From positions 1 to 64,000 of IMG/VR virus record IMGVR_UViG_3300030012_002336: a DNA stretch of 64,000 nt. The stretch is one strand, 5' to 3'. The notes beneath the pieces are model-generated. The model had not been told where the DNA came from, searched no databases, and saw nothing but the letters and a program-made list of their open reading frames with translations. Shown piece by piece: positions 1-64,000 of the stretch. The DNA comes from a virus. Lineage: Duplodnaviria; Caudoviricetes. How positions within the stretch are numbered: the first letter of the stretch is position 1; the number at the start of each line of letters is the position of its first letter. A program made the translations under genes and the position numbers.

Positions 1-229
1 GTATTTGTTTGAATTTTACCCGTCATCAATATAATTCAAACCAAGGCAAGTGATGTGCCTTCATTACTTGTTGGGAATAGGTTTATAAGAGCTGAGCATC
101 TCTTTAAACTGTTCAATTCAATTAAATAGATAGCATTCAATTTATGTATATAACGCATAATGAAGCAGGATGTTATTAAATTAAGAAGCCGCCAGAATCT
201 TATAGGTAACTTAATTGAATATTTAATAT

Positions 230-263
230 AATAGAGGTAGCTTGCAACTAAGTTACCTCTATT
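230..263 (+). terminator. 14-bp stem-loop, terminator-like
   Basis: AATAGAGGTAGCTT (230-243) pairs with AAGTTACCTCTATT (250-263), one G-U; short T tail. Confidence 0.5.
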
Positions 264-329
264 TAATCTAACAGAGTAAACTGTTTAAATCAACTCAATA
301 GAATTAATAACTTACTTAAATTAAATAAT

Positions 330-521
330 ATGAAAGTTTTTGGATTTAACCGTTATGGTTTTTTATATATAGATAATGGCAAGAGCCTTATCTGGCAGCA
401 AGTTACATCTAGTGAATCAGAGATGTTAAATAGATACTCTAGTATTCAAGAGTATGATACCTTTAATGATGCATGGTTTGCATATGGTAAGGTTGATAAT
501 AACGTCACCACTGACGTATAA
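330..521 (+). CDS. hypothetical early protein
   Basis: 63-aa ORF with AT-rich leader, same strand as the block. Confidence 0.6.
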   Translation: MKVFGFNRYGFLYIDNGKSLIWQQVTSSESEMLNRYSSIQEYDTFNDAWFAYGKVDNNVTTDV

Positions 522-634
522 ACAATACCAGTATTAAAAGTACTGTTATAGTAAACAGTTGTTATGATTGTTTATTTAAGTGGGTAGTGATTAAGGGGAA
601 GTTTTATAGCTACTACTTCTCCTTAATCCGTTTT

Positions 635-708
635 GGTCTCATAGCTCAATTGGATAGAGCAACAGCCTTCTAAGCTGTAGGTTCTAGGTTCAAGTCCTAG
701 TGGGATCA
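635..708 (+). tRNA. tRNA-Arg (anticodon UCU)
   Basis: Acceptor GGTCTCA/TGGGATC; D-arm AGCTCAATTGGATAGAGC; anticodon arm ACAGC-CTTCTAA-GCTGT (TCT at 669-671); T-arm CTAGG-TTCAAGT-CCTAG; CCA not encoded. Confidence 0.96.
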
Positions 709-740
709 CGAAATAAATTGTATAACTTAATAATAATAAA

Positions 741-1187
741 ATGAATATAGAAAAAATAACTTATAACGTAGTAAAGCAACACATTATGCATTCAGAGGTT
801 AACTCAGCAGAATTTATAATGAAAATGATGATATCATATTTAACTGATGAAGAGAGAGGTGCAGTAATGGATGAAATAGTAAATGAAAGAGATCATGTTG
901 AATTTAAAAAAGGTACTTGGATATCTTTTGATTCTTCAGGTAATAAATATGATGGTCTTGAAGATATAATAGAAGAAGATAGAATGAAAGATGCAAAACT
1001 CATGGATCAAAATGGTTTTCTTAAAGCTAAGATCATAGATGACAAGAGTTATAGTGATGAATGCAATCCTTTTGCAGTTCAATATAAAGTAGAAATGCCT
1101 TATATGAATCCAGACCATGAGATTGCTAAAAAAGAACTATATGTTAAAAGATCTTTTATTGTAGGATTATGGAAAGATTCGGTATAG
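741..1187 (+). CDS. hypothetical protein
   Basis: 148-aa ORF in operon context. Confidence 0.7.
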   Translation: MNIEKITYNVVKQHIMHSEVNSAEFIMKMMISYLTDEERGAVMDEIVNERDHVEFKKGTWISFDSSGNKYDGLEDIIEEDRMKDAKLMDQNGFLKAKIIDDKSYSDECNPFAVQYKVEMPYMNPDHEIAKKELYVKRSFIVGLWKDSV

Positions 1188-1408
1188 TTGACTATGATGT
1201 TGTCACTGATCCTAATTTGTCTTTACAAGCTAAAGGTGTTTATGCAGTCATAAGCACCTTTTGCAACACCAATAGAACTTGTTATCCATCCATTGCAACT
1301 ATTGCAGATTTATGTGATGTGAGTACAAGAACTGTGGATAGAAAGCTTAAAGAATTGAAAGATAAAGGTTATCTTCATAGAAACGGAAAAATAATTAAAT
1401 TATTATAG
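1169..1408 (+). CDS. winged-helix DNA-binding protein (HTH_36-like)
   Basis: LSLQAKGVY...CYPSIATIADLCDVSTRTVDRKLKELKDKGYL. Confidence 0.85.
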   Translation: MERFGIVDYDVVTDPNLSLQAKGVYAVISTFCNTNRTCYPSIATIADLCDVSTRTVDRKLKELKDKGYLHRNGKIIKLL

Positions 1409-1473
1409 CTATATATATGCTATATTTATTTATTGCTGTCTCAATTAGATTAGTATAAATAAATATAATAGTA

Positions 1474-1481
1474 TACTTTTG
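1474..1481 (+). promoter_or_regulatory. possible Bacteroidota -7 promoter element
   Basis: TACTTTTG matches TAnnTTTG just before ATG 1486. Confidence 0.4.
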
Positions 1482-1485
1482 TGCT

Positions 1486-1752
1486 ATGATATATCAATTA
1501 CCAAACGGGCGTATAATAGAACTGACATTAGAACAATACCTAGATTTAACTGATGATGAGTTAAAAGATTTAAACGGTCTAGATTCTAGCTACACTACTG
1601 ACCCTAAAGGTCCTTTCTATAAATCAATTCTTGATAAAGCAAAGAAAGAAAAGAAAGATATCTCTTCTTCAGGTAATTATGAACCTGGAGTTGATGAGAT
1701 ATCCAAAGATGATATCATTAATGATGAATATTTTCATCGTGATGATACCTAA
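1486..1752 (+). CDS. conserved phage hypothetical protein
   Basis: MIYQLPNGRIIELTLEQYL N-terminus, acidic C-terminus. Confidence 0.7.
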   Translation: MIYQLPNGRIIELTLEQYLDLTDDELKDLNGLDSSYTTDPKGPFYKSILDKAKKEKKDISSSGNYEPGVDEISKDDIINDEYFHRDDT

Positions 1753-1785
1753 ACAACCAAATTAATTAACTAAATATTTTTAAAA

Positions 1786-2373
1786 ATGATTGAAAACAAC
1801 CAACCAGTTGTCATTTCACGTGATGAAAGTGGCAACATTATTAGAGTATCAAAGAACAATCCTGAATACGGCTTTGTTAGAGTAGAGCAACCAACTTTTG
1901 CAATAGCAGGAGGATGGGTAGATGACAAAACTAGATCTGCAATTATCAACGGTAAGCTTGATAAACTACAAAGAATGCTACCAGCGTTAGAAAAAAATGA
2001 AAAGAACTTAAAAGGACAAATTATTATTACTGAACAGTTTGATCCATTCTTTACTAACACTGAACATCCTAAGTATGAGCAATTAAGAGATAAAAATCTT
2101 AAGATTGCAGGTGATACAGGTGTAGTTCTTAAAGGTGTAGATCCTGAAACAGGTGAAGAAAGACCTATTTATAGAAAAACTGAATTCACTAATGATATGA
2201 ATGCTACTGATACTTTTATTTCTCACATTAACAGTGATGAGATAAGAGCAGCACAAGCAGGAACTACAACTAAGGAAGCAAAAGAAGATTTCATGGCAGC
2301 AGCAGAAGAAGCTGACAAAGAAGTTGAGAAAGAAGAAGAAGTAGAAATGGAAGATGAAACTTTTGAGCTATAG
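1786..2373 (+). CDS. putative ssDNA-binding protein
   Basis: Beta-rich core and long acidic tail ending EDETFEL; followed by a terminator. Function inferred. Confidence 0.45.
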   Translation: MIENNQPVVISRDESGNIIRVSKNNPEYGFVRVEQPTFAIAGGWVDDKTRSAIINGKLDKLQRMLPALEKNEKNLKGQIIITEQFDPFFTNTEHPKYEQLRDKNLKIAGDTGVVLKGVDPETGEERPIYRKTEFTNDMNATDTFISHINSDEIRAAQAGTTTKEAKEDFMAAAEEADKEVEKEEEVEMEDETFEL

Positions 2374-2415
2374 GTCTGTTAACACCTTAAGTTAATAATT
2401 TATTTCAAGTGAATT

Positions 2416-2448
2416 AGGGATTGTTAGAAATAGCAATCCCTTTTTCTT
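2416..2448 (+). terminator. intrinsic terminator
   Basis: AGGGATTGTTA-GAAA-TAGCAATCCCT followed by a T-run. Confidence 0.85.
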
Positions 2449-2473
2449 TATACAAACATTTAAATAAATAATC

Positions 2474-2959
2474 ATGTTAGATAAAAATCAAGCAAATAAA
2501 ATAAAATTACAACAAAGAAAAGATAGATACGAATACATGGGTTTACTAACTGAGTATCAATTAGTTATGAACACAGGTAGTTTCGTTGAGTATACTAAAT
2601 TAAATCCAAAGCAACACTTTATATTTAAAAGAGTATTGCATGGTCTAAAGATGTATAATGAAGCAGAGATTGCTAAAATGCATTGGGATAAAAAGAGAAG
2701 AGTGATTAAAGTATGGAAGCGTGGTCAAGAGGTTATTAATGAGCTAAAACAATGGGTAGCTTATAAGCAAGTTCAACCTATTTTTCGTATATTTGCTAAG
2801 TCTGAATTAGGTAGGGCAATATATGAATCTGAGTTTGAATATTTACCAGACTACAGGAATAAACATACACTTAAAGACTTAGGATTAAACTATTCAGATT
2901 TAATTCTAAAGTTTATGAGTGTAGGATTAGTTCCTAAAAACTTTTATAGTTTAAAATGA
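2474..2959 (+). CDS. hypothetical protein
   Basis: 161-aa ORF, stop overlaps next start. Confidence 0.75.
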   Translation: MLDKNQANKIKLQQRKDRYEYMGLLTEYQLVMNTGSFVEYTKLNPKQHFIFKRVLHGLKMYNEAEIAKMHWDKKRRVIKVWKRGQEVINELKQWVAYKQVQPIFRIFAKSELGRAIYESEFEYLPDYRNKHTLKDLGLNYSDLILKFMSVGLVPKNFYSLK

Positions 2960-3219
2960 GACAGAAATCAAAAAAAATGCAGAAGCTTGATGCAAAGTAT
3001 AGTAAATTAAGAAGGGTATTTCTTGATGACTATCCTATGTGTCAAGCTGCACTGCCTAAATGTACAATAAAGTCCACTGATGTCCACCATAAAAAAGGTA
3101 GGGGGATCTATCACAATGACGTAACTACTTGGCTATCAGTATGTAGGAACTGTCATAACTGGATAGAACTAAATCCCGTAGAGGCAGAAGAATTAGGATT
3201 TTCAATTAAAAGAATATGA
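2956..3219 (+). CDS. small HNH endonuclease
   Basis: CQ...C...DVHHKKGRG...VCRNCHNWI. Confidence 0.85.
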   Translation: MRQKSKKMQKLDAKYSKLRRVFLDDYPMCQAALPKCTIKSTDVHHKKGRGIYHNDVTTWLSVCRNCHNWIELNPVEAEELGFSIKRI

Positions 3220-3452
3220 TTAAATTACTACAATACTTAGCAGTAACTTTACAAAGGGAAGATTTATATAATCTTGCAATGTTTTTGTCAGAGAATCCTG
3301 ACGTTATAGATCAAGAAACTTTAATGCATATAATAGATGAAGTTGATGGATGGAACAGTAACAATGAACTGTACCGTGAAGAACACAATAAACTTATTGA
3401 AGAGAAAAAACTTAAAGATTTATTAAGAGATAATAACATTAATTTAAATTAA
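3216..3452 (+). CDS. hypothetical protein
   Basis: Translationally coupled ORF. Confidence 0.65.
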   Translation: MIKLLQYLAVTLQREDLYNLAMFLSENPDVIDQETLMHIIDEVDGWNSNNELYREEHNKLIEEKKLKDLLRDNNINLN

Positions 3453-3453
3453 G

Positions 3454-3651
3454 ATGAGAAAAAAAATTTTTAATATGAGTAAACATTTATTAGTATTACT
3501 TATAATGTTAACAGCACTTAGTTGTGGATCATACGGTATGTTTTACACACTATTTCATGGATGGGTATACATAATATTATTTATAATTAGTGGTGCATCA
3601 TTTGCACTTAGTATGTTTATACTATATACACTTTCTAATCAATCAAAATAA
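3454..3651 (+). CDS. small two-TM membrane protein
   Basis: Two hydrophobic stretches. Confidence 0.65.
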   Translation: MRKKIFNMSKHLLVLLIMLTALSCGSYGMFYTLFHGWVYIILFIISGASFALSMFILYTLSNQSK

Positions 3652-4757
3652 TGGAAGTGAAGGAAATATCAAGAGATAAAGTACAAGCTGATGCATTAGA
3701 TGTAGCAATACAGAATGTAAGAGCAACTCTAGCGGTATCTATGGGAGTAGGTAAGACTAGAGTTGCTATTCAGCATTTAATAAAACTATATGATTCTTTT
3801 ATAAGGGTGTTAGTTGTTGTACCAAAGTGGTCTGTAAAAGATTCTTGGGAAGATGAACTACAAAAGATGGGTGAGCTTAGACTTGTACATCACATAGAGT
3901 TTTGCACATACTTATCATTAAATAAAAAGAATCCAAATGATTATGACATAGTCTATCTTGATGAATGTCATAGCTTATTAGAATCACATGAATCATTTCT
4001 CTCTGAGTTTAAAGGTAGAATACTGGGACTTACTGGTACACCACCAAGATCAGGAGAGAAACTAAAGATGGTTAATAAGTATTGTCCTGTTAAATATACA
4101 TTTAGTGTAGATGATGCAGCTGACAATGATATACTTAATGACTATCAGATTATAGTACATGAACTTGAACTATCAAGAGTGAAGAATGTTAAGAAGTCTA
4201 CAAGAGATGGAAGAACATGGTATACATCTGAGAAAGCAGATTATGATTACTTTACTGGTGCGTTGGGAGATGCACAAACACCAAAGCAGAAACAATATTT
4301 ATCTATTATGCGTATGAAAGCAATGATGGATTATCCTACTAAAGAAAATTATGCTAAAGGTATAATTAGAAATATAGGAACTAAATGTATTGTCTTTGCT
4401 AATACACAAGCACAAGCAGATAGAATGTGTAAACATAGTTATCATTCTAAAAACGCTGCATCGGAGGATAACTTACAGTTATTTAGTGATGGAAGAATAG
4501 ATAAACTATCTTGTGTATTACAACTAAGTGAAGGAGTTACAATCCCTAACCTACAACAAGGTATTATTATGCATGCATATGGCAATGAAAGAAAATCAGC
4601 ACAACGTATTGGTAGATTACTGAGACTTAATCCTACTGAGACAGCTACATGTCATATATTATGTTATAAAAATACACAAGATGTTAAGTGGGTTAACTCC
4701 GCACTTAGTTCTTTTGATGAAACTAAAGTTAAATATTATAATCCGTTAAATAAATGA
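3651..4757 (+). CDS. superfamily 2 (DExH/ResIII-like) helicase
   Basis: SMGVGKT, LDECH, LTGT, QRIGRLLR motifs. Confidence 0.92.
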   Translation: MEVKEISRDKVQADALDVAIQNVRATLAVSMGVGKTRVAIQHLIKLYDSFIRVLVVVPKWSVKDSWEDELQKMGELRLVHHIEFCTYLSLNKKNPNDYDIVYLDECHSLLESHESFLSEFKGRILGLTGTPPRSGEKLKMVNKYCPVKYTFSVDDAADNDILNDYQIIVHELELSRVKNVKKSTRDGRTWYTSEKADYDYFTGALGDAQTPKQKQYLSIMRMKAMMDYPTKENYAKGIIRNIGTKCIVFANTQAQADRMCKHSYHSKNAASEDNLQLFSDGRIDKLSCVLQLSEGVTIPNLQQGIIMHAYGNERKSAQRIGRLLRLNPTETATCHILCYKNTQDVKWVNSALSSFDETKVKYYNPLNK

Positions 4758-4879
4758 TAGAATTATTTGCACATGGTACAGCCCTTATCCTTGCGTTAGG
4801 GGCTGGTATCGTTATAGGAATTTATATTACAACACAGATAAGTGGTTGGATAGATAAAAATATTAAAAAAGATAAGTAA
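4754..4879 (+). CDS. 41-aa membrane peptide (not in ORF track)
   Basis: ATGA overlap with helicase stop; MIELFAHGTALILALGAGIVIGIYITTQISGWIDKNIKKDK. Confidence 0.65.
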   Translation: MIELFAHGTALILALGAGIVIGIYITTQISGWIDKNIKKDK

Positions 4880-5013
4880 TGGGAAAAATGAAAAACATTT
4901 ACATTCAAATGAAGAATGAAAAGTGGGAAGGTACTCCTGCAGAATACTTAAAAAAAATAATTAAAGAAAAAGAATTTAAAAAAAATGTTGAAGAATTATA
5001 CAAAAAAAATTAA
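4879..5013 (+). CDS. 44-aa basic protein (not in ORF track)
   Basis: TAATG coupling; MGKMKNIYIQMKNEKWEGTPAEYLKK... Confidence 0.6.
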   Translation: MGKMKNIYIQMKNEKWEGTPAEYLKKIIKEKEFKKNVEELYKKN

Positions 5014-5239
5014 TGAATGGGATCTAGATATAGAATATAAATATATTGCAGCTGAGCCTGCTACGCATGACTATCCTGGTACAGGATCTACTGTAGAAAT
5101 AGAAGCTATTTACTTATGGAATCATAATGTAAATGTATCAACTGATGAACCGGTTGATATGTCTAATTTCTTGTATGAGTTGTGTCCAGAGACAATGTAT
5201 GAGTTAGAAAAAGAAATAACAGAATATCATGAAAGGTAA
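4985..5239 (+). CDS. hypothetical protein
   Basis: 84-aa acidic ORF with EPATHDYPG motif. Confidence 0.7.
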   Translation: MLKNYTKKINEWDLDIEYKYIAAEPATHDYPGTGSTVEIEAIYLWNHNVNVSTDEPVDMSNFLYELCPETMYELEKEITEYHER

Positions 5240-5612
5240 TTTCTTTTCTATAATGAAAAAAGTGGGTGATGAACTTACCCATACTATAAAAGCAAAAGGT
5301 ACACTCTATAAAAATTGGGTTAAAGAGTTACCTGAAGGTACAAAGGTAGAGATATTTGTTAGCATAGCTGGTGAAGATGGAACTAATGCACAACTTGCAA
5401 AGATCCATGCTATGATCAGAGAGTTAGCAAATGAAGTTGGACATACTTTTAATGAAATTAAACTTGAGGCTAAGAGAAATACAGGTTTATGTTTTGTTAG
5501 AGATAAGCAAGAGTATTGTAAATCATTTAAGGACTGCAGTAAGCAAGAATTAAACTTGGTAATACAGTCCTTAATTGAAATGGGGGATTTTGCTAATACT
5601 AATCTTCGTTAG
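5229..5612 (+). CDS. NinB/YbcN-like recombination protein
   Basis: TNAQLAKIHAMIRELANEVGHTFNEIK...KS pattern. Confidence 0.6.
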   Translation: MKGNFFSIMKKVGDELTHTIKAKGTLYKNWVKELPEGTKVEIFVSIAGEDGTNAQLAKIHAMIRELANEVGHTFNEIKLEAKRNTGLCFVRDKQEYCKSFKDCSKQELNLVIQSLIEMGDFANTNLR

Positions 5613-6192
5613 AATCAGTATCTTTATCAGAAGCAGGCTCTATAGGTTTATAGTCTTCTGTTATTTTGTCTATTTCTTCTTGTGTAACTTCATAGCTAGG
5701 GTCTGTTTCTAAATTTTCTATAAATTCAGATACTTTATCTCCTACTGATTTGTCTGTTGGAACTAATTTACTTTGCTCTTGTGCTTGAAAATTAATTTCA
5801 GTTAGTAAACTCATTAGACACCATATAGCCATATCACCTGATGAAATTTGTTTAGATTCTTTTACACCTTCAAAGTCTGTTTGTATATTAAGCATAGCTT
5901 TTAAGACTTCTTCTTTGCTCATTTTTGACATGCAGAAGTTTAGTGTATCTTGAATTGCATTTTTAAATGTTCCTGATATGGGTACATTTATTATAGCATC
6001 AGTTGGTATTACAAACGCTTTTTTTTTGTATGTATCAGAGTTTCTTAACTCATGTTGTTTCTTTCTGATTGCTTCCCATTCTGCCTGATCTTTTGCTATA
6101 TAAGGATCTTTAAGTTTTTTAAAATCCTTTTCAGACATTATGTTATGTTTTTTATTTATTTCTTCAGGAGTTTGTTCTTTTTTCTTAGCCAT
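5599..6192 (-). CDS. hypothetical protein, lone reverse gene in early block
   Basis: Long ORF; ATG 6192 (MAKKK) preferred because the track's TTG start lies inside a promoter motif. Confidence 0.75.
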   Translation of the reverse strand: MAKKKEQTPEEINKKHNIMSEKDFKKLKDPYIAKDQAEWEAIRKKQHELRNSDTYKKKAFVIPTDAIINVPISGTFKNAIQDTLNFCMSKMSKEEVLKAMLNIQTDFEGVKESKQISSGDMAIWCLMSLLTEINFQAQEQSKLVPTDKSVGDKVSEFIENLETDPSYEVTQEEIDKITEDYKPIEPASDKDTDSNED

Positions 6193-6210
6193 AATAATAT
6201 TATTTATAAG

Positions 6211-6253
6211 CAAATATATAGATAATAATATTAATAAAAAAATATTATATTTG
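6211..6253. promoter_or_regulatory. divergent pair of Bacteroidota -7 elements
   Basis: TATATTTG on - strand at 6211-6218 and on + strand at 6246-6253, facing divergent genes. Confidence 0.7.
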
Positions 6254-6272
6254 TAAACTTAAAAAAATCAAA

Positions 6273-6824
6273 ATGTTTAAAGAAGATATGTTGAATATGA
6301 CAAATGATATTCATAACTTTAAGAATTCATTTGAATCAAAATACAATAAAAATATAAGTATATTAGTAACAGAAAATTCTGATGTTGTTGTAAATGTAAA
6401 ACAATGGCAAGATGAAATAGAAGCCATGAAAGATGCACATCAGGATAGAACTATACAGATACTAGAAAAACTAGTATTAGGTACAATGCGTACATTATAT
6501 CCTGAATTTAAAGGATGGAGATCTTTAGGTAAAGATTGTAGGAAAAGAGAGTTTGTATTATTCAAACAACTTTTTTGTTATATGTGTAATAAAATAGGAT
6601 TTACATTACAGTATACAGGTGATCATATAAATAAACATCATGCTAGTGTTTTATATCATGTAAGACAAGTTGAAAGTTTATTAGGTATTAGTGATCCTCA
6701 GATATGTGAAGCTTATGATAAATTAAAAGAAAATATTAGAAATTATGTTAGAACTATTCCAGAAGATATTAAAGGACAAGCTTACACCGAACCAATTACT
6801 TCTCTTGTACGGGATAAAGAATAG
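6273..6824 (+). CDS. protein with DnaA C-terminal-like HTH
   Basis: FTLQYTGDHINKHHASVLYHVRQVE resembles DnaA domain IV; no AAA+ domain. Confidence 0.7.
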   Translation: MFKEDMLNMTNDIHNFKNSFESKYNKNISILVTENSDVVVNVKQWQDEIEAMKDAHQDRTIQILEKLVLGTMRTLYPEFKGWRSLGKDCRKREFVLFKQLFCYMCNKIGFTLQYTGDHINKHHASVLYHVRQVESLLGISDPQICEAYDKLKENIRNYVRTIPEDIKGQAYTEPITSLVRDKE

Positions 6825-7350
6825 TATTTCTTTTCCTAGTAACCCTACAGCTAAACAGTATGATGTAGGTCAATTAATTAAGTTAGGTTTATTAGAATTT
6901 AAAGAAGGAGCAAACTATTATATAACATCAAAAGGTAAATCTATTGTTACAAAGTATAATAATTTATACAAGGTAGCAAAGAAGAGAACTACTAAACAGT
7001 TATTGGGTGAAAACTATACAGAATTTCTTAAGCTATATAGAGAAGCGTTTCCTAAAGGTAAACTACCAAGTGGTAAACCTGCAAGAGTTAATATGAGAAC
7101 ATTAGAAAATTGTTTTAGATGGTTCTTTGAAACTTATGATTATACTTGGGATGAAGTTGCACAAGCTACTCTTATGTATGTAAGTGAGTATGAAGATAAA
7201 GAATATATGTATATGAAAACAAGTCAATACTTTGTCTGTAAACAAGACAAACATAAAGTGAAACATTCAGAGTTAGCTGATTATTGTGACATGGTACGTG
7301 ATGGTATACAACCTGATACTAATGAACCTTTTAAAGAGAAAGTAGTATGA
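6745..7350 (+). CDS. putative replication initiator/helicase loader
   Basis: N-terminal wHTH-like region, FPKGKLPSG motif, directly upstream of DnaB. Confidence 0.5.
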   Translation: MLELFQKILKDKLTPNQLLLLYGIKNSISFPSNPTAKQYDVGQLIKLGLLEFKEGANYYITSKGKSIVTKYNNLYKVAKKRTTKQLLGENYTEFLKLYREAFPKGKLPSGKPARVNMRTLENCFRWFFETYDYTWDEVAQATLMYVSEYEDKEYMYMKTSQYFVCKQDKHKVKHSELADYCDMVRDGIQPDTNEPFKEKVV

Positions 7351-8300
7351 GCAAAATTAAACCAGCATGGGACGGACAATATCAGTCTTTTAATGAAGCA
7401 CTGAAATATATGCTTGCTAGGCAGAGTGGTAAAGAGAAATCTATACAAACTCCATGGCCTAAGTTTAATGATGCTATTACAGATGGATTAGAATGGAATA
7501 CTCTTACTGTGATTGGTGGTAGACCAGGATCAGGTAAAACTTTGATTAAAGATCAAATAATACGTGAGTCTTTCATTCTTAATCCTGAAGAAGAATATAG
7601 AGTACTTGAATTTCAATTTGAGATGGTAGGTAGAACATCAGCACTTAGAGAGTTTAGTTCTTTAACAGGTAAAACTTATAAAGAACTATGTAGTGCTGGT
7701 ACTAAATTAACTAAAGATACATTTGACCAATGTCATATGTATGCAAAGAATAGGATTAAGAGTCCTGTTGATATTATTAGTACACCTATGACAGTAAATC
7801 AAATGAGAGATCAAGTTGATATCTATATGAATATACATCAAAAGAAAACTATTATCACCTTAGATCATAGTATTCTTGTTAAGAGAGCACCTTATCAAAA
7901 CAATAGATTAGATATGTTGTTTGAACTAGGTGAGTTCTTTACTGAAGTTAAACGTAAATATCCTTGTATGTTTATATGTTTATCACAATTAAATAGAAAC
8001 ATAGATAATCCTGATAGAGCACAGAATGGTAAGTATGGTAACTATGTATTAGAATCAGATATATTTGGTTCAGATGCAATGCTACAACATGCTGATACCT
8101 TAATTGGTATTAACCGTCCTGCTAAACAAAAGATTAGATACTATGGTCCTGATAGATTTATAATAGAGGATGATAGAACTCTTGTATTACATTTTCTAAA
8201 AGCAAGGAATGGTGATACACGTATGAGTTTCTTCAGAGCAGAATTTGAAAATATGAAAATAACTGAGATGGATACACCACCTCAACAAGAAAGAAGATAA
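7347..8300 (+). CDS. dnaB: replicative DnaB-family helicase (C-terminal domain only)
   Basis: GGRPGSGKT, FEM, LDH, LSQLNR, KARNG. Confidence 0.93.
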   Translation: MSKIKPAWDGQYQSFNEALKYMLARQSGKEKSIQTPWPKFNDAITDGLEWNTLTVIGGRPGSGKTLIKDQIIRESFILNPEEEYRVLEFQFEMVGRTSALREFSSLTGKTYKELCSAGTKLTKDTFDQCHMYAKNRIKSPVDIISTPMTVNQMRDQVDIYMNIHQKKTIITLDHSILVKRAPYQNNRLDMLFELGEFFTEVKRKYPCMFICLSQLNRNIDNPDRAQNGKYGNYVLESDIFGSDAMLQHADTLIGINRPAKQKIRYYGPDRFIIEDDRTLVLHFLKARNGDTRMSFFRAEFENMKITEMDTPPQQERR

Positions 8301-8800
8301 TGATTAAAACTAAAAGTATGACTCCACAAGAGCGTAAAGCAAAAGTATTAGAATTAAGAAAAGAGCATGAAGATTACTTTCAAAAAGAGGGTAATGTAAA
8401 TGCATTATATATTCCTAAGATGGCATATAGACCATCTGGTAAAGATGAACTACACGTATCATTCTTTCCAAGTGAGTTTCAAAAGGGTAGAGATATCTAT
8501 ACTGAGTTTGTTAGTATAGAGTATGACTCTGAAGATCCTAAAAGAACTTTATATTTATTAAAACATAATCCTGATTGGTCAAATGATTATGAGATAGTAA
8601 CTAGTAGTTCAGGATTTGAAAGACATATTGTTCCTGTAAGTAAATTAATAGTTATTAATGATATTACAGATAGAGTTAAGATTGATTCACTAATTAATCC
8701 AGTGCCTGAAATTAAAAATCCAGATGAAAGAGATATAGTAGATGTTCTTAAAGGTATTGAAAGAGCATTATTAAGTATAAACCAAAAATTAAGTAAATAA
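8300..8800 (+). CDS. hypothetical protein
   Basis: Coupled ORF in replication operon. Confidence 0.75.
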   Translation: MIKTKSMTPQERKAKVLELRKEHEDYFQKEGNVNALYIPKMAYRPSGKDELHVSFFPSEFQKGRDIYTEFVSIEYDSEDPKRTLYLLKHNPDWSNDYEIVTSSSGFERHIVPVSKLIVINDITDRVKIDSLINPVPEIKNPDERDIVDVLKGIERALLSINQKLSK

Positions 8801-9483
8801 TGGCACAATCTGTATTAGTTATAGCTGACTCCGGGTCAGGTAAATCTACATCTATCAGGGACTTAGATCCTAAAGAAACATTTATTATTAACATTGCAAA
8901 TAAACCTTTACCATTCAAAGGATGGAAGAAGAATTATACAGCAATCAGTAAAGATAATCCTAAAGGTAATATGACACCAGTGTCATCTGCTGCAGGGATT
9001 ATGAAAGCTATGATGCATGTTAATGATAAGATGCCTCATATAAAGAATCTAGTAGTTGATGACTGGCAATACATGTCCAGTTTTGAGTACTTTGATAGAG
9101 CTGATGAGAAAGGTTATGATAAGTTTACCTCTATTGCAAAGAATCTTGCACAAGTTGCTAAGATGCCTAAAGATATGAGAGATGACTTATATATATTCTT
9201 TCTTACACACTCTGAAGAATCAACAGACGTGAATGGACACAGAAAAGTAAAAGCAAAAACTGTAGGTAAAATGATAGATAATGCTTTAACTTTGGAAGGT
9301 TTGTTCTCTATAGTTCTATTTGGCAAAGTTGTCAAAGGAGAAGATGATAAATTAAGTTATGTATTTGAAACAGTTAATAATGGAGAAAATACTTGCAAGT
9401 CACCAGACGGTATGTTTGATGATGCACGTATAGATAATTCATTACAAGTTGTTAAAGATGCAATTATTGAATATGAAAATTAA
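8800..9483 (+). CDS. Sak4-like AAA_24 ATPase
   Basis: ADSGSGKSTS Walker A, VVDD Walker B, TCKSP. Confidence 0.85.
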   Translation: MAQSVLVIADSGSGKSTSIRDLDPKETFIINIANKPLPFKGWKKNYTAISKDNPKGNMTPVSSAAGIMKAMMHVNDKMPHIKNLVVDDWQYMSSFEYFDRADEKGYDKFTSIAKNLAQVAKMPKDMRDDLYIFFLTHSEESTDVNGHRKVKAKTVGKMIDNALTLEGLFSIVLFGKVVKGEDDKLSYVFETVNNGENTCKSPDGMFDDARIDNSLQVVKDAIIEYEN

Positions 9484-9488
9484 TAAAT

Positions 9489-10184
9489 ATGAATGAAGTA
9501 AATAAGAAAGTTATGTTAAATACTAAAGACATGTCTGCAGGAAGTGGACGAACAAAACCTGTATTAGATCCGGGTAATCACGTAGTTAAGATTAATTCTA
9601 TTAGTCTAGATCAAACACCGTATGATGCTGATTCATACAATATACATTTACATGTAGAGACTGCACCTATTGGTGGTGGCTTTGAAGGTTTCTTTAGAGA
9701 CTATAATGATCAATCTAAAGGTAGATATGATGGTCAAATAGGTAGAGTAAGAATTAGTCCTTATCCTTTTAAAGATACTACATTACCAAGTGGTAGAGAA
9801 ATTAGCAGAGATCAAGAGATCTTAAAGCATATGATTACTCTTGCTGAGACATTGGACATGAGAGATGGACTAGATTCTATTGAAGCAGAAACTATTGAAG
9901 ATTTTATGACTGAGTGTGATAGATTAATGGGTGGCTCTAAACTTATCAACATGTGTATAGGTGGTCGTGAGTGGGAAAATAAAGAAGGTTATGTTAATAA
10001 TGATCTTTACTTACCACGTATATCTAAAGATGGTATTGCAATGGAAGCATTAGATAAAGAAAACTCTAGATTACTTAAGTTTGATCGTGCTGTGCATGTA
10101 AAAGCTTTAGCTAAGAAAGAGACTTCTAATGATGAGACTCCATTTAAAGCAGATTCAGGATCAGGTTCTGATTTTGAATTATAA
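9489..10184 (+). CDS. putative SSB partner of Sak4
   Basis: Follows Sak4-like gene; beta-rich; acidic aromatic tail GSDFEL. Confidence 0.55.
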   Translation: MNEVNKKVMLNTKDMSAGSGRTKPVLDPGNHVVKINSISLDQTPYDADSYNIHLHVETAPIGGGFEGFFRDYNDQSKGRYDGQIGRVRISPYPFKDTTLPSGREISRDQEILKHMITLAETLDMRDGLDSIEAETIEDFMTECDRLMGGSKLINMCIGGREWENKEGYVNNDLYLPRISKDGIAMEALDKENSRLLKFDRAVHVKALAKKETSNDETPFKADSGSGSDFEL

Positions 10185-10186
10185 TT

Positions 10187-10266
10187 TTGCAGGATAATAT
10201 TACCTAGTAAGAGGTGTATTGGCTGTCCTGCAACGGAGTGAATACCGCATAATATCAGTCAATACA
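10187..10266 (+). ncRNA. candidate pseudoknotted RNA element
   Basis: 10187-10194 pairs with 10226-10233; 10215-10225 pairs with 10256-10266 (crossing stems). Confidence 0.5.
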
Positions 10267-10277
10267 ATCAAGTTAAC

Positions 10278-10312
10278 AATATAGGGGCACTTACTTGTCC
10301 CTATATTTTATT
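10278..10312 (+). terminator. intrinsic terminator
   Basis: AATATAGGGGCA/TGTCCCTATATT stem with T-rich tail. Confidence 0.75.
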
Positions 10313-10318
10313 AATATT

Positions 10319-11272
10319 ATGATAAGTACTAAGAATCTCATATTAGATGGATCTAAAGTTCCAAGTACATGGGTGTTTGAGTTCTATCTGGATCTACCAG
10401 AAAGACTGAATGGACAGAATGTGCAGATTAAATCTGTATTTCATCCGTCAGAAAGAACTCCAAGCATGTGGATATTTGTGGACAAAGGTCAATATAAGTT
10501 TAAAGATTTTTCAACCGGTAAAGGTGGTAATAAAATTGATTTAGTTAAAGAGTTATTTAATATGGATTATTCTAAAGCTATATTTAAAATAGGTCAAGAT
10601 TATAATAAGTTTATTTCAGATAAAGGTGTATATACACAGTCTACATTAAAACCAGAAGCAAAGTATAAAGTAGATGGTATAATGACAAGAGATTGGAATA
10701 AATATGATAAAAGATTTTGGTTGCAGTTTAATATAGGTGAAGAAATGTTAGATAAATATAATGTAAAAGCACTTGAATATTATCATATGGTTAAAGAAGA
10801 TAACAAGATAACTATTCAACAACCTTATATATATGGCTATTTTAGTAAGAATGATATTTATAAGATCTATCAACCAAAAAATAAGAAGTTTAAATTTATT
10901 AAAGTTAAACCTCAACTTCAAGGTTTAGATCAATTAGAGTATAATCAACCTTATCTTATTATATGTTCTTCTTTGAAAGATGCAATGTGTCTAAAACAAT
11001 TTGGATATAACATTGAAGTTATTGCTCCTGACTCAGAGAATACTATAATAAAACCGTATATAATTGAAAATCTTAAGAAAAAGTATAAAAAAGTTGTAAC
11101 TTTATTTGATAATGATGTTGCAGGACATAATGCAGTTCACAAGTACAGAGAGCTGTATAACATTTCCGGCACATGGTTATACAGTAGCAAAGACATTGCT
11201 GATCTTGTAAAAGAGAAAGGTTTTAATGTTGCTCACAAAGAAATTAAAGTTAAACTTAAAAGTGTTTTATGA
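10319..11272 (+). CDS. DNA primase (crAss-like Toprim type)
   Basis: SVFHPSERTPSM N-domain, SSLKD, FDNDVAG Toprim; ATG 10319 preferred because TTG 10295 lies in the terminator. Confidence 0.88.
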   Translation: MISTKNLILDGSKVPSTWVFEFYLDLPERLNGQNVQIKSVFHPSERTPSMWIFVDKGQYKFKDFSTGKGGNKIDLVKELFNMDYSKAIFKIGQDYNKFISDKGVYTQSTLKPEAKYKVDGIMTRDWNKYDKRFWLQFNIGEEMLDKYNVKALEYYHMVKEDNKITIQQPYIYGYFSKNDIYKIYQPKNKKFKFIKVKPQLQGLDQLEYNQPYLIICSSLKDAMCLKQFGYNIEVIAPDSENTIIKPYIIENLKKKYKKVVTLFDNDVAGHNAVHKYRELYNISGTWLYSSKDIADLVKEKGFNVAHKEIKVKLKSVL

Positions 11273-11676
11273 AATGGTTTATACCAGGTAACGTACCAAG
11301 TAGTAAAAATGGCCGTAGATGGACAGGTAGATATTTTATATCTAGCAAAGCTACTGCAAAGTATAGGAAGGATACAAAACAATATTATGTTAAATTAAGA
11401 AAGAGTTTTACTGAAGAACTCTCTAAATATAAGTTACCGGTTAAAATATCATTTAAATTCATCAGAGGTACCAAACATAAGTTTGATTATATTAATCCTG
11501 CACAGACAGTGCAAGATGATATGGTTAAAAACCATTGGATTGAAGATGATAATTGTAAATACATTATACCTGTATTTGAACCTTATGAATATGATAAGGA
11601 AAATCCTGGTGTAGAAATTAAGTTAATAAAAGATGGAAACAAAATTAAAAAGAAACATAGCAGTTCAAGTGATTAA
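11269..11676 (+). CDS. RusA-like Holliday junction resolvase
   Basis: IPGNVPSSKN, FDYIN...VQD...IEDDN. Confidence 0.75.
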   Translation: MKWFIPGNVPSSKNGRRWTGRYFISSKATAKYRKDTKQYYVKLRKSFTEELSKYKLPVKISFKFIRGTKHKFDYINPAQTVQDDMVKNHWIEDDNCKYIIPVFEPYEYDKENPGVEIKLIKDGNKIKKKHSSSSD

Positions 11677-12010
11677 AGATCACAATATAGCAAAAATAGA
11701 AGTAGATTATAGTGGTGGTGGTGATGACGGATGCGTAGATGAAACTAGATATGAAGACATTAATGGTAATAGTATTGATGTTAAATTAGATGGTGAAGTA
11801 GAAGCAGAGTGGGATGACTTATTATATGATACGTTAAGTCACCACATAGAATGGGATTGGATTAATAATGATGGAGGATACGGTCAAATGATAATTGATT
11901 GTAAAAAAACTCCATGGAAAGTTAATATCAATCATACACAACGTGTTTGTGAAGATCATTACTATGATGATATAGATTTTGATACTGATAATAAACAACA
12001 TTTCTTTTAA
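11633..12010 (+). CDS. DUF6878-like protein
   Basis: VDYSGGGDDG and DWINNDGGYG motifs. Confidence 0.7.
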   Translation: METKLKRNIAVQVIKDHNIAKIEVDYSGGGDDGCVDETRYEDINGNSIDVKLDGEVEAEWDDLLYDTLSHHIEWDWINNDGGYGQMIIDCKKTPWKVNINHTQRVCEDHYYDDIDFDTDNKQHFF

Positions 12011-12357
12011 TGGCACATCCAAATATTCATGCCAAGTCTTCTGTAAAGAAGTTTGGTGGGTGTCCTGATGATTACATACATATACATAACTGGTTAGATG
12101 CAACAAAAAGTTGGGTGGGCAATCACTTACACAGAATGTTTCGTCATCATAGTGAAGGTATATTTGAATGTGAAAGAAAATTTGGGCCAGTATTCACAAA
12201 TTCAGATGGTAAACCTGTTTATACAAGATATGTTGCAGAGCAGCATGTAAGAGAGGATTGTAATAACTATATTCCCTCTGCAAAAGAATGGTTAGACAAT
12301 ATTCACAAGAAAAAGCTACCCTTGTGGATGATTAAAACAATGAAAATCAATGATTAG
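12010..12357 (+). CDS. DUF6915-like His-rich protein
   Basis: MAHPNIHAKSS..KFGG..DY..IH.WLD; HRMFRHHSEGIFECE; AEQHVREDC. Confidence 0.8.
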   Translation: MAHPNIHAKSSVKKFGGCPDDYIHIHNWLDATKSWVGNHLHRMFRHHSEGIFECERKFGPVFTNSDGKPVYTRYVAEQHVREDCNNYIPSAKEWLDNIHKKKLPLWMIKTMKIND

Positions 12358-12769
12358 TTTAAAAGAATATAAAAAATTAAGAGAACTCCTCCACGGATCT
12401 GAAGAAGATTATGAAGTGGCATGTGAGAATATAAAGAACATAAAAGAAATAACATCTGTTATAAGAATGATGTTTGCTAAATCTTTGACGTTTGGTAAAA
12501 GGCAAGACTTTTGTCAAAAGTTTAATATAGATTACCATAATATCAAAGAATGGAATAAAATGTTTAAAGATCTTGATAATACTTTAGGTATAAGAACTGA
12601 ACAAGAAATCATAGAGTTTGAAATACATGAACAAATGCTCCCTGTTTTTACAAGTACTTGGAGTTTTATTAAAGATGTTAAGATTGAACTTGATTGGGAA
12701 CATAAAAAACCAATTAAAGAATTAACCAAAGCAGAAATGCGTGAAATAGAAGACATTATAAATGATTGA
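12350..12769 (+). CDS. hypothetical helical protein
   Basis: Coupled ORF; N-terminal motif shared with 15197 and 16252. Confidence 0.7.
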   Translation: MISLKEYKKLRELLHGSEEDYEVACENIKNIKEITSVIRMMFAKSLTFGKRQDFCQKFNIDYHNIKEWNKMFKDLDNTLGIRTEQEIIEFEIHEQMLPVFTSTWSFIKDVKIELDWEHKKPIKELTKAEMREIEDIIND

Positions 12770-13931
12770 TATACAAGATAAATTAGCAAGAGCTTGTAAG
12801 TCATTAATATTAAGAGAGCCCTTTTATGGGCTCTTTCTTATTGGACTTAACAAGAAAATAAGAAAGGACGTCCCAACAGCGGGTGTCAGTAAAAATGGTA
12901 TAGGTATACAACTATCTATTAACCCGGATTTCTTTATGGGATTACCAGATGAACACCAGATAGGTCTACTTAAACATGAACTACTGCATGTATCATTTGG
13001 GCATCTTATGATGAGAGACTCTTATCCTAACAAGAAGTTGTTTAATATTGCTGCAGATCTTGAGATCAATCAGTATATAGATAGAAACATGCTTCCTGAA
13101 GGTGGTTTGACTTTAGATAGTTTTGCTGAACTAAAGTTACCAAAGAAAGCCGGTACTAAAAAGTATTATGATTTATTGGAACAAGAGTGCAAGGATAATC
13201 CTTGTCAGTCACTACAATCTATATTAGATCAGATGGATGGTGATAGTCAGTATGATCATAAGACATGGGAAGAGTTTGAAGATCTTACAGAAGCAGAGAA
13301 GAAGCTAGTTGAAAGACAAATTGAACATCAACTAAAAGAAACTGCAGAACAAACTGAAAAGAGAAGAGGAACTATTCCAGGTGAGTTAGCTGAATTAATT
13401 AAAAAGCTAAGAACCATACATCCTCCATCATTTGATTGGAAGGGTTATTTAAAAAGATTTGTGGGTAACTCCGTGTTTACTTTCACAAAGAAGTTGAGAA
13501 GAAAATTCAACAAAAGGTATACAGATAATCCAGGTCTTAAGATCAAACACAAAAATCATATATTGATTGGTGTTGATACTTCTGCATCTGTTAACACGAA
13601 GGAACTAGAACACTTTATGAGTGAAATGGTTCATGTTCAGAAAACAGGACATCAGATAACTGTAGCACAATGTGACACAGGTATTAGTGATATATCCCCT
13701 TTCAATAGTAGAAAGGATTGGCAAATAAAAGGTAGAGGAGGTACATGCTTCCAACCGGTTATTGATCACTTCAATGAAATGAGAGGTAGATATACTGCCC
13801 TTATATATTTAACAGATGGTGAAGCACCTGCTCCAGAGAACTGTCCAAAGAACACATTATGGGTTCTTAGTGCAAGATCTCAGTGGACAGATCATTTACC
13901 AGGGAAAACAATACAATTAAACACGCATTAA
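12762..13931 (+). CDS. zincin-like peptidase + vWA protein (DUF2201-like)
   Basis: HELLH..H; NIAADLEIN; MIDAS DTSAS; GRGGT; LTDG. Confidence 0.9.
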   Translation: MIDIQDKLARACKSLILREPFYGLFLIGLNKKIRKDVPTAGVSKNGIGIQLSINPDFFMGLPDEHQIGLLKHELLHVSFGHLMMRDSYPNKKLFNIAADLEINQYIDRNMLPEGGLTLDSFAELKLPKKAGTKKYYDLLEQECKDNPCQSLQSILDQMDGDSQYDHKTWEEFEDLTEAEKKLVERQIEHQLKETAEQTEKRRGTIPGELAELIKKLRTIHPPSFDWKGYLKRFVGNSVFTFTKKLRRKFNKRYTDNPGLKIKHKNHILIGVDTSASVNTKELEHFMSEMVHVQKTGHQITVAQCDTGISDISPFNSRKDWQIKGRGGTCFQPVIDHFNEMRGRYTALIYLTDGEAPAPENCPKNTLWVLSARSQWTDHLPGKTIQLNTH

Positions 13932-13932
13932 A

Positions 13933-15195
13933 ATGGCACAAGTAAATTTAAATATTGATGAATTAAAAGGTTTTGTAAACCATATAATAAAGAATAATAG
14001 ATTCTTACAAGAGCAAGGGAAGAACCCAGTTGCTGTAGAAGTAGTTGGTGAGTCAGGTATTGGTAAAACATCTGCTGTACTAGATCTAGCTAAAGAAAAT
14101 GAATTAGATTTTGTTAAGCTTAATCTTGCACAGATAGAAGAATTAGGTGACTTAGTTGGTTTTCCTGTTAGACAATTCCAAATGTATAGAGAGAAGCAAG
14201 TATCTAAGAAGATTGATGATCTTCAGTATACAGTAGCTCAGAGAGCTGCAGCATCTGCACAAGTTGCAGACTCTACTATAACCAAGAAAATTGGTCAGTG
14301 GGTAGATGAACTTGCAGTTGAAGAGTATCTTAGAAAAGGATGGAAGATGACCGGTAAGAATAGAATGTCTTACTGTGCACCAGAGTGGATTGCTGATAAG
14401 AAGAAAGGTGGTATCCTACTTCTTGATGACTGGAACCGTGCAGATGTTAGATTTATTCAGGCTGTAATGGAGTTGGTTGACAGACAGCAGTATATATCAT
14501 GGTCTTTACCGGCTGATTGGCATATTATACTAACTAGTAATCCAGATAATGGAGACTACATGGTTAATAGTATTGACTCAGCACAAAAGACTAGATATAT
14601 TACTGCTAACCTGAAGTTTGATGCAAATGTTTGGGCAAGATGGGCTGAAGAGCAGCACATAGATACACGTTGTATTAACTTCCTGTTACTGCATCCTGAG
14701 TTAGTAAATAAAGAAACTAATGCAAGATCCATCACAGCATTCTTCAACTCTATTTCAAGTTTTGAAAAGTTTGAAGATGACTTGAGCATGATCCAAATGA
14801 TTGGTGAAGGTTCTGTTGGGGACACATTTGCTTCTATGTTTACTACATTTATTAACAACAAACTGGACAAGCTGGTCACACCTAAAGATATGTTGACACA
14901 TGAAAACCAAGATTGGATTATTGGGGAACTAAATAGTGTTCTAGGAAAAGGTGACACATATAGAGCAGATATTGCATCTACTCTTGCGACAAGGTTGGCT
15001 AACTATTCAGTTGTTTATGCTAATGAAAATACTGTAACACCAAAGATTAATGAAAGATTGATAGCATTATGTACTAAAGATGTATTTGCTAATGATCTAA
15101 AGTATCTTATTGTTAGAACTATTTTCAATGGTAATAAAACTAAGTTTAACAAGATGATGATGAATCCAGAGATCATCAAAATGACAATGAAATAA
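13933..15195 (+). CDS. MoxR-type AAA+ ATPase
   Basis: GESGIGKT, DLVGFP, LLDDWNRAD, TSNP, DSAQKTR; adjacent to vWA gene. Confidence 0.9.
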   Translation: MAQVNLNIDELKGFVNHIIKNNRFLQEQGKNPVAVEVVGESGIGKTSAVLDLAKENELDFVKLNLAQIEELGDLVGFPVRQFQMYREKQVSKKIDDLQYTVAQRAAASAQVADSTITKKIGQWVDELAVEEYLRKGWKMTGKNRMSYCAPEWIADKKKGGILLLDDWNRADVRFIQAVMELVDRQQYISWSLPADWHIILTSNPDNGDYMVNSIDSAQKTRYITANLKFDANVWARWAEEQHIDTRCINFLLLHPELVNKETNARSITAFFNSISSFEKFEDDLSMIQMIGEGSVGDTFASMFTTFINNKLDKLVTPKDMLTHENQDWIIGELNSVLGKGDTYRADIASTLATRLANYSVVYANENTVTPKINERLIALCTKDVFANDLKYLIVRTIFNGNKTKFNKMMMNPEIIKMTMK

Positions 15196-15196
15196 G

Positions 15197-16255
15197 ATGG
15201 CAAAAGTTTATAATTGTACTTTCAGTGCTATAAAGGAACAGTTAGAAGACTTTGGTTTAGATGGGCAGCCTGTATATCAGGTTGCTCTATCTAGACAAAG
15301 TTGGGATATGGGTGAAGCTATATTCTGTAACCTTAATAACACTTATAAAGTATTTCAAAAATATTTTGATAAGGAGATAGACGTAGTAGATCTAACTCAA
15401 TATAAAAGAGCTTTTATATTTCCAGGATGTCCAGTATCATTACCTAGACTAAAGGAAGCATTAAGAGAGCATAAGATTACTGTAACAAATGATTTTAATA
15501 AAGCTGATTGTTTTATAACTCATTATGATTATGGTCACTATCATAGTGATGGTGAGTCAATTAGAATTAATAGTATGCTATTTAAAGCTATCAACTATGA
15601 AGCTATGGATATTAGTACAAGTATAAATTTAGCTGATAGAGCTAATGAACCAAATGTAGATCCTAATATTCAAATTGTATTTGATGATAAGATGGCTGAG
15701 ACATATAGCAGAAATAGTATTGACTATGATGCAAATTTATATGAGTCTTATGTATTTACACCTTTAGCTGTTCAGATTGCTTATAGAATTAGACATGAAC
15801 AAATACCTGTTATATATGCTGAGACATGTTTGAATGAGTCAGCAAATAAAAGAGTGCTTGATCAACAACTAATGGATGATATGATTAGAATGATTAAGGA
15901 GGGTAGTTCTGAGGAACAGGAGTTAGTAAAGAAAATGGTTCCTGCTATTGACTATAGAAAGAAAAAACACCTTCTATGGAATATGGCAAGAGAAGTTAAT
16001 GGTTACATGTATAGATTTAATAGAGATAAAGATATGAACTATTGGATGGACAAATCTAACTTTAATAAATATGGACGTGCAACTGCTGAAGATATGATTA
16101 AATATCTTGAAGAAGAAGAATGTCTTGATTCAGAATCATTTAGGTATCTTGAACCTATTGTTCGTAAAGAAATTTGTATTAGTAATAGAGAACTATATAC
16201 ATTTAAAGTACAAGTTAAAGAAGAGTATAGAAAATATTTAAAACCAAAAACATGA
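15197..16255 (+). CDS. hypothetical protein, possible BRCT-like domain
   Basis: FIFPGCPVSLPRLK...ITVTNDFNKADCFI. Confidence 0.65.
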   Translation: MAKVYNCTFSAIKEQLEDFGLDGQPVYQVALSRQSWDMGEAIFCNLNNTYKVFQKYFDKEIDVVDLTQYKRAFIFPGCPVSLPRLKEALREHKITVTNDFNKADCFITHYDYGHYHSDGESIRINSMLFKAINYEAMDISTSINLADRANEPNVDPNIQIVFDDKMAETYSRNSIDYDANLYESYVFTPLAVQIAYRIRHEQIPVIYAETCLNESANKRVLDQQLMDDMIRMIKEGSSEEQELVKKMVPAIDYRKKKHLLWNMAREVNGYMYRFNRDKDMNYWMDKSNFNKYGRATAEDMIKYLEEEECLDSESFRYLEPIVRKEICISNRELYTFKVQVKEEYRKYLKPKT

Positions 16256-17514
16256 CAGATTTAAAACAATTATGGTTAATTGATATTGACCCAAGTAACT
16301 GTGACACAATAAATAATACTTTAGTAATGCAAAACGGTAGTATTAAAGTAAAACAATTGGGTCATTATATAGAATCAGATGATACTAGTGGTAGATATGG
16401 AGGTAGAGCTAAAAACCCAAAGATTAAAGAGATAATGAGTGGTATTGGAACTATTACATCTGATGATCTTAAGAATGCTAATTCACTATTTAGATTTCCT
16501 AGACTTAGTTTATCAAGAGATAAAGTTAAGATACTACAAGAAAAGTTTGATCTTAAGTTGAAAAGAGATTTTCATCAGGCAGACTATGGTATTGTATCTG
16601 AAAAGTATTTTGATGGATTATTTGTTACTAGGTGGCTTGCACAAGCAGATCCTGCAGATGTACTTGCTTGGGCAGGAGTTTATCAAGATTGTTTTGAAGA
16701 TGATCTTTATAATGAAATTGTAAATGCACTAAACAAAATACCTGCAGATGCTCATGTTGTATTTGAGTCAGAGTGGTTTAGTTCATATTACCACGAGGGT
16801 GCTAGTAATCTTGATAGATATTCTAAGATGGCTGAAAAAGCAAGAGACATAGGTAGAAATACTAAGTATCATTATTATATTGAATCATTAAATCAGTGGA
16901 ATGATATACAGGCTAATTTATCTAAACTTGTTTGGGACAGTAATATTAATGATATTGCTACAGAAGACTCTGAAGTATTAACAGAAGAGATGTACATACA
17001 ACTTAAAACTATGCTTGGTTGGGAAAAGACTGAAAGTGGTTGTGGTTGGCAAGGTACTAGGGACAAAGAGAATATGAACTTAGCTTTGAGCATCATTGCT
17101 AATTGTAATATTCAAAAGTCTCATACATATTTAGCACTATTATTTTCATTTTTAAGTGACTCTATGAAAGATTCATCTGTTTGGAATACTGTTAACTTTA
17201 AGTCCGTAAGGAAGAAGTTTTATAAGTATATACAACTAGGTGGTTGGAACTGGTGTCATAATTATAATTACTTGATTGAATATCTAGTTAAAGATAATGC
17301 ATTAACTGAAATTGCTTGGAAAGAAGTTGCTCAGAAGATGTATGATGATGTATTATCATCTCAGATGGGTATTGATAGTAAAAATAATTTTAGTATCAGT
17401 CCTGATAGTATTCAACTAAATCCGGAACTTAAAGAGAAGATAATTCCAACTCAAGAAGATCTACAGTATATGGAAGATCTTGTTGATATGCACACTGAAT
17501 CACATAGATTATGA
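16252..17514 (+). CDS. hypothetical protein, apparent paralog of 15197
   Basis: LFRFPRLSLSRDKVK...LKRDFHQADYGIV. Confidence 0.65.
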   Translation: MTDLKQLWLIDIDPSNCDTINNTLVMQNGSIKVKQLGHYIESDDTSGRYGGRAKNPKIKEIMSGIGTITSDDLKNANSLFRFPRLSLSRDKVKILQEKFDLKLKRDFHQADYGIVSEKYFDGLFVTRWLAQADPADVLAWAGVYQDCFEDDLYNEIVNALNKIPADAHVVFESEWFSSYYHEGASNLDRYSKMAEKARDIGRNTKYHYYIESLNQWNDIQANLSKLVWDSNINDIATEDSEVLTEEMYIQLKTMLGWEKTESGCGWQGTRDKENMNLALSIIANCNIQKSHTYLALLFSFLSDSMKDSSVWNTVNFKSVRKKFYKYIQLGGWNWCHNYNYLIEYLVKDNALTEIAWKEVAQKMYDDVLSSQMGIDSKNNFSISPDSIQLNPELKEKIIPTQEDLQYMEDLVDMHTESHRL

Positions 17515-18497
17515 TAGATAAAATCAAAGAAGATCTGTTTTACAAGGGAGAGTTTAGCTTCAGCTACTCTTCCTTAAACAGGTTATTATTTTCACCCAAA
17601 CTCTTTTATAGAGATTATATTCTTAAAGAAAGGGAACTTAAGATGGAAAAACATCTTATTGAAGGTAGGTTAGTGCACTTACTTCTTCTTGAGCCAGACC
17701 GGTTTGATGAAGAGTTTAAAGTAGTGCCTACTAGAATTCCTTCAGACTCTCTTCGTAAAGTATTGTATGATATTAGTCAACACACTGATCTTACAGAGCT
17801 TAGCATTATAGATGATAAAATAATATTACAATCACTTAAAAATGTTGGTCTATATCAATCGTTAAAAGATGAGTCTAAACGTATTGCTAAAGTACGCACT
17901 CCAGAATGTGAAGATTATTATGGTTTCAAGACAAACTCAACAGGTTTAGAAGTTATTGATAATGACATATTAACTAGAGCAACAGAAAGAGTTGATATAA
18001 TAAAGTCTAACAAAGATGTTATGGCTTTACTTATGGAACAAGGTACTGATTGGGATTTAGATCATATTCAAGTATATAATGAGAAAAAATTAAACTGTAA
18101 TTTAAATAATTACAAGTTTGGTTTAAAAGGTATTATAGATAAGTATATAGTTGATGATGAGTCAAAGACAATAACTATTGTAGATATTAAAACTACTGCA
18201 AAACCATTAGAAAACTTTGCAGAAACTGTAGATTTTTACAATTATTGGCTTCAAGCAGCTATATATTCATTACTTGTTATTAAAAATGTTGATGAAAACC
18301 AACAAGATTATAAAATTATTTTTAAATTTGTAGCTATAGATAAGTATGATCAAGTCTATGCGTTTCCTGTATCAGAGTCAACATTACTAAGATGGATGAA
18401 TGAATTAAATAGAGCATTAAAACTAGCAAATTATCATTACAGTGAAAGAAAATATGACTTACCATATGAATTTGCAAACGGTAATGTAATACTATGA
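17511..18497 (+). CDS. PD-(D/E)xK exonuclease (RecB/RecE-like)
   Basis: SYSSL, GRLVH, KGIIDK, VDIKTT, YWLQAAIY. Confidence 0.88.
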   Translation: MIDKIKEDLFYKGEFSFSYSSLNRLLFSPKLFYRDYILKERELKMEKHLIEGRLVHLLLLEPDRFDEEFKVVPTRIPSDSLRKVLYDISQHTDLTELSIIDDKIILQSLKNVGLYQSLKDESKRIAKVRTPECEDYYGFKTNSTGLEVIDNDILTRATERVDIIKSNKDVMALLMEQGTDWDLDHIQVYNEKKLNCNLNNYKFGLKGIIDKYIVDDESKTITIVDIKTTAKPLENFAETVDFYNYWLQAAIYSLLVIKNVDENQQDYKIIFKFVAIDKYDQVYAFPVSESTLLRWMNELNRALKLANYHYSERKYDLPYEFANGNVIL

Positions 18498-19048
18498 AGA
18501 AAATTTATGAATCTTATTTTCAAAAGAGCAAGGTGTTTTTGTACCCCTTGCTCAATATACCTAAAGGTGTTAGGTTTGTTCCTAGTCAAACATATTTAAC
18601 TTGGGAAGATCAATTTACTCTATCTAAGTATAAATTAATATCACTTTATAAGATTGATCCAGATTGTAAAGACTTTGAACTCTTTCATAAAGAAACATTA
18701 AAGGCTAATCCTTTTTATGAATATTATGAAAAAATAGATAAAGAGTCTCACATATATGTATTTAATATATCTAATTATAAAAATGATTTAAATAAATTTA
18801 TTAAAGGTCAGTATTCAAAAATGACAAAAAAAACTAAAAAAATAATTACTAAGTTTTTTGGAAAGTCTGGCACTATATCAGAATATATTGAAAGTTATCT
18901 TTATCCTGAAAAATATTTTGAAACTTATTCAGATATACTTAATGTACCTGTAGAAGATTTAGAAAACGTAGGGGAGCTTTGTGATAAGCCAGATTTAGAA
19001 AGAGAAACATTTAAAAATATTTTGGTAGCACTAAGTTTATTTAAATAA
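18494..19048 (+). CDS. conserved phage hypothetical protein
   Basis: KSKVFLYPLL...FIKGQYSK...YLYPE. Confidence 0.75.
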   Translation: MKKIYESYFQKSKVFLYPLLNIPKGVRFVPSQTYLTWEDQFTLSKYKLISLYKIDPDCKDFELFHKETLKANPFYEYYEKIDKESHIYVFNISNYKNDLNKFIKGQYSKMTKKTKKIITKFFGKSGTISEYIESYLYPEKYFETYSDILNVPVEDLENVGELCDKPDLERETFKNILVALSLFK

Positions 19049-19054
19049 TTTATA

Positions 19055-19062
19055 TATATTTG
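19055..19062 (+). promoter_or_regulatory. Bacteroidota -7 element
   Basis: Intergenic TATATTTG before ATG 19085. Confidence 0.65.
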
Positions 19063-19084
19063 TAAAAACTAAAAATCAATAACT

Positions 19085-19516
19085 ATGGCTAATAAAGTAG
19101 AAAAATCAATGATGCTCGTTAAGAGTTCTTTTGGTCCAATGAAAAGCTTCAAGCTTATGCCCATCTCTAATGATTGTCCTTTTGTAGAATGTTTATTTTC
19201 ACCATCTGAAAAAATTATGGTAATTATAACTAAAGTAAAGAAACAATCTTATCATATGGTTGCAAAATTAGATGATAATGGAGATGAAGTACCTGTTAAA
19301 GGTAAACCAAGAGCAAATGGAAAGAAAGTCAAAGAAGAAAGAAGAATGGTTGATACCTTCTCTGAGCACTATATAGTGACAGAAGAAGAGATTAGAGAGA
19401 TAATCAATATGTTTGCAATCAATCCAAAGGCTTTTGATCTTGATGAATTTTTCAGTTTAGAAACTGGATCTAATCTTATTACTCCAAAAATGGAGCCTAT
19501 AACTACAAAAGCGTGA
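19085..19516 (+). CDS. hypothetical protein
   Basis: 143-aa ORF with its own promoter motif. Confidence 0.75.
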   Translation: MANKVEKSMMLVKSSFGPMKSFKLMPISNDCPFVECLFSPSEKIMVIITKVKKQSYHMVAKLDDNGDEVPVKGKPRANGKKVKEERRMVDTFSEHYIVTEEEIREIINMFAINPKAFDLDEFFSLETGSNLITPKMEPITTKA

Positions 19517-19674
19517 TCAAGTTTATAAAAACATTAGCTGGTATGCTACTATTAAGTTTACTAGTTATAGTATTTATAATACTTGTTATATTTAAAGTTA
19601 TAGTTATTACTGTAACTTATATAGAAAACTCTTTGTGTGAAATGATAAAAAAATGTTTGGGCACTGATCTTTAG
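19513..19674 (+). CDS. 53-aa membrane protein (not in ORF track)
   Basis: GTGA overlap, long hydrophobic segment. Confidence 0.5.
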   Translation: MIKFIKTLAGMLLLSLLVIVFIILVIFKVIVITVTYIENSLCEMIKKCLGTDL

Positions 19675-19699
19675 TGCTTGGTTGTTTGTTTTCATTTTT

Positions 19700-19734
19700 A
19701 GGGAGGTTGTGTCATGGCAACCTCCTTTTTTTTT
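19700..19734 (+). terminator. intrinsic terminator
   Basis: GGAGGTTG...CAACCTCC followed by T9. Confidence 0.88.
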
Positions 19735-19745
19735 AAATTAAAATT

Positions 19746-20456
19746 ATGAACGTAAAAGAAATACAAGAAAAATTTATGAATAAGCTCTCAGATGCTGCTG
19801 AGAGTCCATATGAAAGCTGGGTAGATGCACTTTGGAATACAGTAAATTCTAAAGCATTCTCTGATCCACTATTAGCGTTAGCTAAGGAAGTTGATAATGG
19901 TAAGAAGTTTACACCAAAATTTCCTGATTTACTTAAGGCATATGAGATGTGTCCATATAGAGATCTTAAAGTTGTTATTGTTGGACAAGATCCATACCCC
20001 CAAGAAGGAGTTGCTGACGGAATAGCATTTAGTTGTTCAAAGACTAACAAGGAACAGCCATCATTAAGATACATCTTTGATGAATTACAAAGACAGTATC
20101 CAGATGCAACCAGAGACTGTGATCTAAGTAGATGGTCTAAGCAAGGCGTGCTTATGTTAAACACAGCACTTACATGTGAAGTAGATAACATTGGCGCTCA
20201 TGTTAATATATGGAAGCATTGGAGTCAATGTATATTTGGACATATTTTAACTGATCATCCAAAGATACTTGAGTTTGTATTTATGGGTGCTAAAGCAAAA
20301 CCTTTTGCAAAATATATTCCTAATGATCACAATAAACATTTTGTTGCACATCCTGCAGCTGCTGCATACCGTGGTGGTAAATGGGATTCAGACAATCTAT
20401 TTAAAAAGATAAATGAAAACTTAATTAATAATGGTGAAGAACCAATAAATTGGTAA
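19746..20456 (+). CDS. ung: uracil-DNA glycosylase, family 1
   Basis: VVIVGQDPYP, ADGIAFS, QGVLMLNTALT, HP motif. Confidence 0.93.
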   Translation: MNVKEIQEKFMNKLSDAAESPYESWVDALWNTVNSKAFSDPLLALAKEVDNGKKFTPKFPDLLKAYEMCPYRDLKVVIVGQDPYPQEGVADGIAFSCSKTNKEQPSLRYIFDELQRQYPDATRDCDLSRWSKQGVLMLNTALTCEVDNIGAHVNIWKHWSQCIFGHILTDHPKILEFVFMGAKAKPFAKYIPNDHNKHFVAHPAAAAYRGGKWDSDNLFKKINENLINNGEEPINW

Positions 20457-20683
20457 CTATGAGTTCAAGAAGTAAATGGAAATTATATTATTTTGCATTA
20501 TTTTTATGGTATTTATTTTTAGCCTCTCTTGTTGGTTGCGAAAAGCAACTTGAAGAACAGATATGTTGTGATTGGGATGCTACAAATTTTGATCCTGAAT
20601 ATAATGGTCACAATGTAAATCAACTATACTTTACAAACAGTTCATTATGTAATGATGATGTTTGTATCTATGAAAACTATTAA
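20450..20683 (+). CDS. putative Cys-rich lipoprotein
   Basis: Hydrophobic leader with lipobox LVG-C; CCDWDATNFDP. Confidence 0.6.
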   Translation: MVTMSSRSKWKLYYFALFLWYLFLASLVGCEKQLEEQICCDWDATNFDPEYNGHNVNQLYFTNSSLCNDDVCIYENY

Positions 20684-20685
20684 AT

Positions 20686-22590
20686 ATGAATCACTGGGTA
20701 ATGGATTATGAAACCCTAGTGGACTGTTTTGTTGGTGTATTTAAACACTACAAGACTGAAGAAACTAAAGTCTTTGCTATATGTAAACAGCGTAATGACT
20801 TTAGTAAGTTCCTAGAGTTTCTTAAAGAAAATACGGAAAATAAAGAGTGGCATATATCCTACAATGGATTAGCATTTGATGCACAGATCACTCATTATAT
20901 TATAAAACATTACAAAGATTGGAAATCAATGAATGGAAAAGACATTGCTCGTGAGATATATTCTTATGCACAGAGTTGTATAGATAAAGCTCATAGTGGT
21001 GAGTTTCAAGAGTATCCTGAATGGCATATGTGTATTAAACAAATAGATGTATTTAAATTAAATCATTGGGATAACATGGCCAAGAGATCTAGTCTTAAAT
21101 GGATAGAGTATACTATGGACTGGGATAACATCTTAGATATGCCTATACATCATGATACAGAGATAAATACACAGGATCAGTTAGATCTAGTTATTGAATA
21201 CTGTATTAATGATGTAGAAGCAACTAAGGAGATCTTTAATAGATGTAAACCTTTGATTGCATTAAGAAAGAACTTAACTGAAAAGTATAATATTAATTTG
21301 TTTAGTGCATCTGAACCAAGAATAAGTAAAGAAATCTTTGCTTACTATCTTAGTAAAGAACTAGATATGCCACGGTATGAAGTTAAGAAGTTAAGAACAT
21401 TTAGAAATGTAATTAAAGTTAAAGATCTTATACTAGAATATATTAAGTTTGATACAGTAGAGTTTAAATCTTTACTAGAAAGGTTTAGAACAGTTGAAGT
21501 TAATCCTAATTATACTAAAGGTGGATTTAGATCTTCCGTTGTATATAAAGGTGTAAAGACTGACTTTGGATTAGGTGGTGCTCATGGTGCTACTGCACCT
21601 GGAGTATATGAGTCTGATACTAAGAGAGTTATAATGTCTTCTGATGTTACTAGCTTCTATCCTAACTTAGCTATTGTTAATAAGTATGCACCGGCTCATA
21701 TACCTAAAGAAAAGTTTTGTGAATTATATCAATGGTTCTTTGATGAAAGAAAGAAGATACCAAAAAGTGATCCAATGAACTATGTATATAAAATTATCTT
21801 AAACTCAACTTACGGGTTAAGTAATGATAAGAACTCTTTTCTATATGATCCTCAGTTTACTATGTTTATTACTGTTAATGGTCAACTTACACTAATGATG
21901 TTGTATGAAATGATTATGACTAGGATACCAGATGCTGTAGCACTTATGCAAAATACTGATGGTGTAGAAACTATTATACCACGTGAGCACATAGATGCTT
22001 ATATGGAAGTTTGCAAAGAGTGGGAACAGATAACCGGTCTTAATCTTGAACATGATCAGTATAGTAAACTAGTATTAGCTGATGTAAATAACTATATAGC
22101 TGTTGATACTAATGGTAAGTCTAAATGTAAAGGTAGATTTGAATATGAAGGTTTAGCTCTTCATAAGAACAAGTCTAAACTAATCATTCCAAAAGCATTA
22201 TATGCTTACTTTGTTGATGGAACTTTACCAGAACATACAATAAAACATAATAGAAATATTTTAGATTATTGTATTGGAGCTAAATCTAAGGGTGCATGGA
22301 GACAGCACTCTGTATATGTTAAGGATGGTGTTGCACATAAAGATGTGCTACAAAAAATTAACAGATACTACATCTCTAACAAAGGTTGTAAGATAGTTAA
22401 AATAAATAAAAGTGATAATAGAGAAATTCAATTAGAGTCTGGACAATGGGTCCAAACTGTAATGAATAAGATAGAAAATAAAAAATGGTCAGACTATGAC
22501 ATTAATGAGAAATATTATCTAAATGCAATTGAGAAAGAGATTAATAATATAATTGGTGTGAAAAATAATCAATTATTATTGTTTGAATAA
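20686..22590 (+). CDS. DNA polymerase family B with 3'-5' exonuclease
   Basis: DYET, YNGLAFD, YCIND, SDVTSFYPN, KIILNSTYG, NTDG. Confidence 0.93.
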   Translation: MNHWVMDYETLVDCFVGVFKHYKTEETKVFAICKQRNDFSKFLEFLKENTENKEWHISYNGLAFDAQITHYIIKHYKDWKSMNGKDIAREIYSYAQSCIDKAHSGEFQEYPEWHMCIKQIDVFKLNHWDNMAKRSSLKWIEYTMDWDNILDMPIHHDTEINTQDQLDLVIEYCINDVEATKEIFNRCKPLIALRKNLTEKYNINLFSASEPRISKEIFAYYLSKELDMPRYEVKKLRTFRNVIKVKDLILEYIKFDTVEFKSLLERFRTVEVNPNYTKGGFRSSVVYKGVKTDFGLGGAHGATAPGVYESDTKRVIMSSDVTSFYPNLAIVNKYAPAHIPKEKFCELYQWFFDERKKIPKSDPMNYVYKIILNSTYGLSNDKNSFLYDPQFTMFITVNGQLTLMMLYEMIMTRIPDAVALMQNTDGVETIIPREHIDAYMEVCKEWEQITGLNLEHDQYSKLVLADVNNYIAVDTNGKSKCKGRFEYEGLALHKNKSKLIIPKALYAYFVDGTLPEHTIKHNRNILDYCIGAKSKGAWRQHSVYVKDGVAHKDVLQKINRYYISNKGCKIVKINKSDNREIQLESGQWVQTVMNKIENKKWSDYDINEKYYLNAIEKEINNIIGVKNNQLLLFE

Positions 22591-22600
22591 GTTTTATTAT

Positions 22601-22634
22601 TATATTTGCAATGGGTACGGCTTCCGTGCCCATT
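22601..22634 (+). promoter_or_regulatory. -7 element followed by 11-bp hairpin
   Basis: TATATTTG 22601-22608; AATGGGTACGG-CTT-CCGTGCCCATT 22610-22634. Confidence 0.6.
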
Positions 22635-22649
22635 TAAAACCAATAAATT

Positions 22650-23465
22650 ATGGGATATACAAGACCAAGAAAAACTACTAAAGATTATTTGGTAGCAGCA
22701 CCGCTACCTAATCATGGAAAAACTTATACAGTTATTCCTCATAAAGATGTTATAGAGACAACTAAAACTCTATTAGACAACAGTGGATTTCAAATCACTA
22801 AAGAACTTTACAGAGCAAACATGAATGCTAAAGTAGCACAAGGTGTTTATCACCTTGCTTCAAATCAAGATGAAGAAATGGGGATGATGTTTGCTTGGAC
22901 TAATTCTTATGATAAAAGTACACGTTTTCAGTGTGCTGTAGGAGCTTTCGTAAATGTATGTAGTAATGGTATGTTATGTGGAGACATGGCAAACTATGCT
23001 AGAAAACATACAGGTAAAGCAGATCATGATATTCATACTCAAATAAGTTCACAAATTAAGTCAGCTAATAAGTATTATACTAAGTTAATTGATGATAAGA
23101 ATCAAATGAGAAAAATATTCTTACCTAAAAAAGATCAAGCAGAATTAGTTGGAAGATTATTCTTAGATGAAGAGATTATTGATTCATCACAAGTTTCTTG
23201 TATAAAAGCAGAAATGAAAGAACCATCTTATGATTATAAAGCTGATCTTAATAATGCTTGGACATTCTACAATCATATAACACATGCACTTAAAAAGTCA
23301 CATCCACGTACATGGATGAGTGATCAAGTTAAGTTTCATGAGTTTATGACTGCAGAATTACTTAGTCAAGCAGCACTTAAGGAGCAGGATACTAGTTGGC
23401 CTGTAGATTTTATAGCAGATATGGAAGCTCAAGAGTATGATACATTTGAAGAGTTTAAGATATAA
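22650..23465 (+). CDS. DUF932-like protein
   Basis: TYTVIPH; NSYDKS...GAFVNVCSNGM; NAWTFYN. Confidence 0.75.
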   Translation: MGYTRPRKTTKDYLVAAPLPNHGKTYTVIPHKDVIETTKTLLDNSGFQITKELYRANMNAKVAQGVYHLASNQDEEMGMMFAWTNSYDKSTRFQCAVGAFVNVCSNGMLCGDMANYARKHTGKADHDIHTQISSQIKSANKYYTKLIDDKNQMRKIFLPKKDQAELVGRLFLDEEIIDSSQVSCIKAEMKEPSYDYKADLNNAWTFYNHITHALKKSHPRTWMSDQVKFHEFMTAELLSQAALKEQDTSWPVDFIADMEAQEYDTFEEFKI

Positions 23466-24301
23466 TGCCAATAAAATATCAAAAAACTAGAACATTAGTT
23501 ACTAAGACAAATAACAATAGTAGTGACTGCATAGCACCAAATATAATTTATGGGTGCTTTGGAGGCTGTGTAGACACCTATTGTTATATGTCTAGGTTTA
23601 ATGGTGATAGAGTATTTGTTAACAAAAATGTTAATGATATATTTAATTCCGTAGTAGAATGGGAAAAATCTTATAATAAAGTTCCTAATCAACAGGATCC
23701 TGTTTATACTATGGTGGACATTGCTTGTAATTCAGATTTAGTTTTGATGCAGAAGCATATGCCAGAACCACTTCATGATTATCTTAAAAGGTATGATGAT
23801 CATCAGCAGCTTAATAGTACTATGGCTACTAAGTATCCGAGTCTACTTAAGTTAGATGTAAATCATTTTAATAAAAGGCCACGTGTGCGTGTTAGTCTTA
23901 TGCCTCAAGAGTATTCTAATATTCTAGAACCTAAAATGCAGAAGATATCATCAAGAATAGATGATGTTAATAGATTAAAGGATCTAGGATGGGAAGTACA
24001 CTTAAACTATTCACCTCTTGTATTTTATCCAGGATGGAGTAAAGAGTATGAAAGTTTATTTAAAGAAGTAAAAGATAAAGCCGGTGAGAATAAATGTGAA
24101 GTTATTGCACTTACTAATCATGTTCATCAAATGAATAGAAGTAGTGAAGAAGCAAGAGAGTTAATGAAATATTCTGATGAGATCAAAAATGCTAACGGTA
24201 TAATGCGTTATCCAATACGCCAGAAAACAAGAGCTTTAGCTAATTTTAAAATGATCTACAGTAAATATTTTAATTTACAAACTATTAGATACATATTTTA
24301 A
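23465..24301 (+). CDS. spore photoproduct lyase-like radical SAM protein
   Basis: GCFGGCVDTYCY, IACNSD, ATKY, RVSL, LEP, SPLVFYPGW are collinear with SplB motifs. Confidence 0.8.
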   Translation: MPIKYQKTRTLVTKTNNNSSDCIAPNIIYGCFGGCVDTYCYMSRFNGDRVFVNKNVNDIFNSVVEWEKSYNKVPNQQDPVYTMVDIACNSDLVLMQKHMPEPLHDYLKRYDDHQQLNSTMATKYPSLLKLDVNHFNKRPRVRVSLMPQEYSNILEPKMQKISSRIDDVNRLKDLGWEVHLNYSPLVFYPGWSKEYESLFKEVKDKAGENKCEVIALTNHVHQMNRSSEEARELMKYSDEIKNANGIMRYPIRQKTRALANFKMIYSKYFNLQTIRYIF

Positions 24302-24302
24302 A

Positions 24303-24389
24303 ATGACTGATGATCAAAAAGAAGCTATTGTCAGATTAATATTAGTAATAATATTATTAATAGTATTTGTACTAGTTCAATTGAAATGA
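24303..24389 (+). CDS. 28-aa single-TM peptide (not in ORF track)
   Basis: MTDDQKEAIVRLILVIILLIVFVLVQLK. Confidence 0.5.
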   Translation: MTDDQKEAIVRLILVIILLIVFVLVQLK

Positions 24390-24390
24390 A

Positions 24391-24457
24391 AGGGGGTCTT
24401 GGTAGCGTTAACCCCCTCTCTGTTCTCTGTAAAATTCAACCTGCACGATTACAGAGA
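24391..24457. terminator. tandem hairpins where the two gene blocks converge
   Basis: AGGGGGT/ACCCCCT and TCTCTGTAA/TTACAGAGA inverted repeats. Confidence 0.55.
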
Positions 24458-24473
24458 TATATAAGAAGTGTTA

Positions 24474-24608
24474 TTATCTACCTTGACCTCTATACTTTTT
24501 AGTATAGTTGCTACCTCCCTTATTGAATGTAGTTCTACTCTTAGCATGTCTGCCATGAGACTTTCTACTATTAGGTGAAAATGTAAATGTATTTTTCCTT
24601 GCCGCCAT
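24474..24608 (-). CDS. 44-aa basic protein ending KKYRGQGR (not in ORF track)
   Basis: MAARKNTFTFSPNSRKSHGRHAKSRTTFNKGGSNYTKKYRGQGR; TAATG coupling; this ending recurs in phage small proteins. Confidence 0.8.
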   Translation of the reverse strand: MAARKNTFTFSPNSRKSHGRHAKSRTTFNKGGSNYTKKYRGQGR

Positions 24609-24988
24609 TATGCTCTTGTAAAGAATGCATATACTACATTTGTAACTGCAGTATCATACTTTAATTTTGCACCTGTTCCATCTTCAACTACAAAAAATGC
24701 AAAATCACCAACTCCTAATTTAGTTAAGTTAGTGCTTCCACCATTATCAGTAACAAGTATATTACCAGTTCCAGTACCGCCACCATTAGTTCCTGTATTA
24801 TGAACAAATAAATATGTATCACCTTGACTTGTAGGAATAATTGACTGATTTAAAGAAGCATATGTCGTTATACCAGCTGAAGTTACTGTGCTTTCTTGTA
24901 CAGTAATAACAGGATTTAAGGTTATAGACACAGGATCACTTTGACCAGTTATAGTACCTGTAAGATTAAATAAAGTTTGTAAATTCAT
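24608..24988 (-). CDS. small beta-rich putative virion protein (paralog A)
   Basis: TGQSD...YLFVHNTG...LGVGDFAF...VVYAFF. Confidence 0.75.
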   Translation of the reverse strand: MNLQTLFNLTGTITGQSDPVSITLNPVITVQESTVTSAGITTYASLNQSIIPTSQGDTYLFVHNTGTNGGGTGTGNILVTDNGGSTNLTKLGVGDFAFFVVEDGTGAKLKYDTAVTNVVYAFFTRA

Positions 24989-25011
24989 TTTATTATTATT
25001 TTATATTATTA

Positions 25012-25416
25012 TTAATGTCTTTTTAGATAAGCATAAACGTATGTAGTAACTGAGTTATCATATACAGCCTTTAAACCTGCTTGTGCTATCAAAGGTATAA
25101 ACATTGCATCACCAACATTTAAATGTGCTATATTTGTTCCAGCACCATTTGTAAGTATAACTTTACCCCCAGTACTAAGATCTCCATTTGCACCAACATT
25201 TCTAACATATACATACTGTGTAGAACCTCCAGCTGCTGGTGCAGCAGATGTTCCTAGTATTTCAAAAGGTGTACCATTTACGGTATTTCTTGATGCAGAT
25301 GTTAGAGAAGGATTTTCAACGTTTAATTCAAAGTCAGTAAAATTAATACCTACTGAATCACTTTGACCTGTTAAACTTCCGTTTAAACTTAAACTAAATT
25401 TTACTTTATCAGCCAT
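25012..25416 (-). CDS. small beta-rich putative virion protein (paralog B)
   Basis: TGQSD...YVYVRNVG...LNVGDAMF...YVYAYL. Confidence 0.75.
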   Translation of the reverse strand: MADKVKFSLSLNGSLTGQSDSVGINFTDFELNVENPSLTSASRNTVNGTPFEILGTSAAPAAGGSTQYVYVRNVGANGDLSTGGKVILTNGAGTNIAHLNVGDAMFIPLIAQAGLKAVYDNSVTTYVYAYLKRH

Positions 25417-25434
25417 TTTTTTAAATTTTAAATA

Positions 25435-25836
25435 TTATTGTTTCTTCTTATTAAATTTTTCAACAGATCTACCACCAAAATAGGCACCAATCACTGTTAT
25501 TAATACTAACTGTAGAAGATCAGTCCACTTTTCTTCTACTGTAAATGTTAATGCACCAGCATCAATAAAGATCAATAACATAGTACATACTATCAAAAAT
25601 ATAAGAACCATAGGTCTTACATTTTTACTTAACCAACTATCAGAATTCATATCTGCCGTCCAACGGTCAGTTATATTTTTTTCCATTTGAGCTTCATGAT
25701 TCATGATTAGCTCTTTTAGTTTTCTTTTAGCGTCTAGTTTTTCTTCGTCTGTTGTTACTAAGTTATCTATTACACCACCAACTGATTCTATCAAGTTACT
25801 TCCGGCACTTGAAAAAATCTTTTTTAGTATACCCAT
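25435..25836 (-). CDS. putative holin (GTA 3TM holin-like)
   Basis: LVTTDEEK, SDSWLSKNVRP, TM segments, GAYFGGRS. Confidence 0.75.
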   Translation of the reverse strand: MGILKKIFSSAGSNLIESVGGVIDNLVTTDEEKLDAKRKLKELIMNHEAQMEKNITDRWTADMNSDSWLSKNVRPMVLIFLIVCTMLLIFIDAGALTFTVEEKWTDLLQLVLITVIGAYFGGRSVEKFNKKKQ

Positions 25837-25852
25837 ACTCTAAGTTTTAAAT

Positions 25853-25999
25853 TTATAATACACCGTTAGGGCCCACAGATTTTGATATAGGTGAGTGATA
25901 TTCACCACCACACATCATCATGTTAGATCCACCGCATTTATACATTTTCTTTTTTTTCTTGTCTTTCTTTTTTTTCTTTTTTTTATACATCATCATCAT
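25853..25999 (-). CDS. 48-aa poly-Lys/Met protein (not in ORF track)
   Basis: MMMMYKKKKKKKDKKKKKMYKCGGSNMMMCGGEYHSPISKSVGPNGVL; ATGA coupling. Confidence 0.75.
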   Translation of the reverse strand: MMMMYKKKKKKKDKKKKKMYKCGGSNMMMCGGEYHSPISKSVGPNGVL

Positions 26000-26229
26000 A
26001 ATAAACTATTTGGTCCCATTTGCATTCCATATGGACAACCACAACCTTGTACCTGTCCACCTTCAGCTTTTTTAAAGCTCTTTAATGTTTTAGCTAAGTT
26101 ACATCTACGTTTTGCTTTTGTAGATGGAGGACTCTTACAATATTCTGAGATACTTTTTCCTTCAGCTTTAGCAGCTGCAGTCAAAGCACCTGGCTTCTTT
26201 ATTGCTTTTTTTATCCAATTCTTAGCCAT
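25996..26229 (-). CDS. small basic protein (KNWI..AIKKPGAL type)
   Basis: Lys/Ala-rich, ends GPNSLL. Confidence 0.8.
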   Translation of the reverse strand: MAKNWIKKAIKKPGALTAAAKAEGKSISEYCKSPPSTKAKRRCNLAKTLKSFKKAEGGQVQGCGCPYGMQMGPNSLL

Positions 26230-26456
26230 TACTTCTTTTCAAAGAATCTATCATAGGCACCTTCCTTAACTGTTTTTACAAAAAGTTCAAATTGATCTTT
26301 TGTGAATTCAGTGTAACCTTCATCTTCTCCTCCAACAATTACCTTATCAGATTCAGTTGAGATGTCAATTGCTGGACAACTCTTACAGCTAGCACAAAAA
26401 GTCATTTGTGATCTGTTTGCACTAATTTTTACATTTTTTAATCCTTCTAATTCCAT
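26229..26456 (-). CDS. small protein with DUF397-like C-terminus
   Basis: CASCKSC; FTKDQFELFVKTVKEGAYD. Confidence 0.65.
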   Translation of the reverse strand: MELEGLKNVKISANRSQMTFCASCKSCPAIDISTESDKVIVGGEDEGYTEFTKDQFELFVKTVKEGAYDRFFEKK

Positions 26457-26460
26457 TGGT

Positions 26461-26829
26461 TTATACTTTTTTAAATTTAGCGTAATTAACTACACATGCA
26501 GCAGTATCAGAAATTAATTCTAATCCTTCTCCACCATCACAACATAAAAACATGAAGCTACCTGGAAAGAGTTTAGCATATGTATTGTTTGCCACATCTT
26601 GAACAGTTACAAAATTGGCAAGATCTGTATTTTGAATGAATATATAAGTATCAGCAGCAGTATTTGGAATAATCTCTGTAGCAGATGTTGGTATTGACAT
26701 AGATTTTGATTCTACATCAGTATTATCAAAATTTACAGTGTCTAAAACTGTGCTATTTAAACTAAATATACCACTAACTGTGTCAGCAGTATTAAGGTTT
26801 AATGAGAGATTAAGTGCTTGTGTTGCCAT
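26461..26829 (-). CDS. small beta-rich putative virion protein (paralog C)
   Basis: TYIFIQNTD...KLFPGSFMF...VNYAKF. Confidence 0.75.
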   Translation of the reverse strand: MATQALNLSLNLNTADTVSGIFSLNSTVLDTVNFDNTDVESKSMSIPTSATEIIPNTAADTYIFIQNTDLANFVTVQDVANNTYAKLFPGSFMFLCCDGGEGLELISDTAACVVNYAKFKKV

Positions 26830-27011
26830 TATATTTCAAATCCAAAGTTAAAAATCATAAATCTAAACTTTTTACAACTGCTGCCTGTGTTTTTACATTT
26901 CCAGCAAGGACAGTACATTAATTCAAATATTGTCCATGTACCTAGTCTAAAATTTATCTCATACTTTTCTTTCTTATTTCCTGATCTCCAGGAATTAATC
27001 CAATTTATCAT
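26829..27011 (-). CDS. small protein with CxxC motifs
   Basis: WINSW...RLG...CPCWKC...FRFMIFNFGFEI; coupled to next gene. Confidence 0.7.
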   Translation of the reverse strand: MINWINSWRSGNKKEKYEINFRLGTWTIFELMYCPCWKCKNTGSSCKKFRFMIFNFGFEI

Positions 27012-27036
27012 AATAAAATAATTTATGTTATATTAT

Positions 27037-27051
27037 TAATATACAAAAAAA
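27037..27051 (-). promoter_or_regulatory. putative late promoter (T-run)GTATATTA
   Basis: Same motif at 33560 and 35887; variant at 61038. Confidence 0.6.
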
Positions 27052-27061
27052 TAAGTGAAAA

Positions 27062-28135
27062 TTAAAGTATGATATAGTTTATTCCAAACTTGAAATCATG
27101 CCAGTCACGGTTCCAATATTTATTATATTTTCCCTCAATAAAAATACCTAAGTTCTTATTGATCTTATAACCAAATATTAAACCACCAGAATAATCTATC
27201 CAATTGCCACCATTAAAATTATGATAAGAGTATTCACCCCCTGTATCCAAATGCACGGGTAGTAGGTTCGCCCAAGAATGAAACCATATTGTTTTAGTGT
27301 AGTGATAGTAGTCTAAACCAACTACTAGAGAATGACACCACTGAACAGGTAATGCATCCTTTTTTGATTTCACATAATCATTAAGAACTTGGGGGACCAC
27401 TACCTCTTCCCATACTTCACTACTTGTAGCCACGACCGCTCCACTAGGGTCTAAGTAGCTTATTCCTGTTGGGTCAAACCCAATTGTGTAGCCTTCTTCT
27501 AAAGCAAGGTTTGTGTAGTGTATGTTTCCGTTAGATAGCACCCACTCAGACAAAGGGTCATAACCGTAAGGTTCTGATATTCTTTGTACAGCTCCTGCAG
27601 TAACTGATAGTTTTCTACCTATCTTTTGTCTATATCGTTGTGACGCTTCCATGTATTCTACATCAGCAAAGCCGTCTTGTAAGTACTCTATCTTAACCAC
27701 CCATCTATCTGCCAAGTATCGTAAAAAGTGATGTTGGTCTACATAAGAGTCACCCTGTTGTCTTTTGTAATCTGCCTCAAACAAAAACTCAAATCCTCTA
27801 GTTCGTCCAATAGTAGCGGCATCAGAGTATGATGTTTCTGTACCATCTTTGAATGTGTTAGCTTTATTCTCGTATCCAAATCTTTGTATTTTTCTTACAC
27901 CTACAGTAAAAGCATAGTCAAATGGAGTTTTTATTACATCGGTTTGAAGTCCATCTAATATAGAATATGTATTCTGATCTGAAATAGAAGTACCACCATT
28001 TACTGCAGCATAGAATGTAGAGAACTTAAAAGTTTTCTTAAGTCCTGTTTTAAACTTGCTATCCTGAGCACAACACTTTTTAGGTGCTATACAAGACAAT
28101 AATAGTAATAATATGGTCAGTAGTATTTTTTTCAT
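27062..28135 (-). CDS. putative outer-membrane beta-barrel protein
   Basis: N-terminal signal or lipoprotein leader, alternating aromatic beta-strands, C-terminal FKFGINYIIL strand. Confidence 0.7.
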   Translation of the reverse strand: MKKILLTILLLLLSCIAPKKCCAQDSKFKTGLKKTFKFSTFYAAVNGGTSISDQNTYSILDGLQTDVIKTPFDYAFTVGVRKIQRFGYENKANTFKDGTETSYSDAATIGRTRGFEFLFEADYKRQQGDSYVDQHHFLRYLADRWVVKIEYLQDGFADVEYMEASQRYRQKIGRKLSVTAGAVQRISEPYGYDPLSEWVLSNGNIHYTNLALEEGYTIGFDPTGISYLDPSGAVVATSSEVWEEVVVPQVLNDYVKSKKDALPVQWCHSLVVGLDYYHYTKTIWFHSWANLLPVHLDTGGEYSYHNFNGGNWIDYSGGLIFGYKINKNLGIFIEGKYNKYWNRDWHDFKFGINYIIL

Positions 28136-31119
28136 TATAGTTTAATTATCTTCTTAGTTATTCTTATTTTATCATATGTGATAATCAAATTATACATACC
28201 ATTAGGATAATCTGATAAATCAACTCTTTTTATATTGTCTACTTCAATAATCTCACCTACTATATTGTACAATTCTACATCAATATTTAATCTTGTTTCT
28301 ATTGTAAATGTATTTGCTGTTGGATTAGGGTATACAATAATATCACTACCGGATAGTTCATCAATATTAACTGGCCATCCTTCTTCACAATAATTATACA
28401 TAGATTGACAGGTCTCATCCCATATCTCAGTACAACAATAGTTATCTATATCTATAACCCAAGCATAACAAGGATCGTTTAACCAATAAGGTTCTCCAGG
28501 CCCACCATAGCAACCAGCATCATAAAGACAAATACTATTGTCTGGTAAGTTAACTAGCGGATCATAGTTGTATGCATTAGGATCAGCACATCCTTCTATT
28601 ATAACTACACAGCTACCATCATCAAAGCAAGCATCTTCATCATAGTTTAGTGCAGTGGTATCAGTACAACCTCCAAGATAACAACAAGAGTTATCTAAAG
28701 TATTTGCTAGCGGATCAAAGTTAAGAGCTGTTGTATCTGTACAACCATATACAAATTCTATACAAGTACCATTATCTGTGTTAGCAGCTGGATCATAGTT
28801 AAATGCTGTGCTATCTATACACCCATATATTACAGGTACACATGAACCATTGTCTGTATTAGCTGTAGCGTCATAGTTAAAAGCAGTAGGGTCTGTACAA
28901 CCGTATACTATACCAATACAACTGCCATCATCATCAGTTGCTTCCGGCATATAGTTAATAGCAGCTACACTAGTGCATCCTAGTATTTCAAGCTCATCAC
29001 AAATTCCATCTGAGTCAGCATCATTTATACATATATCACTGCAGTTATAATACTGATCAGGATAAGTACATCCTCCACTATCTGCATTTGCACCTGGATT
29101 ATAGTTGCATGCTGAAGAGTCAGTGCAACCTAAATATATACAAGCACCATCATCCTCATTTGCATCTGCATTGTAGTTCCAAGCTGTATTATCAGTACAC
29201 CCAACTACAAGAGCTACACAAGAATCATCATCTACATTAGCTTCTGGATTGTAGTTAAATGCTAAATCATTTGTGCAACCTTCTACTACAGGTTCACATG
29301 ATCCGTCATCAGTATTTGCATCTTCATTATAGTTAAATGCTGTTGGGTCTAAACAACCAACAACTGTAGGTATACAGTATGTACCACAAAAAGGTATGTC
29401 TATATACTTTGTCCAGAAAGGAGATGTAAAGTTTTGTAGAGCACCTTGACCGTTATCTGCAAATGGATTATAACCTTCATACATTAGTTCAACACCATTA
29501 GCATTAGTTAGCTTAAATGAATTGTGCCAGGTTTGAAACTCTACTTCTTGAGGTGGTTGCTGTGGCCCTCCTACCTCAAAGTAATATACTTCAACTGGCA
29601 CACCTGGATCTAGTATAAGACCAAATGTTTGTTCATAAGATCCTGGGCCCATTGTATATGTACCTATTATGAGACCATTCTGCATAATTCCCAAGTAAGA
29701 ATTACCCCAACCATCACCTCCTGCATCACCTATCCATAGTTCATAGTTGCAGTCTGGAACTAAATCCATTATAGTTGCATTAGGATCATAGTTAAAAGCA
29801 TTTGGGTTAGTGCATCCATAAGTGTGTAATGTAGCACATGACTCATCATCTTCATTAGCTTCCGGGTTAAACTCAACATAGTCATCATCTATACAACCAG
29901 GTATTGCTGGTATAGTAGGACAAGGGTTTGCATTTTGTGCTCCTGAATATAATACATCACCAAAGCCTGCATTATCCATATTCCATAAAGTATCTCCAGC
30001 ACAATCATAAACTACAATTGTGCCATCCATGTTACCACCTGAAGAAGACCCTGCCATACCATCACCATAAGTATCTGTAACAATTAATTCCCATGGTGCA
30101 ATTTGATCTACACAAAAAGTATAAGTATATGTTTGACCTATATCTTGAAAGTTATATGATCCACTAGGCATTTCCATGCCTTGTCCAGAATTGGTAACCA
30201 TTGTCCAACCTGTTTCTCCTGGCCAGTTGTCAAACATAATCTCCATTGTAATTTGATATTGAGATGTAGTATCACAAGATGTTCCTGTGCAAGTACCATC
30301 ATCAAATGTTGCCCATGGGTTATAAGCTATTTGTGTGGGATCTGTACAGCCAGCAATGCATGGAGATGGTGTATAAGCTATTGTATCAGACACAGAACCA
30401 TCTATAAATTCTAATACACAGTAGTGCTCTACACTCCAGTTAGGTGGCATTTGTCCATTACCTGCTATAAATCCAAAGTTATTTACAGGAGCTGGTGGAA
30501 AGCTTATAGGACCTAAACCTTCTTCATTTGATACAAGAATATTAGTTACTTCACAATTAGGATTGTAGTCATCTAATGTCCATTCAAATATTATTTGTGT
30601 TTGTGTTCCACCACCTATACATATATCATATACATTAGATGTAAGAATCCCATCACAACCTGGATACTCACATGAGCCATCATCCACAGTTGCAGCAGGA
30701 TTAAAGTTTATTGCTAAAGAATCTAAACATCCAGCAATAGGGGGTGCACAAGGAGCTATAGTTAATGTATCTACTAATTGTAATCCAAAGTCACCTTCTG
30801 CATAGAATAGTGTATCTTGACATTCATTTTGTATAAGAAACCAACCATCAGTTCCTCCCCATTGAGAAGCTCCAAGACCATCACCATAGTCATCATCTAA
30901 TTCAATAATATACTCTCCTGCTAATACATTTATAACTGTATCATATAGTGTAAGTTCTGCTAGAGAAGAGTCTGTAGCAGCTATAGCAGCACCGCTAATA
31001 TCATATATAGACCATGAAGTTTCTTCTGGATAGTCATCTGTTTGTAGTTGAACATTTATCCAAGATTCTTGCGTAAATACTAGTATTGGTACTAGTAAAA
31101 AGAATATTAGTTTTTTCAT
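28135..31119 (-). CDS. secreted Cys/Asp-repeat protein with T9SS type A sorting domain
   Basis: Sec leader; about 14 GCxDxxAxNY/FxxxAxxDDGxC repeats; C-terminal VYPNP...LYNIVG...DLSDYPNGMY...KKIIKL. Confidence 0.9.
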   Translation of the reverse strand: MKKLIFFLLVPILVFTQESWINVQLQTDDYPEETSWSIYDISGAAIAATDSSLAELTLYDTVINVLAGEYIIELDDDYGDGLGASQWGGTDGWFLIQNECQDTLFYAEGDFGLQLVDTLTIAPCAPPIAGCLDSLAINFNPAATVDDGSCEYPGCDGILTSNVYDICIGGGTQTQIIFEWTLDDYNPNCEVTNILVSNEEGLGPISFPPAPVNNFGFIAGNGQMPPNWSVEHYCVLEFIDGSVSDTIAYTPSPCIAGCTDPTQIAYNPWATFDDGTCTGTSCDTTSQYQITMEIMFDNWPGETGWTMVTNSGQGMEMPSGSYNFQDIGQTYTYTFCVDQIAPWELIVTDTYGDGMAGSSSGGNMDGTIVVYDCAGDTLWNMDNAGFGDVLYSGAQNANPCPTIPAIPGCIDDDYVEFNPEANEDDESCATLHTYGCTNPNAFNYDPNATIMDLVPDCNYELWIGDAGGDGWGNSYLGIMQNGLIIGTYTMGPGSYEQTFGLILDPGVPVEVYYFEVGGPQQPPQEVEFQTWHNSFKLTNANGVELMYEGYNPFADNGQGALQNFTSPFWTKYIDIPFCGTYCIPTVVGCLDPTAFNYNEDANTDDGSCEPVVEGCTNDLAFNYNPEANVDDDSCVALVVGCTDNTAWNYNADANEDDGACIYLGCTDSSACNYNPGANADSGGCTYPDQYYNCSDICINDADSDGICDELEILGCTSVAAINYMPEATDDDGSCIGIVYGCTDPTAFNYDATANTDNGSCVPVIYGCIDSTAFNYDPAANTDNGTCIEFVYGCTDTTALNFDPLANTLDNSCCYLGGCTDTTALNYDEDACFDDGSCVVIIEGCADPNAYNYDPLVNLPDNSICLYDAGCYGGPGEPYWLNDPCYAWVIDIDNYCCTEIWDETCQSMYNYCEEGWPVNIDELSGSDIIVYPNPTANTFTIETRLNIDVELYNIVGEIIEVDNIKRVDLSDYPNGMYNLIITYDKIRITKKIIKL

Positions 31120-31122
31120 ATG

Positions 31123-31446
31123 TTAAAATTTATTAGCAAGTAGTTCATCAATATATGCTTGCACTTCTTTTGCATCTGCCTTCATAGTAAATGATATATC
31201 TGCTTGATATCTTTTTACTTCTTCACCATCATCAAATATTATAATTGTAGGAACTACTGCTATATTATGCTTTTCTTGTTGTTTTGGTTTGTCTGCTATA
31301 TCTACATATGCTATATCACAGTCTACTAAATCATTACACCATTCTACATCATTTGTAGAGTTCCACCCTGCATTATATTGAATAACTTCTACCTGCCCAT
31401 AGACAATAGAAGACATTAAACAAAATATAAAAAATATATTTTTCAT
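31123..31446 (-). CDS. exported thioredoxin-fold protein lacking CxxC
   Basis: Signal peptide; YNAGWNSTN in place of WCxxC; IAVVPTIIIFDDGEEVKR. Confidence 0.75.
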   Translation of the reverse strand: MKNIFFIFCLMSSIVYGQVEVIQYNAGWNSTNDVEWCNDLVDCDIAYVDIADKPKQQEKHNIAVVPTIIIFDDGEEVKRYQADISFTMKADAKEVQAYIDELLANKF

Positions 31447-31724
31447 TTTAATCTATCTATTTTATCCTCTATACGTTTTAAATCTTCTTTTATTTCCTCA
31501 ACATCATCTTGAGTATTTTGAATTGTTAAACGTATATTTTTATCTTTCATATCAAACTCCATTCTTGTCACATCTGGATTTGGTGGTATAGGTAGTTCTT
31601 TAGCCTCAGCAATATCTGCCTGTAGAACAAACCACATACTTACTAAAGTAGTAATTAAAAAACCTATTCCACCAAGTGTCTTTAGGCTTATTTCAAATTT
31701 TGAATCTTCTGATAGTTCTTTCAT
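31443..31724 (-). CDS. single-TM coiled-coil protein
   Basis: TM segment, PIPPNP linker, heptad C-terminus. Confidence 0.75.
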   Translation of the reverse strand: MKELSEDSKFEISLKTLGGIGFLITTLVSMWFVLQADIAEAKELPIPPNPDVTRMEFDMKDKNIRLTIQNTQDDVEEIKEDLKRIEDKIDRLK

Positions 31725-32119
31725 TTTATACCTCCTTTTCTCATATAACCATTACCTGAAAATATAATCATCTTATCTTTATTTGCACCTCCTCTTTTCT
31801 TTGGTGATGACTTAGGCCCTGGATTTGATGTTTTTAATTTTCTTACATTATTTGTCATTGAAGTCAATTGATTTTGATTTTCTAAAAGTTTGTTTTGACT
31901 CTCAATTAGTTGGTTATTGAGTTGAAGTTGTTTAATAATCTCTTTTTGATTATTCATTATAGATTGCTGATTGAGTTCAGCTTGCTCTTGTGGTGTAGGC
32001 ATTCTATTAGGATCTGGTTGTGGGATATTAACAAAATCAGTTATAGGTGGTCTTCCAATTCTAGAAACCTTTCTAGGACTGTCTCCTCCTGTTCTATATT
32101 TTATTGTACGTCTATACAT
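31721..32119 (-). CDS. basic, Gln/Asn-rich protein
   Basis: ATG 32119 likely; YRTGG and MRKGG motifs. Confidence 0.65.
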   Translation of the reverse strand: MYRRTIKYRTGGDSPRKVSRIGRPPITDFVNIPQPDPNRMPTPQEQAELNQQSIMNNQKEIIKQLQLNNQLIESQNKLLENQNQLTSMTNNVRKLKTSNPGPKSSPKKRGGANKDKMIIFSGNGYMRKGGIK

Positions 32120-32507
32120 CCCAATCAACACCTATATTTCCAGTATTTACACCAAATAATTCTGTATTAGGTAAAATTTCTAATACTCTAGAGCTTCCTG
32201 GGTTATTATCTGTAAGGAACGCTAATATTCCATCTGCAAGTTTAAAAGAAAAAGTGCTAGGAAGAGCTCCACTATCATTATTAATTGTAAAACTACAATC
32301 TTTTTTAGTATGTTCAAAGAATGTTCCATTATGGCCAGCTTCTTTAATTGTAACAATTAATTTATTTCCAGCATTGTGTTTTATTATTACATTATTATCA
32401 CACGGTATTGATAGTATATCACTACTATCAGTATCATGAATTATGATAAATTTTGGAAGAGCTGGAGTTAGTTGCTCAAATGATCTTGTGTCTTTACTAT
32501 ATCCCAT
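32112..32507 (-). CDS. hypothetical putative virion protein
   Basis: 131 aa; LPKFII start resembles next gene. Confidence 0.7.
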   Translation of the reverse strand: MGYSKDTRSFEQLTPALPKFIIIHDTDSSDILSIPCDNNVIIKHNAGNKLIVTIKEAGHNGTFFEHTKKDCSFTINNDSGALPSTFSFKLADGILAFLTDNNPGSSRVLEILPNTELFGVNTGNIGVDWDV

Positions 32508-32526
32508 TTTTTAAATTTTTATATTG

Positions 32527-32937
32527 TTAAGCGTTAGCATTAAAATCTATAGCTAATCCTGTTACATTTACAGAAGATGGTATAGTACTTAAATTATCCC
32601 CATCTAATCTTATTACCCCACCATTAGCCCCATCATTTGGATTAGTAGTTCCAACTCCTGCAATAACGTTTGTTAAATCTCTTATTAATCTACCCCTATC
32701 TCCAGCAGCACATGTTAGCTTAATTGCTACATCTTTAATATCTGCACCAATATTAGCATGACCAGCATCTAAACAAATTATACTTACGGTTGTAGTATTA
32801 CTTGACTCTGCTTTTATAAACACTTTATTATTCAATCCAATTGGAACTATTATTGTGTCTCTTAGAGTAGAACCAACATTTGTAGTATGTTTAGCTATTA
32901 AATATTTAGGTAAATGTCTTGTTTTTAACTTATCCAT
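32527..32937 (-). CDS. hypothetical putative virion protein
   Basis: 136 aa; LPKYLI. Confidence 0.7.
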   Translation of the reverse strand: MDKLKTRHLPKYLIAKHTTNVGSTLRDTIIVPIGLNNKVFIKAESSNTTTVSIICLDAGHANIGADIKDVAIKLTCAAGDRGRLIRDLTNVIAGVGTTNPNDGANGGVIRLDGDNLSTIPSSVNVTGLAIDFNANA

Positions 32938-32949
32938 AATTATAAATTT

Positions 32950-33513
32950 TTATAGTACACCATTTGCTCCAGTTGCTCCTCTACGGCCACCGCCTCTAGA
33001 ACCTATAGCTTTATTATATTCAGAAACTTCACTTGCCAAACTTCTTTGTTTTGCTGTATTTCTGCTTTCAGCTGCTGCTCTTGCTACTTCAGATGCTAAT
33101 GCTTGTGATTGATTCCTTTGTACAGTAGCTAGGTCTCTTGGATCAGCTAAACGAACATTAATTGGACTTTTTGCTCCAGGTGGTGTATATTGAACAATAC
33201 CCTTTCCTGGTCCTTTTGCTAGACTAGCAGATTTAAATGTTCTTGGATCTACTCTATTAACTAATTTTGGTAATGGTTCTGGTTTAAATTTTGTTTGTTT
33301 TACATTAGGTTTTTCTAATGTATCTCTTTTAATAGGGTTTCTAGTACCTGCTGTTTTAAACCTCTGAGAAAATTTACTAAAAGGAAGCTTAGTTTGAGGC
33401 TTTATTAGTAACTGGGCATTTAAGTTATTACTTGGTGTAATACTTTGTAATGCATCATTTGTTCTTTGACCATGAGATTGTTTCTCTTGGTTTGCTCTTT
33501 TTCTTGACGCCAT
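32950..33513 (-). CDS. basic low-complexity protein ending GANGVL
   Basis: Lys/Arg-rich; downstream of late motif. Confidence 0.75.
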   Translation of the reverse strand: MASRKRANQEKQSHGQRTNDALQSITPSNNLNAQLLIKPQTKLPFSKFSQRFKTAGTRNPIKRDTLEKPNVKQTKFKPEPLPKLVNRVDPRTFKSASLAKGPGKGIVQYTPPGAKSPINVRLADPRDLATVQRNQSQALASEVARAAAESRNTAKQRSLASEVSEYNKAIGSRGGGRRGATGANGVL

Positions 33514-33536
33514 AACTTTAATTAATTAATTATTAT

Positions 33537-33575
33537 TATATTTGCTTTTCTTATATAGATAATATACAAAAAAAA
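33537..33575. promoter_or_regulatory. face-to-face promoters: host-type (+) and late-type (-)
   Basis: TATATTTG at 33537-33544 (+); TTTTTTTTGTATATTA at 33560-33575 (-). Confidence 0.6.
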
Positions 33576-33584
33576 CTTTGAAAT

Positions 33585-33770
33585 ATGAAAACACATGAAT
33601 TTAAAATAGAATTTCTAACAGATAGTCCACTATTAGGACTACATATGACACAATTTGATAGAAAGAATAGTGATACCTTAAGATGGAATCCAACCATGAA
33701 AATCTCTTTAGGTTTTCTATTTTTTCATTTTACTTACATAAATACAGATTATACAATAGAAAAGGATTAA
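33585..33770 (+). CDS. hypothetical protein
   Basis: 61-aa ORF upstream of RNR. Confidence 0.6.
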   Translation: MKTHEFKIEFLTDSPLLGLHMTQFDRKNSDTLRWNPTMKISLGFLFFHFTYINTDYTIEKD

Positions 33771-33839
33771 ATTTTCACTATATTATTATTACCTGACTAT
33801 CTCAGGTATCTCAATTATTAACTACTAAATACAATAAAA

Positions 33840-35699
33840 ATGGAATTGAATAACAAGATTCTAAGTGATATCACTGTCCATATGAAATATGCACGGTATA
33901 ATCCTGAATTAAAAAGAAGAGAGACCTGGGAAGAACTGGTCACTAGAAATATGAATATGCACCTTAAAAGATATCCTAAACTGTCAGATGATATAAAAGG
34001 GGCCTATGACTATGTACTTGATAAAAAAGTACTACCATCTATGAGATCTATGCAGTTTGGTGGCAAACCAATAGAAATTTCTCCTAATAGAATATATAAC
34101 TGTGCTTATCTTCCTATAGATAGTGTAGATGCATTTAGTGAAACTATGTTTTTACTACTTGGAGGAACCGGTGTTGGTTACTCTGTACAAAGACATCATG
34201 TAGATAAACTACCACTAATTAATAAACCATATAAAAAAAGAACAAGACGTTACCTAATTGGTGACTCTATAGAGGGCTGGGCAGATGCTATTAAGATGTT
34301 AATGAAATCTTATTTAAATGGTAAAAGCTCACGTATAGTATTTGACTATTCAGATATCAGACCAAAAGGTGCTAGACTAGTAACATCAGGTGGTAAAGCT
34401 CCTGGACCACAACCATTAAAAGAATGTATACTTAAGATTACAGGTGTTCTTCAAAATAAAGAAGATGGTGATTCACTTAGTACACTTGAAGCACATGATA
34501 TCATATGTTACATAGCTGATGCTGTATTAGCTGGTGGTATTAGACGTGCTGCTCTTATTAGCTTATTTAGTGCTGATGATGATGAAATGATATCTTGCAA
34601 GTCTGGTGCATGGTGGGAACTTAACCCTCAGCGTGGTAGAGCTAATAACTCTGCTGTTCTTATGAGACATAAGATAACTAAATCTTTCTTTATGGATCTA
34701 TGGAAAAGAGTTGAGTTAAGTAAAGCCGGTGAACCTGGTATCTACTTTAATAATGATAAAGACTGGGGTACAAACCCATGTTGTGAAATTGCTTTACGTC
34801 CTTTTCAGTTCTGTAACTTATGTGAAGTTAATGTAAGTAATATTGAGTCTCAAGAAGATCTTGAACTAAGAGTCAAAGCTGCTGCATTTATAGGGACACT
34901 TCAAGCAGGATATACTAACTTCCACTATCTCAGACCAGTATGGCAAGAGACTACAGAAAAAGATGCACTAATTGGTGTATCTATGACTGGTATAGGATCT
35001 GGTAGAATACTTGGTTATGATATGGAAGCTGCTGCTAAAGTGGTTAATAAAGAGAATTCACGTGTTGCTAAATTAATTGGTATCAGAAGAGCTGCTAGAA
35101 CAACAACAGTAAAACCTGCTGGTACAACATCATTAACATTAGGGACTAGCTCTGGTATACATGCATGGCATAATGATTACTACATTAGAAGAATACGTGT
35201 AGGTAAGAATGAAGCTATATATACATACCTTGCTAACAATCATCCTGCTCTTGTAGAGGATTGTGTGTTCCGTGGTCATGATACTGCTGTAATAAGCATA
35301 CCTCAATCAGCACCTAAAGGTTCTATTCTTAGAACTGAGTCTGCTTTTCAATTGCTTGAAAGAGTAAAAAGAGTGGCAACTGAGTGGGTGAAGACTGGAC
35401 ATAGATCTGGATCTAATACTCATAATGTATCTGCTACTATCAGTTTAAAAGATGAAGACTGGGAGTTAGCTGGTGACTGGATGTGGAAAAATAGAGATCA
35501 TTACAATGGTCTAGCTGTTCTTCCATATGACGGAGGTACTTATACCCAAGCTCCTTTTGAAGATATTTCTAAAGAAAAGTATGATGAAATGGCTAAGTCA
35601 TTAATGGATATTGATCTATCTCAGATCATTGAAGAAAATGATGAAACCAATCTAACAGGAGAGCTAGCATGTGCTGGTGGTAATTGTGAAGTCAAGTAA
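33840..35699 (+). CDS. nrdJ: class II (B12-dependent) monomeric ribonucleotide reductase
   Basis: KYAR..RRETW, YNC, GGIRRAA, TNPCCEI, FCNL, VKPAGT, C-terminal ACAGGNCEV. Confidence 0.93.
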   Translation: MELNNKILSDITVHMKYARYNPELKRRETWEELVTRNMNMHLKRYPKLSDDIKGAYDYVLDKKVLPSMRSMQFGGKPIEISPNRIYNCAYLPIDSVDAFSETMFLLLGGTGVGYSVQRHHVDKLPLINKPYKKRTRRYLIGDSIEGWADAIKMLMKSYLNGKSSRIVFDYSDIRPKGARLVTSGGKAPGPQPLKECILKITGVLQNKEDGDSLSTLEAHDIICYIADAVLAGGIRRAALISLFSADDDEMISCKSGAWWELNPQRGRANNSAVLMRHKITKSFFMDLWKRVELSKAGEPGIYFNNDKDWGTNPCCEIALRPFQFCNLCEVNVSNIESQEDLELRVKAAAFIGTLQAGYTNFHYLRPVWQETTEKDALIGVSMTGIGSGRILGYDMEAAAKVVNKENSRVAKLIGIRRAARTTTVKPAGTTSLTLGTSSGIHAWHNDYYIRRIRVGKNEAIYTYLANNHPALVEDCVFRGHDTAVISIPQSAPKGSILRTESAFQLLERVKRVATEWVKTGHRSGSNTHNVSATISLKDEDWELAGDWMWKNRDHYNGLAVLPYDGGTYTQAPFEDISKEKYDEMAKSLMDIDLSQIIEENDETNLTGELACAGGNCEVK

Positions 35700-35838
35700 A
35701 TTTAGTCCATATTTTTACAAGGACAAAGACGGTAATACAGTCATGACCGTAGCATATCATCTAAAAAGAGGATATTGTTGTGGAAGTGGCTGTAAACACT
35801 GTCCTTTTAAAACAAAAGACCCAAAGCAAAAGCGCTGA
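35686..35838 (+). CDS. DUF5522-like Cys-rich protein (not in ORF track)
   Basis: GTG start overlapping nrdJ end; VMTVAYHLKRGYCCGSGCKHCPF. Confidence 0.8.
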   Translation: MKSSKFSPYFYKDKDGNTVMTVAYHLKRGYCCGSGCKHCPFKTKDPKQKR

Positions 35839-35881
35839 TCATTATCATTATATATATGTAATTGGTAACATTTACTCTCAT
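35807..35881 (-). CDS. 24-aa hydrophobic peptide (not in ORF track)
   Basis: MRVNVTNYIYIMIMISAFALGLLF; ATG 5 nt after late motif at 35887-35897. Confidence 0.5.
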   Translation of the reverse strand: MRVNVTNYIYIMIMISAFALGLLF

Positions 35882-35930
35882 ATAAATAATATACAAATCT
35901 AATATTAAGTATATGTTAAGGAATTGTTAA

Positions 35931-38900
35931 CTATTTGTTACCTGTATATACATCTGTTTCATCATCAAAGTTTCTCCATCTTTGAATTGAATATGCCCAA
36001 GGAGTTATATCACCTATTTCTTTAATATACTTAGGCAAACCTCTTTTATTACCTCTTTGATAGAAGAATCTTTTATCTCTTTTAAGTTTTCTAAGAAGAT
36101 TATCATCAAAATATTTTGCATATTGTATGTATGGTATATGGTGCAAGGTTGTTGCCACATCCACCATTTCTCCTATAACTCTAGTAATTGGAAGTGGATC
36201 CGTAGTTTTCATAGTTATCAAGTCAGGTAAATTAAAAGGTGTAAAGAATAATACTTCTTTTGCTAACTTTCTTAATGAGTATCTTGCAAAATAACGGAAT
36301 CTTCTTAAAAAAGTTCCTTTGTCATGCGGGTTATCACCTCCAAATAAGAAAGCGGCTAAAGCTAAAGATGTTGCTATTACAAGATAATCATATAAAACCT
36401 TATATGCATTTCTCCTTCTAACCAAAGATATATTAGGATTTTGTGCATCAAAAGTTGCCTTAGCAGTTCCTTTATATATTTGTGCTACAAAGTTACCAAG
36501 AGCTCTTTGTCTACCTTCTACCCAACCTAAGTTTTCATCAAAATACAATGGAGAATACGCTGCTCTACCTAAAGGAGCAACCCACTTACCAAACTGCATT
36601 GCAAGCTCACCAAGGAAACTTGCCTGTAATTGTGTTTTATCATCATAAGCATAGTTACCATGTGCTTGTATATTAAGCTCTCTTATATCATTTCTTATTT
36701 TTGCATAGAATTTTTCAAGCTGTTGTTTTGTCTCAACAGGAGTTGCAATTCTTTGATCACCATTTTCAGTAACACTAAGAGTTCTATTTTTAGTATCCAT
36801 ATAGTGTGTAAATCTACCACCTTCAGCAGCAATATCTAACTTATATTCACCTGTTGTTGAGTCAAAAATACCAATGTTTAATAAAGACTTTTCTTCTAAT
36901 ACTTTACCATCTTTATCTCTAACTTGCATCTTAATAGTATCTAAATAAGCTCTACCTAATATTGTTTGAACCTTATATTCTACACCATTATTCAAAGCAA
37001 AAGCTATATTTGCAGCACTTTCAAAAACACCTGCTTGTTGTGCTCTTTGTCTCCCAATCTCTGCAACTTCTGCATAACTATCCATCATTCTCCAATAATC
37101 AACTGATGCCCAGTATTCATTAGGAGCTTTTATTTTGTCAAATCTACCTGCACCAGTAAGCCATGCATATGAACTTCTATGCCCCAGTTTAGCAAATAAA
37201 CTAGGAAGTGCAGTGTCATAATAAGCTTTTGTTGCTCTAACAACAGACCCTCTAGTTACCCAATTTTGCCCTACAGCTTCTCTCCATGTTGCATTTGTAC
37301 CTTGAATCTCGTTACCAATGTTGGCAAGAGGGCTTGACCCAACATACAAGAATGATGTAAAAAATTTAAAGCCATTTAATATCTTAGGCATATTAGCTTC
37401 TTGTCTACCCTTTCCTATATTTCTATAGAATGTATTTTTCATCCACGTTCTATATCTTTCTGGAAGTTTTGATTCTGATGCTGGTTTAGTTGCTAAACCT
37501 TCTGTGCTTGCTCCTCCTGGTTCAAGTGGATCATACAAACGGTTAGTTCCAACACCAGGAACAATACCTGCTACAGCATCTGTATAACCTTTATTACCTA
37601 TTAAACCTCCTGGTTGATATTTTGCTGCATCAATTATATCTTGTACTCCGTTTAAAAAACCTTTTATTTGACTCATGTTATCATAATGATTAGCCATAGT
37701 CATAAAATCTATTAAATTACTAGCAGCATTTAAGCTCATTTCATTTTTTGTAGGTGCATCTTCTAATAACATTATCCTTTGATCTATTTTTTCAATCTCT
37801 TCTTTATATTCTTGAGATGTTATTTCATCATTATTTCTTTTAACTATAAGTTCTTCTTTTAACTCATATAGTTTTTCAATAGCATTATCATCTTTTGCAT
37901 TTCCAACATACATGATTGGAGGAAGTTCTATATGCACACCAGCAATTTTATCAAAAGCAGAGCTTGCAGCCATAGTAGGTTTTAATGGATTTAATCTTGA
38001 TTTAGCAAATTTCTTTCTTGTATCTTTCTTTGTAAAATTCCACCCACCCATTTTTTCATACATCCTTGTAAAAAAAGATCCCTCATTGCTTAAATTATTA
38101 AAAAACTTATTAAATATTAAAGGACTTTTGCCATTAAATGATTGTTTAGCAGAAGCAGGAAGCATGTTTAAATACTCTTCCATCAAATTTGTATACATTA
38201 AATAGAATTCTTTTTTAGCTACACCTAGCTGATCATTTGGATCAACTTCCATTATAGCTTTATACTTTGGATTTACAAGATTATCCCCATTTTGTGATAC
38301 ATCTCTAGGAATCCTAGTTAACTCTCCATCTACAACTTTTCTATCAAAATCTTTTGGGGGTAAAATTTCTACAACACCTGTTGGTCCACCACCTAGAAAG
38401 TCATATTCCATTTTTTGATAATCTTTATCAGGTTTATCTTTCCATTTGTTTCTCCACTTTTGATACTTATATCTACTAACATCAGATTTCTTTTGCCATT
38501 TACCACTAATAGTATTAAAATATGCAACTTCTGCTCTAGCTTTTTTATAAGCATCAGTATGTTTATGATAGTCACCATCTCTATATGTATATACACCATC
38601 AACTTTTTCTACAGTTTCTGGAGCATAAAATTTTGCAGCTCTTACTTTAGCTTTATGAACTTTAATATTATGAGCTTTATCCTTATCTGTTAAAAGACTT
38701 GCATCTTTAATTATATATTCTAACGGTTCCCCTAAAGCATCTCTAGTATCTTTTGTTTCTCTGTCCCATATAGCTTGATAATTTTTCCAATCTGTTTTTT
38801 GTACAATATTACCAGTAAAGTCTCCATTCTCTTTAAACTCATACATGTAATGAAAGAAATCTTTTGCAAATCTTTTTTGACCTAATATATTTGTTGAAGG

Positions 38901-41708
38901 TTGCAACCTTTCTAACTTCTGAATAACCGGTAAAACTTCATTCTCAATCCTTTTTTCAACCGTATTCATCCCATTTATCTTGGTTGATTTAAATAATTGA
39001 TCAGCTAATGCTAATAAAGGATTATCTGATCCTGCAACTGTACCAAGATAATAATCACTGCTTGTTTGATCTTGTATAAAATTTAAAAGATCATCTAATG
39101 CTGCTTCATCAAACCTATCAGACTCTCTATTATAGAATGGATTATTAGTATTGTTCATTATATAGAGTTTGATTGCAGACTTTTTACCTTCAAGCAACAG
39201 AGATTTTTTATTCTTTCCAGTACCCATCAACTTATTAAGTTGTCTTTTTACTTTATCTCTTAGCTTATTCTCTGAATCAGAAAATTTTATATCATTAGGC
39301 TCTATACCAAGTTCTTCAAGACTAGCTGAAGCATCTGCTAAGCTGCTAAATGAATCAATAAAGTTCCCAAAAAAGTCAAGTGCACTTAAATAATCTTTAT
39401 AGTTTGCCATTTTTTTAGGATCATTTATATAATTCGCCATCTTATCAATTTCTTTTGATGCATTTGTTAACATCTTTTCATAGGTAAGATCAAAAGCTCC
39501 TGCTTCTAAACCGTGTGAAATAAGACTATTATTTATATCAATAAACTTAAGTGTCTTTGCAGCAACAGAGCCATCATCATTTAAAACTTTTTGTGAATTG
39601 ATTGCACGTGTAGCTTTTTGTAAATTTATAAATTCAACTCTATAATCTTCTAATACTTTTGCACGTAACTTATTTGTAGCTATTCCTTCAAAAACCTCAC
39701 GGTTGCTAAGATCTTTAGCTGCAGCTTCATAAGCATTTGATTCTATTTCTTCATCTGATAATTTAGATAATTCTTCTGATAAATTTTCTGATGCATCTTC
39801 TACACTTCTATCTCGTGTAAGAGGATTTACAATAAGATCTGCATAATCTGCATAGTCGGCTATATTATAAGGAGCAGGCATATCTACATTTACAACTTTA
39901 CTATCATCATAATTAATGTTAATTGTTTTGGATTTTTCATTAACAATATATCCTAAGTTTTGTAATATTCTTGATTGAACATTATTTCTTATAGCATTTA
40001 ACATTATTCTTGTAATTCCTTCAGGAAATAATTTAGCTAATGCACTATTTTTTTCTAGACTTAATAGTGTTGTGCTATCTTGTGGTCGGTTATAGGTAAT
40101 ATTTATTGGGGTTACAGTACCGTTTTCTTCAATAGCTAAAATACTTATTGTACTAGCAACATTAGTTTTAGGATCTGCAATAACTACTGATGGTAACAAA
40201 ACAGCACCTATTTCTTGTAATCCTTCTACTCTAGCTTCTAAAGCGGTATATAATTTTTGTATATCTTCTTTATTAAGAGTTTTGAGTTTAAATTGTTCAA
40301 CCCCTTCTACACCTTTTTTAAGAATAACGGATTCAAGTATTACATTTATATCATCTATTCTAAAATCTCTTGCTTTAATACCAGCATCTATAACAGCTCC
40401 TAGTTTATCTATAATAGATGGATATTTTTCTTGTACTTTATCTATGTTATAATATTTTCCATCTTGATAATCACGTATTATTATAGGATTTGATAATTCT
40501 TTTAGGTAGTCACTAGCTGTAAAACTTTCCACCTGTCTTTTACTTTCTCTACTTGCATATGTAAGTCTATCAACTATATCTTTTTGTTTATCAGTTGCTT
40601 CTTCATTTATTTGAGTTATTAATGCAGATCTATTATCAGACAATGCAAACTGAACTGCTGTATTTTTAATTACCTCATCATTTAAATTAAACTTTAAATC
40701 TTTTGTATTTAATAACTTAGTTATATCTGATATAGTACTTGTAGACTTGATATCTGCTACAGAAAGATTAGCTCCAGATATATATTTAAATAAATTTTTT
40801 ACAACATTGCCAATAAACTTTAGCAAGTCCATTACTCTTTGCTTCCAAGTGTTTGTGGGCTCTTGTTCAAACTGCTTATTAAAGTTATTACTTAATGCTT
40901 TAGTTAAGAACTCTCTTTCCAAGTTTTCTTGAGTGTAGTTTTGATATATCTCTTGTGTTTCTTCTAGTAGCTGCGGATATATATTTTTAGCCTCAGATAA
41001 TAAATTTTTATATAAAGCATTATTCTCTGTCTCCACCGTGTTTACAAACGGATGTAGTATTTCTTCAGCAACTGTCTCCGGGCTTACACTACCTTTTACA
41101 ATCTTAACTGTATTATCAACATAGTAAGCTTTAACATTAAAGAATGATGATCCATAACTTAATTCTTTTTGTTCTTCACTAAGATTATCATAATATGCTC
41201 GTGCCTCTTGTCTGCTAACTACATCTATATCAAGCTGAGGAAACATTTTTAACATATGATCTATAACATCTAGTGAGTGAGCATCATTATCTCTAGATAG
41301 AATCATATTAGATTTATTAAACTTAGAAGCATCTATTTCTAAAACTAAACCATCTCCCATAAACTTTACACTATAACTTGAAGGCGGAACACTCCAAACT
41401 TTCATAAGTCTATATATCTTTTGAGTGTTTTTAGTTTGATCTGGTTTAACCATATACATATCACCAACTCTTGTTACTAAATTTCTATTTGAAAAATTAT
41501 TTAGTAATATATTTTTATATGAGTTTTGATCAACAGACATAGCCTCTTCCTTTTGTCTCAAGAATGTATTTACATCTTGCAAAGAAGGCAGGGCCTCTGT
41601 GTTATTACTTTCTTGCCACTTAGTCATAATGCTATCTACAACTATAGGGTTCTTATACTTAGCATTTATAGCTTTCCATTGGGCTGTATTTCTATTAAAA
41701 CATGTCAT
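35931..41708 (-). CDS. large virion/ejection protein, degenerate zincin-like N-region
   Basis: 1925 aa, downstream of vRNAP; KAYY...VAEEILHPFV; hydrophobic C-terminal helices. Confidence 0.8.
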   Translation of the reverse strand: MTCFNRNTAQWKAINAKYKNPIVVDSIMTKWQESNNTEALPSLQDVNTFLRQKEEAMSVDQNSYKNILLNNFSNRNLVTRVGDMYMVKPDQTKNTQKIYRLMKVWSVPPSSYSVKFMGDGLVLEIDASKFNKSNMILSRDNDAHSLDVIDHMLKMFPQLDIDVVSRQEARAYYDNLSEEQKELSYGSSFFNVKAYYVDNTVKIVKGSVSPETVAEEILHPFVNTVETENNALYKNLLSEAKNIYPQLLEETQEIYQNYTQENLEREFLTKALSNNFNKQFEQEPTNTWKQRVMDLLKFIGNVVKNLFKYISGANLSVADIKSTSTISDITKLLNTKDLKFNLNDEVIKNTAVQFALSDNRSALITQINEEATDKQKDIVDRLTYASRESKRQVESFTASDYLKELSNPIIIRDYQDGKYYNIDKVQEKYPSIIDKLGAVIDAGIKARDFRIDDINVILESVILKKGVEGVEQFKLKTLNKEDIQKLYTALEARVEGLQEIGAVLLPSVVIADPKTNVASTISILAIEENGTVTPINITYNRPQDSTTLLSLEKNSALAKLFPEGITRIMLNAIRNNVQSRILQNLGYIVNEKSKTININYDDSKVVNVDMPAPYNIADYADYADLIVNPLTRDRSVEDASENLSEELSKLSDEEIESNAYEAAAKDLSNREVFEGIATNKLRAKVLEDYRVEFINLQKATRAINSQKVLNDDGSVAAKTLKFIDINNSLISHGLEAGAFDLTYEKMLTNASKEIDKMANYINDPKKMANYKDYLSALDFFGNFIDSFSSLADASASLEELGIEPNDIKFSDSENKLRDKVKRQLNKLMGTGKNKKSLLLEGKKSAIKLYIMNNTNNPFYNRESDRFDEAALDDLLNFIQDQTSSDYYLGTVAGSDNPLLALADQLFKSTKINGMNTVEKRIENEVLPVIQKLERLQPSTNILGQKRFAKDFFHYMYEFKENGDFTGNIVQKTDWKNYQAIWDRETKDTRDALGEPLEYIIKDASLLTDKDKAHNIKVHKAKVRAAKFYAPETVEKVDGVYTYRDGDYHKHTDAYKKARAEVAYFNTISGKWQKKSDVSRYKYQKWRNKWKDKPDKDYQKMEYDFLGGGPTGVVEILPPKDFDRKVVDGELTRIPRDVSQNGDNLVNPKYKAIMEVDPNDQLGVAKKEFYLMYTNLMEEYLNMLPASAKQSFNGKSPLIFNKFFNNLSNEGSFFTRMYEKMGGWNFTKKDTRKKFAKSRLNPLKPTMAASSAFDKIAGVHIELPPIMYVGNAKDDNAIEKLYELKEELIVKRNNDEITSQEYKEEIEKIDQRIMLLEDAPTKNEMSLNAASNLIDFMTMANHYDNMSQIKGFLNGVQDIIDAAKYQPGGLIGNKGYTDAVAGIVPGVGTNRLYDPLEPGGASTEGLATKPASESKLPERYRTWMKNTFYRNIGKGRQEANMPKILNGFKFFTSFLYVGSSPLANIGNEIQGTNATWREAVGQNWVTRGSVVRATKAYYDTALPSLFAKLGHRSSYAWLTGAGRFDKIKAPNEYWASVDYWRMMDSYAEVAEIGRQRAQQAGVFESAANIAFALNNGVEYKVQTILGRAYLDTIKMQVRDKDGKVLEEKSLLNIGIFDSTTGEYKLDIAAEGGRFTHYMDTKNRTLSVTENGDQRIATPVETKQQLEKFYAKIRNDIRELNIQAHGNYAYDDKTQLQASFLGELAMQFGKWVAPLGRAAYSPLYFDENLGWVEGRQRALGNFVAQIYKGTAKATFDAQNPNISLVRRRNAYKVLYDYLVIATSLALAAFLFGGDNPHDKGTFLRRFRYFARYSLRKLAKEVLFFTPFNLPDLITMKTTDPLPITRVIGEMVDVATTLHHIPYIQYAKYFDDNLLRKLKRDKRFFYQRGNKRGLPKYIKEIGDITPWAYSIQRWRNFDDETDVYTGNK

Positions 41709-41710
41709 AT

Positions 41711-44700
41711 CTATTTACCTTTACATTTTTTAATATCCTCCATAAATTCCTCTTTTGTATCATATAGTTGTTTAGGATCTTGATACAAAGCTATCAAATC
41801 TTCTGCACTTCTCACACCTAAACCACCTAAATTTTCTGCTACAGCAATGTTTTGTTTTTCTGACTCTGTAAGTTTATCATACTCTTCAGTCAAAAACTTA
41901 ACATCCTCATTTTGTTCACCGGGTATTTCAAGAGCATCTTCTTTTAATCCTGTTAAATCTATTTCTAACTCTTCTTGTGCTTCTTCTAATTCCTCTGCAG
42001 TAAAGTCAAAATCTTTAAATATATCAAGCTGCCCTTGTTCTTCAGTTGTTTTTACTTCTTTTGGTTTAACATCTGCTCCTCTCTCATTTTTAAAGCCTTG
42101 CTCAGTAGCACTTATAGCATCACCTAATTGCCCTAACTGATTAGTATCTTCTTCAGCTAGTCCTTCTACTAAGCTAGTAGGATCAGTTTCCATAAACTCT
42201 TGCATAGGTATGTCATTCTCTAATCTGTCTTTTCTATTTTCCATCAATAAGCTAAACGCAGGTCTTTTACTTGTAAATACATCACCTATATCTGTTGCAC
42301 TATCTACACCTAAAGATTCAGTTTCAGTATATATAGCATTAACACCTAATATTTCACTTACTCTACCATCTGTTTCTGATTTTAAATTATACATTAAAGT
42401 TTGTTGATCAGCACCTCTATCTAAAATCTTTGGTACAGTAACACTTGTTAACACTTCTGTAATAAATGTTGTCTCTTTTCCTGACCCTGTTTTAATTTTT
42501 CTAACAAGTGGGAATTTAATTAAGTCATAATCTTTATTATTAATTGTAAGATTAACAACCTCAAAACCCTTTCCTTTTAATTGTTTTTTATTTAAACTCA
42601 ATCTCTTTTTAAAAGCCTCAACACTAAGTTGTTTACCATATTGTTTTTTCTTTTGAGCTTCATACTTTCTTATAAGTCTACCTTTGAGTTTTCTATCTTG
42701 AGCAGGGCCAAGTTTTGCAAATAAGTTTACATAAGTTTCACCTAGACCTGAATCAAATTGAACTGCTCCACCTTGAACTGCTGCAGGTTGTTTTTCTGCA
42801 ACTTCTTCTGTAGTTTTCTTTACAAGAGTTAAATAACCTTTTAGTCTTGAATCTGTATTAGACATTGCATCATAATACTCTTTAGTATATCCTGTTAAAA
42901 TAGAAAATTTTGATGAAAAGTTTTTTACTCTTTTTTGTTTCTTAGTTAATCTTATTATATCAGTAATTTCATATGGAGTACCCTCTGTACCTATTCGTAT
43001 AATATGACCCTTCTTTGCATTAGCATATAGTTTATTCTCTGTAGATATTGCTTTTATCTGACCAGAAGCTAATCCCTCTTCTAATGATATGTCTTTTTTA
43101 TATCTACTATCTTCAGCAGCTATATTATAGTTTAAACTTGACTCATCTTTAAATTCTTTCAATGCTAGTCTTGCATTACCTGCCCTACTAACTTTTAAAT
43201 TAAAACTATTTTTATGTGATAGCAATATACTTTTTACAACTTGATTAGTTATTTCATTTAACGTTGCTCCAAAAACTTCTCTATACCTTGTATCATCTAA
43301 TGTTTCTGATTTTAAAAGACTGTGTGCGGGGCTTACAGCACTAATAATATCCTTCAACATTACAGGAGGCATAACATTTATAAAAGAATCTCTTGCAAAA
43401 GTAAAGCCATCTTTAACTAATAAATAGTTTAATAGATGGTTCATGTCTTGATAATTTTGTTCATCTTTTGTATAGATGTTTGCTATATCACGTCCTATCT
43501 CTACCATCATTGCATCTGGAACTGTCTTCCAAGTATTTGCAACAATCCTATCAATCATTTGCTTATTATTAGGATTATCATATGTAATAGGTTTTAAGAA
43601 GTCATATAAGAAGTAACTATCAGGATTATTTTTCATAAGCCTTCTCATTACATCCATAATAATTAATGGTGTATTCTCACTTGCTTCAGGATATATAATA
43701 CCATTATCTAGTGTTACTAACCTTTTTCCATCACCTCTAGTTTTTAGTCTATGTATAAAAGACTTTGCTGTTAAATATGATATTATACTTTTCTTTATTT
43801 CACCTCTACTCTCAACAGATCTTGCAGCACCTTTATAGTGAGAAAGAACTATATCAGTTATTTGTTCAAAAGGTTTTGTTTTAGAAATAAACACAGAAGG
43901 AGTAACTTTATTAATCATACTTGCCATTCTATATAATGTTGTCAAATATGGTTGTGTTTTAACTCCACCAATATTATTTATCTGACCAAAGAACTTTCTA
44001 AAGTCTACAGGTACACTACTGTTTTTAAAATCACTATCTGATTTATTTATATCTAAGTCATCTAAAGATTTTAAAGATCTTTCTAAGTCTAAAGTTGATG
44101 ATCCTATACCATCTATAAAGTTTGGTAGAGCAATAAACTTATTTGTTGCTAGTTTAATTCTTTCTAAAGTTAAAAATTGTTGTAAAACTTTAAGCTCTGC
44201 CTCTTCTAATTTTTCATATGCTTCTGAGCCAACCTCAACTTCACCTGTAAATGTTTTACTTAAAGTTTTTACACCTCCAACATACTCCCATGCATTTAAT
44301 TGCTCTGTTAAAACTTCTGTTGACATACGTAAAGTAGCAGCATTTTCTAGAAGGAATGGTTTATCAGTTGTCATTGCTTCTATCTTTTTTTCTATAATTT
44401 TAGAAATATTAGCGGGTTCATTATTTCTAATTTTACTACTATACATTCTATATACATCTTTGATTGTAGGATGATTAACCATCATTACAGGAATTCTAAT
44501 TGGCATACCAAGTGCTACACCATTTGCTACTGTAGATAGTGCTTGTTTATTAAGACCTAAGAAATATGCTATATTATATTTAGCATTGTCTGTCATCCCT
44601 GTAATCTCTGCAGATCCCATAAACGCTCTTCTTATAAGTTCATTTTGATTTTTTGGATCTAAAATATAAGGATTTGTAAATTCATTATAGTCCTGACCAT

Positions 44701-47700
44701 CTATAACTAGTTTACCAAACTGTGATCCATCTCTTAAATCTAAACCATATTCTGAAAATATATGAAAGTTCAAGTTTTGTGGAACTATAGAACCAATGTT
44801 CTTTGCACCATCATGAAAACTATCATATATTCTTAGTATATCATTTAAGAAATCTGTATCAGTTGAAGAATCAAAAATTCTTTTTCTATTAGCAAAAGAC
44901 TTAACTTGACTTTCTAAGTTGGTAAGTAAATCAGTTAATGGATCTATAGAAGTAGGCTCATTAGCAACACCAACACTACTATATTCAGAAGGTGCTTCCA
45001 TTCTTGGATTAGACTGCAATGCTATTTTAGTATCTAAAAGTATATTATTATTTGCTGCCTCATAAGGCTCTATTTTAAATTTATTTTTATAATCAATATA
45101 CTCTTCTTTTGACTTTGGCTTATTTAACTGATGCAGTGCTCCTAAAATTTCTTCTTGACTTATATCTACTTTTATATATTTAGGACCAAACTCATCTTCT
45201 TTTTTATTATATGTAAAGTCTTCTGCTTTTGCAAATCTTAATTTTGATTCTTTTGCAATCCATCCTGGTGCTGTTTGATCTTCATTTTCTCTAAGCCACT
45301 CAGTCCACATAACTTCCACCTCATCCTCTTCATATAAAAGTTTGAATTCTTCTTCAAGTGCTCCTGGATTTTTTCTTTTATACTTTCTAAGAGCAAGATT
45401 ATATATAGATCCTGATCTTTGCACCTCTCTTTCTACAAAGTTTAAGTACTCTTCATATAATGTGTCCTCTGATTTATTATTTACACCCTTAGTTGATCTA
45501 TTAGGATCTACTGGCACACCATCACCATACTCAATAATTTTGCCACCTTTTATATATACATCTTTTTCATGATTATATACTTGATCAATATCAAGGTCAC
45601 GCCCAGAACGTTTCATATAAGATTGAGAAATCATACCTGATGATGCCATCCACGCTGGTAAAAAGTCTACTATCTTACCATAAGCAGCAGAGTGAGCATC
45701 CTGTGCAGGTACAGTAGCAGTATATAAATCACCTACTTCATCTGGTATAACTTCATCATCTTTTATTTGACTCATGTAAGATCTTTGAGGTGCAACAATC
45801 ATTTCATGATATCTTAAATCACTCTTTGATCCATCTTTATTTAACTTAACCACACTACCTCTTAAACCATCTATAAATAAATCTCCTACTTCTAATGGCT
45901 TATCTAAAACTTGATCTAGATATTCTTTTGTAATGTTATCTTCTCTTTTTAAGTTCAAAGGCTGACCTGTTCTTGTTAATGTTAAAGCTTCTCTTTGATC
46001 TGATGGTTTTAATTCATAACCTCTAACAACCTCCCAAGCTACAGGTATACCATCTTCTATAAGTTTTACTCTCTTAACTCTAGCTCCTAATGCATTTGTA
46101 ATTAATGTTGTATTAAAGCCAGGAACTCTTTCATTAAATGTGCTATTAAAGAATGTTAAAAATAATTGTTCAAACTTTGTTGAAGTTAAACTATTATTAA
46201 GATCAGGTGAGTTTTTAAATAACTCTACCATTTGATTATTTGCTTGAGATGCTTCTAAAGATGATATTGCATAGTCTTTAAAAGTTTGTAAGTCTGGTGT
46301 CATTTTACCCAGATCTCTAGCTTCTTCAAGTGCTACAATAGCTTCATCTAAGGTAAATATTAAATTCATTTTAGATAGTAAAGAAGACTTAGCTTTTTCT
46401 CCCTCTACCTTATTATATATACCTCTTAGTTTTCCTAAAGTCATTGACTCACCAAATACATTTATATCTGCACTATTATCTTGTTCAGATGAAACTATAA
46501 TTTTCATTTGTTTAAGATTGCTAATTGTATTTTTTCCGGCAACTTGCTTTTGTTGTTGATACATAAAGTTTGCATCAAGATATGTAATTGAGTTAGTTAA
46601 ATCTTTAGGGCTTAATGTTTCACTTAGTGTAGAAATATCTTCAAAGCTTAATACTTTACTCTTTTCTGCTTTAGATGCAGAAGCAGGAGTAGCTAAAGCA
46701 ACAACTTCTTGATTAGCTTCTATTGCTTTTAAGTTTTCATGAATAGCAAAAAACTCTGGATTTGTTATAGATGGTGTTGTAAAATTTGTAGAAGGGTCTC
46801 CAACTATCTGATCTGATAAAAACATAATAGACATTTTATCATAAATCTTACCATCACCATAAGCAAACTTTTCACTTTGAACTTGACCACCTAAAGAAAG
46901 TAATCCATTCACCCCTTCAGATCCTAAAATTTCACTAACGTTAATAATTTCTCCTTGCTCAATTCTGTTTATTAATTCTAGTTTAGCTTTAGAAGTACCA
47001 ACCCCATAGTTTAAATACTTTGCACCTTTCATTGTTGCAAATATCAAACCATCAGTTTCTTCCATACCTTTAAATTTTCTATCTTCAAAAATAACTTGAG
47101 CAATAGAATTTTTACCCATAGTATGAGTAATACCAAACTCAGGTGCTATAGTTTCAAAAGCTACATCTCTACCAGTTATTGCAAACTGTTTGTTTCTTTT
47201 GTTCTCAACTGTTGCATCTGCTAAACTTTTATTTGTATTACCAAGTAAAGCTTTATTTATTGTAGACGCATTTAAATAAGCATTAAAAAATATTTGTCTT
47301 AGATTATGTAGTTGTTGACCTGCAACTAAATTTAAATCTTGAATGACAGTACCTGCTACAGGCTCACCTGCTGATGTATTTAAATTACCAGAGATATTAG
47401 TAGTTACTAGCTTTAAAATATCCTCATTTACTATCATATCATTAAACATAGTAAACTTATTCTCAAGTGTTTCCCTCACCTGATATTTTAATTGATCTAA
47501 TGACGTGGCAGGAACATCTTGGATAAATGTTGTTTCTTTAAGTGCCTCATTAAAAGTATATAGTTCATTTGTTTTTGGATTTTTTGTTACAAGTAAATCC
47601 TCAACTCCTGTTATAATAGAATCATCTTCTATAAATTCATCAGTAGATTCTGTAAATAAACTAACCTGTTCTTCAGATAACTTATCTAAATAATACACGG

Positions 47701-50700
47701 TATATTTATCTTTGCTATTTTCTTTTAAAAAGTTTCTTATTGTAGCATTATCAGTATAGTATGTTTTATTACCTCTTTTAAATGAAAAAGCTTTACTAAG
47801 TCCAACAGCACTGGTTTTTACTTCACCACCTAGTAGTTTTTCCAAAATCTCATCATAGTTAAAATTATCTATTGATCCAGCTCCAAGATTATCTAGTGAG
47901 TAATTCTTTTCATTAATTTTAACCAACACTTTTTCTCCTTGTGGATAACCTTCTTTTTTTGCTGTAGCACTTTTTCTAAGAATAACTGTTGTACCTAGAC
48001 CTTCTAATCCTTGTTGTTGTACTTTATTTAGATATGGTGCTTTAAAGCTTTTATCTATACCTAACCTTGCTTTTTGTAGAGTAAAGTATTCTCTTGTCTT
48101 TTTAAATCTTCTCCATCTACCATTCTCTGTATCATTATAACCTTGTATATCTCCTGGTATAAACGTTTCACCACCCTGATATCTTTCTTGATATTCTCTT
48201 TGTATTTCATAAGCTTCTGCTCTTATCTTATCAAAAACTCTATCTACAGTTTCTAATGTAATATTAGACTTTCCATTTTTAAACTCTACAGTTTTAACTA
48301 TAGGCATATTAATGTAATCTAATGTACTATTAGCTTCTAGAATCCTAGGATAAATTCTTGCTGTTGCATATCTTGCTATTCTTACACCCACATCACTCTC
48401 TTCTCGGTATTCTTTTAAATCTAACTTACCAGTCTGTGGTACAAAGTCTATAAAGTAACCATTTATAACAGAAGCTATTAGATCTCTCCCGCCAAAGTTA
48501 GAAGCATCTACACCCGGCTTTCTATTAACATCTAAGTTATTATTCATAACATAGTATCCTTCATCAGTTCTACTAAACTTACCTACCTTATATCCTGCAA
48601 CTCTGCTTATTCTTAACTCATTATTCTCAGCCATATCTCTAATATCAGGACTATTAACAAGTAGTTCATTTTCATAGAAAGGATCTGCTTTTAAATTATC
48701 TAAATAATTAGTATCATTCAACTGTCTAATTAACTTCATATGTACAGAAGCTAATTGTTGTGAGTATATTCTTTTACCTGAAGGAGTTATATGTGTAGAG
48801 GCTCCAACAGTTTCATTAAATGCAGCATCTATTCTACCTAATCTTGCAAATCTACCAGCACTTCCAGGATCTTTCTCAGATGTTTCTTCAATATTTTTCC
48901 CTTGTAAAAATGCATCAGTATATTTTGTAAATAAAACAGGAATAGACTGATTATTTGCATCTGTTTTATTTAGTCCAGCTATTATAGCATTTATATCAGT
49001 TGCTGTAACTGTTTCTAATCTACCAAACTGACGTAAAAATTTTCTTTGGTTTGTGTTAGGACTTTGTATGTTTGATAAAATTGCATATCTTAAAAACCCA
49101 GGAGTAAAATTAATACCAGTTGTTCTAAATATTTCAGATTGAATACTACCTGCAGCTGTACTTATTTTTTCTTCTAATACTTTATCTGTAATTGACTTTC
49201 TCCCCATTAACTTTGTAAGATCTTTTAAAGCTCCAACTGCCTCAGATCTAAACTGAGCATTATTTTTTAACTCTGGATATCTTGCAGCAAATGCATTATT
49301 CCATCTTTCCATAGTCTGATTTGCATCATCCTTTTTAGTTGCTGACATTATTTGTAATGCTCCTGTTTCTTGATCTAACTGATCATAAGAATAATCTACT
49401 CTAGTTTGATTTTTAAAATGATTAATAAAATCTTGATAGAATAAAGGATTTTGAATTTGCTTTGGTATTGTAAAACCATCTTGCATAATATCTTGCCTAG
49501 TTAGCCCTATCTTATCAAGCACTCTTTCAACAATAGCAAAAGTTTGCTCTGAGTCATTAGAGAATCTAACTAAAGATTCTAATACATCAACCTCTGTAAA
49601 TGCATCTGATGTAGCCTTCATTAATCCTTCATAACCAGTTTGGAAATGAACTGTTTGCACAACACTTCTACCAAACATATCTTTTGAAGTATATGTTGTA
49701 GTTGCAATTAAATTACGCATATACTGACTAAATGATTTTAATCCACCAATTTCATCTTGTGACTTTTCATATTCAGCAATACTTTTTATATTATTAGTTC
49801 CTACACCTGGTTCTATAACTTGATCAGAAGTTCTTTCTATAATAACATCCATTCCTCTTAGGTATGTTGAAACCGCATTAATAATATCACCACGTACAGA
49901 AAAAGGTCTTGTTTGAAGCAGAGAAGCATATACATCTTTTATTTGTTTTTCTTGATTTATATAATCTTCTGGGCTTAATTCTTCTTGCAATACAGTAGGA
50001 TTGTAAGTTTCTATATAATCTGCAACTGCATTTTCTAATATATTTAAAGGGTTATATGGCCCTGTAATATTCTCAATATAGTCATTATATATACGTGCAA
50101 TATTTGCAACTAACTGATTTTGCATATTAGGATCAAAGTATGTATTAACAGACTTTCTTATAGTAGTACCATCATCTCTCTTTATAAATAGTCTCTTAGA
50201 TCCATTTCTAATATTTTTAAATGCTAATCTATTTACACCAACAGCATATGCACTAGTTTCAGGTCTAGTAAATTGGTTATCTACAATATCTGCATACTTA
50301 AAACCACCAGATAAAATTTTATCATATAAGGCTTGTATATCAAATGGAGACTTAGTTCTAAATAAACCTCTTATAAAGTCTAATACCTTTTTAAAGAATA
50401 TTACTATCTTACCAGTAAAAGTTTTCTTCTTATTTGCATAGTCTTGGAAGTTATCCCATATAAACTCTTCAACTAGTCTATCTGTAGCTTGTTTATCAGT
50501 AGCTCTTACACGTGCATAATCCTCTAATTTCCAATTAGTTATCTCATCTTTAAGGTTCTTACCATCTGCTTTAAGTTGCTTTAAGTATTTAGATTTTTCT
50601 TCTTTTATATATCCTTGCTGTTGTTCATCTGTAAGTAGTAATCTCCATACACCGTGACCTGCTTCATGATATGCAAACTGTGTAACCTCTGGTAAATATA

Positions 50701-53700
50701 TAATACCACCTTCTACTCTAGCACCCACAGTAGCCATGTTTAAGCCAAAAGCAGCAACAGTTTCTTGATTATCTACAAGTCTATCTTTTAATACTTTAAG
50801 ATCCTCTACAGTAAAGAACTCAGGTAAGATGGTTTCCATCTCACTTATAAAGTCTTCTCTATTTACTGCTTGTAAGCCATCTAATAGCTCACCTCTTTCT
50901 AATACTTTATTTGCAACATCATCACCTAAATTGTCAAATCTTTTTAACTGTCTCTCTAATTCTATTCTCTCTGTGTCAAGCTTAATTACTCTAGGATCTT
51001 TTAATACAGCCTCGTCTAATTTTTTATGTAGAGTAACCGCTTTTATATTTGGATTTTCAGATTTTATTAGCTCTACTTTCTCTAGTTTTAACTCTTTAAC
51101 CAGATCTGTATACTGTTCAGTAATATCATCAAGTTTGTTTTGTATTCTTTCTTCTTCAGTCATATTATCTTCATATGACTCTAATAAAATATCTTGCATT
51201 TCAATATTATCATCTATTTCTGTTTCTCTTAATAAACGTATAAACTTCTCATTAGAATCATTATTATTAACTTGTTTATTATCTAAATATTGATGAACTT
51301 GATTTACAAAATTAATATCTACTTCACTATACTCATACATCTGACCATCTAACATATTAGCAAGATCATCTATTGCAGCAGCATATTTTTCAGCTATGTT
51401 ATCAGTAAGTTCAGTGATATTATCTTCTGTTTGTTTATTTTCTTGATTAGCTCCTTCATCTACAACCTTATTCTTTGGAACATTATCTGATGGTTTCATA
51501 GCTACAGCTTGTTCTCTAGAAGATTTTATACCTGTGCTCTCTAGTGTAATATTTAAACCTCTACCTCTTCTTATATTTCTAACCACCTCTGCAGTAACTA
51601 AACTATTTAACTCATTATTTAATTGATCTACAGTAAGGTCTTTATCTAAATTCTTTACAAAATTATCTAAGGTTAATTTAAAATTTTGTATAGGTCTATA
51701 ATTTTCATATCCCTTGATATTCTTTCCATTTTTAATAAAGTAGTCCTGGACTTGCTTAAATCCTTTATTTACTTGATCTAAAAACTCTTGCATTGTTTTA
51801 GCCTCAGCAAGTAATTTGTTTGCCTCTTTGTTAAACATAACCTTAGCTCTACCTTTCTTACCTACACTCTCATCTATCAAATTTCTATATGTTACTTGGA
51901 TGTATCCATTTTCATTAAATTCTATACCAATAATAGTACCTGGATCATATTCTATATAAAAATCTCTTTGTAGTTTATTATTAAATTCAGCAATAGGCTG
52001 TAAGTCTTTAACACTTTCATCAGTATTTCTATCTGCATCAATCTTTTGTTGCATTTCTTTTATCTCAGTAAATACTTCATCTAGCTTACTTACTTCTTGC
52101 TTCATAGGTCTTAGCCTAAAAAAGGTTATAGTTCCATTAGGTTCTTTTACCGCCATAGAATATCTACCTATAGGCACATCTGCAAGAGTAGTATTAGAAT
52201 TACCATTATTAAAATTATTCTTAATATATTCTACTAACTCTCTTTGAATCTCTGAACGTGCATTGCCCTCTGCAGTAGTATAGTAATCAAAAGTTGGAGT
52301 AATCTTACCCTCACTATATGTGTTATATTTATCTATAATAAAAATTTGATTATTTATTTTAGTGTATTTAAGATTTTCAAGTAAATTTTGTGCAGGCTTA
52401 TTGTTAACTTGATATCCTGGACTACCTGCAGTTGCTTGTACATTTATAGGAACTGATGATAATGGTACATCTACAGTATTTTTATCACCTAATTTAGATC
52501 TTAGCAGATCGTTTATTTCTATTAGTGTTTGATAATTACTTTGAATTTGTTTATAAGCGTTTGGATTACCTTCGGTTATAAATAATTTTTCTGCTTGTAA
52601 TGCATTTATGGTAGAACCATTAATAATTTTACCATTATCTAATAATGTTACCAAACCTAAATTTCTTAACTTAGCAATAGGTTGATTATCTAAAACTAGA
52701 GTAACCTCAAACTCATTCATACCAAAGGCAAGATCATTATTTGGTTTATTCTTTTTATCAAAATTATTGTTCTTATCAAACTCTGGAAACTTAACTTCAC
52801 CCTTTTCTGCCCTCTTTAATGTTTCTTGATACTTTTCATATTGAGGATTTCTATCTATTGTTAATATAGCATTATTAAGTTTTTCTTGTGTTGTTGTGCT
52901 AAGCACTCTTTCAAATGCTAGTTGTGCCTCAGTAGTAGAAAGTGTTTCTGCATTAGGATCTACAAACTTACCAAACTTCACAAAACCTGGGTTAAAAGGG
53001 TAGAACTTTACTCCATTATCTATAGGAATCTTTTTAATTGATTCAGATATAGGTCTATCAGTTTTACCTATAATAGTCCACTCTTGATCAGTCCAATCTT
53101 TTTTAGTTTTAATAAAGTCTTTTCTCTTCTTAGAATATGGTTTACCTATATCTTCACTATGTACTATATATAAATTTTTATTTTTATTAAATGTACTCTC
53201 TGTTGATCTTACAATCCATACATTCTTAGGATCTCCTTTTCTTACAAGTCTATCACCTGTTTGAAAAGTTTCTCCAAATAAATCTTCAATTACAAAAGGA
53301 TTTATAGGACTATACTCATTAATTCTTTTAGCTGCCAACTTTGCTTGATCTAAAGTTTTATATGAACCTATATCATCTGGTGATATATCTTTTATTCTAC
53401 CAAAAATATTATTTCCACTAGCATCAACAACAGCATAAATAAATCTATCTTGCTTGCCAGTCTCAGATATTCTTGTTTGCTTTATGAAGATACCGTCATA
53501 AGCTGTGTCTTTTATTTCAATATTATCTGATTCTGTAGGTACATCTTCTTTAGTAGCTTTTTTATTAAACTCAACTGTAGATACAAATCTTAACTCTGTT
53601 TCATATTTTTCAATTATATCAAATACAACTAACTTATTGTTTGGATCAACAATCCAATTATCAAAATCCCTAGCCCCTGTTTTTTTATAGTTTTCACTCT

Positions 53701-56700
53701 GTTTATATTTTTGAAATAAATCATATCTTGCACCAAGTATTTGAAAACCACCATCACCTAGTGCTAGCTTCTTTTTTTTCCAATCTGAATAATCTAAAGA
53801 TGGTCTATCTGAATTTGCATATAAAGCATAAATATCTTTCATTAAGGTTTGAGTAGATTTATTATCAGAATAAAAATTATCTCTTGCAACAACTGCTGCT
53901 GTTATTTCTTCAGAGTTAACTGTATCCTCTTCAGGAATAGTAACTTCTTCATCTTTTAAAGACTGCTGATAAGGATCTGTTTCTGATTGTAAACTTGTTA
54001 ATTCCTCTTCTACTGTAGTACTTTCTTCTTCAGTGACCTCTTCTTTAGTTGTATTTGTTTTAGCTAGAAGCTCTTTATATGAATTTTCTAATTTTTTTAT
54101 TTCTGCCATTTCAGCCATGTCTTCTGTAATAACACCTTTATCAAAACCAAAATATTCAGTAGGCAATTTATTCTCTTTAATAAAAGCTTCTACTTGTTCT
54201 GGAACAGGTTGTACTTGACTTAGACCTTGGATATCACCTAATTTAGATAATTGATTTAAAAATGTCCTTTGAGCATCAGTTATTATAGTTTTGTTAACTC
54301 TTCTTATAGTTGCATTCTCACCTGTATATTTATTATACATAGCTTTATGTACAATAGCCATCTCTTGAGCAAACCTTTCTGCATTAATAGGATTAGCAAA
54401 AAAGTTTATAGCATCATTATATCTTTTAGATTGAATATCTAAAGTTGTAAAATCTATAATTTTATCTATATTTTCTGAAAGATTTGCATTAGCCACAGTA
54501 CCTTGTCTATAGAAAGCAATCTTTTGAAAGTATTGTGCTATTAAATCTTTTAATTTATTAACAGGACCTTGAGGTAAATCACTAACATCTAAACCTGACT
54601 TCAAAGCTTGTACATTTATTGGATCAAATAAAATAGGTTTTATTTTTTCTAGTAAATCTAACTTTGCTTTTTTAAAATCTAAATCTTCTTTTGTTTCAGG
54701 AGTAACCTCAGTATTTGCCAAAGTTTCTTTTAAAAATAAAATCTCTTTAGCCATAGATCTTTCTGATAATAAAACATCTAATTCAGAAGCCTCTAAATTA
54801 GTCACAACCGGAACCTGAGTTAATGATTGCAATATATCTGCTTTTCTTTTTACATAATTTTTAAAAGAGTCTCCAGCAAATAAAGCCATATCTCTCATAA
54901 ACTCCCAACCTTGATAATTAAAATATGCAGCATTATACTCATCAGAACCTGGTTCAAATTGCGTATATAAATATGGATTAGGTAATCTATTATCTAGTCT
55001 AAGTTTTTCTTTCTTTAAGACTTTAGCATTTTCAATTGCTTCATCTAATCTTTTTCTTATTTTTACAGGATCTGCATTTTTATCATCTACAATATTTACT
55101 ATCTCTTGATCATCTAATTGTTTATAGCTTTCCATTTGATCTATAAAAACTTGATGATTTCTATTTTTAATATTTGCATTAATTGCATTGAACATCATCT
55201 TATGCACAGTATCAAAATACTTTTTTACTTTACCCTCAGTTGTGTATTGAAATGCTAATTTATCTGCTAAAATTTGTGAAGTAGCATCCATTGTTTGTGG
55301 ATGATAAAAATTAACAACATCATTATAAATGCTATTGTCCATATCAGCTTGAGCTCTTCTATATTTATCTGTATTCTTTTTTATATCAGCATAGTCTTTA
55401 TTAACTTTTGTATTAACATAATCAGGAATTGCATTAAATACTATAGATTGAGGTATTGCTGTTGCACCTCTCATAAAAAAACCAGATAAGAATACTTTTA
55501 AACCTTGTGGTGACCATTGTTTTTCTATTCCTTTTTGTGCATATTTAGAATACTCTTGTGGTGAAGAAAGTAAATTTTTAACTTCAGTAGATAATTGATC
55601 CATGGGAGACTTACCAATACTCATTCTATTTGCATTCTCCCAAATATTATCTGTTAAGCCCATAGCCTTTTTTACTTCTGCGTAAGGCATACTACTAAAC
55701 ATCTCCTCATAATATGCACTAATACCATCAGCAATTGCTTCTTGTGATACTTCTTGAACACCTTCTGGTATACCTAATAATGTAAATCTCAATGCACCCC
55801 CAGCTAAGCCTTTTGCAATACCTCCAGGTCCAGCAGCTTTTATGTTTTTTAAAAAACCTTTAACACCTTGCTTCTTAGCAGCTACAGCTACAATAGGTTT
55901 TCCTGGAGTTCCTGGTTTGAACGCCCTACCTGCAGCAGTTCTTATTGTAGAACCCCTTGCTCCATCTACACCTGTCTCTATTGCATCACCTGTTAGCCTA
56001 CGGAAACCTCTCATTGCTGTTCCAATAAGAAGTTTATTACTTAAATATATAAGTGGAAAGTTATTAAACAAAGTCTTTAATCCTGCTCTCTTACCTGCTT
56101 CTACAGTTGTTAACATTTCATCAGGTGTCAAAGGTCTACCTAGTTTCTCTTCTTCTATTTTCTTTGTTGCTTCTTGTACTCTTAATTCTTCTATACCAGC
56201 TTCCATTTTTGACTCTGCTAAAGCTAAGTTTATTGATCTAAGATCTCTATAAAAACCACCAAATGTTCTTTGTATTTTTGCAAGTTGTGATAAATTATCA
56301 CCAACACTTGCTGCAGATTTTAAACTAGCAAAAGCTCTCATTGTTTCAGGAGCAAAAAAGTTTGCTAAACCTCTACCAGCACCTGCAAACCCTGCTTTAC
56401 TTGCTTGAAAAAAGTTTTTTGCATTTTTAACATTATTTAATGTTTGACTAAAATTTGAAATTTGAGATGTGTATCTTCTAGTATCTGCAGCAATAGATGG
56501 AATTTTTCTTAATCTATCAATATTTCTAGCAGTGCCAGCAGCTTTAGTAGATAAACTACCACCTCCTGTAAATGGAGCTGTTACTGCAGCTGCTCCCCAC
56601 AATGTTAATTCTTCTGCAGCTATACCTCCTATTATACCAAATGTATATGCACTATTAACAAAAAAATCATTAATATGACCTTTCATAGTACCTGGATTAT

Positions 56701-57388
56701 TTGTCATGCCTATTCTCATATTATCAGTTAAGGCCCTAGCACCTTGAAAGTCAGATATAAAAGGTTCTCCATAAAACATATCTTTTATTGATCTTATACT
56801 TGAACCCATAGCAGGACCAAATATACCTTTAAATGCACCCCAACTTCTAGCCAGTTCCTCTTGATTAGTCATATTTTGATTATAATATCTTTCATTATCA
56901 CCAAAAGGATTAAAACCTAATCTTGAAAATGCAGGAGTTGAATAATATCTATCTAAATTAGTTGCCTGTGTATTAAGTTTTAAAGAGTGTGTATAGTTAG
57001 GAGTTAAACTATCTTCAAAACCAACTGATCCATCAATTATCTGACGGTATCTTGCTTCTCTTTGTTGTACATCAGTGCCTTGAAAATCACCAAGTGACTC
57101 AGTATATGGGTTAAAATTTGGCGTTACTTTCCCAGGATAAGGATTACTCATACTATTATTAGGACCAAAGAATGGAACAAACTGAGTAAACTCTTTTGCT
57201 TCTTCTATTAGCATTTCAGTTGCTGGATCTATAGGTCCAACATTACCAAATTCAAAAGCATCAGATGCCATTTTTTGAAATGTATCTATTGGAGGTAAAT
57301 CAACTCTAGCGTCTTGAAAATTAACATCAGGCTGCTCAAATGAATCCCCTAAGAGATTGTTATCTGTTAAGTTTATTTTTTCTGACAT
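41711..57388 (-). CDS. giant virion RNA polymerase polyprotein (crAss-type)
   Basis: 5225 aa; GRDLDID at 45584-45598; ENKR, ETDG, TDNAK motifs; HEAGH zincin at 50654-50668; Gly/Ala hydrophobic N-region. Confidence 0.85.
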   Translation of the reverse strand: MSEKINLTDNNLLGDSFEQPDVNFQDARVDLPPIDTFQKMASDAFEFGNVGPIDPATEMLIEEAKEFTQFVPFFGPNNSMSNPYPGKVTPNFNPYTESLGDFQGTDVQQREARYRQIIDGSVGFEDSLTPNYTHSLKLNTQATNLDRYYSTPAFSRLGFNPFGDNERYYNQNMTNQEELARSWGAFKGIFGPAMGSSIRSIKDMFYGEPFISDFQGARALTDNMRIGMTNNPGTMKGHINDFFVNSAYTFGIIGGIAAEELTLWGAAAVTAPFTGGGSLSTKAAGTARNIDRLRKIPSIAADTRRYTSQISNFSQTLNNVKNAKNFFQASKAGFAGAGRGLANFFAPETMRAFASLKSAASVGDNLSQLAKIQRTFGGFYRDLRSINLALAESKMEAGIEELRVQEATKKIEEEKLGRPLTPDEMLTTVEAGKRAGLKTLFNNFPLIYLSNKLLIGTAMRGFRRLTGDAIETGVDGARGSTIRTAAGRAFKPGTPGKPIVAVAAKKQGVKGFLKNIKAAGPGGIAKGLAGGALRFTLLGIPEGVQEVSQEAIADGISAYYEEMFSSMPYAEVKKAMGLTDNIWENANRMSIGKSPMDQLSTEVKNLLSSPQEYSKYAQKGIEKQWSPQGLKVFLSGFFMRGATAIPQSIVFNAIPDYVNTKVNKDYADIKKNTDKYRRAQADMDNSIYNDVVNFYHPQTMDATSQILADKLAFQYTTEGKVKKYFDTVHKMMFNAINANIKNRNHQVFIDQMESYKQLDDQEIVNIVDDKNADPVKIRKRLDEAIENAKVLKKEKLRLDNRLPNPYLYTQFEPGSDEYNAAYFNYQGWEFMRDMALFAGDSFKNYVKRKADILQSLTQVPVVTNLEASELDVLLSERSMAKEILFLKETLANTEVTPETKEDLDFKKAKLDLLEKIKPILFDPINVQALKSGLDVSDLPQGPVNKLKDLIAQYFQKIAFYRQGTVANANLSENIDKIIDFTTLDIQSKRYNDAINFFANPINAERFAQEMAIVHKAMYNKYTGENATIRRVNKTIITDAQRTFLNQLSKLGDIQGLSQVQPVPEQVEAFIKENKLPTEYFGFDKGVITEDMAEMAEIKKLENSYKELLAKTNTTKEEVTEEESTTVEEELTSLQSETDPYQQSLKDEEVTIPEEDTVNSEEITAAVVARDNFYSDNKSTQTLMKDIYALYANSDRPSLDYSDWKKKKLALGDGGFQILGARYDLFQKYKQSENYKKTGARDFDNWIVDPNNKLVVFDIIEKYETELRFVSTVEFNKKATKEDVPTESDNIEIKDTAYDGIFIKQTRISETGKQDRFIYAVVDASGNNIFGRIKDISPDDIGSYKTLDQAKLAAKRINEYSPINPFVIEDLFGETFQTGDRLVRKGDPKNVWIVRSTESTFNKNKNLYIVHSEDIGKPYSKKRKDFIKTKKDWTDQEWTIIGKTDRPISESIKKIPIDNGVKFYPFNPGFVKFGKFVDPNAETLSTTEAQLAFERVLSTTTQEKLNNAILTIDRNPQYEKYQETLKRAEKGEVKFPEFDKNNNFDKKNKPNNDLAFGMNEFEVTLVLDNQPIAKLRNLGLVTLLDNGKIINGSTINALQAEKLFITEGNPNAYKQIQSNYQTLIEINDLLRSKLGDKNTVDVPLSSVPINVQATAGSPGYQVNNKPAQNLLENLKYTKINNQIFIIDKYNTYSEGKITPTFDYYTTAEGNARSEIQRELVEYIKNNFNNGNSNTTLADVPIGRYSMAVKEPNGTITFFRLRPMKQEVSKLDEVFTEIKEMQQKIDADRNTDESVKDLQPIAEFNNKLQRDFYIEYDPGTIIGIEFNENGYIQVTYRNLIDESVGKKGRAKVMFNKEANKLLAEAKTMQEFLDQVNKGFKQVQDYFIKNGKNIKGYENYRPIQNFKLTLDNFVKNLDKDLTVDQLNNELNSLVTAEVVRNIRRGRGLNITLESTGIKSSREQAVAMKPSDNVPKNKVVDEGANQENKQTEDNITELTDNIAEKYAAAIDDLANMLDGQMYEYSEVDINFVNQVHQYLDNKQVNNNDSNEKFIRLLRETEIDDNIEMQDILLESYEDNMTEEERIQNKLDDITEQYTDLVKELKLEKVELIKSENPNIKAVTLHKKLDEAVLKDPRVIKLDTERIELERQLKRFDNLGDDVANKVLERGELLDGLQAVNREDFISEMETILPEFFTVEDLKVLKDRLVDNQETVAAFGLNMATVGARVEGGIIYLPEVTQFAYHEAGHGVWRLLLTDEQQQGYIKEEKSKYLKQLKADGKNLKDEITNWKLEDYARVRATDKQATDRLVEEFIWDNFQDYANKKKTFTGKIVIFFKKVLDFIRGLFRTKSPFDIQALYDKILSGGFKYADIVDNQFTRPETSAYAVGVNRLAFKNIRNGSKRLFIKRDDGTTIRKSVNTYFDPNMQNQLVANIARIYNDYIENITGPYNPLNILENAVADYIETYNPTVLQEELSPEDYINQEKQIKDVYASLLQTRPFSVRGDIINAVSTYLRGMDVIIERTSDQVIEPGVGTNNIKSIAEYEKSQDEIGGLKSFSQYMRNLIATTTYTSKDMFGRSVVQTVHFQTGYEGLMKATSDAFTEVDVLESLVRFSNDSEQTFAIVERVLDKIGLTRQDIMQDGFTIPKQIQNPLFYQDFINHFKNQTRVDYSYDQLDQETGALQIMSATKKDDANQTMERWNNAFAARYPELKNNAQFRSEAVGALKDLTKLMGRKSITDKVLEEKISTAAGSIQSEIFRTTGINFTPGFLRYAILSNIQSPNTNQRKFLRQFGRLETVTATDINAIIAGLNKTDANNQSIPVLFTKYTDAFLQGKNIEETSEKDPGSAGRFARLGRIDAAFNETVGASTHITPSGKRIYSQQLASVHMKLIRQLNDTNYLDNLKADPFYENELLVNSPDIRDMAENNELRISRVAGYKVGKFSRTDEGYYVMNNNLDVNRKPGVDASNFGGRDLIASVINGYFIDFVPQTGKLDLKEYREESDVGVRIARYATARIYPRILEANSTLDYINMPIVKTVEFKNGKSNITLETVDRVFDKIRAEAYEIQREYQERYQGGETFIPGDIQGYNDTENGRWRRFKKTREYFTLQKARLGIDKSFKAPYLNKVQQQGLEGLGTTVILRKSATAKKEGYPQGEKVLVKINEKNYSLDNLGAGSIDNFNYDEILEKLLGGEVKTSAVGLSKAFSFKRGNKTYYTDNATIRNFLKENSKDKYTVYYLDKLSEEQVSLFTESTDEFIEDDSIITGVEDLLVTKNPKTNELYTFNEALKETTFIQDVPATSLDQLKYQVRETLENKFTMFNDMIVNEDILKLVTTNISGNLNTSAGEPVAGTVIQDLNLVAGQQLHNLRQIFFNAYLNASTINKALLGNTNKSLADATVENKRNKQFAITGRDVAFETIAPEFGITHTMGKNSIAQVIFEDRKFKGMEETDGLIFATMKGAKYLNYGVGTSKAKLELINRIEQGEIINVSEILGSEGVNGLLSLGGQVQSEKFAYGDGKIYDKMSIMFLSDQIVGDPSTNFTTPSITNPEFFAIHENLKAIEANQEVVALATPASASKAEKSKVLSFEDISTLSETLSPKDLTNSITYLDANFMYQQQKQVAGKNTISNLKQMKIIVSSEQDNSADINVFGESMTLGKLRGIYNKVEGEKAKSSLLSKMNLIFTLDEAIVALEEARDLGKMTPDLQTFKDYAISSLEASQANNQMVELFKNSPDLNNSLTSTKFEQLFLTFFNSTFNERVPGFNTTLITNALGARVKRVKLIEDGIPVAWEVVRGYELKPSDQREALTLTRTGQPLNLKREDNITKEYLDQVLDKPLEVGDLFIDGLRGSVVKLNKDGSKSDLRYHEMIVAPQRSYMSQIKDDEVIPDEVGDLYTATVPAQDAHSAAYGKIVDFLPAWMASSGMISQSYMKRSGRDLDIDQVYNHEKDVYIKGGKIIEYGDGVPVDPNRSTKGVNNKSEDTLYEEYLNFVEREVQRSGSIYNLALRKYKRKNPGALEEEFKLLYEEDEVEVMWTEWLRENEDQTAPGWIAKESKLRFAKAEDFTYNKKEDEFGPKYIKVDISQEEILGALHQLNKPKSKEEYIDYKNKFKIEPYEAANNNILLDTKIALQSNPRMEAPSEYSSVGVANEPTSIDPLTDLLTNLESQVKSFANRKRIFDSSTDTDFLNDILRIYDSFHDGAKNIGSIVPQNLNFHIFSEYGLDLRDGSQFGKLVIDGQDYNEFTNPYILDPKNQNELIRRAFMGSAEITGMTDNAKYNIAYFLGLNKQALSTVANGVALGMPIRIPVMMVNHPTIKDVYRMYSSKIRNNEPANISKIIEKKIEAMTTDKPFLLENAATLRMSTEVLTEQLNAWEYVGGVKTLSKTFTGEVEVGSEAYEKLEEAELKVLQQFLTLERIKLATNKFIALPNFIDGIGSSTLDLERSLKSLDDLDINKSDSDFKNSSVPVDFRKFFGQINNIGGVKTQPYLTTLYRMASMINKVTPSVFISKTKPFEQITDIVLSHYKGAARSVESRGEIKKSIISYLTAKSFIHRLKTRGDGKRLVTLDNGIIYPEASENTPLIIMDVMRRLMKNNPDSYFLYDFLKPITYDNPNNKQMIDRIVANTWKTVPDAMMVEIGRDIANIYTKDEQNYQDMNHLLNYLLVKDGFTFARDSFINVMPPVMLKDIISAVSPAHSLLKSETLDDTRYREVFGATLNEITNQVVKSILLSHKNSFNLKVSRAGNARLALKEFKDESSLNYNIAAEDSRYKKDISLEEGLASGQIKAISTENKLYANAKKGHIIRIGTEGTPYEITDIIRLTKKQKRVKNFSSKFSILTGYTKEYYDAMSNTDSRLKGYLTLVKKTTEEVAEKQPAAVQGGAVQFDSGLGETYVNLFAKLGPAQDRKLKGRLIRKYEAQKKKQYGKQLSVEAFKKRLSLNKKQLKGKGFEVVNLTINNKDYDLIKFPLVRKIKTGSGKETTFITEVLTSVTVPKILDRGADQQTLMYNLKSETDGRVSEILGVNAIYTETESLGVDSATDIGDVFTSKRPAFSLLMENRKDRLENDIPMQEFMETDPTSLVEGLAEEDTNQLGQLGDAISATEQGFKNERGADVKPKEVKTTEEQGQLDIFKDFDFTAEELEEAQEELEIDLTGLKEDALEIPGEQNEDVKFLTEEYDKLTESEKQNIAVAENLGGLGVRSAEDLIALYQDPKQLYDTKEEFMEDIKKCKGK

Positions 57389-60300
57389 TATAAATTATTC
57401 TTTTTATATGCATTTTCATCAGCAATATTCTGTGTTGCTACATTAATCATATATTGTTCTAAAGCTGCTTTTAATTCAAGAATTTCATCAGCTCTATATA
57501 TTCTTTCATCTGGTATAATTTGAGCAGGAACTACTGCTAAAGCATCATCACTCCATTTATAGTCTTGAACCCTTGCTTTAAACTGACCACCTCCAATATG
57601 TTCTATAATAGCTGTACCAGCATTTGGTAATTGCATTTTATATATTTGCTCATCAGTAGTCATTATATATTTAGCTAATTGATCTACAGCATATGATGAA
57701 TCCATATTTCTATTTTGATCTAAATCTTTTCTCATATACATTACTATACCATTAGTCATAATCTTTTGATATGCTTCCAAACCATCTTTACTTAATTTAA
57801 CTTTATAATTACCTTGTAGTGTTTCTGCTGGTTCTCCAAATGATATTCCATCTTTATTTACAATTGCTCCAAGCATGTCTTCTATAATTGGTCCTGATTG
57901 TACATTAGGTTGTAATTTATATGCTGTAAAAGAATAGTCACCATCAGGCCCTAACTCATTAGATCCTGTCTTACTCCATGAAATATCAAAAATAGATCTT
58001 CTAGTATCATTCTTCTGAGCCATTAATAAATAATCTATCATTTGTTCCATAATTTGATTTGCAGCAATATTATTTTTGTCATTTATTAAAGCATTAACAT
58101 CAGCTCCAAAACCTGTTTCACTAGTTTTTGGTATACTAGCTTGCCAATCTTTACCAGGAACCCTACTTCTTAATACTTCAGCCATGTTTAAAAGAAAATG
58201 TGTTGCATCTGTAGGAACTCTTTCACCATCTACCATTTGATATTTAGCATATGTATTATCAAAATAAGCATCCATAATAGGATCTAACTTTACATCTTGC
58301 CCCATTTGTGGTAAATTGCCACTTATAAAATCTTTATAATTAAATGAATACTTACCAGGAGCATCACCTTCTCTCATTAGTATTTGTAAATTTTGTAGCA
58401 TACCTACATTATCAGCATCTGATAATCTTTCTTCTCCTTCTGCATTATCTGAACTACTTTCACCATCATAAATCTCATAAGCTAACTCTCTTAATGCTTC
58501 TATTTTTTCATCATTAGATTTTTCATCTCTTAAGAGACTCCCTATCATAGTACGTCTTGTGGCATATGGTGCAAAAACCCATGTACCAGGGTTATTATCA
58601 ATTCCCAAACCTAATGGAAATCCATCTCCCGAAGGTTGTTCCTCCCAAAAGAAAGATTGTGCAAGTAGTGGATTCTTTTCAAATATATCTATTTTGTCTC
58701 TATCATTAAAAGAATACTCTTTTGTAATTCTTCCAGGTTGAGCTTTTGTAGAAAACACAGCATATTTATGATTTTTATTTAAATAATCTAAAACATCCTG
58801 AATATTACCATCATTAGTTGCCATTGCTACTACTTGATCAGCAAAAGTTTCTTTATCTACAATTACATATGTACTATCACTATAATTATTATACCTACCT
58901 GAACCGTCAGTATTAGGTGATAATATTGAACTTATACTTTCTCCATTTAGTCCCATCTTTAATTGCTTTTCAGTCTGTACTAAAGGAGGAAAACCTTTTT
59001 GATTAACAGCATTGTCTGTTACATTCTCTGATTGTAAGTTTTTTAAAATTCTATTATATTCTTTTTCAGCATTTACAAATAACCCTTTTTCTACATCTAA
59101 TGCACCTAAGATATTTACAAGACTCATATAAGCTTGAGGCTTTTGATTAAATATAGGTGACCCAGAATTTAAAAGTATATCTTGTTCAATTATAGGGCCA
59201 TTAGGATCACCAGGTATTACACTTCTATATCCTGATGTTAATGTGCTATCTACTTTTGCTCTAAAGTGATTAACAAATGCATCTTTATTTGTTTCATTAA
59301 CAGCTAATGAATAGTCTTTTATCAAATCATCAACACTTCCAGTTTTATAAATTGTATCTGATCCAGTGGCTGTATTATTAACAACAGGATATCTAAACTG
59401 AGTTCCTAAACTATCAGGAACTACATATGGAGAATTTTGAAACTCATCTGACATTGAACCTATTTTTAAAATAAAGTCATTTGTTAATAGATCTATTTTG
59501 CTCATCTGATCATTTCTATCAATCTGCATTTTATCTAATATATTAAACTCTTGCTTTTCTATATTTTCTGCTAAGTCTTCATTATAATTTTTAAAATCAA
59601 ATGCTTTTGGTTTTGCATCTTTAAAGCTATCATATATAGATCCAGTAAGACCGTCTGCTATATTCTTTAAATCTTGACTATACTTTGCAGTTTTTCTAGC
59701 TTCTGCTCCTCTTAATGCTATTTCATTTAATCTATTTTGAGCTTTAAAACCTTCTAAAGCCCACTGAAAGTCTTGTTGTTTTTTTAACTTTGCTAATTCA
59801 TTAACTTTAAAAGTCTGTTTTGCACCAATTCTACTATAAGCACTTCCAGCTTCTTTTAACTTAGGTCCTACTGTTAATATACTATATGCTTGATATGCTG
59901 TTGATAAAAGTTTATCTAAATCATTAGCCGGTGCTTTTAATGTTTGTACTTGTCTTTGTATTAGATCTTTATTTTTTTTTGCTAAATCTAATTCAAATGC
60001 TTTTTGCATTATTATATTTTCAGAAGGGCTACCTGGTATTATATTATATTTTTGTTTATACTCTTCCCAACTTTTTTTCTCACCCTCTAAATTGTTTTCT
60101 AAAGACTCAGCCTCGGATAAATCCATTATTCCAGCATCTACAGCTTGATTTATATAATCTTGTGCCCAAAATTCATATGCATTTTGCTCACTACCATATT
60201 CTGCAATATTATCTGGATTAGTAGCAAAATTTCTTGCATTTACATATGCTTCTGTCTGCATACCTAATTGAACTTTAGGATCTGTAAGCATAGTATTTTT

Positions 60301-61032
60301 TAAATAATTAAATGTATCATCAACAGTTATAGGTATAGGTTCACCATCTCTATCTAACTTATAATCTTTACCATTATCAGCTAGCTCATATCCTATAATT
60401 CTATTAGTTAATGCAGTTCCATTTGTTGTAGTTATCATCCAATCTCCATTAGGAGTTGTTTGTTCAAAAGTTAAACCAGATGCTTTTAAAGATTCAAATG
60501 CCCTTTCAAAATAGTTTGGATTATCAACATAAGAAGGTAACCCCATATTCCTAGCACCTTGAGTTGTAGCATTTTTAAAATCATCTATGTGCATGTTTAA
60601 TCTATCCACACCTATTTGCCACCATTTATTATTATCTTCTGGGTTAGGAGAGTTGAAATAAAAGTTAGCTTTTTCCATTTGATCACTAACTCTTTTAGTA
60701 AAGGCCATGTCCTTTCTTATATCTTGATCATCATAAAAAGGTCTAAATAAACCTTTAGCTGCATCAACATTTTGTTGTAATGATAAGTCTAAACCTGCTA
60801 TTTGTTTTAACCCTTCAGTTAATCTATTTGCATACTGATCTCTTCTCTCAATATTCTCTTCTCTTGTTAGAGGTGCGTTAACAACATCATTATATAAATT
60901 ATTTAATGATCTAAAGTTTGTATCATACCTATCTTGTCTGATAGTTAATACATCAGATAGAAACTTATAGTCCGGCTTAAACGGCTCTAAATTCGGTATG
61001 TAATCCTGTACTCCAGGTAAATATGTAGCCAT
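57388..61032 (-). CDS. large virion ejection/cargo protein
   Basis: 1214 aa, helical, coupled to vRNAP gene as in crAss-like gene order. Confidence 0.75.
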   Translation of the reverse strand: MATYLPGVQDYIPNLEPFKPDYKFLSDVLTIRQDRYDTNFRSLNNLYNDVVNAPLTREENIERRDQYANRLTEGLKQIAGLDLSLQQNVDAAKGLFRPFYDDQDIRKDMAFTKRVSDQMEKANFYFNSPNPEDNNKWWQIGVDRLNMHIDDFKNATTQGARNMGLPSYVDNPNYFERAFESLKASGLTFEQTTPNGDWMITTTNGTALTNRIIGYELADNGKDYKLDRDGEPIPITVDDTFNYLKNTMLTDPKVQLGMQTEAYVNARNFATNPDNIAEYGSEQNAYEFWAQDYINQAVDAGIMDLSEAESLENNLEGEKKSWEEYKQKYNIIPGSPSENIIMQKAFELDLAKKNKDLIQRQVQTLKAPANDLDKLLSTAYQAYSILTVGPKLKEAGSAYSRIGAKQTFKVNELAKLKKQQDFQWALEGFKAQNRLNEIALRGAEARKTAKYSQDLKNIADGLTGSIYDSFKDAKPKAFDFKNYNEDLAENIEKQEFNILDKMQIDRNDQMSKIDLLTNDFILKIGSMSDEFQNSPYVVPDSLGTQFRYPVVNNTATGSDTIYKTGSVDDLIKDYSLAVNETNKDAFVNHFRAKVDSTLTSGYRSVIPGDPNGPIIEQDILLNSGSPIFNQKPQAYMSLVNILGALDVEKGLFVNAEKEYNRILKNLQSENVTDNAVNQKGFPPLVQTEKQLKMGLNGESISSILSPNTDGSGRYNNYSDSTYVIVDKETFADQVVAMATNDGNIQDVLDYLNKNHKYAVFSTKAQPGRITKEYSFNDRDKIDIFEKNPLLAQSFFWEEQPSGDGFPLGLGIDNNPGTWVFAPYATRRTMIGSLLRDEKSNDEKIEALRELAYEIYDGESSSDNAEGEERLSDADNVGMLQNLQILMREGDAPGKYSFNYKDFISGNLPQMGQDVKLDPIMDAYFDNTYAKYQMVDGERVPTDATHFLLNMAEVLRSRVPGKDWQASIPKTSETGFGADVNALINDKNNIAANQIMEQMIDYLLMAQKNDTRRSIFDISWSKTGSNELGPDGDYSFTAYKLQPNVQSGPIIEDMLGAIVNKDGISFGEPAETLQGNYKVKLSKDGLEAYQKIMTNGIVMYMRKDLDQNRNMDSSYAVDQLAKYIMTTDEQIYKMQLPNAGTAIIEHIGGGQFKARVQDYKWSDDALAVVPAQIIPDERIYRADEILELKAALEQYMINVATQNIADENAYKKNNL

Positions 61033-61037
61033 AATAC

Positions 61038-61050
61038 TAAGATACTAAAA
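61038..61050 (-). promoter_or_regulatory. late-motif variant TTTTAGTATCTTA
   Basis: 5 nt upstream of ATG 61032. Confidence 0.45.
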
Positions 61051-61091
61051 TTTTATAAGTTTTTCTTTTTTTCATTTTACACTTTTTAAGT

Positions 61092-63998
61092 TTAACGTCT
61101 TGTTCTTTTTAAAAAGTCATTAAGTGCCATACCACTTTTAGCAAGTCTTAACTCTCTACCTCTTCTAGATATATTATCATAACCACTATTTTTAACAGCA
61201 TCTGCATCAGTGTTTGTACTTTGATTATTAAAGGTTTTATTCCACTCAATAAAATTAGGAAGCTGCTCTTCAGGTATACCTTTTAGTATTGCATCATGAT
61301 ACCAATCTAGGTATTGACTTTTTGAATCTCCAGGACTTATATAGTTAGGATCTTTATTAAACTCCTTTGGATTTACAATATCAATGAATCCCCCTGTGCC
61401 AGGCATAACATTAAAGTTAGGATACAAAGTGTTCATATTATATGTATTCGCTGCATTAGTATACATATTTTGCATTTGCTTTGTAATCTCTGCATTAGCT
61501 TTTCTTAATGAGTTGTCATAGTTTTGTTCTGTTAATACAGTATTATCATATAACTTTTTTAATTCAGTATTATTTAATAACTGTGTTTTATACTTAATTT
61601 CTGCATTCTTTGCATCTACTGTATTAGCTATAGTTATATTATCATTCTGCACTCTATTCATTACATCAGCTATTTGTGCTGCTGCTTTACCCTGAGCTTT
61701 TGCTTGTACAGCTGCCGCTCTTTGTGGCCCGGAAAAAGCAGACGCAGTATCTGCAGCAATAACAGCTTGTTCACCTATTGCAGCTATTTCTCTTTCTGGA
61801 TCTTTGAATACAGGATCAAGTAAATTTTCATTATACTTGGGTGCCCATGGATAATACTTTTTAAGACTCATTTTAGCATCTAAAGCATTAGCCAAACCCA
61901 TCTTATCTTGTAACCAAAACTCGGGATCTGGAGGTGTTGTAACATCAATATCTGGCACATCTATTTCTTTCAAACCTCCTTGACATATACATCCCTCTCC
62001 TGTTTCTGGATTATAAGGAATAAATGTACCACCTTGCTCATCACATTGGGCTTTTATCTCTGCAGCGTTAGCACAGTCAGTAGTTTCTGTTATAGCATTT
62101 TCTATATTAAAAAGAAAATCATTTCCCATATATGAACTCATTTTAGAAGCATTAGCATCTGCATCTAACTGATTAGTATCAATATTTTGATTTGTATTTA
62201 TATCAAAATTTTGACCAGGCATTTTACTTAATATAGCACCAGAATTAATTGCAGCCATCATATGAGCTCCTTCTTCTTCATTAAATGCCGGAATAGGATT
62301 ACCATCTACATCAACTAAACCAAGTTTTTGATACTCTTGATTGTAATACCAGTTTTTACCTACACGTTCTCCTTTTCTCCAAACGTTACCTCTATATTTT
62401 TTACATCTTTTATTTCTAATATCATCTTCTGTACATGTATCATCCTTAGTCCATTTAAATTGACTATCCCAATTTGGATCATCTCTATATAAAGGATTAT
62501 CTTTTGCTTTTTGATTTAATGCATCAGCAACTCTATTATGATGAGCGTACATTCTGTGAAACTCTTCTTCTGATAAAGGTTCAAAGTTTGGATTTTTCTT
62601 TAAAAATTTTGAATCTCCACTTTTCTGATCTTCTATATATGTTTTATATATTTGATATCTTTTATTTCTATAAGCTTCTTGTTCAGGACTCATATACCAA
62701 TCACTCCAACTATCATAACCATCATAATTTTTTTGTATAGTTTGAATATCTCTCTCAGATACATTTACAGATTTTCTCTCTACTTCATTATAATTTTGTG
62801 CATATGCTTTTAAAATTAACTCATAAGTATCAGGATCAGTATTTTTTAATCTTGCAAGCTCAATCTTATTACTAATAATTGTTCCATCTCCTAACTCTAT
62901 TGGAAATGCATTTTTATTTAAAGATTCTGTTAACTCTTCTCCTGTTGCTGCTTTTGGAAGCTCACCTCCTTCACTCATTGTCTCTAATGTATCTCCTGCA
63001 GCAAAAGAAGATCCCACATAATAAGGACTTGTTTTATCTGTATAGTTAAGATTACTTTCATCTGTAAAATTTAAATCATCATCTTTCTCTGCATAAGGAT
63101 TTTGATTTTGTTGCAACTTTTGAAAAAGCTCCATTATTTCTTTATTATTATCCTTTACATAGTTTTCTTGATTATCTAAAGCATTATCTAATTCATCTTC
63201 TTCTCTAGCAATAGTATTTTCTATTCTATTCTCATAAACTTGTTTATATGCCTCTAAATAAGCAGCATTTGGTTCAGAAGGTGGAGGATTACCATCTTTA
63301 ATATGTTTAACCCAATACTCTACTGTAGCTTCATCAATATTTTCTTGTTGAGATTGAGAATTAGTAAGGTTTGTTTGTATTATTAAATCTCTTTCTTGTT
63401 TAGCTAACTTTGCTAACTCTGCATTTAATCTTTTTAACTCTTCATTAAAATCAGTTAACTTTGATATTTGTTGTTGATTAGTAACAGTTTTATCATTATT
63501 ATTAGTTTGTATAATAGAAGCTTCTAAAGGTGTAGTGCTTGTTAAAGGTTGACCATCATAAGTTTGAGTAGGAACATTAAAGTTAGGAATATTTAATCCT
63601 GCAGTACTCATATTATCCATTGGGAAAAACATATCAGGCATATCATATTCACCTCTAGTTTGATATTTATCTAACTCACCTCCCTCTTCTAAGTCAGCAA
63701 GTGGCATAGTATCCATATCAGGAGTTTGCATATCTGTTTCTAATTCCCTATTATCTAACTTTATAGGATCATTAATAACTCTATTTTCTTCAGTTTTTTC
63801 TATTTGTCTTTGTATATTTTGAACTTGAGCTTTTAACTCCATAACCTTTTCTCTTACCTCTATAGGTAATTGCATAATAGCTTTTAACTCTGCTTGCTCT
63901 TTAGTTATGTTTTCTACTTTTTGACTAAATTCAATTGGATTAACTCCTTGTTTTTGCAAGTAAGGATATGATGCTAAAGGTACACCATCTTCAAACTC
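61092..63998 (-). CDS. virion internal/ejection protein, 5' truncated
   Basis: Frame stays open from the track's TTG 63959 to the window edge (EFEDGVPLASYPY); xxxGG motifs; Ala/Gln-rich coiled coil. Confidence 0.75.
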   Translation of the reverse strand, partial: EFEDGVPLASYPYLQKQGVNPIEFSQKVENITKEQAELKAIMQLPIEVREKVMELKAQVQNIQRQIEKTEENRVINDPIKLDNRELETDMQTPDMDTMPLADLEEGGELDKYQTRGEYDMPDMFFPMDNMSTAGLNIPNFNVPTQTYDGQPLTSTTPLEASIIQTNNNDKTVTNQQQISKLTDFNEELKRLNAELAKLAKQERDLIIQTNLTNSQSQQENIDEATVEYWVKHIKDGNPPPSEPNAAYLEAYKQVYENRIENTIAREEDELDNALDNQENYVKDNNKEIMELFQKLQQNQNPYAEKDDDLNFTDESNLNYTDKTSPYYVGSSFAAGDTLETMSEGGELPKAATGEELTESLNKNAFPIELGDGTIISNKIELARLKNTDPDTYELILKAYAQNYNEVERKSVNVSERDIQTIQKNYDGYDSWSDWYMSPEQEAYRNKRYQIYKTYIEDQKSGDSKFLKKNPNFEPLSEEEFHRMYAHHNRVADALNQKAKDNPLYRDDPNWDSQFKWTKDDTCTEDDIRNKRCKKYRGNVWRKGERVGKNWYYNQEYQKLGLVDVDGNPIPAFNEEEGAHMMAAINSGAILSKMPGQNFDINTNQNIDTNQLDADANASKMSSYMGNDFLFNIENAITETTDCANAAEIKAQCDEQGGTFIPYNPETGEGCICQGGLKEIDVPDIDVTTPPDPEFWLQDKMGLANALDAKMSLKKYYPWAPKYNENLLDPVFKDPEREIAAIGEQAVIAADTASAFSGPQRAAAVQAKAQGKAAAQIADVMNRVQNDNITIANTVDAKNAEIKYKTQLLNNTELKKLYDNTVLTEQNYDNSLRKANAEITKQMQNMYTNAANTYNMNTLYPNFNVMPGTGGFIDIVNPKEFNKDPNYISPGDSKSQYLDWYHDAILKGIPEEQLPNFIEWNKTFNNQSTNTDADAVKNSGYDNISRRGRELRLAKSGMALNDFLKRTRR

Positions 63999-64000
63999 TT

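Follow-up and report, generated by a model that had tools for sequence, protein, structure and literature searches.

An uncultured marine phage carries a gene whose 278-residue product is shown by family profiles and by its predicted fold to be a shortened member of the spore photoproduct lyase (SPL) family of radical SAM proteins. Its profile scores, missing N-terminal residues, changed phosphate contacts and position in a sequence tree mark the phage protein as no orthologue of the SPL of spores. It is most likely a DNA-repair enzyme, and the best explanation that sequence and structural models offer, to which we give about an even chance of being right, is that it would reverse a thymine lesion of the spore photoproduct (SP) type after infection by radical SAM chemistry that needs no light.

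Results

The SPL-like gene and its surroundings

The window, by which we mean the whole stretch of 64,000 nucleotides that was analysed, derives from an IMG/VR virus record that is 63% complete and that contains replication genes as well as a holin. Relatives of this phage are about 114 kb in length and one of them has direct terminal repeats, all of which agrees with the phage origin claimed in a preliminary description of this DNA. The reading frame of the SPL-like gene opens with the first start codon that follows an in-frame stop, and its ATG overlaps the stop codon of the upstream DUF932 gene by one base (Table 1). Genes for a DNA polymerase, a UDG-like protein and a PD-(D/E)XK nuclease are also found upstream in the window. 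An inverted repeat beyond the SPL-like gene is placed between the converging replication and lysis/structural modules, with folding energies of -16.2 kcal/mol (z -2.96) on the + strand and -20 kcal/mol (z -5.64) on the - strand, and is absent from the listing of a consensus scanner. There was no PHROG match for nine of ten structural-side proteins, and the SPL-like protein gave only a chance match to PHROGs (0.076). Contigs from four RNA or possibly-RNA runs that match positions 22650-24301 cover parts of the DUF932 gene only, at 85-95% likeness, and leave the SPL-like gene uncovered, a result that speaks neither for nor against its expression.

Table 1. Positions of the SPL-like gene, its predicted functional residues and adjacent features in the window. 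Gt, residue of Geobacillus thermodenitrificans SPL (4fhc chain index minus 27).
Feature	Position	Strand	Basis
DUF932 gene; frequent, not obligatory neighbour of the SPL-like gene	22650..23465	+	PF06067, 66.3 bits
Gene for minimal SPL-family radical SAM protein, 278 aa	23465..24301	+	ORF list; Pfam, NCBIfam, AF2, fold search
Loop N16-N-N-S-S-D21, equivalent of SPL loop S76-S79	23510..23527	+	alignment to 4fhc
Cluster loop C31-FGG-C35-VDTY-C40 (CX3CX4C), Y39 the aromatic residue before the third Cys	23555..23584	+	sequence; alignment to 4fhc C90/C94/Y96/C97/Y98
I86-A-C88-N-S90-D91, predicted H-atom donor Cys (Gt C140) and SAM amino-group binders (Gt S142/D143)	23720..23737	+	alignment
K123 (Gt K174), R142 (Gt R193), S144 (Gt S195)	23831..23896	+	alignments
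E212 (Gt E268) and T217 (at the place of Gt R273)	24098..24115	+	alignments
Beta-hairpin region K241-N-A-N-G-I-M-R248-Y249...K254	24185..24226	+	alignment segments
Y276 in C-terminal IRYIF (Gt Y339)	24290..24292	+	profile alignment ending at chain 366 (= Y339)
G+C-rich inverted repeat, terminator-like on both strands	24391..24417	.	folding energy

Family assignment by profile, fold and tree

The protein passes the cut-off of the Pfam SPL family PF20903 (64.6 bits against 27, E 9.3e-18), with residues 10-224 aligned to profile positions 67-272 of 338. TIGR03886 is the best-scoring NCBIfam model, yet at 134.9 bits over profile positions 63-346 of 346 the protein stays below its cut-off of 437.55, and it reaches 63 bits against a cut-off of 400 with TIGR04070, the equivalog model for true SPLs; for comparison, 21 of the 61 genomes sampled from one phylum have TIGR04070 matches above cut-off. 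A profile of the phage family aligns with SPL chains (E 4e-38, chain positions 85-366), and the general Radical_SAM model of Pfam (PF04055) matched neither the SPL-like gene nor any of five related genomes.

An AF2 model of the protein is predicted with high confidence (pLDDT 96.8, pTM 0.93), and a fold search with it returned six entries for SPL, with E between 1e-13 and 1e-15 and TMq between 0.74 and 0.78 (best match E 2.5e-15, TMq 0.78). The next fold is that of the PFL-activating enzyme (E 1.5e-4, TMq 0.54), and ranks 7-21 are all radical SAM folds. Hallmarks of radical SAM enzymes are present as C31/C35/Y39/C40, which are predicted to bind the cluster, and as S90/D91, K123 and S144 at the SAM-binding positions of SPL. 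Together with the alignment to 4fhc, the PF20903 match and the SPL fold uphold the preliminary description of this gene as encoding a radical SAM enzyme that resembles SPL and has a non-canonical motif.

The phage protein lacks about 68 N-terminal residues of SPL, or about half of an alpha/beta domain at the N-terminus that excerpts of the structural report describe as four strands and three helices (PMC3467042). The alignment to 4fhc begins at Gt residue 69, and true SPLs (n=12) carry 54-100 residues before the position of query residue 1. A quick IQ-TREE phylogeny of 63 rows, with a root of our choosing and one full TIGR03886 member included, joins 12 true SPLs (SH-aLRT 100) with two SPL-like rows in one clade (SH-aLRT 94), and the query with TIGR03886 and the short phage forms in another (SH-aLRT 93). 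Placement in the SPL clade, on which the preliminary description had staked its reading beforehand, was therefore not borne out, as the query falls with TIGR03886 and scores far below the TIGR04070 cut-off.

Cluster loop and motif spacing

The motifs CX3CX4C, YCY and IACNSD that were pointed out in the preliminary description are found at residues 31-40, 39-41 and 86-91, respectively, and all align with the Geobacillus SPL. HMMER comparison with PDB chains places 'gcfggcvdtycym' opposite 'GCMGHC--HYCYL' of the Geobacillus thermodenitrificans enzyme (4fhc), so CX3CX4C amounts to two residues inserted after the second Cys and before the aromatic residue, making a loop of 10 residues in place of the usual 8. 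The codon of Y41 (23585-23587) directly follows that of C40, which completes Y39-C40-Y41. We compared the protein with 172 distinct close relatives that differ by up to ~25% (group A) and with 66 distinct diverse phage homologues (group B). CX3CX4C is present throughout group A, where Y39, Y41 and C88 are likewise constant, and this constancy takes the motif beyond chance. The emphasis of the preliminary description on the H-donor Cys and the YCY tyrosines proved well placed, with these residues present and invariant in 172/172 and 66/66 sequences.

All 12 sampled true SPLs have CX3CX2C, from which the phage protein departs. The two spacings alternate among relatives as near as 51% identity, CX3CX4C recurs in distant branches of homologues, and within the family as a whole the first interval is X3, X8 or X11 and the second X2, X3 or X4. 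No fewer than 8 changes are required on the tree. A single origin of CX3CX4C was rejected by the AU test (p 0.00049, 11 rows constrained together as a group that was named after the tree was seen); one row of the 63, L186 (506 aa, branch length 4.86), which derives from a wrong frame, was left out of both the change count and the AU test. Because CX3CX4C alternates with CX3CX2C and other spacings in relatives, it is, judged from these sequences, a tolerated loop-length variant that entails no new chemistry.

One could argue instead that CX3CX4C is unable to hold a cluster and that the protein has lost catalysis and survives as a DNA-binding remnant, given that its spacing lies off the radical SAM consensus and that the general Pfam model passes over it in all five related genomes. 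We regard this as very improbable, since the catalytic residues are invariant in the 172 distinct sequences of group A, the same spacing is found in distant branches, and the AF2 model is confident across residues 31-40 (pLDDT 95). Additionally, non-canonical cluster spacings exist elsewhere, as in ThiC (CX2CX4C), HmdB (CX5CX2C) and QueE (CX14CX2C, with variants that carry long inserts).

Catalytic and substrate-contact residues

Equivalents of Gt C90/C94/C97, Y96, Y98, C140, S142/D143, K174, R193, S195, E268 and Y339 are all present in the phage protein, and all of these catalytic or thymine-contacting residues are invariant in groups A and B, single gaps aside. Specifically, C88 and D91 are invariant in 172/172 and 66/66 sequences, as are K123, R142, S144, E212, T217, K241, R248, Y249 and K254 in both groups, with S19 and Y276 invariant save one gap each. 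In excerpts of the structural report, the backbone of SPL loop S76-S79 holds the 3'-thymine, C140 is the H-atom donor, S142/D143 bind the amino group of SAM, K174 its carboxylate and S195 SAM as well, R193 and E268 contact thymine O4, and Y339 hydrogen-bonds O4 and N3 of the 5'-dihydrothymine (PMC3467042).

The donor segment was identified by HMMER, which aligns 'iacnsdlv' with the 'AACTSDIV' of 4fhc that contains Cys140. A likeness of this segment to ASCTSD of Bacillus had been proposed in the preliminary description; the match to the H-donor region of SPL stands, with AACTSD being what is observed in 4fhc and in one true SPL (L185). The other 11 sampled true SPLs have Ala at that position, which corresponds to the Clostridium type of SPL in the excerpted report (PMC3467042).

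In SPL the intra-lesion phosphate is held by two residues, R273 and K309 according to the same excerpts (PMC3467042). Neither is kept in the phage protein, which has T217 and I246 in their places; the corresponding columns are R in 12/12 and K in 12/12 true SPLs. The beta-hairpin region is also 4 residues shorter than that of SPL, and R248 and K254 are basic residues specific to the clade of the phage protein. A backbone-contact signature of its own (T217, R248, K254 in place of R273 and K309), a clade separate from true SPL and the missing half of the N-terminal domain would all suit an enzyme that employs the same radical lyase chemistry on some other thymine-derived lesion or cross-link, an activity that would then extend to the whole clade of TIGR03886 and phage proteins. 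Excerpts of a report on ultraviolet damage point the same way, as SP is described there from dry, frozen or SASP-bound DNA and is not expected in hydrated B-DNA (PMC12029717). However, the equivalents of R193, E268 and Y339, the 3'-thymine loop and the H-donor Cys are what SP cleavage needs and are kept, and no member is known to act on an alternative substrate, so that we leave this explanation a small though appreciable chance.

Distribution and gene neighborhood in other phages

Homologues of ~280 aa form a large family that is present on hundreds of uncultured phage contigs, all metagenomic, mostly inside replication modules. No cultured carrier was found, because tblastn with the query and with a diverse homologue (L093) gave no match at E<=0.001 among 50,697 GenBank phage records; blastn of window positions 20001-28000 against GenBank phages yielded a sole match of 44 bases to a Vibrio phage. 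Literature searches on phage or virome SPL found nothing on this phage family. Homologues also occur on five MAG contigs that we read as mis-binned, one of which at 114,697 bases is approximately a whole phage genome. Host assignment from their labels (Pseudomonadales, Flavobacteriales, Campylobacteraceae, Sphingomonadaceae and Clostridium) was rejected, as five contigs give five conflicting taxa.

In diverse phages the SPL-like gene is located among genes for SF2 helicase, DnaB, AAA_24, primase and PolA. DUF932 is near it in 55/80 close loci and 13/81 diverse loci, with variable gene order. A role for DUF932 as a partner of the SPL-like protein, or as a stand-in for its missing N-terminal domain, was considered and rejected: the AF2 model of DUF932 (pLDDT 86.8) has 0 PDB matches at E<=0.001, and prediction of a complex with the SPL-like protein returned 'no answer' with a score of 0.00. 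Among five relatives that are at least 96% complete, none has a photolyase FAD domain, a ThyA or a ThyX.

These neighborhoods bear on the alternative, raised in the preliminary description, that the enzyme modifies phage bases. It would then act after replication to protect phage DNA from host nucleases, with no part in repair, as would be analogous to M6 gp53, an SPL-like radical SAM isomerase described in excerpts of its report as acting on DNA-bound glycinyl-thymidine (PMC8989533). A location with replication genes suits post-replicative modification as well, the recurrent neighbor DUF932 is without known function, and the gene of a distant homologue (L082) directly follows genes for a class II glutamine amidotransferase and an Amidoligase_2. 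This alternative is weakened by the missing ThyA and ThyX, which leave the known 5-hmdU route to thymidine hypermodification without its starting enzyme; in M6, by contrast, gp53 has beside it a homologue of thymidylate synthase, a PLP enzyme and the rest of the cluster. Furthermore, profile comparison with gp53 by hhalign is weak (probability 91.8%, 13% identity, 168 columns), the H-donor Cys segment is a gap in gp53, the alignment ends before the C-terminal Tyr, and the tblastn search with the query that covered M6 had no match. Finally, no nucleotide-modification family recurs in the 25 largest neighbor clusters, 10 of which were scanned with Pfam. Base modification thus stays the main rival explanation, though an unlikely one.

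Discussion

A model for dark repair of thymine lesions

Reversal of an SP-type lesion remains the explanation that we prefer. The phage would make a compact radical SAM DNA lyase of the SPL family alongside its replication genes, in which a [4Fe-4S] cluster on C31, C35 and C40 would reductively cleave SAM. The resulting 5'-deoxyadenosyl radical would take a hydrogen from the saturated thymine, whose O4/N3 edge would be gripped by R142, E212 and Y276, and the methylene bridge to the adjacent thymine would then be broken. C88 would give back a hydrogen atom and a relay through Y39/Y41 would reset the enzyme. The likely substrate is spore photoproduct or a close thymine-thymine lesion, in the injected phage genome or in host DNA, with repair that would occur in the dark. 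We infer that the CX3CX4C loop binds a cluster, and likewise what the substrate is and when and where the enzyme acts.

Links to UV and the SOS response exist for cellular relatives: alpha- and beta-proteobacteria have LexA sites upstream of splB (PMC3323433), and there is UV-C induction in non-sporulating Curtobacterium (PMC12029717), both as given in excerpts of these reports. Several observations were counted against reading the phage protein as an SP lyase. These are its position outside the true SPL clade, scores below both equivalog cut-offs, the N-terminal loss, the R273 to T217 and K309 to I246 replacements, the hairpin that is 4 residues shorter, and the existence of a phage DNA-modifying SPL-like enzyme in M6 gp53 (excerpts of PMC8989533).

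As to where such lesions might arise, the preliminary description looked to densely packed virion DNA, and our search found no literature on SP forming in such DNA or in phage heads in sea water. Conceivably, and we hold this with more doubt than trust, SP-type lesions may be common in the packed, partly dehydrated genomes of tailed phages in sunlit water, and a phage-specific minimal lyase may reverse them in the dark right after injection. Sunlight is a main cause of phage decay in surface waters, and the known remedies comprise photolyases of the host and a small number of excision enzymes of phages. If the model is correct, an SPL-type enzyme widespread on phages would supply a direct-reversal route that works in the dark, a virus-encoded and light-independent counterpart of photoreactivation, and would be the first indication that the chemistry of the 'spore' photoproduct is of importance beyond spores and dried cells. 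It would also open to experiment the question of what UV lesions arise in DNA packed as densely as in a capsid. At ~280 residues this is the smallest SPL-like scaffold in our analysis, and its X2, X3 and X4 forms along with the CX8 and CX11 variants constitute a natural experiment in cluster-loop length. Additionally, the family offers a way into TIGR03886, the uncharacterised proteins of non-spore-formers.

Comparison with known systems

SplB of Bacillus and Geobacillus (4FHC, TIGR04070) shares with the phage protein a partial TIM-barrel radical SAM fold (TMq 0.78), three cluster Cys with an aromatic residue before the third, the Y96/Y98 pair, Cys140, S142/D143/K174/S195, R193/E268/Y339 and the beta-hairpin. 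It differs by a sequence identity of only 18-19%, by its separate clade, and by having the ~68 N-terminal residues, the CX3CX2C spacing, R273 (T in the phage protein), K309 (I) and the longer hairpin. The SPL-like gene is moreover phage-borne and part of a replication module, and is not a sporulation gene.

Closer to the phage protein is TIGR03886, the family of non-spore-formers that includes the LexA-linked 'splB' of alpha-/beta-proteobacteria and actinobacteria, which is in the same tree clade and has the same T217/R248/K254 signature. The phage protein is below the cut-off of this family and is without the first 62 profile positions, and in the one full member examined (P0182, 566.6 bits) Thr takes the place of the H-donor Cys that the phage proteins retain. 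To our knowledge, TIGR03886 has no established biochemical function or proven substrate. Its link to DNA damage comes from excerpts of the literature (PMC3323433, PMC12029717).

M6 gp53, according to excerpts of its report (PMC8989533), is another SPL-like radical SAM enzyme of phage origin and works on thymine derivatives in DNA. In contrast to the phage protein described here, gp53 is 480 aa long with a canonical CTVGCAFC, is devoid of an H-donor Cys segment, and is encoded among clustered hypermodification genes that include a PLP enzyme and a homologue of ThyA; the five near-complete relatives of this phage have neither ThyA nor ThyX.

Lastly, ThiC, HmdB and QueE likewise have three Cys on one loop with altered spacing and still bind a [4Fe-4S] cluster. 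These are unrelated families, while among the SPL-like proteins the spacing varies within one family.

A compact phage member of the SPL family

The ATG of the SPL-like radical SAM gene shares one base with the stop codon of the preceding ORF, and there is no in-frame start codon further upstream, so the short N-terminus of the encoded protein is real. Its single Pfam family is PF20903 SPL (64.6 bits; cut-off 27). The top NCBIfam model is TIGR03886, the non-spore-former form termed "spore photoproduct lyase family protein" (134.9 bits over profile positions 63-346, far below the cut-off of 437.55), followed by the true SPL equivalog TIGR04070 (63 bits, far below the cut-off of 400); PHROGs gave no match. 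A profile built from the 58 family members in alignment A1 matches SPL chains with an E value of 4e-38 over chain positions 85-366 and extends to the C-terminal Tyr339. When the AlphaFold2 model built on A1 (pLDDT 96.8, pTM 0.93) was compared with the PDB by Foldseek, six SPL entries came out on top (TMq 0.74-0.78, E 1e-13 to 1e-15), and pyruvate formate-lyase activating enzyme followed as the next fold (E 1.5e-4, TMq 0.54). Among predicted viral structures the top TMq was 0.64 and no close counterpart is catalogued. The gene is ordinary in kind, being a member of the SPL family, but represents a new variant that is compact, specific to phages, variable in its cluster loop and abundant among uncultured aquatic phages. 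No description of this variant was found in searchable papers.

A HMMER search of all PDB chains aligned "gcfggcvdtycym" of the query with "GCMGHC--HYCYL" of Geobacillus thermodenitrificans (Gt) SPL, PDB 4fhc (E 3.7e-10), and "iacnsdlv" with "AACTSDIV". Together with the translation, this bears out the CX3CX4C motif, the YCY tyrosines (Y39/Y41) and the H-donor cysteine segment of the preliminary description, with IACNSD opposite AACTSD. Published Gt numbering equals the 4fhc chain index minus 27. Set beside the residues retained (see table), a dead enzyme is highly improbable.

Features of the window and query residues aligned with Gt SPL (residue roles as assigned in PMC3467042)
Feature	Position	Strand	Remarks
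SF2 helicase, DnaB-like helicase, AAA_24, primase, RusA		same as SPL-like gene	upstream of SPL-like gene
PD-(D/E)XK nuclease, UDG-superfamily protein, DNA polymerase (phrog_1252)		same as SPL-like gene	upstream of SPL-like gene
DUF2201 metallopeptidase/VWA protein, then AAA ATPase	12762-15195	+	upstream of SPL-like gene
DUF932 gene	22650-23465	+	directly upstream of SPL-like gene
SPL-like gene	23465-24301	+	ORF, 278 aa
Cluster loop C31-F-G-G-C35-V-D-T-Y39-C40-Y41	23555-23587	+	translation
H-donor segment I86-A-C88-N-S-D91	23720-23737	+	translation
Hydrophobic 28-codon ORF	24303-24389	+	directly 3' of SPL-like stop
G+C-rich strong hairpin	24391-24417		junction of converging modules; good folding on either strand (z -2.96 and -5.64)
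ORFs of 122-134 aa	24608-24988, 25012-25416, 26461-26829	-	similar by eye
Holin gene	25435-25836	converging	downstream of hairpin
48-aa ORF	25853-25999	-	adjoins holin gene
Class II (B12-type) ribonucleotide reductase-like gene	33840-35699	+	within - strand block
Large-ORF block	35931-63959	-	continues to 73878 in G000
Gt C90/C94/C97 (cluster)	query C31/C35/C40		alignment
Gt Y96, Y98 (tyrosine relay)	query Y39, Y41		alignment
Gt C140 (H-donor)	query C88		alignment
Gt S142/D143 (SAM amino group)	query S90/D91		alignment
Gt K174, S195 (SAM)	query K123, S144		alignment
Gt R193, E268, Y339 (thymine O4/N3)	query R142, E212, Y276		alignment
Gt S76-S79 loop (holds 3'-thymine)	query N16-S19		alignment

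Family size and distribution

Of 1344 candidates in a word-indexed search, 1096 proteins matched at E<=0.001; the 120 of these listed show 77-100% identity, carry PF20903 without exception and derive from marine surveys. An exhaustive search of 1.84 billion 50%-identity representatives found 188 at E<=0.001, 103 at 1e-10 and 27 at 1e-30. Most of the 188 are about 280 aa long and align from their first residues, while in longer ones (330-451 aa) the alignment begins only at residue 70-150. Two of ten long representatives scanned (P0182 and P0188) exceed the TIGR03886 cut-off, and none of the ten reaches that of TIGR04070. IMG/VR holds 154 close loci, and searching with the diverse alignment A2 gives at least 596; GenBank phage records gave no match to the query or to a diverse homologue. 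Metagenomes described as marine, seawater or aquatic, from at least 11 studies, contain the stretch (rows X1-X16). The record of the window spans 73.9 kb, at 63% completeness; related phages measure about 114 kb, one with direct terminal repeats.

Spacing of the cluster loop

Of the 58 distinct representatives that are close to full length, CX3CX2C occurs in 38, CX3CX4C in 13 and CX3CX3C in one; in six, a script found no middle Cys. The recurrent form among relatives is C-x-G-G-C-x-x-[ST]-Y-C, and the family also includes CX11CX2C (P0150) and CX8CX2C (P0270). All 172 distinct close relatives carry CX3CX4C and 65 of 66 distinct sequences from the diverse IMG/VR set carry CX3CX2C, as does the tree row nearest to the query (P0123, 51% identity). 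At least eight spacing changes are needed on a 62-row tree that excludes the row L186. Grouping the CX3CX4C rows together was rejected (AU test, p 0.00049 with 11 X4 rows joined), this group having been named after the tree was seen. Given these repeated changes, and an aromatic residue retained before the third Cys across all variants, the two-residue insertion is tolerated and recurrent. The spacing called non-canonical in the preliminary description is real, varies among relatives and is no pointer to new chemistry.

Four representatives of the short family (P0155, P0159, P0184 and P0264) open with what resembles the C-terminal block of an intein (...VYNFHV..ESYIANN..HN), immediately before the third cluster Cys, which suggests an intein inserted within their radical SAM Cys motif; their ORFs are C-extein parts only.

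Phylogenetic position

A quick IQ-TREE tree of 63 rows combined the query and 39 of the remaining 57 rows of A1 with P0231, L186 and 12 true SPLs. Representatives below 240 aa were left out, as were degenerate rows (P0165, P0201, P0229, P0234, P0248, P0256) and two that are truncated, P0188 and P0239. With the root placed, by our assumption, on the most distant matches P0259 and P0261, one clade (SH-aLRT 94) unites the 12 true SPLs (SH-aLRT 100) with SPL-like rows P0225 and P0255; the other (93) holds TIGR03886-type rows and all short forms, with the query deep within it. Inner branches are often weak (20 of 60 under 80). By the criterion of the preliminary description, that of a phylogeny outside the SPL clade, the query lies beyond that clade; it is nonetheless a member of the SPL family with the catalytic set kept.

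Genomic neighbourhood

In diverse phages the SPL-like gene lies amid genes for an SF2 helicase, DnaB, AAA_24, PolA and a primase-like protein, a setting of replication and repair. In the window, the PHROGs label "HNH endonuclease" for the DUF2201 protein lacked Pfam support. Of 80 close loci, 54 have a DUF932 gene on the same strand no more than 2 kb away and one more has it further off (55/80); it immediately follows the SPL-like gene in 37, immediately precedes it in one (the window arrangement) and is separated from it by 300-2000 bp in 16. Sixteen close loci with 2 kb or more of flank to either side lack it. Of the 81 loci in the diverse set, 13 have it and 30 with ample flanks do not. Thus the link recurs across deep divergence, in changing order, and is not obligatory. 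The confident AF2 model of DUF932 had no PDB match at E<=0.001. At one locus (L082:3285-5835), genes for Amidoligase_2 and for GATase_6, a class II glutamine amidotransferase, immediately precede a distant SPL-like gene with its DUF932 neighbour.

The converging strand beyond the hairpin also carries very large ORFs (1925, 5225, 1214, 1162, 991 and 2087 aa); PHROGs gave no match for the 1925-aa and 1214-aa proteins. The three ORFs of 122-134 aa, likewise without PHROG match, probably encode paralogous proteins of the virion or the lysis module. The 48-aa ORF starts MMMMYKKKKKKKDKKKKKMYKCGG, a lysine run.

Repair or base modification, and comparison with known enzymes

Only one DNA-modifying enzyme of SPL-like type is known, gp53 of Pseudomonas phage M6 (PMC8989533), and it acts within a gene cluster whose other members include a homologue of ThyA along with a kinase and a PLP enzyme. 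That the query likewise modifies DNA bases is unlikely: none of five relatives at least 96% complete has a ThyA-family or ThyX gene, and gp53 matches the family profile weakly, with a gap at the H-donor Cys. The same five lack a photolyase FAD domain and any match to the general Radical_SAM model. The invariant Cys-Tyr relay of the family is a requirement of a lyase that has to return a hydrogen atom. Cellular relatives are tied to DNA damage by LexA sites preceding splB in alpha- and beta-proteobacteria (PMC3323433), operon links with ImuB-C (PMC3765255) and UV-C induction in a non-sporulating actinobacterium (PMC12029717). On these grounds we favour repair over base modification, and give even chances to an enzyme repairing an SP-type lesion. 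As to SP forming in packed phage DNA, as first proposed, no paper was found in the literature searched.

Action on another thymine lesion is a minor possibility, to be weighed beside the differences from SPL. [quoted passage not shown] According to PMC3467042, Gt R273 and K309 contact the intra-lesion phosphate; these columns are R and K in all 12 true SPLs fetched, whereas the query has T217 and I246. In the alignment P0182, which belongs to TIGR03886, and every short form have T217, R248 and K254 in common instead, a set that may represent a mode of holding DNA peculiar to the clade.

Follow-up and report, generated by a model that had tools for sequence, protein, structure and literature searches.

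A conserved four-gene cassette for exported proteins, with a predicted type IX secretion cargo, beside the lysis genes of a crAss-like phage

A distantly crAss-like tailed phage carries four co-conserved genes that lie next to its lysis genes, and their products are predicted to be exported, with one protein per layer of the host envelope. The genes are found in a 64,000-nt stretch of viral DNA (the window; positions 1 to 64,000 of IMG/VR record IMGVR_UViG_3300030012_002336) and encode a coiled-coil membrane protein (TM), a thioredoxin-fold protein (TRX), a large Cys- and Asp-rich protein (BIG) and a predicted outer-membrane β-barrel (BAR). The preferred reading, given a probability of roughly 0.4, is a late-expressed cassette that would remodel the surface of the infected cell using the host type IX secretion system (T9SS).

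Organization of the Cassette

All four ORFs sit exactly where the original prediction had placed them, on the minus strand, with TM at 31443-31724 (93 aa), TRX at 31123-31446 (107 aa), BIG at 28135-31119 (994 aa) and BAR at 27062-28135 (357 aa). The overlap of TM with TRX is 4 nt, a 3-nt gap separates TRX from BIG, and BIG and BAR have 1 nt in common, which agrees with the tight coupling that had been proposed. The upstream gene (31721..32131, minus strand, 136 aa) also overlaps TM by 4 nt; it is placed outside the cassette because it is present in just 2 of 80 barrel-anchored loci. The cassette indel described below is bounded upstream by this gene and downstream by a gene for a 60-aa Cys-rich protein (26829..27011, minus strand). 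The minus-strand array also includes the gene for a 3-TM holin (25435..25836), which lies downstream of BAR at a distance of three small genes and matches phrog_3427 (E 5.5e-33) and PF11351 (25.9 bits, cut-off 24.8). The export or membrane signals claimed for all four proteins are reflected in conserved N-terminal hydrophobic segments, which were counted in ORFs away from locus edges (BAR 76/77, BIG 59/62, TRX 63/63 and TM 54/62); the same check found no such segments in the genes neighbouring the cassette.

Conservation and Mobility

Of 80 related viral loci, 59 carry the four genes together on the same strand, and the other 21 are cut by the locus end on the relevant side, so that all four are present in 59/59 informative loci. 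Co-conservation had been proposed as a check on the original prediction and is clear from these loci. The genes are arranged in the order TM-TRX-BIG-BAR (25 loci), BAR-TM-TRX-BIG (22 loci) or BIG-BAR-TM-TRX (9 loci), which are cyclic permutations. BAR, TM and TRX are 53–98% conserved (the range for BAR identity across the 80 loci), whereas BIG varies in length, its homologues spanning 411–1465 aa.

Among five genomes that are at least 90% complete, drawn via TerL and not via BAR, BAR is present in two and absent from three. One relative without it, G410, is close to this phage (TerL 84%, RNR 84% and DNA polymerase 76% identical), and its homologues of the two flanking genes at 26829-27011 and 31721-32131 lie 48 nt apart. 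Exactly these four genes are therefore missing between the flanking genes in G410, which makes the block a discrete, accessory cassette. The cassette is also found on contigs where the TerL and MCP of G001 were not found, one of which carries a TerL of another family. The cassette is best read as a horizontally mobile accessory unit, judging from these sequence comparisons.

Phage Origin and Host

The contig is from a real tailed phage. A near-identical relative of 114 kb is 98% complete and features TerL, portal and MCP genes. The original prediction had noted that the block might be host DNA mis-assembled into the contig, however, phage genes flank it in each of 80 independent viral contigs, and this synteny identifies it as phage DNA. 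A search of cellular genomes, one from each of 185,579 species, returned only five BAR matches, all of them on metagenome-bin contigs (3/5 from Bacteroidota), and of 401 Flavobacteriaceae genomes the TM profile matched just one, on the contig of such a bin. BAR has 3,642 homologues, none of which is named, and belongs to a phage-only family. By TerL and MCP, the phage is closest to crAss-like phages whose hosts are Bacteroides, Flavobacterium, Cellulophaga and Azobacteroides. Together with the metagenome bins, these relatives are best read as indicating that this uncultured marine phage infects Bacteroidota. PorV and PorP/SprF were found in 13/13 sampled Flavobacteriaceae genomes.

TM and TRX

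TM begins with a short cytoplasmic segment, followed by one TM helix at about aa 17–35 (31620-31676, minus strand) and a predicted periplasmic coiled coil of about 58 aa, in line with the coiled-coil membrane protein that had been proposed. The charge distribution suggests a bitopic inner-membrane protein. In an alignment of 47 sequences (A4) the mean column identity is 64%, and R54-M55-E56 and M59-K60-D61 are invariant. Searches with TM against Pfam, PHROG and the PDB gave no match of note.

TRX as a single sequence reaches 22.7 bits against PF00085, just under the cut-off of 23.5, and a profile of 51 sequences matches 112 thioredoxin-family sequences from the PDB (E ≤ 0.01, best 3.2e-10). 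The signal peptide (aa 1–17), the thioredoxin fold and the missing CxxC of the original prediction all stand, however, the proposal that WNSTN replaces CxxC does not. The profile alignment to PDB thioredoxins has a 5-residue gap at the position of CGPC, so the CxxC has been deleted, not substituted. The segment NAGWNSTN (31351-31374) spans the WCGPC site, no row of a 61-row TRX alignment has a CxxC at the active-site position, and the cis-Pro loop (VVPT) is retained. TRX is thus predicted to be exported and to have a thioredoxin fold that lacks an active site. PDI b/b' domains likewise have a thioredoxin fold and a cis-Pro loop without CxxC, and they are used for binding and not for catalysis, however, the sequence relation of TRX to them is limited to the general fold. 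TRX might act as a chaperone of the Cys-rich BIG.

BIG and the T9SS Sorting Domain

BIG features a signal peptide (31072-31119), four β-sandwich domains (29395-31068), a region of Cys/Asp repeats (28525-29358), a conserved Cys module, VDxYCCxxxWDxxCQxxYxYC (28375-28512), and a type A T9SS C-terminal domain (CTD; 28141-28335), all on the minus strand. The description as a 994-aa Cys/Asp-repeat protein is accurate: there are 53 Cys and 101 Asp, and the repeat GCxDxxAxNYxxxAxxDDGSC, a unit of ~21 aa, is present in at least 11 copies at a spacing of about 26 aa. The predicted type A CTD was confirmed with the proposed TIGR04183 search, which gave 46.5 bits (cut-off 23) at aa 929–993, and PF18962 matches the same residues with 46.1 bits (cut-off 27). 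The BIG family has 2,633 matches, and PF18962 is found on 118 of the top 120. The AlphaFold2 model (pLDDT 68.9) has matches of low TM-score to tandem FnIII/Ig arrays and to giant adhesins. BIG looks extracellular because it is modelled as tandem β-sandwiches and is variable in length, unlike the conserved BAR, TM and TRX, and it is probably an exported, hypervariable, adhesin-like protein.

The CTD suggests that BIG is exported through the host T9SS. The T9SS claim of the original prediction holds in that the CTD here is genuine, however, it depends on this domain, and reliance on the T9SS is not shared by all versions of the cassette, since TIGR04183 matches just 30 of the 63 distinct tails of BIG among the relatives. 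The remaining 33 have a short tail of ~45 aa, for which hhalign gives a 2.3% probability of a relation to the CTD tail, and none of 10 short tails searched against NCBIfam models matched at E ≤ 1. Among the complete relatives T9SS cargo tracks the presence of the cassette, with TIGR04183 matches in 0/3 barrel-less and 1/2 barrel-bearing genomes.

BAR

BAR matched no family in Pfam (PF24653 included), NCBIfam or PHROG. Its AlphaFold2 model, built with 36 homologues (pLDDT 73.2, pTM 0.63), features long antiparallel strands and 12–14 strands arranged as an outer-membrane β-barrel. All 45 matches listed by Foldseek against the PDB are transmembrane β-barrels with TM-scores of 0.5 or below; they include NanC, the OmpF family, OccK, chitoporin and AlgE, and point to no specific porin family. 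These results favour the barrel-like fold that had been proposed, and BAR is probably an outer-membrane β-barrel, with moderate model confidence. An insert of ~77 aa (aa 188–264, 27344-27574) is highly conserved and contains a long helix, and the invariant residues of BAR cluster within it. The C-terminal residue is F in no more than 39 of 79 homologues (L in 21 and R in 19). Among the Atlas neighbours, those with a name belong to autotransporter, OmpG and cyanophage OMP families (score 0.93), which serve as a lead only. Assignment as a porin or receptor, as in the original prediction, is unsupported, BAR being in no known family. Comparison by hhalign gave 0.4% for PorP/SprF, without signal peptides, and 0.2% for PorV, in a test that is not very sensitive, as the control of PorP against PorV reached only 36.6%.

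Linkage to Lysis Genes

The distance from the cassette to a holin or endolysin gene is at most 500 bp in 19/80 loci, at most 1.5 kb in 35/80 and at most 3 kb in 52/80, the endolysins belonging to phrog_894/PF08291 and phrog_33083. In 34 informative loci anchored on gene c7, holin and cassette are both present in 33 and both absent in one, with no discordant locus. The holin is likewise present in 2/2 barrel-bearing and absent from 3/3 barrel-less TerL-sampled genomes, and G410 is missing both holin and cassette while the genes between them, c7 and c17, are kept. An endolysin gene also borders the cassette on a second backbone (L023). The original prediction had missed this adjacency and co-variation, which open a lysis-related reading of the block.

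Proposed Function and Alternative Explanations

In the surface-remodelling reading, all four products would be exported by the host Sec system and together would cover every envelope layer. TM would be anchored in the inner membrane with its coiled coil in the periplasm, TRX would remain periplasmic as a redox-dead protein, and BAR would insert into the outer membrane. These three would form a constant, highly conserved platform of assembly, holding or anchoring factors, and BIG, the variable and outward-facing part, would be handed to the T9SS and placed on, or released from, the cell surface. The cassette would be transcribed together with the late and lysis genes, and the cell surface remodelled shortly before lysis. 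The most likely purpose would be receptor masking, leading to superinfection exclusion or keeping progeny off debris, with adhesion as an alternative. Counting against this reading are the many BIG tails that TIGR04183 does not match, the moderate confidence of the barrel model and the mixed C-terminal residues of BAR, the i-spanin-like topology of TM, the putative nature of any benefit from surface display just before lysis, and the fact that BAR falls outside PorP/SprF and PorV, the barrel families with which T9SS cargo is known to work. The adjacency to and co-variation with lysis genes fit a lysis role at least as well.

The main rival, which is possible but rather doubtful, is a lysis-linked trans-envelope device in which TM, TRX as periplasmic adaptor and BAR form an outer-membrane-disruption or lysis-control arm, either spanin-like, with the barrel replacing the usual lipoprotein, or acting to regulate the 3-TM holin, and in which BIG is a passenger or sensor. 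Besides the linkage and the topology of TM, this device is favoured by the 24–34 kb minus strand of the window, where no other lipobox ORF was found; no spanin candidate other than TM was found in the window, and in G410 a type II membrane protein of 261 aa with a coiled coil is encoded at another place instead. However, a hypervariable, T9SS-tagged, adhesin-like protein of 1 kaa fits no known lysis mechanism, yet BIG is present in 59/59 informative loci. We know of no β-barrel o-spanin or Trx-fold spanin component, and spanins are usually far less conserved than TM, TRX and BAR. Several close relatives have, in addition to the cassette, a small Pro-rich lipoprotein (c15) beside the holin, and this lipoprotein would be the more conventional choice of o-spanin. 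In L026 and L074, no recognised lysis gene is found in the >7 kb that lie on the downstream side of the cassette. Position does not discriminate, as secreted 'moron' genes classically sit beside lysis genes too, for example stx in Stx phages.

Nutrient uptake, with BAR as a porin or channel that raises solute uptake in infection and the other three proteins unrelated or accessory, is quite improbable, although such a role has been proposed for cyanophage and huge-phage OMPs. It would fit the Foldseek matches to porins and substrate channels, and the 10–22-stranded OMPs of huge phages often neighbour transport genes according to the available part of a 2026 preprint (10.64898/2026.10.24.761521). 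However, those matches have low TM-scores, transport genes are found in 0/80 catalogued neighbourhoods, and the strict linkage of BAR to BIG, TRX, TM and the holin is left unexplained. It is similarly hard to credit that the four are independent genes, merely adjacent. Physical interaction among the proteins is something we infer, and BIG sits 2–3 kb from TRX in some loci (L038, L046, L047, L075 and L080), however, the complete co-occurrence, the persistence of the set through cyclic permutation, the single clean four-gene indel and the move as a set onto a second backbone all speak for a unit. Least credible of all is that the block is mis-assembled host DNA or encodes virion structural proteins. 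Its G+C of 0.33–0.36 is slightly above that of the flanks (about 0.28–0.32), but the viral synteny and the scarcity of cellular matches argue against host DNA, and cleavable signal peptides speak against tailed-phage virion proteins.

Relation to Known Systems

Pairs such as SprB/SprF, and other type B CTD/PorP-like pairs, combine T9SS cargo with an adjacent cognate barrel, and PorV is the shuttle for type A cargo. In these Bacteroidota systems, as in the cassette, a large repetitive surface protein is encoded beside an outer-membrane barrel of ~300–400 aa, however, the CTD is type A rather than type B, and BAR is not detectably PorP/SprF. Phage λ Lom is a phage-encoded outer-membrane β-barrel. 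Lom, the cyanophage OMPs (PF24653/IPR056410) and the huge-phage OMPs resemble BAR as signal-peptide barrels for the host outer membrane, often with envelope-related neighbour genes. As far as the sources cover them, the known phage OMPs mostly have host homologues (OmpA, OmpX, TonB-dependent receptors), whereas none was found in cells for BAR, and the BAR phages are ~115 kb compared with >200 kb for huge phages. T9SS, thioredoxin and spanin do not occur in the main text of the huge-phage preprint (10.64898/2026.10.24.761521). Two-component spanins (Rz/Rz1 type; see also PMC10865782) also pair a type II inner-membrane coiled-coil protein with an outer-membrane partner beside holin and endolysin genes. 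Here, the partner is a 333-aa barrel and not a small lipoprotein, and the cassette adds a Trx-fold protein and a 1-kaa secreted protein and is unusually conserved.

The original prediction knew of no such phage system, a view that holds only in part. Phage T9SS cargo and phage OMPs are both on record, while literature searches found no description of the four-part cassette. In the available part of their study, Bellas et al. (2020, PMC7468147) reported genes with type A T9SS CTDs in 'Cryophage' that, like BIG, are highly variable between phage variants, and proposed that the phage hijacks the host T9SS to secrete its proteins or attach them to the membrane. That part describes the 'Cryophage' cargo as recognisable enzymes or a PA14 protein in scattered variable islands and mentions no partner barrel, Trx-fold or membrane protein, whereas the cargo described here is adhesin-like, of no known family, and encoded in a fixed four-gene cassette by the lysis genes.

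Phage genome and probable host

The window lies within a 73,949-bp IMG/VR record (G000) that is 63% complete according to CheckV and that encodes phage genes for a DNA polymerase, a helicase, an ATPase, a ribonucleotide reductase (RNR), and a 3-TM holin (25435-25836, minus strand). The missing part is supplied by a relative, G001 (114,213 bp, 98% complete, 98–99% identity in the genes compared), which features the terminase large subunit (TerL), the portal, and the major head protein (MCP). Among cultured phages, the G001 TerL and MCP have their nearest relatives (~25% identity) in crAss-like phages that infect Bacteroides, Flavobacterium, Cellulophaga, and Azobacteroides. The phage thus belongs to a distant marine crAss-like lineage, and its host is probably a member of the Bacteroidota.

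Giant ORFs on the minus strand run through the window from 35931 to 64000 and on to position 73878 of G000. They encode proteins of 1925, 5225, 1214, 1162, 991, and 2087 aa and occupy ~40 kb of the ~114-kb genome. No Pfam match was found for the five giant ORFs searched, which are those within or beginning in the window (the 991- and 2087-aa ORFs excluded), and no PHROG match for the 1925- and 1214-aa ORFs or for the 955-aa in-window reading as which the 1,162-aa ORF was searched. The RNR gene (33840-35699; phrog_367, E = 5.9e-135) is on the plus strand and splits the long minus-strand array, so that the genes from the cassette to the holin would form a transcription block apart from the giant ORFs.

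Organization and conservation of the cassette

The cassette consists of four minus-strand genes at 27062-31724. These encode TM, a predicted coiled-coil inner-membrane protein (93 aa, 31443-31724), TRX, a thioredoxin-fold protein (107 aa, 31123-31446), BIG, a protein with a C-terminal sorting domain (994 aa, 28135-31119), and BAR, a predicted barrel (357 aa, 27062-28135). The TM and TRX genes overlap by 4 nt, TRX and BIG are separated by 3 nt, and BIG and BAR have 1 nt in common. Hydrophobic N-terminal segments are found in nearly all of the homologous ORFs (BAR 76/77, BIG 59/62, TRX 63/63, and TM 54/62), and conserved segments of this kind are absent from the genes neighbouring the cassette. 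The export signals mostly end in A, S, or G followed by Q, which we take to be the Bacteroidota 'Q-rule' for signal peptidase I; in the BIG protein of the window the hydrophobic segment is followed by T|Q at residues 16/17. The mean column identity in the homologue alignments is 62% for BAR, 64% for TM, and 50% for TRX.

A scan of IMG/VR with BAR identified 97 relatives, the best 80 of which (53–98% identity) were kept. In these 80 loci, tblastn found BAR in 80, BIG in 72, TRX in 64, and TM in 64, all on the same strand, and ORF clustering placed all four genes in 59 loci. In the other 21, the locus stops at most 1.9 kb beyond the block, on the side on which the absent genes would be expected, and no informative locus among the 80 is without a cassette member. 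The co-conservation implied by the original prediction of an operon is borne out by these counts. The gene orders are cyclic permutations of one another, TM-TRX-BIG-BAR (25 loci), BAR-TM-TRX-BIG (22), and BIG-BAR-TM-TRX (9), and the four genes are one unit. BIG was not found by tblastn in L215, L222, and L223, three loci with a divergent BAR (34–36%). Inspection of one of these, L223, revealed immediately ahead of the holin a gene for a secreted, Cys-rich protein of 248 aa whose C-terminal strands are similar.

BAR has 3,642 homologues at E ≤ 0.001, and among the 120 listed there is no Pfam domain or informative name; the longest contigs of the homologues listed are at most 147 kb. BIG has 2,633 homologues, with PF18962 on 118 of the 120 listed. 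In a one-genome-per-species set (185,579 species) BAR gave five matches, all on metagenome-bin contigs, of which three are assigned to Bacteroidota and two are implausible (Nitrosopelagicus and Rickettsiales). The TM profile matched one of 401 Flavobacteriaceae genomes, and this match is that bin's own contig. Cultured-phage searches with the block DNA, the BIG protein, and the BAR protein gave no match. Judged from these searches, the distribution of the cassette appears to be phage-only.

The cassette as an accessory element

The lineage was also sampled through TerL (at least 600 contigs) so that genomes were not chosen through BAR. Five such genomes are at least 90% complete. BAR, TM, and the holin are all present in G412 and G413, and all three are absent from G410, G414, and G415; TIGR04183 is found in none of the three barrel-less genomes and in one of the two barrel-bearing genomes. 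G410 is closely related, with identities of 84% in TerL, 84% in RNR, and 76% in DNA polymerase. Its homologues of 26829-27011 and 31721-32131 are 48 nt apart, and in the window exactly the four-gene block lies between them. The cassette is also found on G003 and G004, where the G001 TerL and MCP were not found, and G003 features a TerL from another Pfam family; with completeness values of 80% and 72%, respectively, the absence is firm only for the terminase type of G003. The cassette is accessory, discrete, and mobile.

BIG and its sorting tail

The C-terminus of BIG (aa 929-993) matches TIGR04183 with 46.5 bits (cut-off 23) and PF18962 with 46.1 bits (cut-off 27). Both scores are above the curated cut-offs and confirm the predicted type A CTD, the C-terminal sorting domain for the Bacteroidota type IX secretion system (T9SS). 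A ~21-aa unit, 'GCxDxxAxNYxxxAxxDDGSC', recurs at least 11 times with a period of ~26 aa, and the protein contains 53 Cys and 101 Asp residues. An AlphaFold2 model from a 62-sequence alignment (pLDDT 68.9, pTM 0.28) places four β-sandwich domains (aa 18-575), the mini-repeats, a Cys module (aa 867-925, low confidence), and the CTD sandwich in this order. Foldseek matched the model to tandem FnIII/Ig arrays and to the giant adhesins MpIBP, SiiE, and the Aureispira grappling-hook protein, all with low TM-scores, which is consistent with a generic extracellular 'beads on a string' architecture. An Atlas feature search with aa 17-585 gave uninformative scores below 0.8. The first β-sandwich (30889-31041, minus strand) features a second, weak match to a T9SS CTD model (16.3 bits, below the cut-off), which probably reflects only the common sandwich fold.

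BIG homologues range from 411 to 1465 aa and differ in their tails. TIGR04183 was found at E ≤ 0.01 in 30 of 63 distinct BIG tails among the relatives. The remaining 33 have a ~45-aa tail in common, 'ITDLLGRP...LFYIYDDGTVEKK', which follows the same conserved Cys module. Because both tail types have a 'WxGPxPxR' linker in common, truncation of a CTD had seemed a possible origin of the short tail. The comparison does not support this origin: hhalign gave a probability of 2.3% for a relation of the two tails. None of 10 short tails matched any NCBIfam model at E ≤ 1. On the BAR tree one clade has entirely type A tails (26 rows). In the other, 37 rows have the short tail and 4 the type A tail, and a minimum of four changes of tail label is required. 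This quick IQ-TREE phylogeny, with a midpoint root only, suggests that the CTD is ancestral. All 13 Flavobacteriaceae genomes sampled encode PorV and PorP/SprF, which shows only that the likely hosts have a T9SS.

BAR, a predicted outer-membrane barrel

BAR has no match in Pfam, NCBIfam, PHROGs, or PDB sequences. The AlphaFold2 model from a 36-sequence alignment (pLDDT 73.2, pTM 0.63) features 13–14 long antiparallel strands; an insert of ~77 residues (aa 188-264) contains a long helix. All 45 Foldseek matches listed are membrane β-barrels, at TM-scores of at most 0.5, and they include NanC, the EspP barrel, FapF, PcoB, porins, and BamA/TamA. The model thus supports a membrane-barrel fold class and no particular family. 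The original call of a barrel-like protein holds at this level, with a signal peptide in nearly every homologue, on a model of moderate quality. The last residue in 79 homologues is F (39), L (21), or R (19), and it is L in the window; a lipobox-like motif is found in 15 of the 79.

Several known families were compared with BAR. There is no Pfam match to PF11751 (PorP/SprF). Alignment of the BAR profile by hhalign with 13 Flavobacteriaceae PorP/SprF sequences gave a probability of 50.7%, over the N-terminal 84 columns only, when the signal peptides were kept and 0.4% when they were trimmed. The value for 12 PorV sequences (PF19572 family), with signal peptides removed, was 0.2%. An identity of BAR with PorP/SprF or PorV is therefore not detectable, in comparisons whose sensitivity is limited, since the PorP vs PorV control reached only 36.6%. 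The cyanophage OMP-like family PF24653 was likewise rejected; it gave no Pfam match at E ≤ 0.1 and only an Atlas feature similarity of 0.93. In one 314-aa protein, P0222, an FGE-sulfatase domain (PF03781, aa 37-206) is combined with a match for the C-terminal third of BAR, which may reflect either a gene fusion or a chimeric gene prediction.

TRX and TM

As a single sequence TRX scores 22.7 bits against the Pfam thioredoxin model, just below the cut-off of 23.5. A profile of 51 homologues matched 112 thioredoxin-family sequences in the PDB at E ≤ 0.01 (best 3.2e-10). The alignment to 2vim has a 5-residue gap exactly at CGPC, CxxC is found at the active-site position in 0 of 61 aligned sequences, and the cis-Pro loop, VVPT, is present. 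The predicted thioredoxin fold and the absence of CxxC are therefore supported; the proposal that WNSTN replaces CxxC is not, as the gap falls at that position. TM features a single hydrophobic helix and, after it, a heptad-like stretch of ~58 residues; it has no family match in Pfam, PHROG, or the PDB. A complex prediction for BAR(24-357), TM(36-93), and TRX(18-107), with TRX as the partner, gave values of 0.04 and 0.01 (mark 0.32), which says nothing either way.

Linkage to lysis genes

The holin closes a minus-strand array in which the cassette occupies the distal end, and this lysis-gene linkage is a point that the original prediction missed. Of the 80 loci, 61 encode a holin or endolysin that could be recognised (M15 peptidase PF08291/phrog_894 or phrog_33083). 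The distance from such a gene to the block is at most 500 bp in 19 loci, and the number of loci rises to 35 for a limit of 1.5 kb and to 52 for 3 kb. When c7, a small gene between the block and the holin, was used as an anchor, 34 of 36 loci were informative. Block and holin are both present in 33 and both absent in one (G410), with no discordant locus. G410 has kept c7 and c17, which lie between block and holin, yet block and holin are both gone. Relatedness among the loci and a single double-negative leave this test with little power.

The topology of TM, an N-terminal TM helix followed by a coiled coil, and its lysis-side position fit an i-spanin; no spanin family model matched. The 24–34 kb region of the window contains no lipobox ORF except BAR, and no small outer-membrane lipoprotein gene of the o-spanin type was found there in or next to the TM gene. 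In 15 loci of relatives a 63–68-aa Pro-rich lipoprotein with the lipobox VGC, which is absent from the window, is encoded either in the BIG-BAR interval or immediately ahead of the holin (for example L018:7765-7956 and L223:10970-11176). It is a candidate for a conventional o-spanin-like protein. Directly before the TM gene, 12 loci feature a ~70-aa protein with an N-terminal coiled coil and a C-terminal TM helix (L028:3615-3824 and L040:10208-10441 in relatives) and a weak match to phrog_1193 'hemolysin' (E = 0.0049). Between its RNR gene and a giant ORF, G410 encodes a type II membrane protein of 261 aa that features a long coiled coil (L204:11636-12421); it also encodes a 99-aa TM coiled-coil protein (L204:8776-9075). 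Neither is found in G000, and both may belong to an alternative lysis system.

Possible functions

The reading that we favour, with a probability of about 0.4, is that of a late-expressed envelope-remodelling cassette. Sec and, in this phage, the host T9SS would carry BIG to the cell surface or into the medium, and BAR, TRX, and TM would form a conserved platform that assembles, holds, or anchors BIG. The likely purpose would be receptor masking or adhesion; porin-type nutrient uptake is unlikely. The main rival, that TM, TRX, and BAR form a lysis-linked trans-envelope device, is a weaker proposal and is rather doubtful. The position of the cassette beside the lysis genes, its co-variation with the holin, and the topology of TM argue for such a device, which would leave BIG and TRX unexplained. 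Secreted 'moron' genes are also classically located beside lysis genes, and because of this the position fits both lysis and envelope remodelling. That the four are unrelated neighbour genes is unlikely beside the 59 complete loci. It is also unlikely that the block, found on several related genomes, is a mis-assembly, or that its products, with their export signals, are virion proteins.

A bolder proposal, slightly less probable than the lysis device, is that TM, TRX, and BAR are a self-contained phage trans-envelope machine that is swapped together with a particular holin. It would consist of an inner-membrane anchor (TM), a redox-dead thioredoxin adaptor (TRX), and a new outer-membrane barrel (BAR). 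The trio itself could export or anchor the variable BIG, and trio-driven export would account for the 33 of 63 tails without a T9SS signal. Alternatively, the trio could represent a new class of spanins or lysis controllers, built on a barrel, for use in Bacteroidota, a group in whose phages we know of few recognised spanins. If the trio is such a machine, either version would add a new kind to the phage envelope systems.

Significance and relation to known systems

Marine Flavobacteriia phages help to control the turnover of algal-bloom carbon. To our knowledge, how they treat the Bacteroidota envelope is largely unknown, including outer-membrane lysis, superinfection exclusion, and use of the T9SS. 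The ~3,600 barrel homologues indicate that the system is abundant in the ocean. The cassette is abundant in global metagenomes, strongly conserved, apparently phage-specific, portable between phage backbones, and cleanly delimited. These properties make it a well-defined object for transfer into Flavobacterium johnsoniae and testing there. It could show either the co-option of the T9SS by a virus that re-dresses its host or a novel means of disrupting the outer membrane. In addition, the cassette provides a putative new family of outer-membrane barrels, as modelled, and a naturally active-site-deleted thioredoxin fold.

Two parts of the cassette have precedents in phages. A type A T9SS cargo is encoded by 'Cryophage', as reported in 2020 (PMC7468147), and phage β-barrel outer-membrane proteins (OMPs) were surveyed in phages of >200 kb in 2026 (preprint 10.64898/2026.10.24.761521). 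The terms T9SS, thioredoxin, and spanin do not occur in the text of this preprint. The literature searches turned up no account of a cassette uniting the four parts, the supplementary tables of the OMP survey being outside the scope. The original statement that this was not described as a phage system thus applies to the four-part cassette and not to phage T9SS cargo or OMPs taken singly.

Other features of the region

A sigma-70 promoter scan (78 matches vs 62.8 ± 8.8) and a terminator scan (5 vs 4.7) were at the level of shuffled sequence, and a Bacteroidetes -33/-7 pattern gave 7 matches vs 4.7 expected. Four marine DNA runs over 24000-34000 gave short Logan contigs only, none of them across the block; these have no bearing on the assembly, and their depth peaks cannot rank genes. 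Paralogues of ~125 aa without signal peptides are encoded at 24608-24988, 25012-25416, and 26461-26829, and possibly at 32112-32507 and 32527-32937. This family has no family match and is scattered about the cassette and holin, with 109 ORFs in 55 of the 80 loci. A 278-aa protein with a Cys-rich N-terminal motif (23465-24301, plus strand) has no PHROG match and is 86% conserved in G410. A single tRNA gene, a tRNA-Arg with the anticodon TCT, lies at 635-709 on the plus strand.
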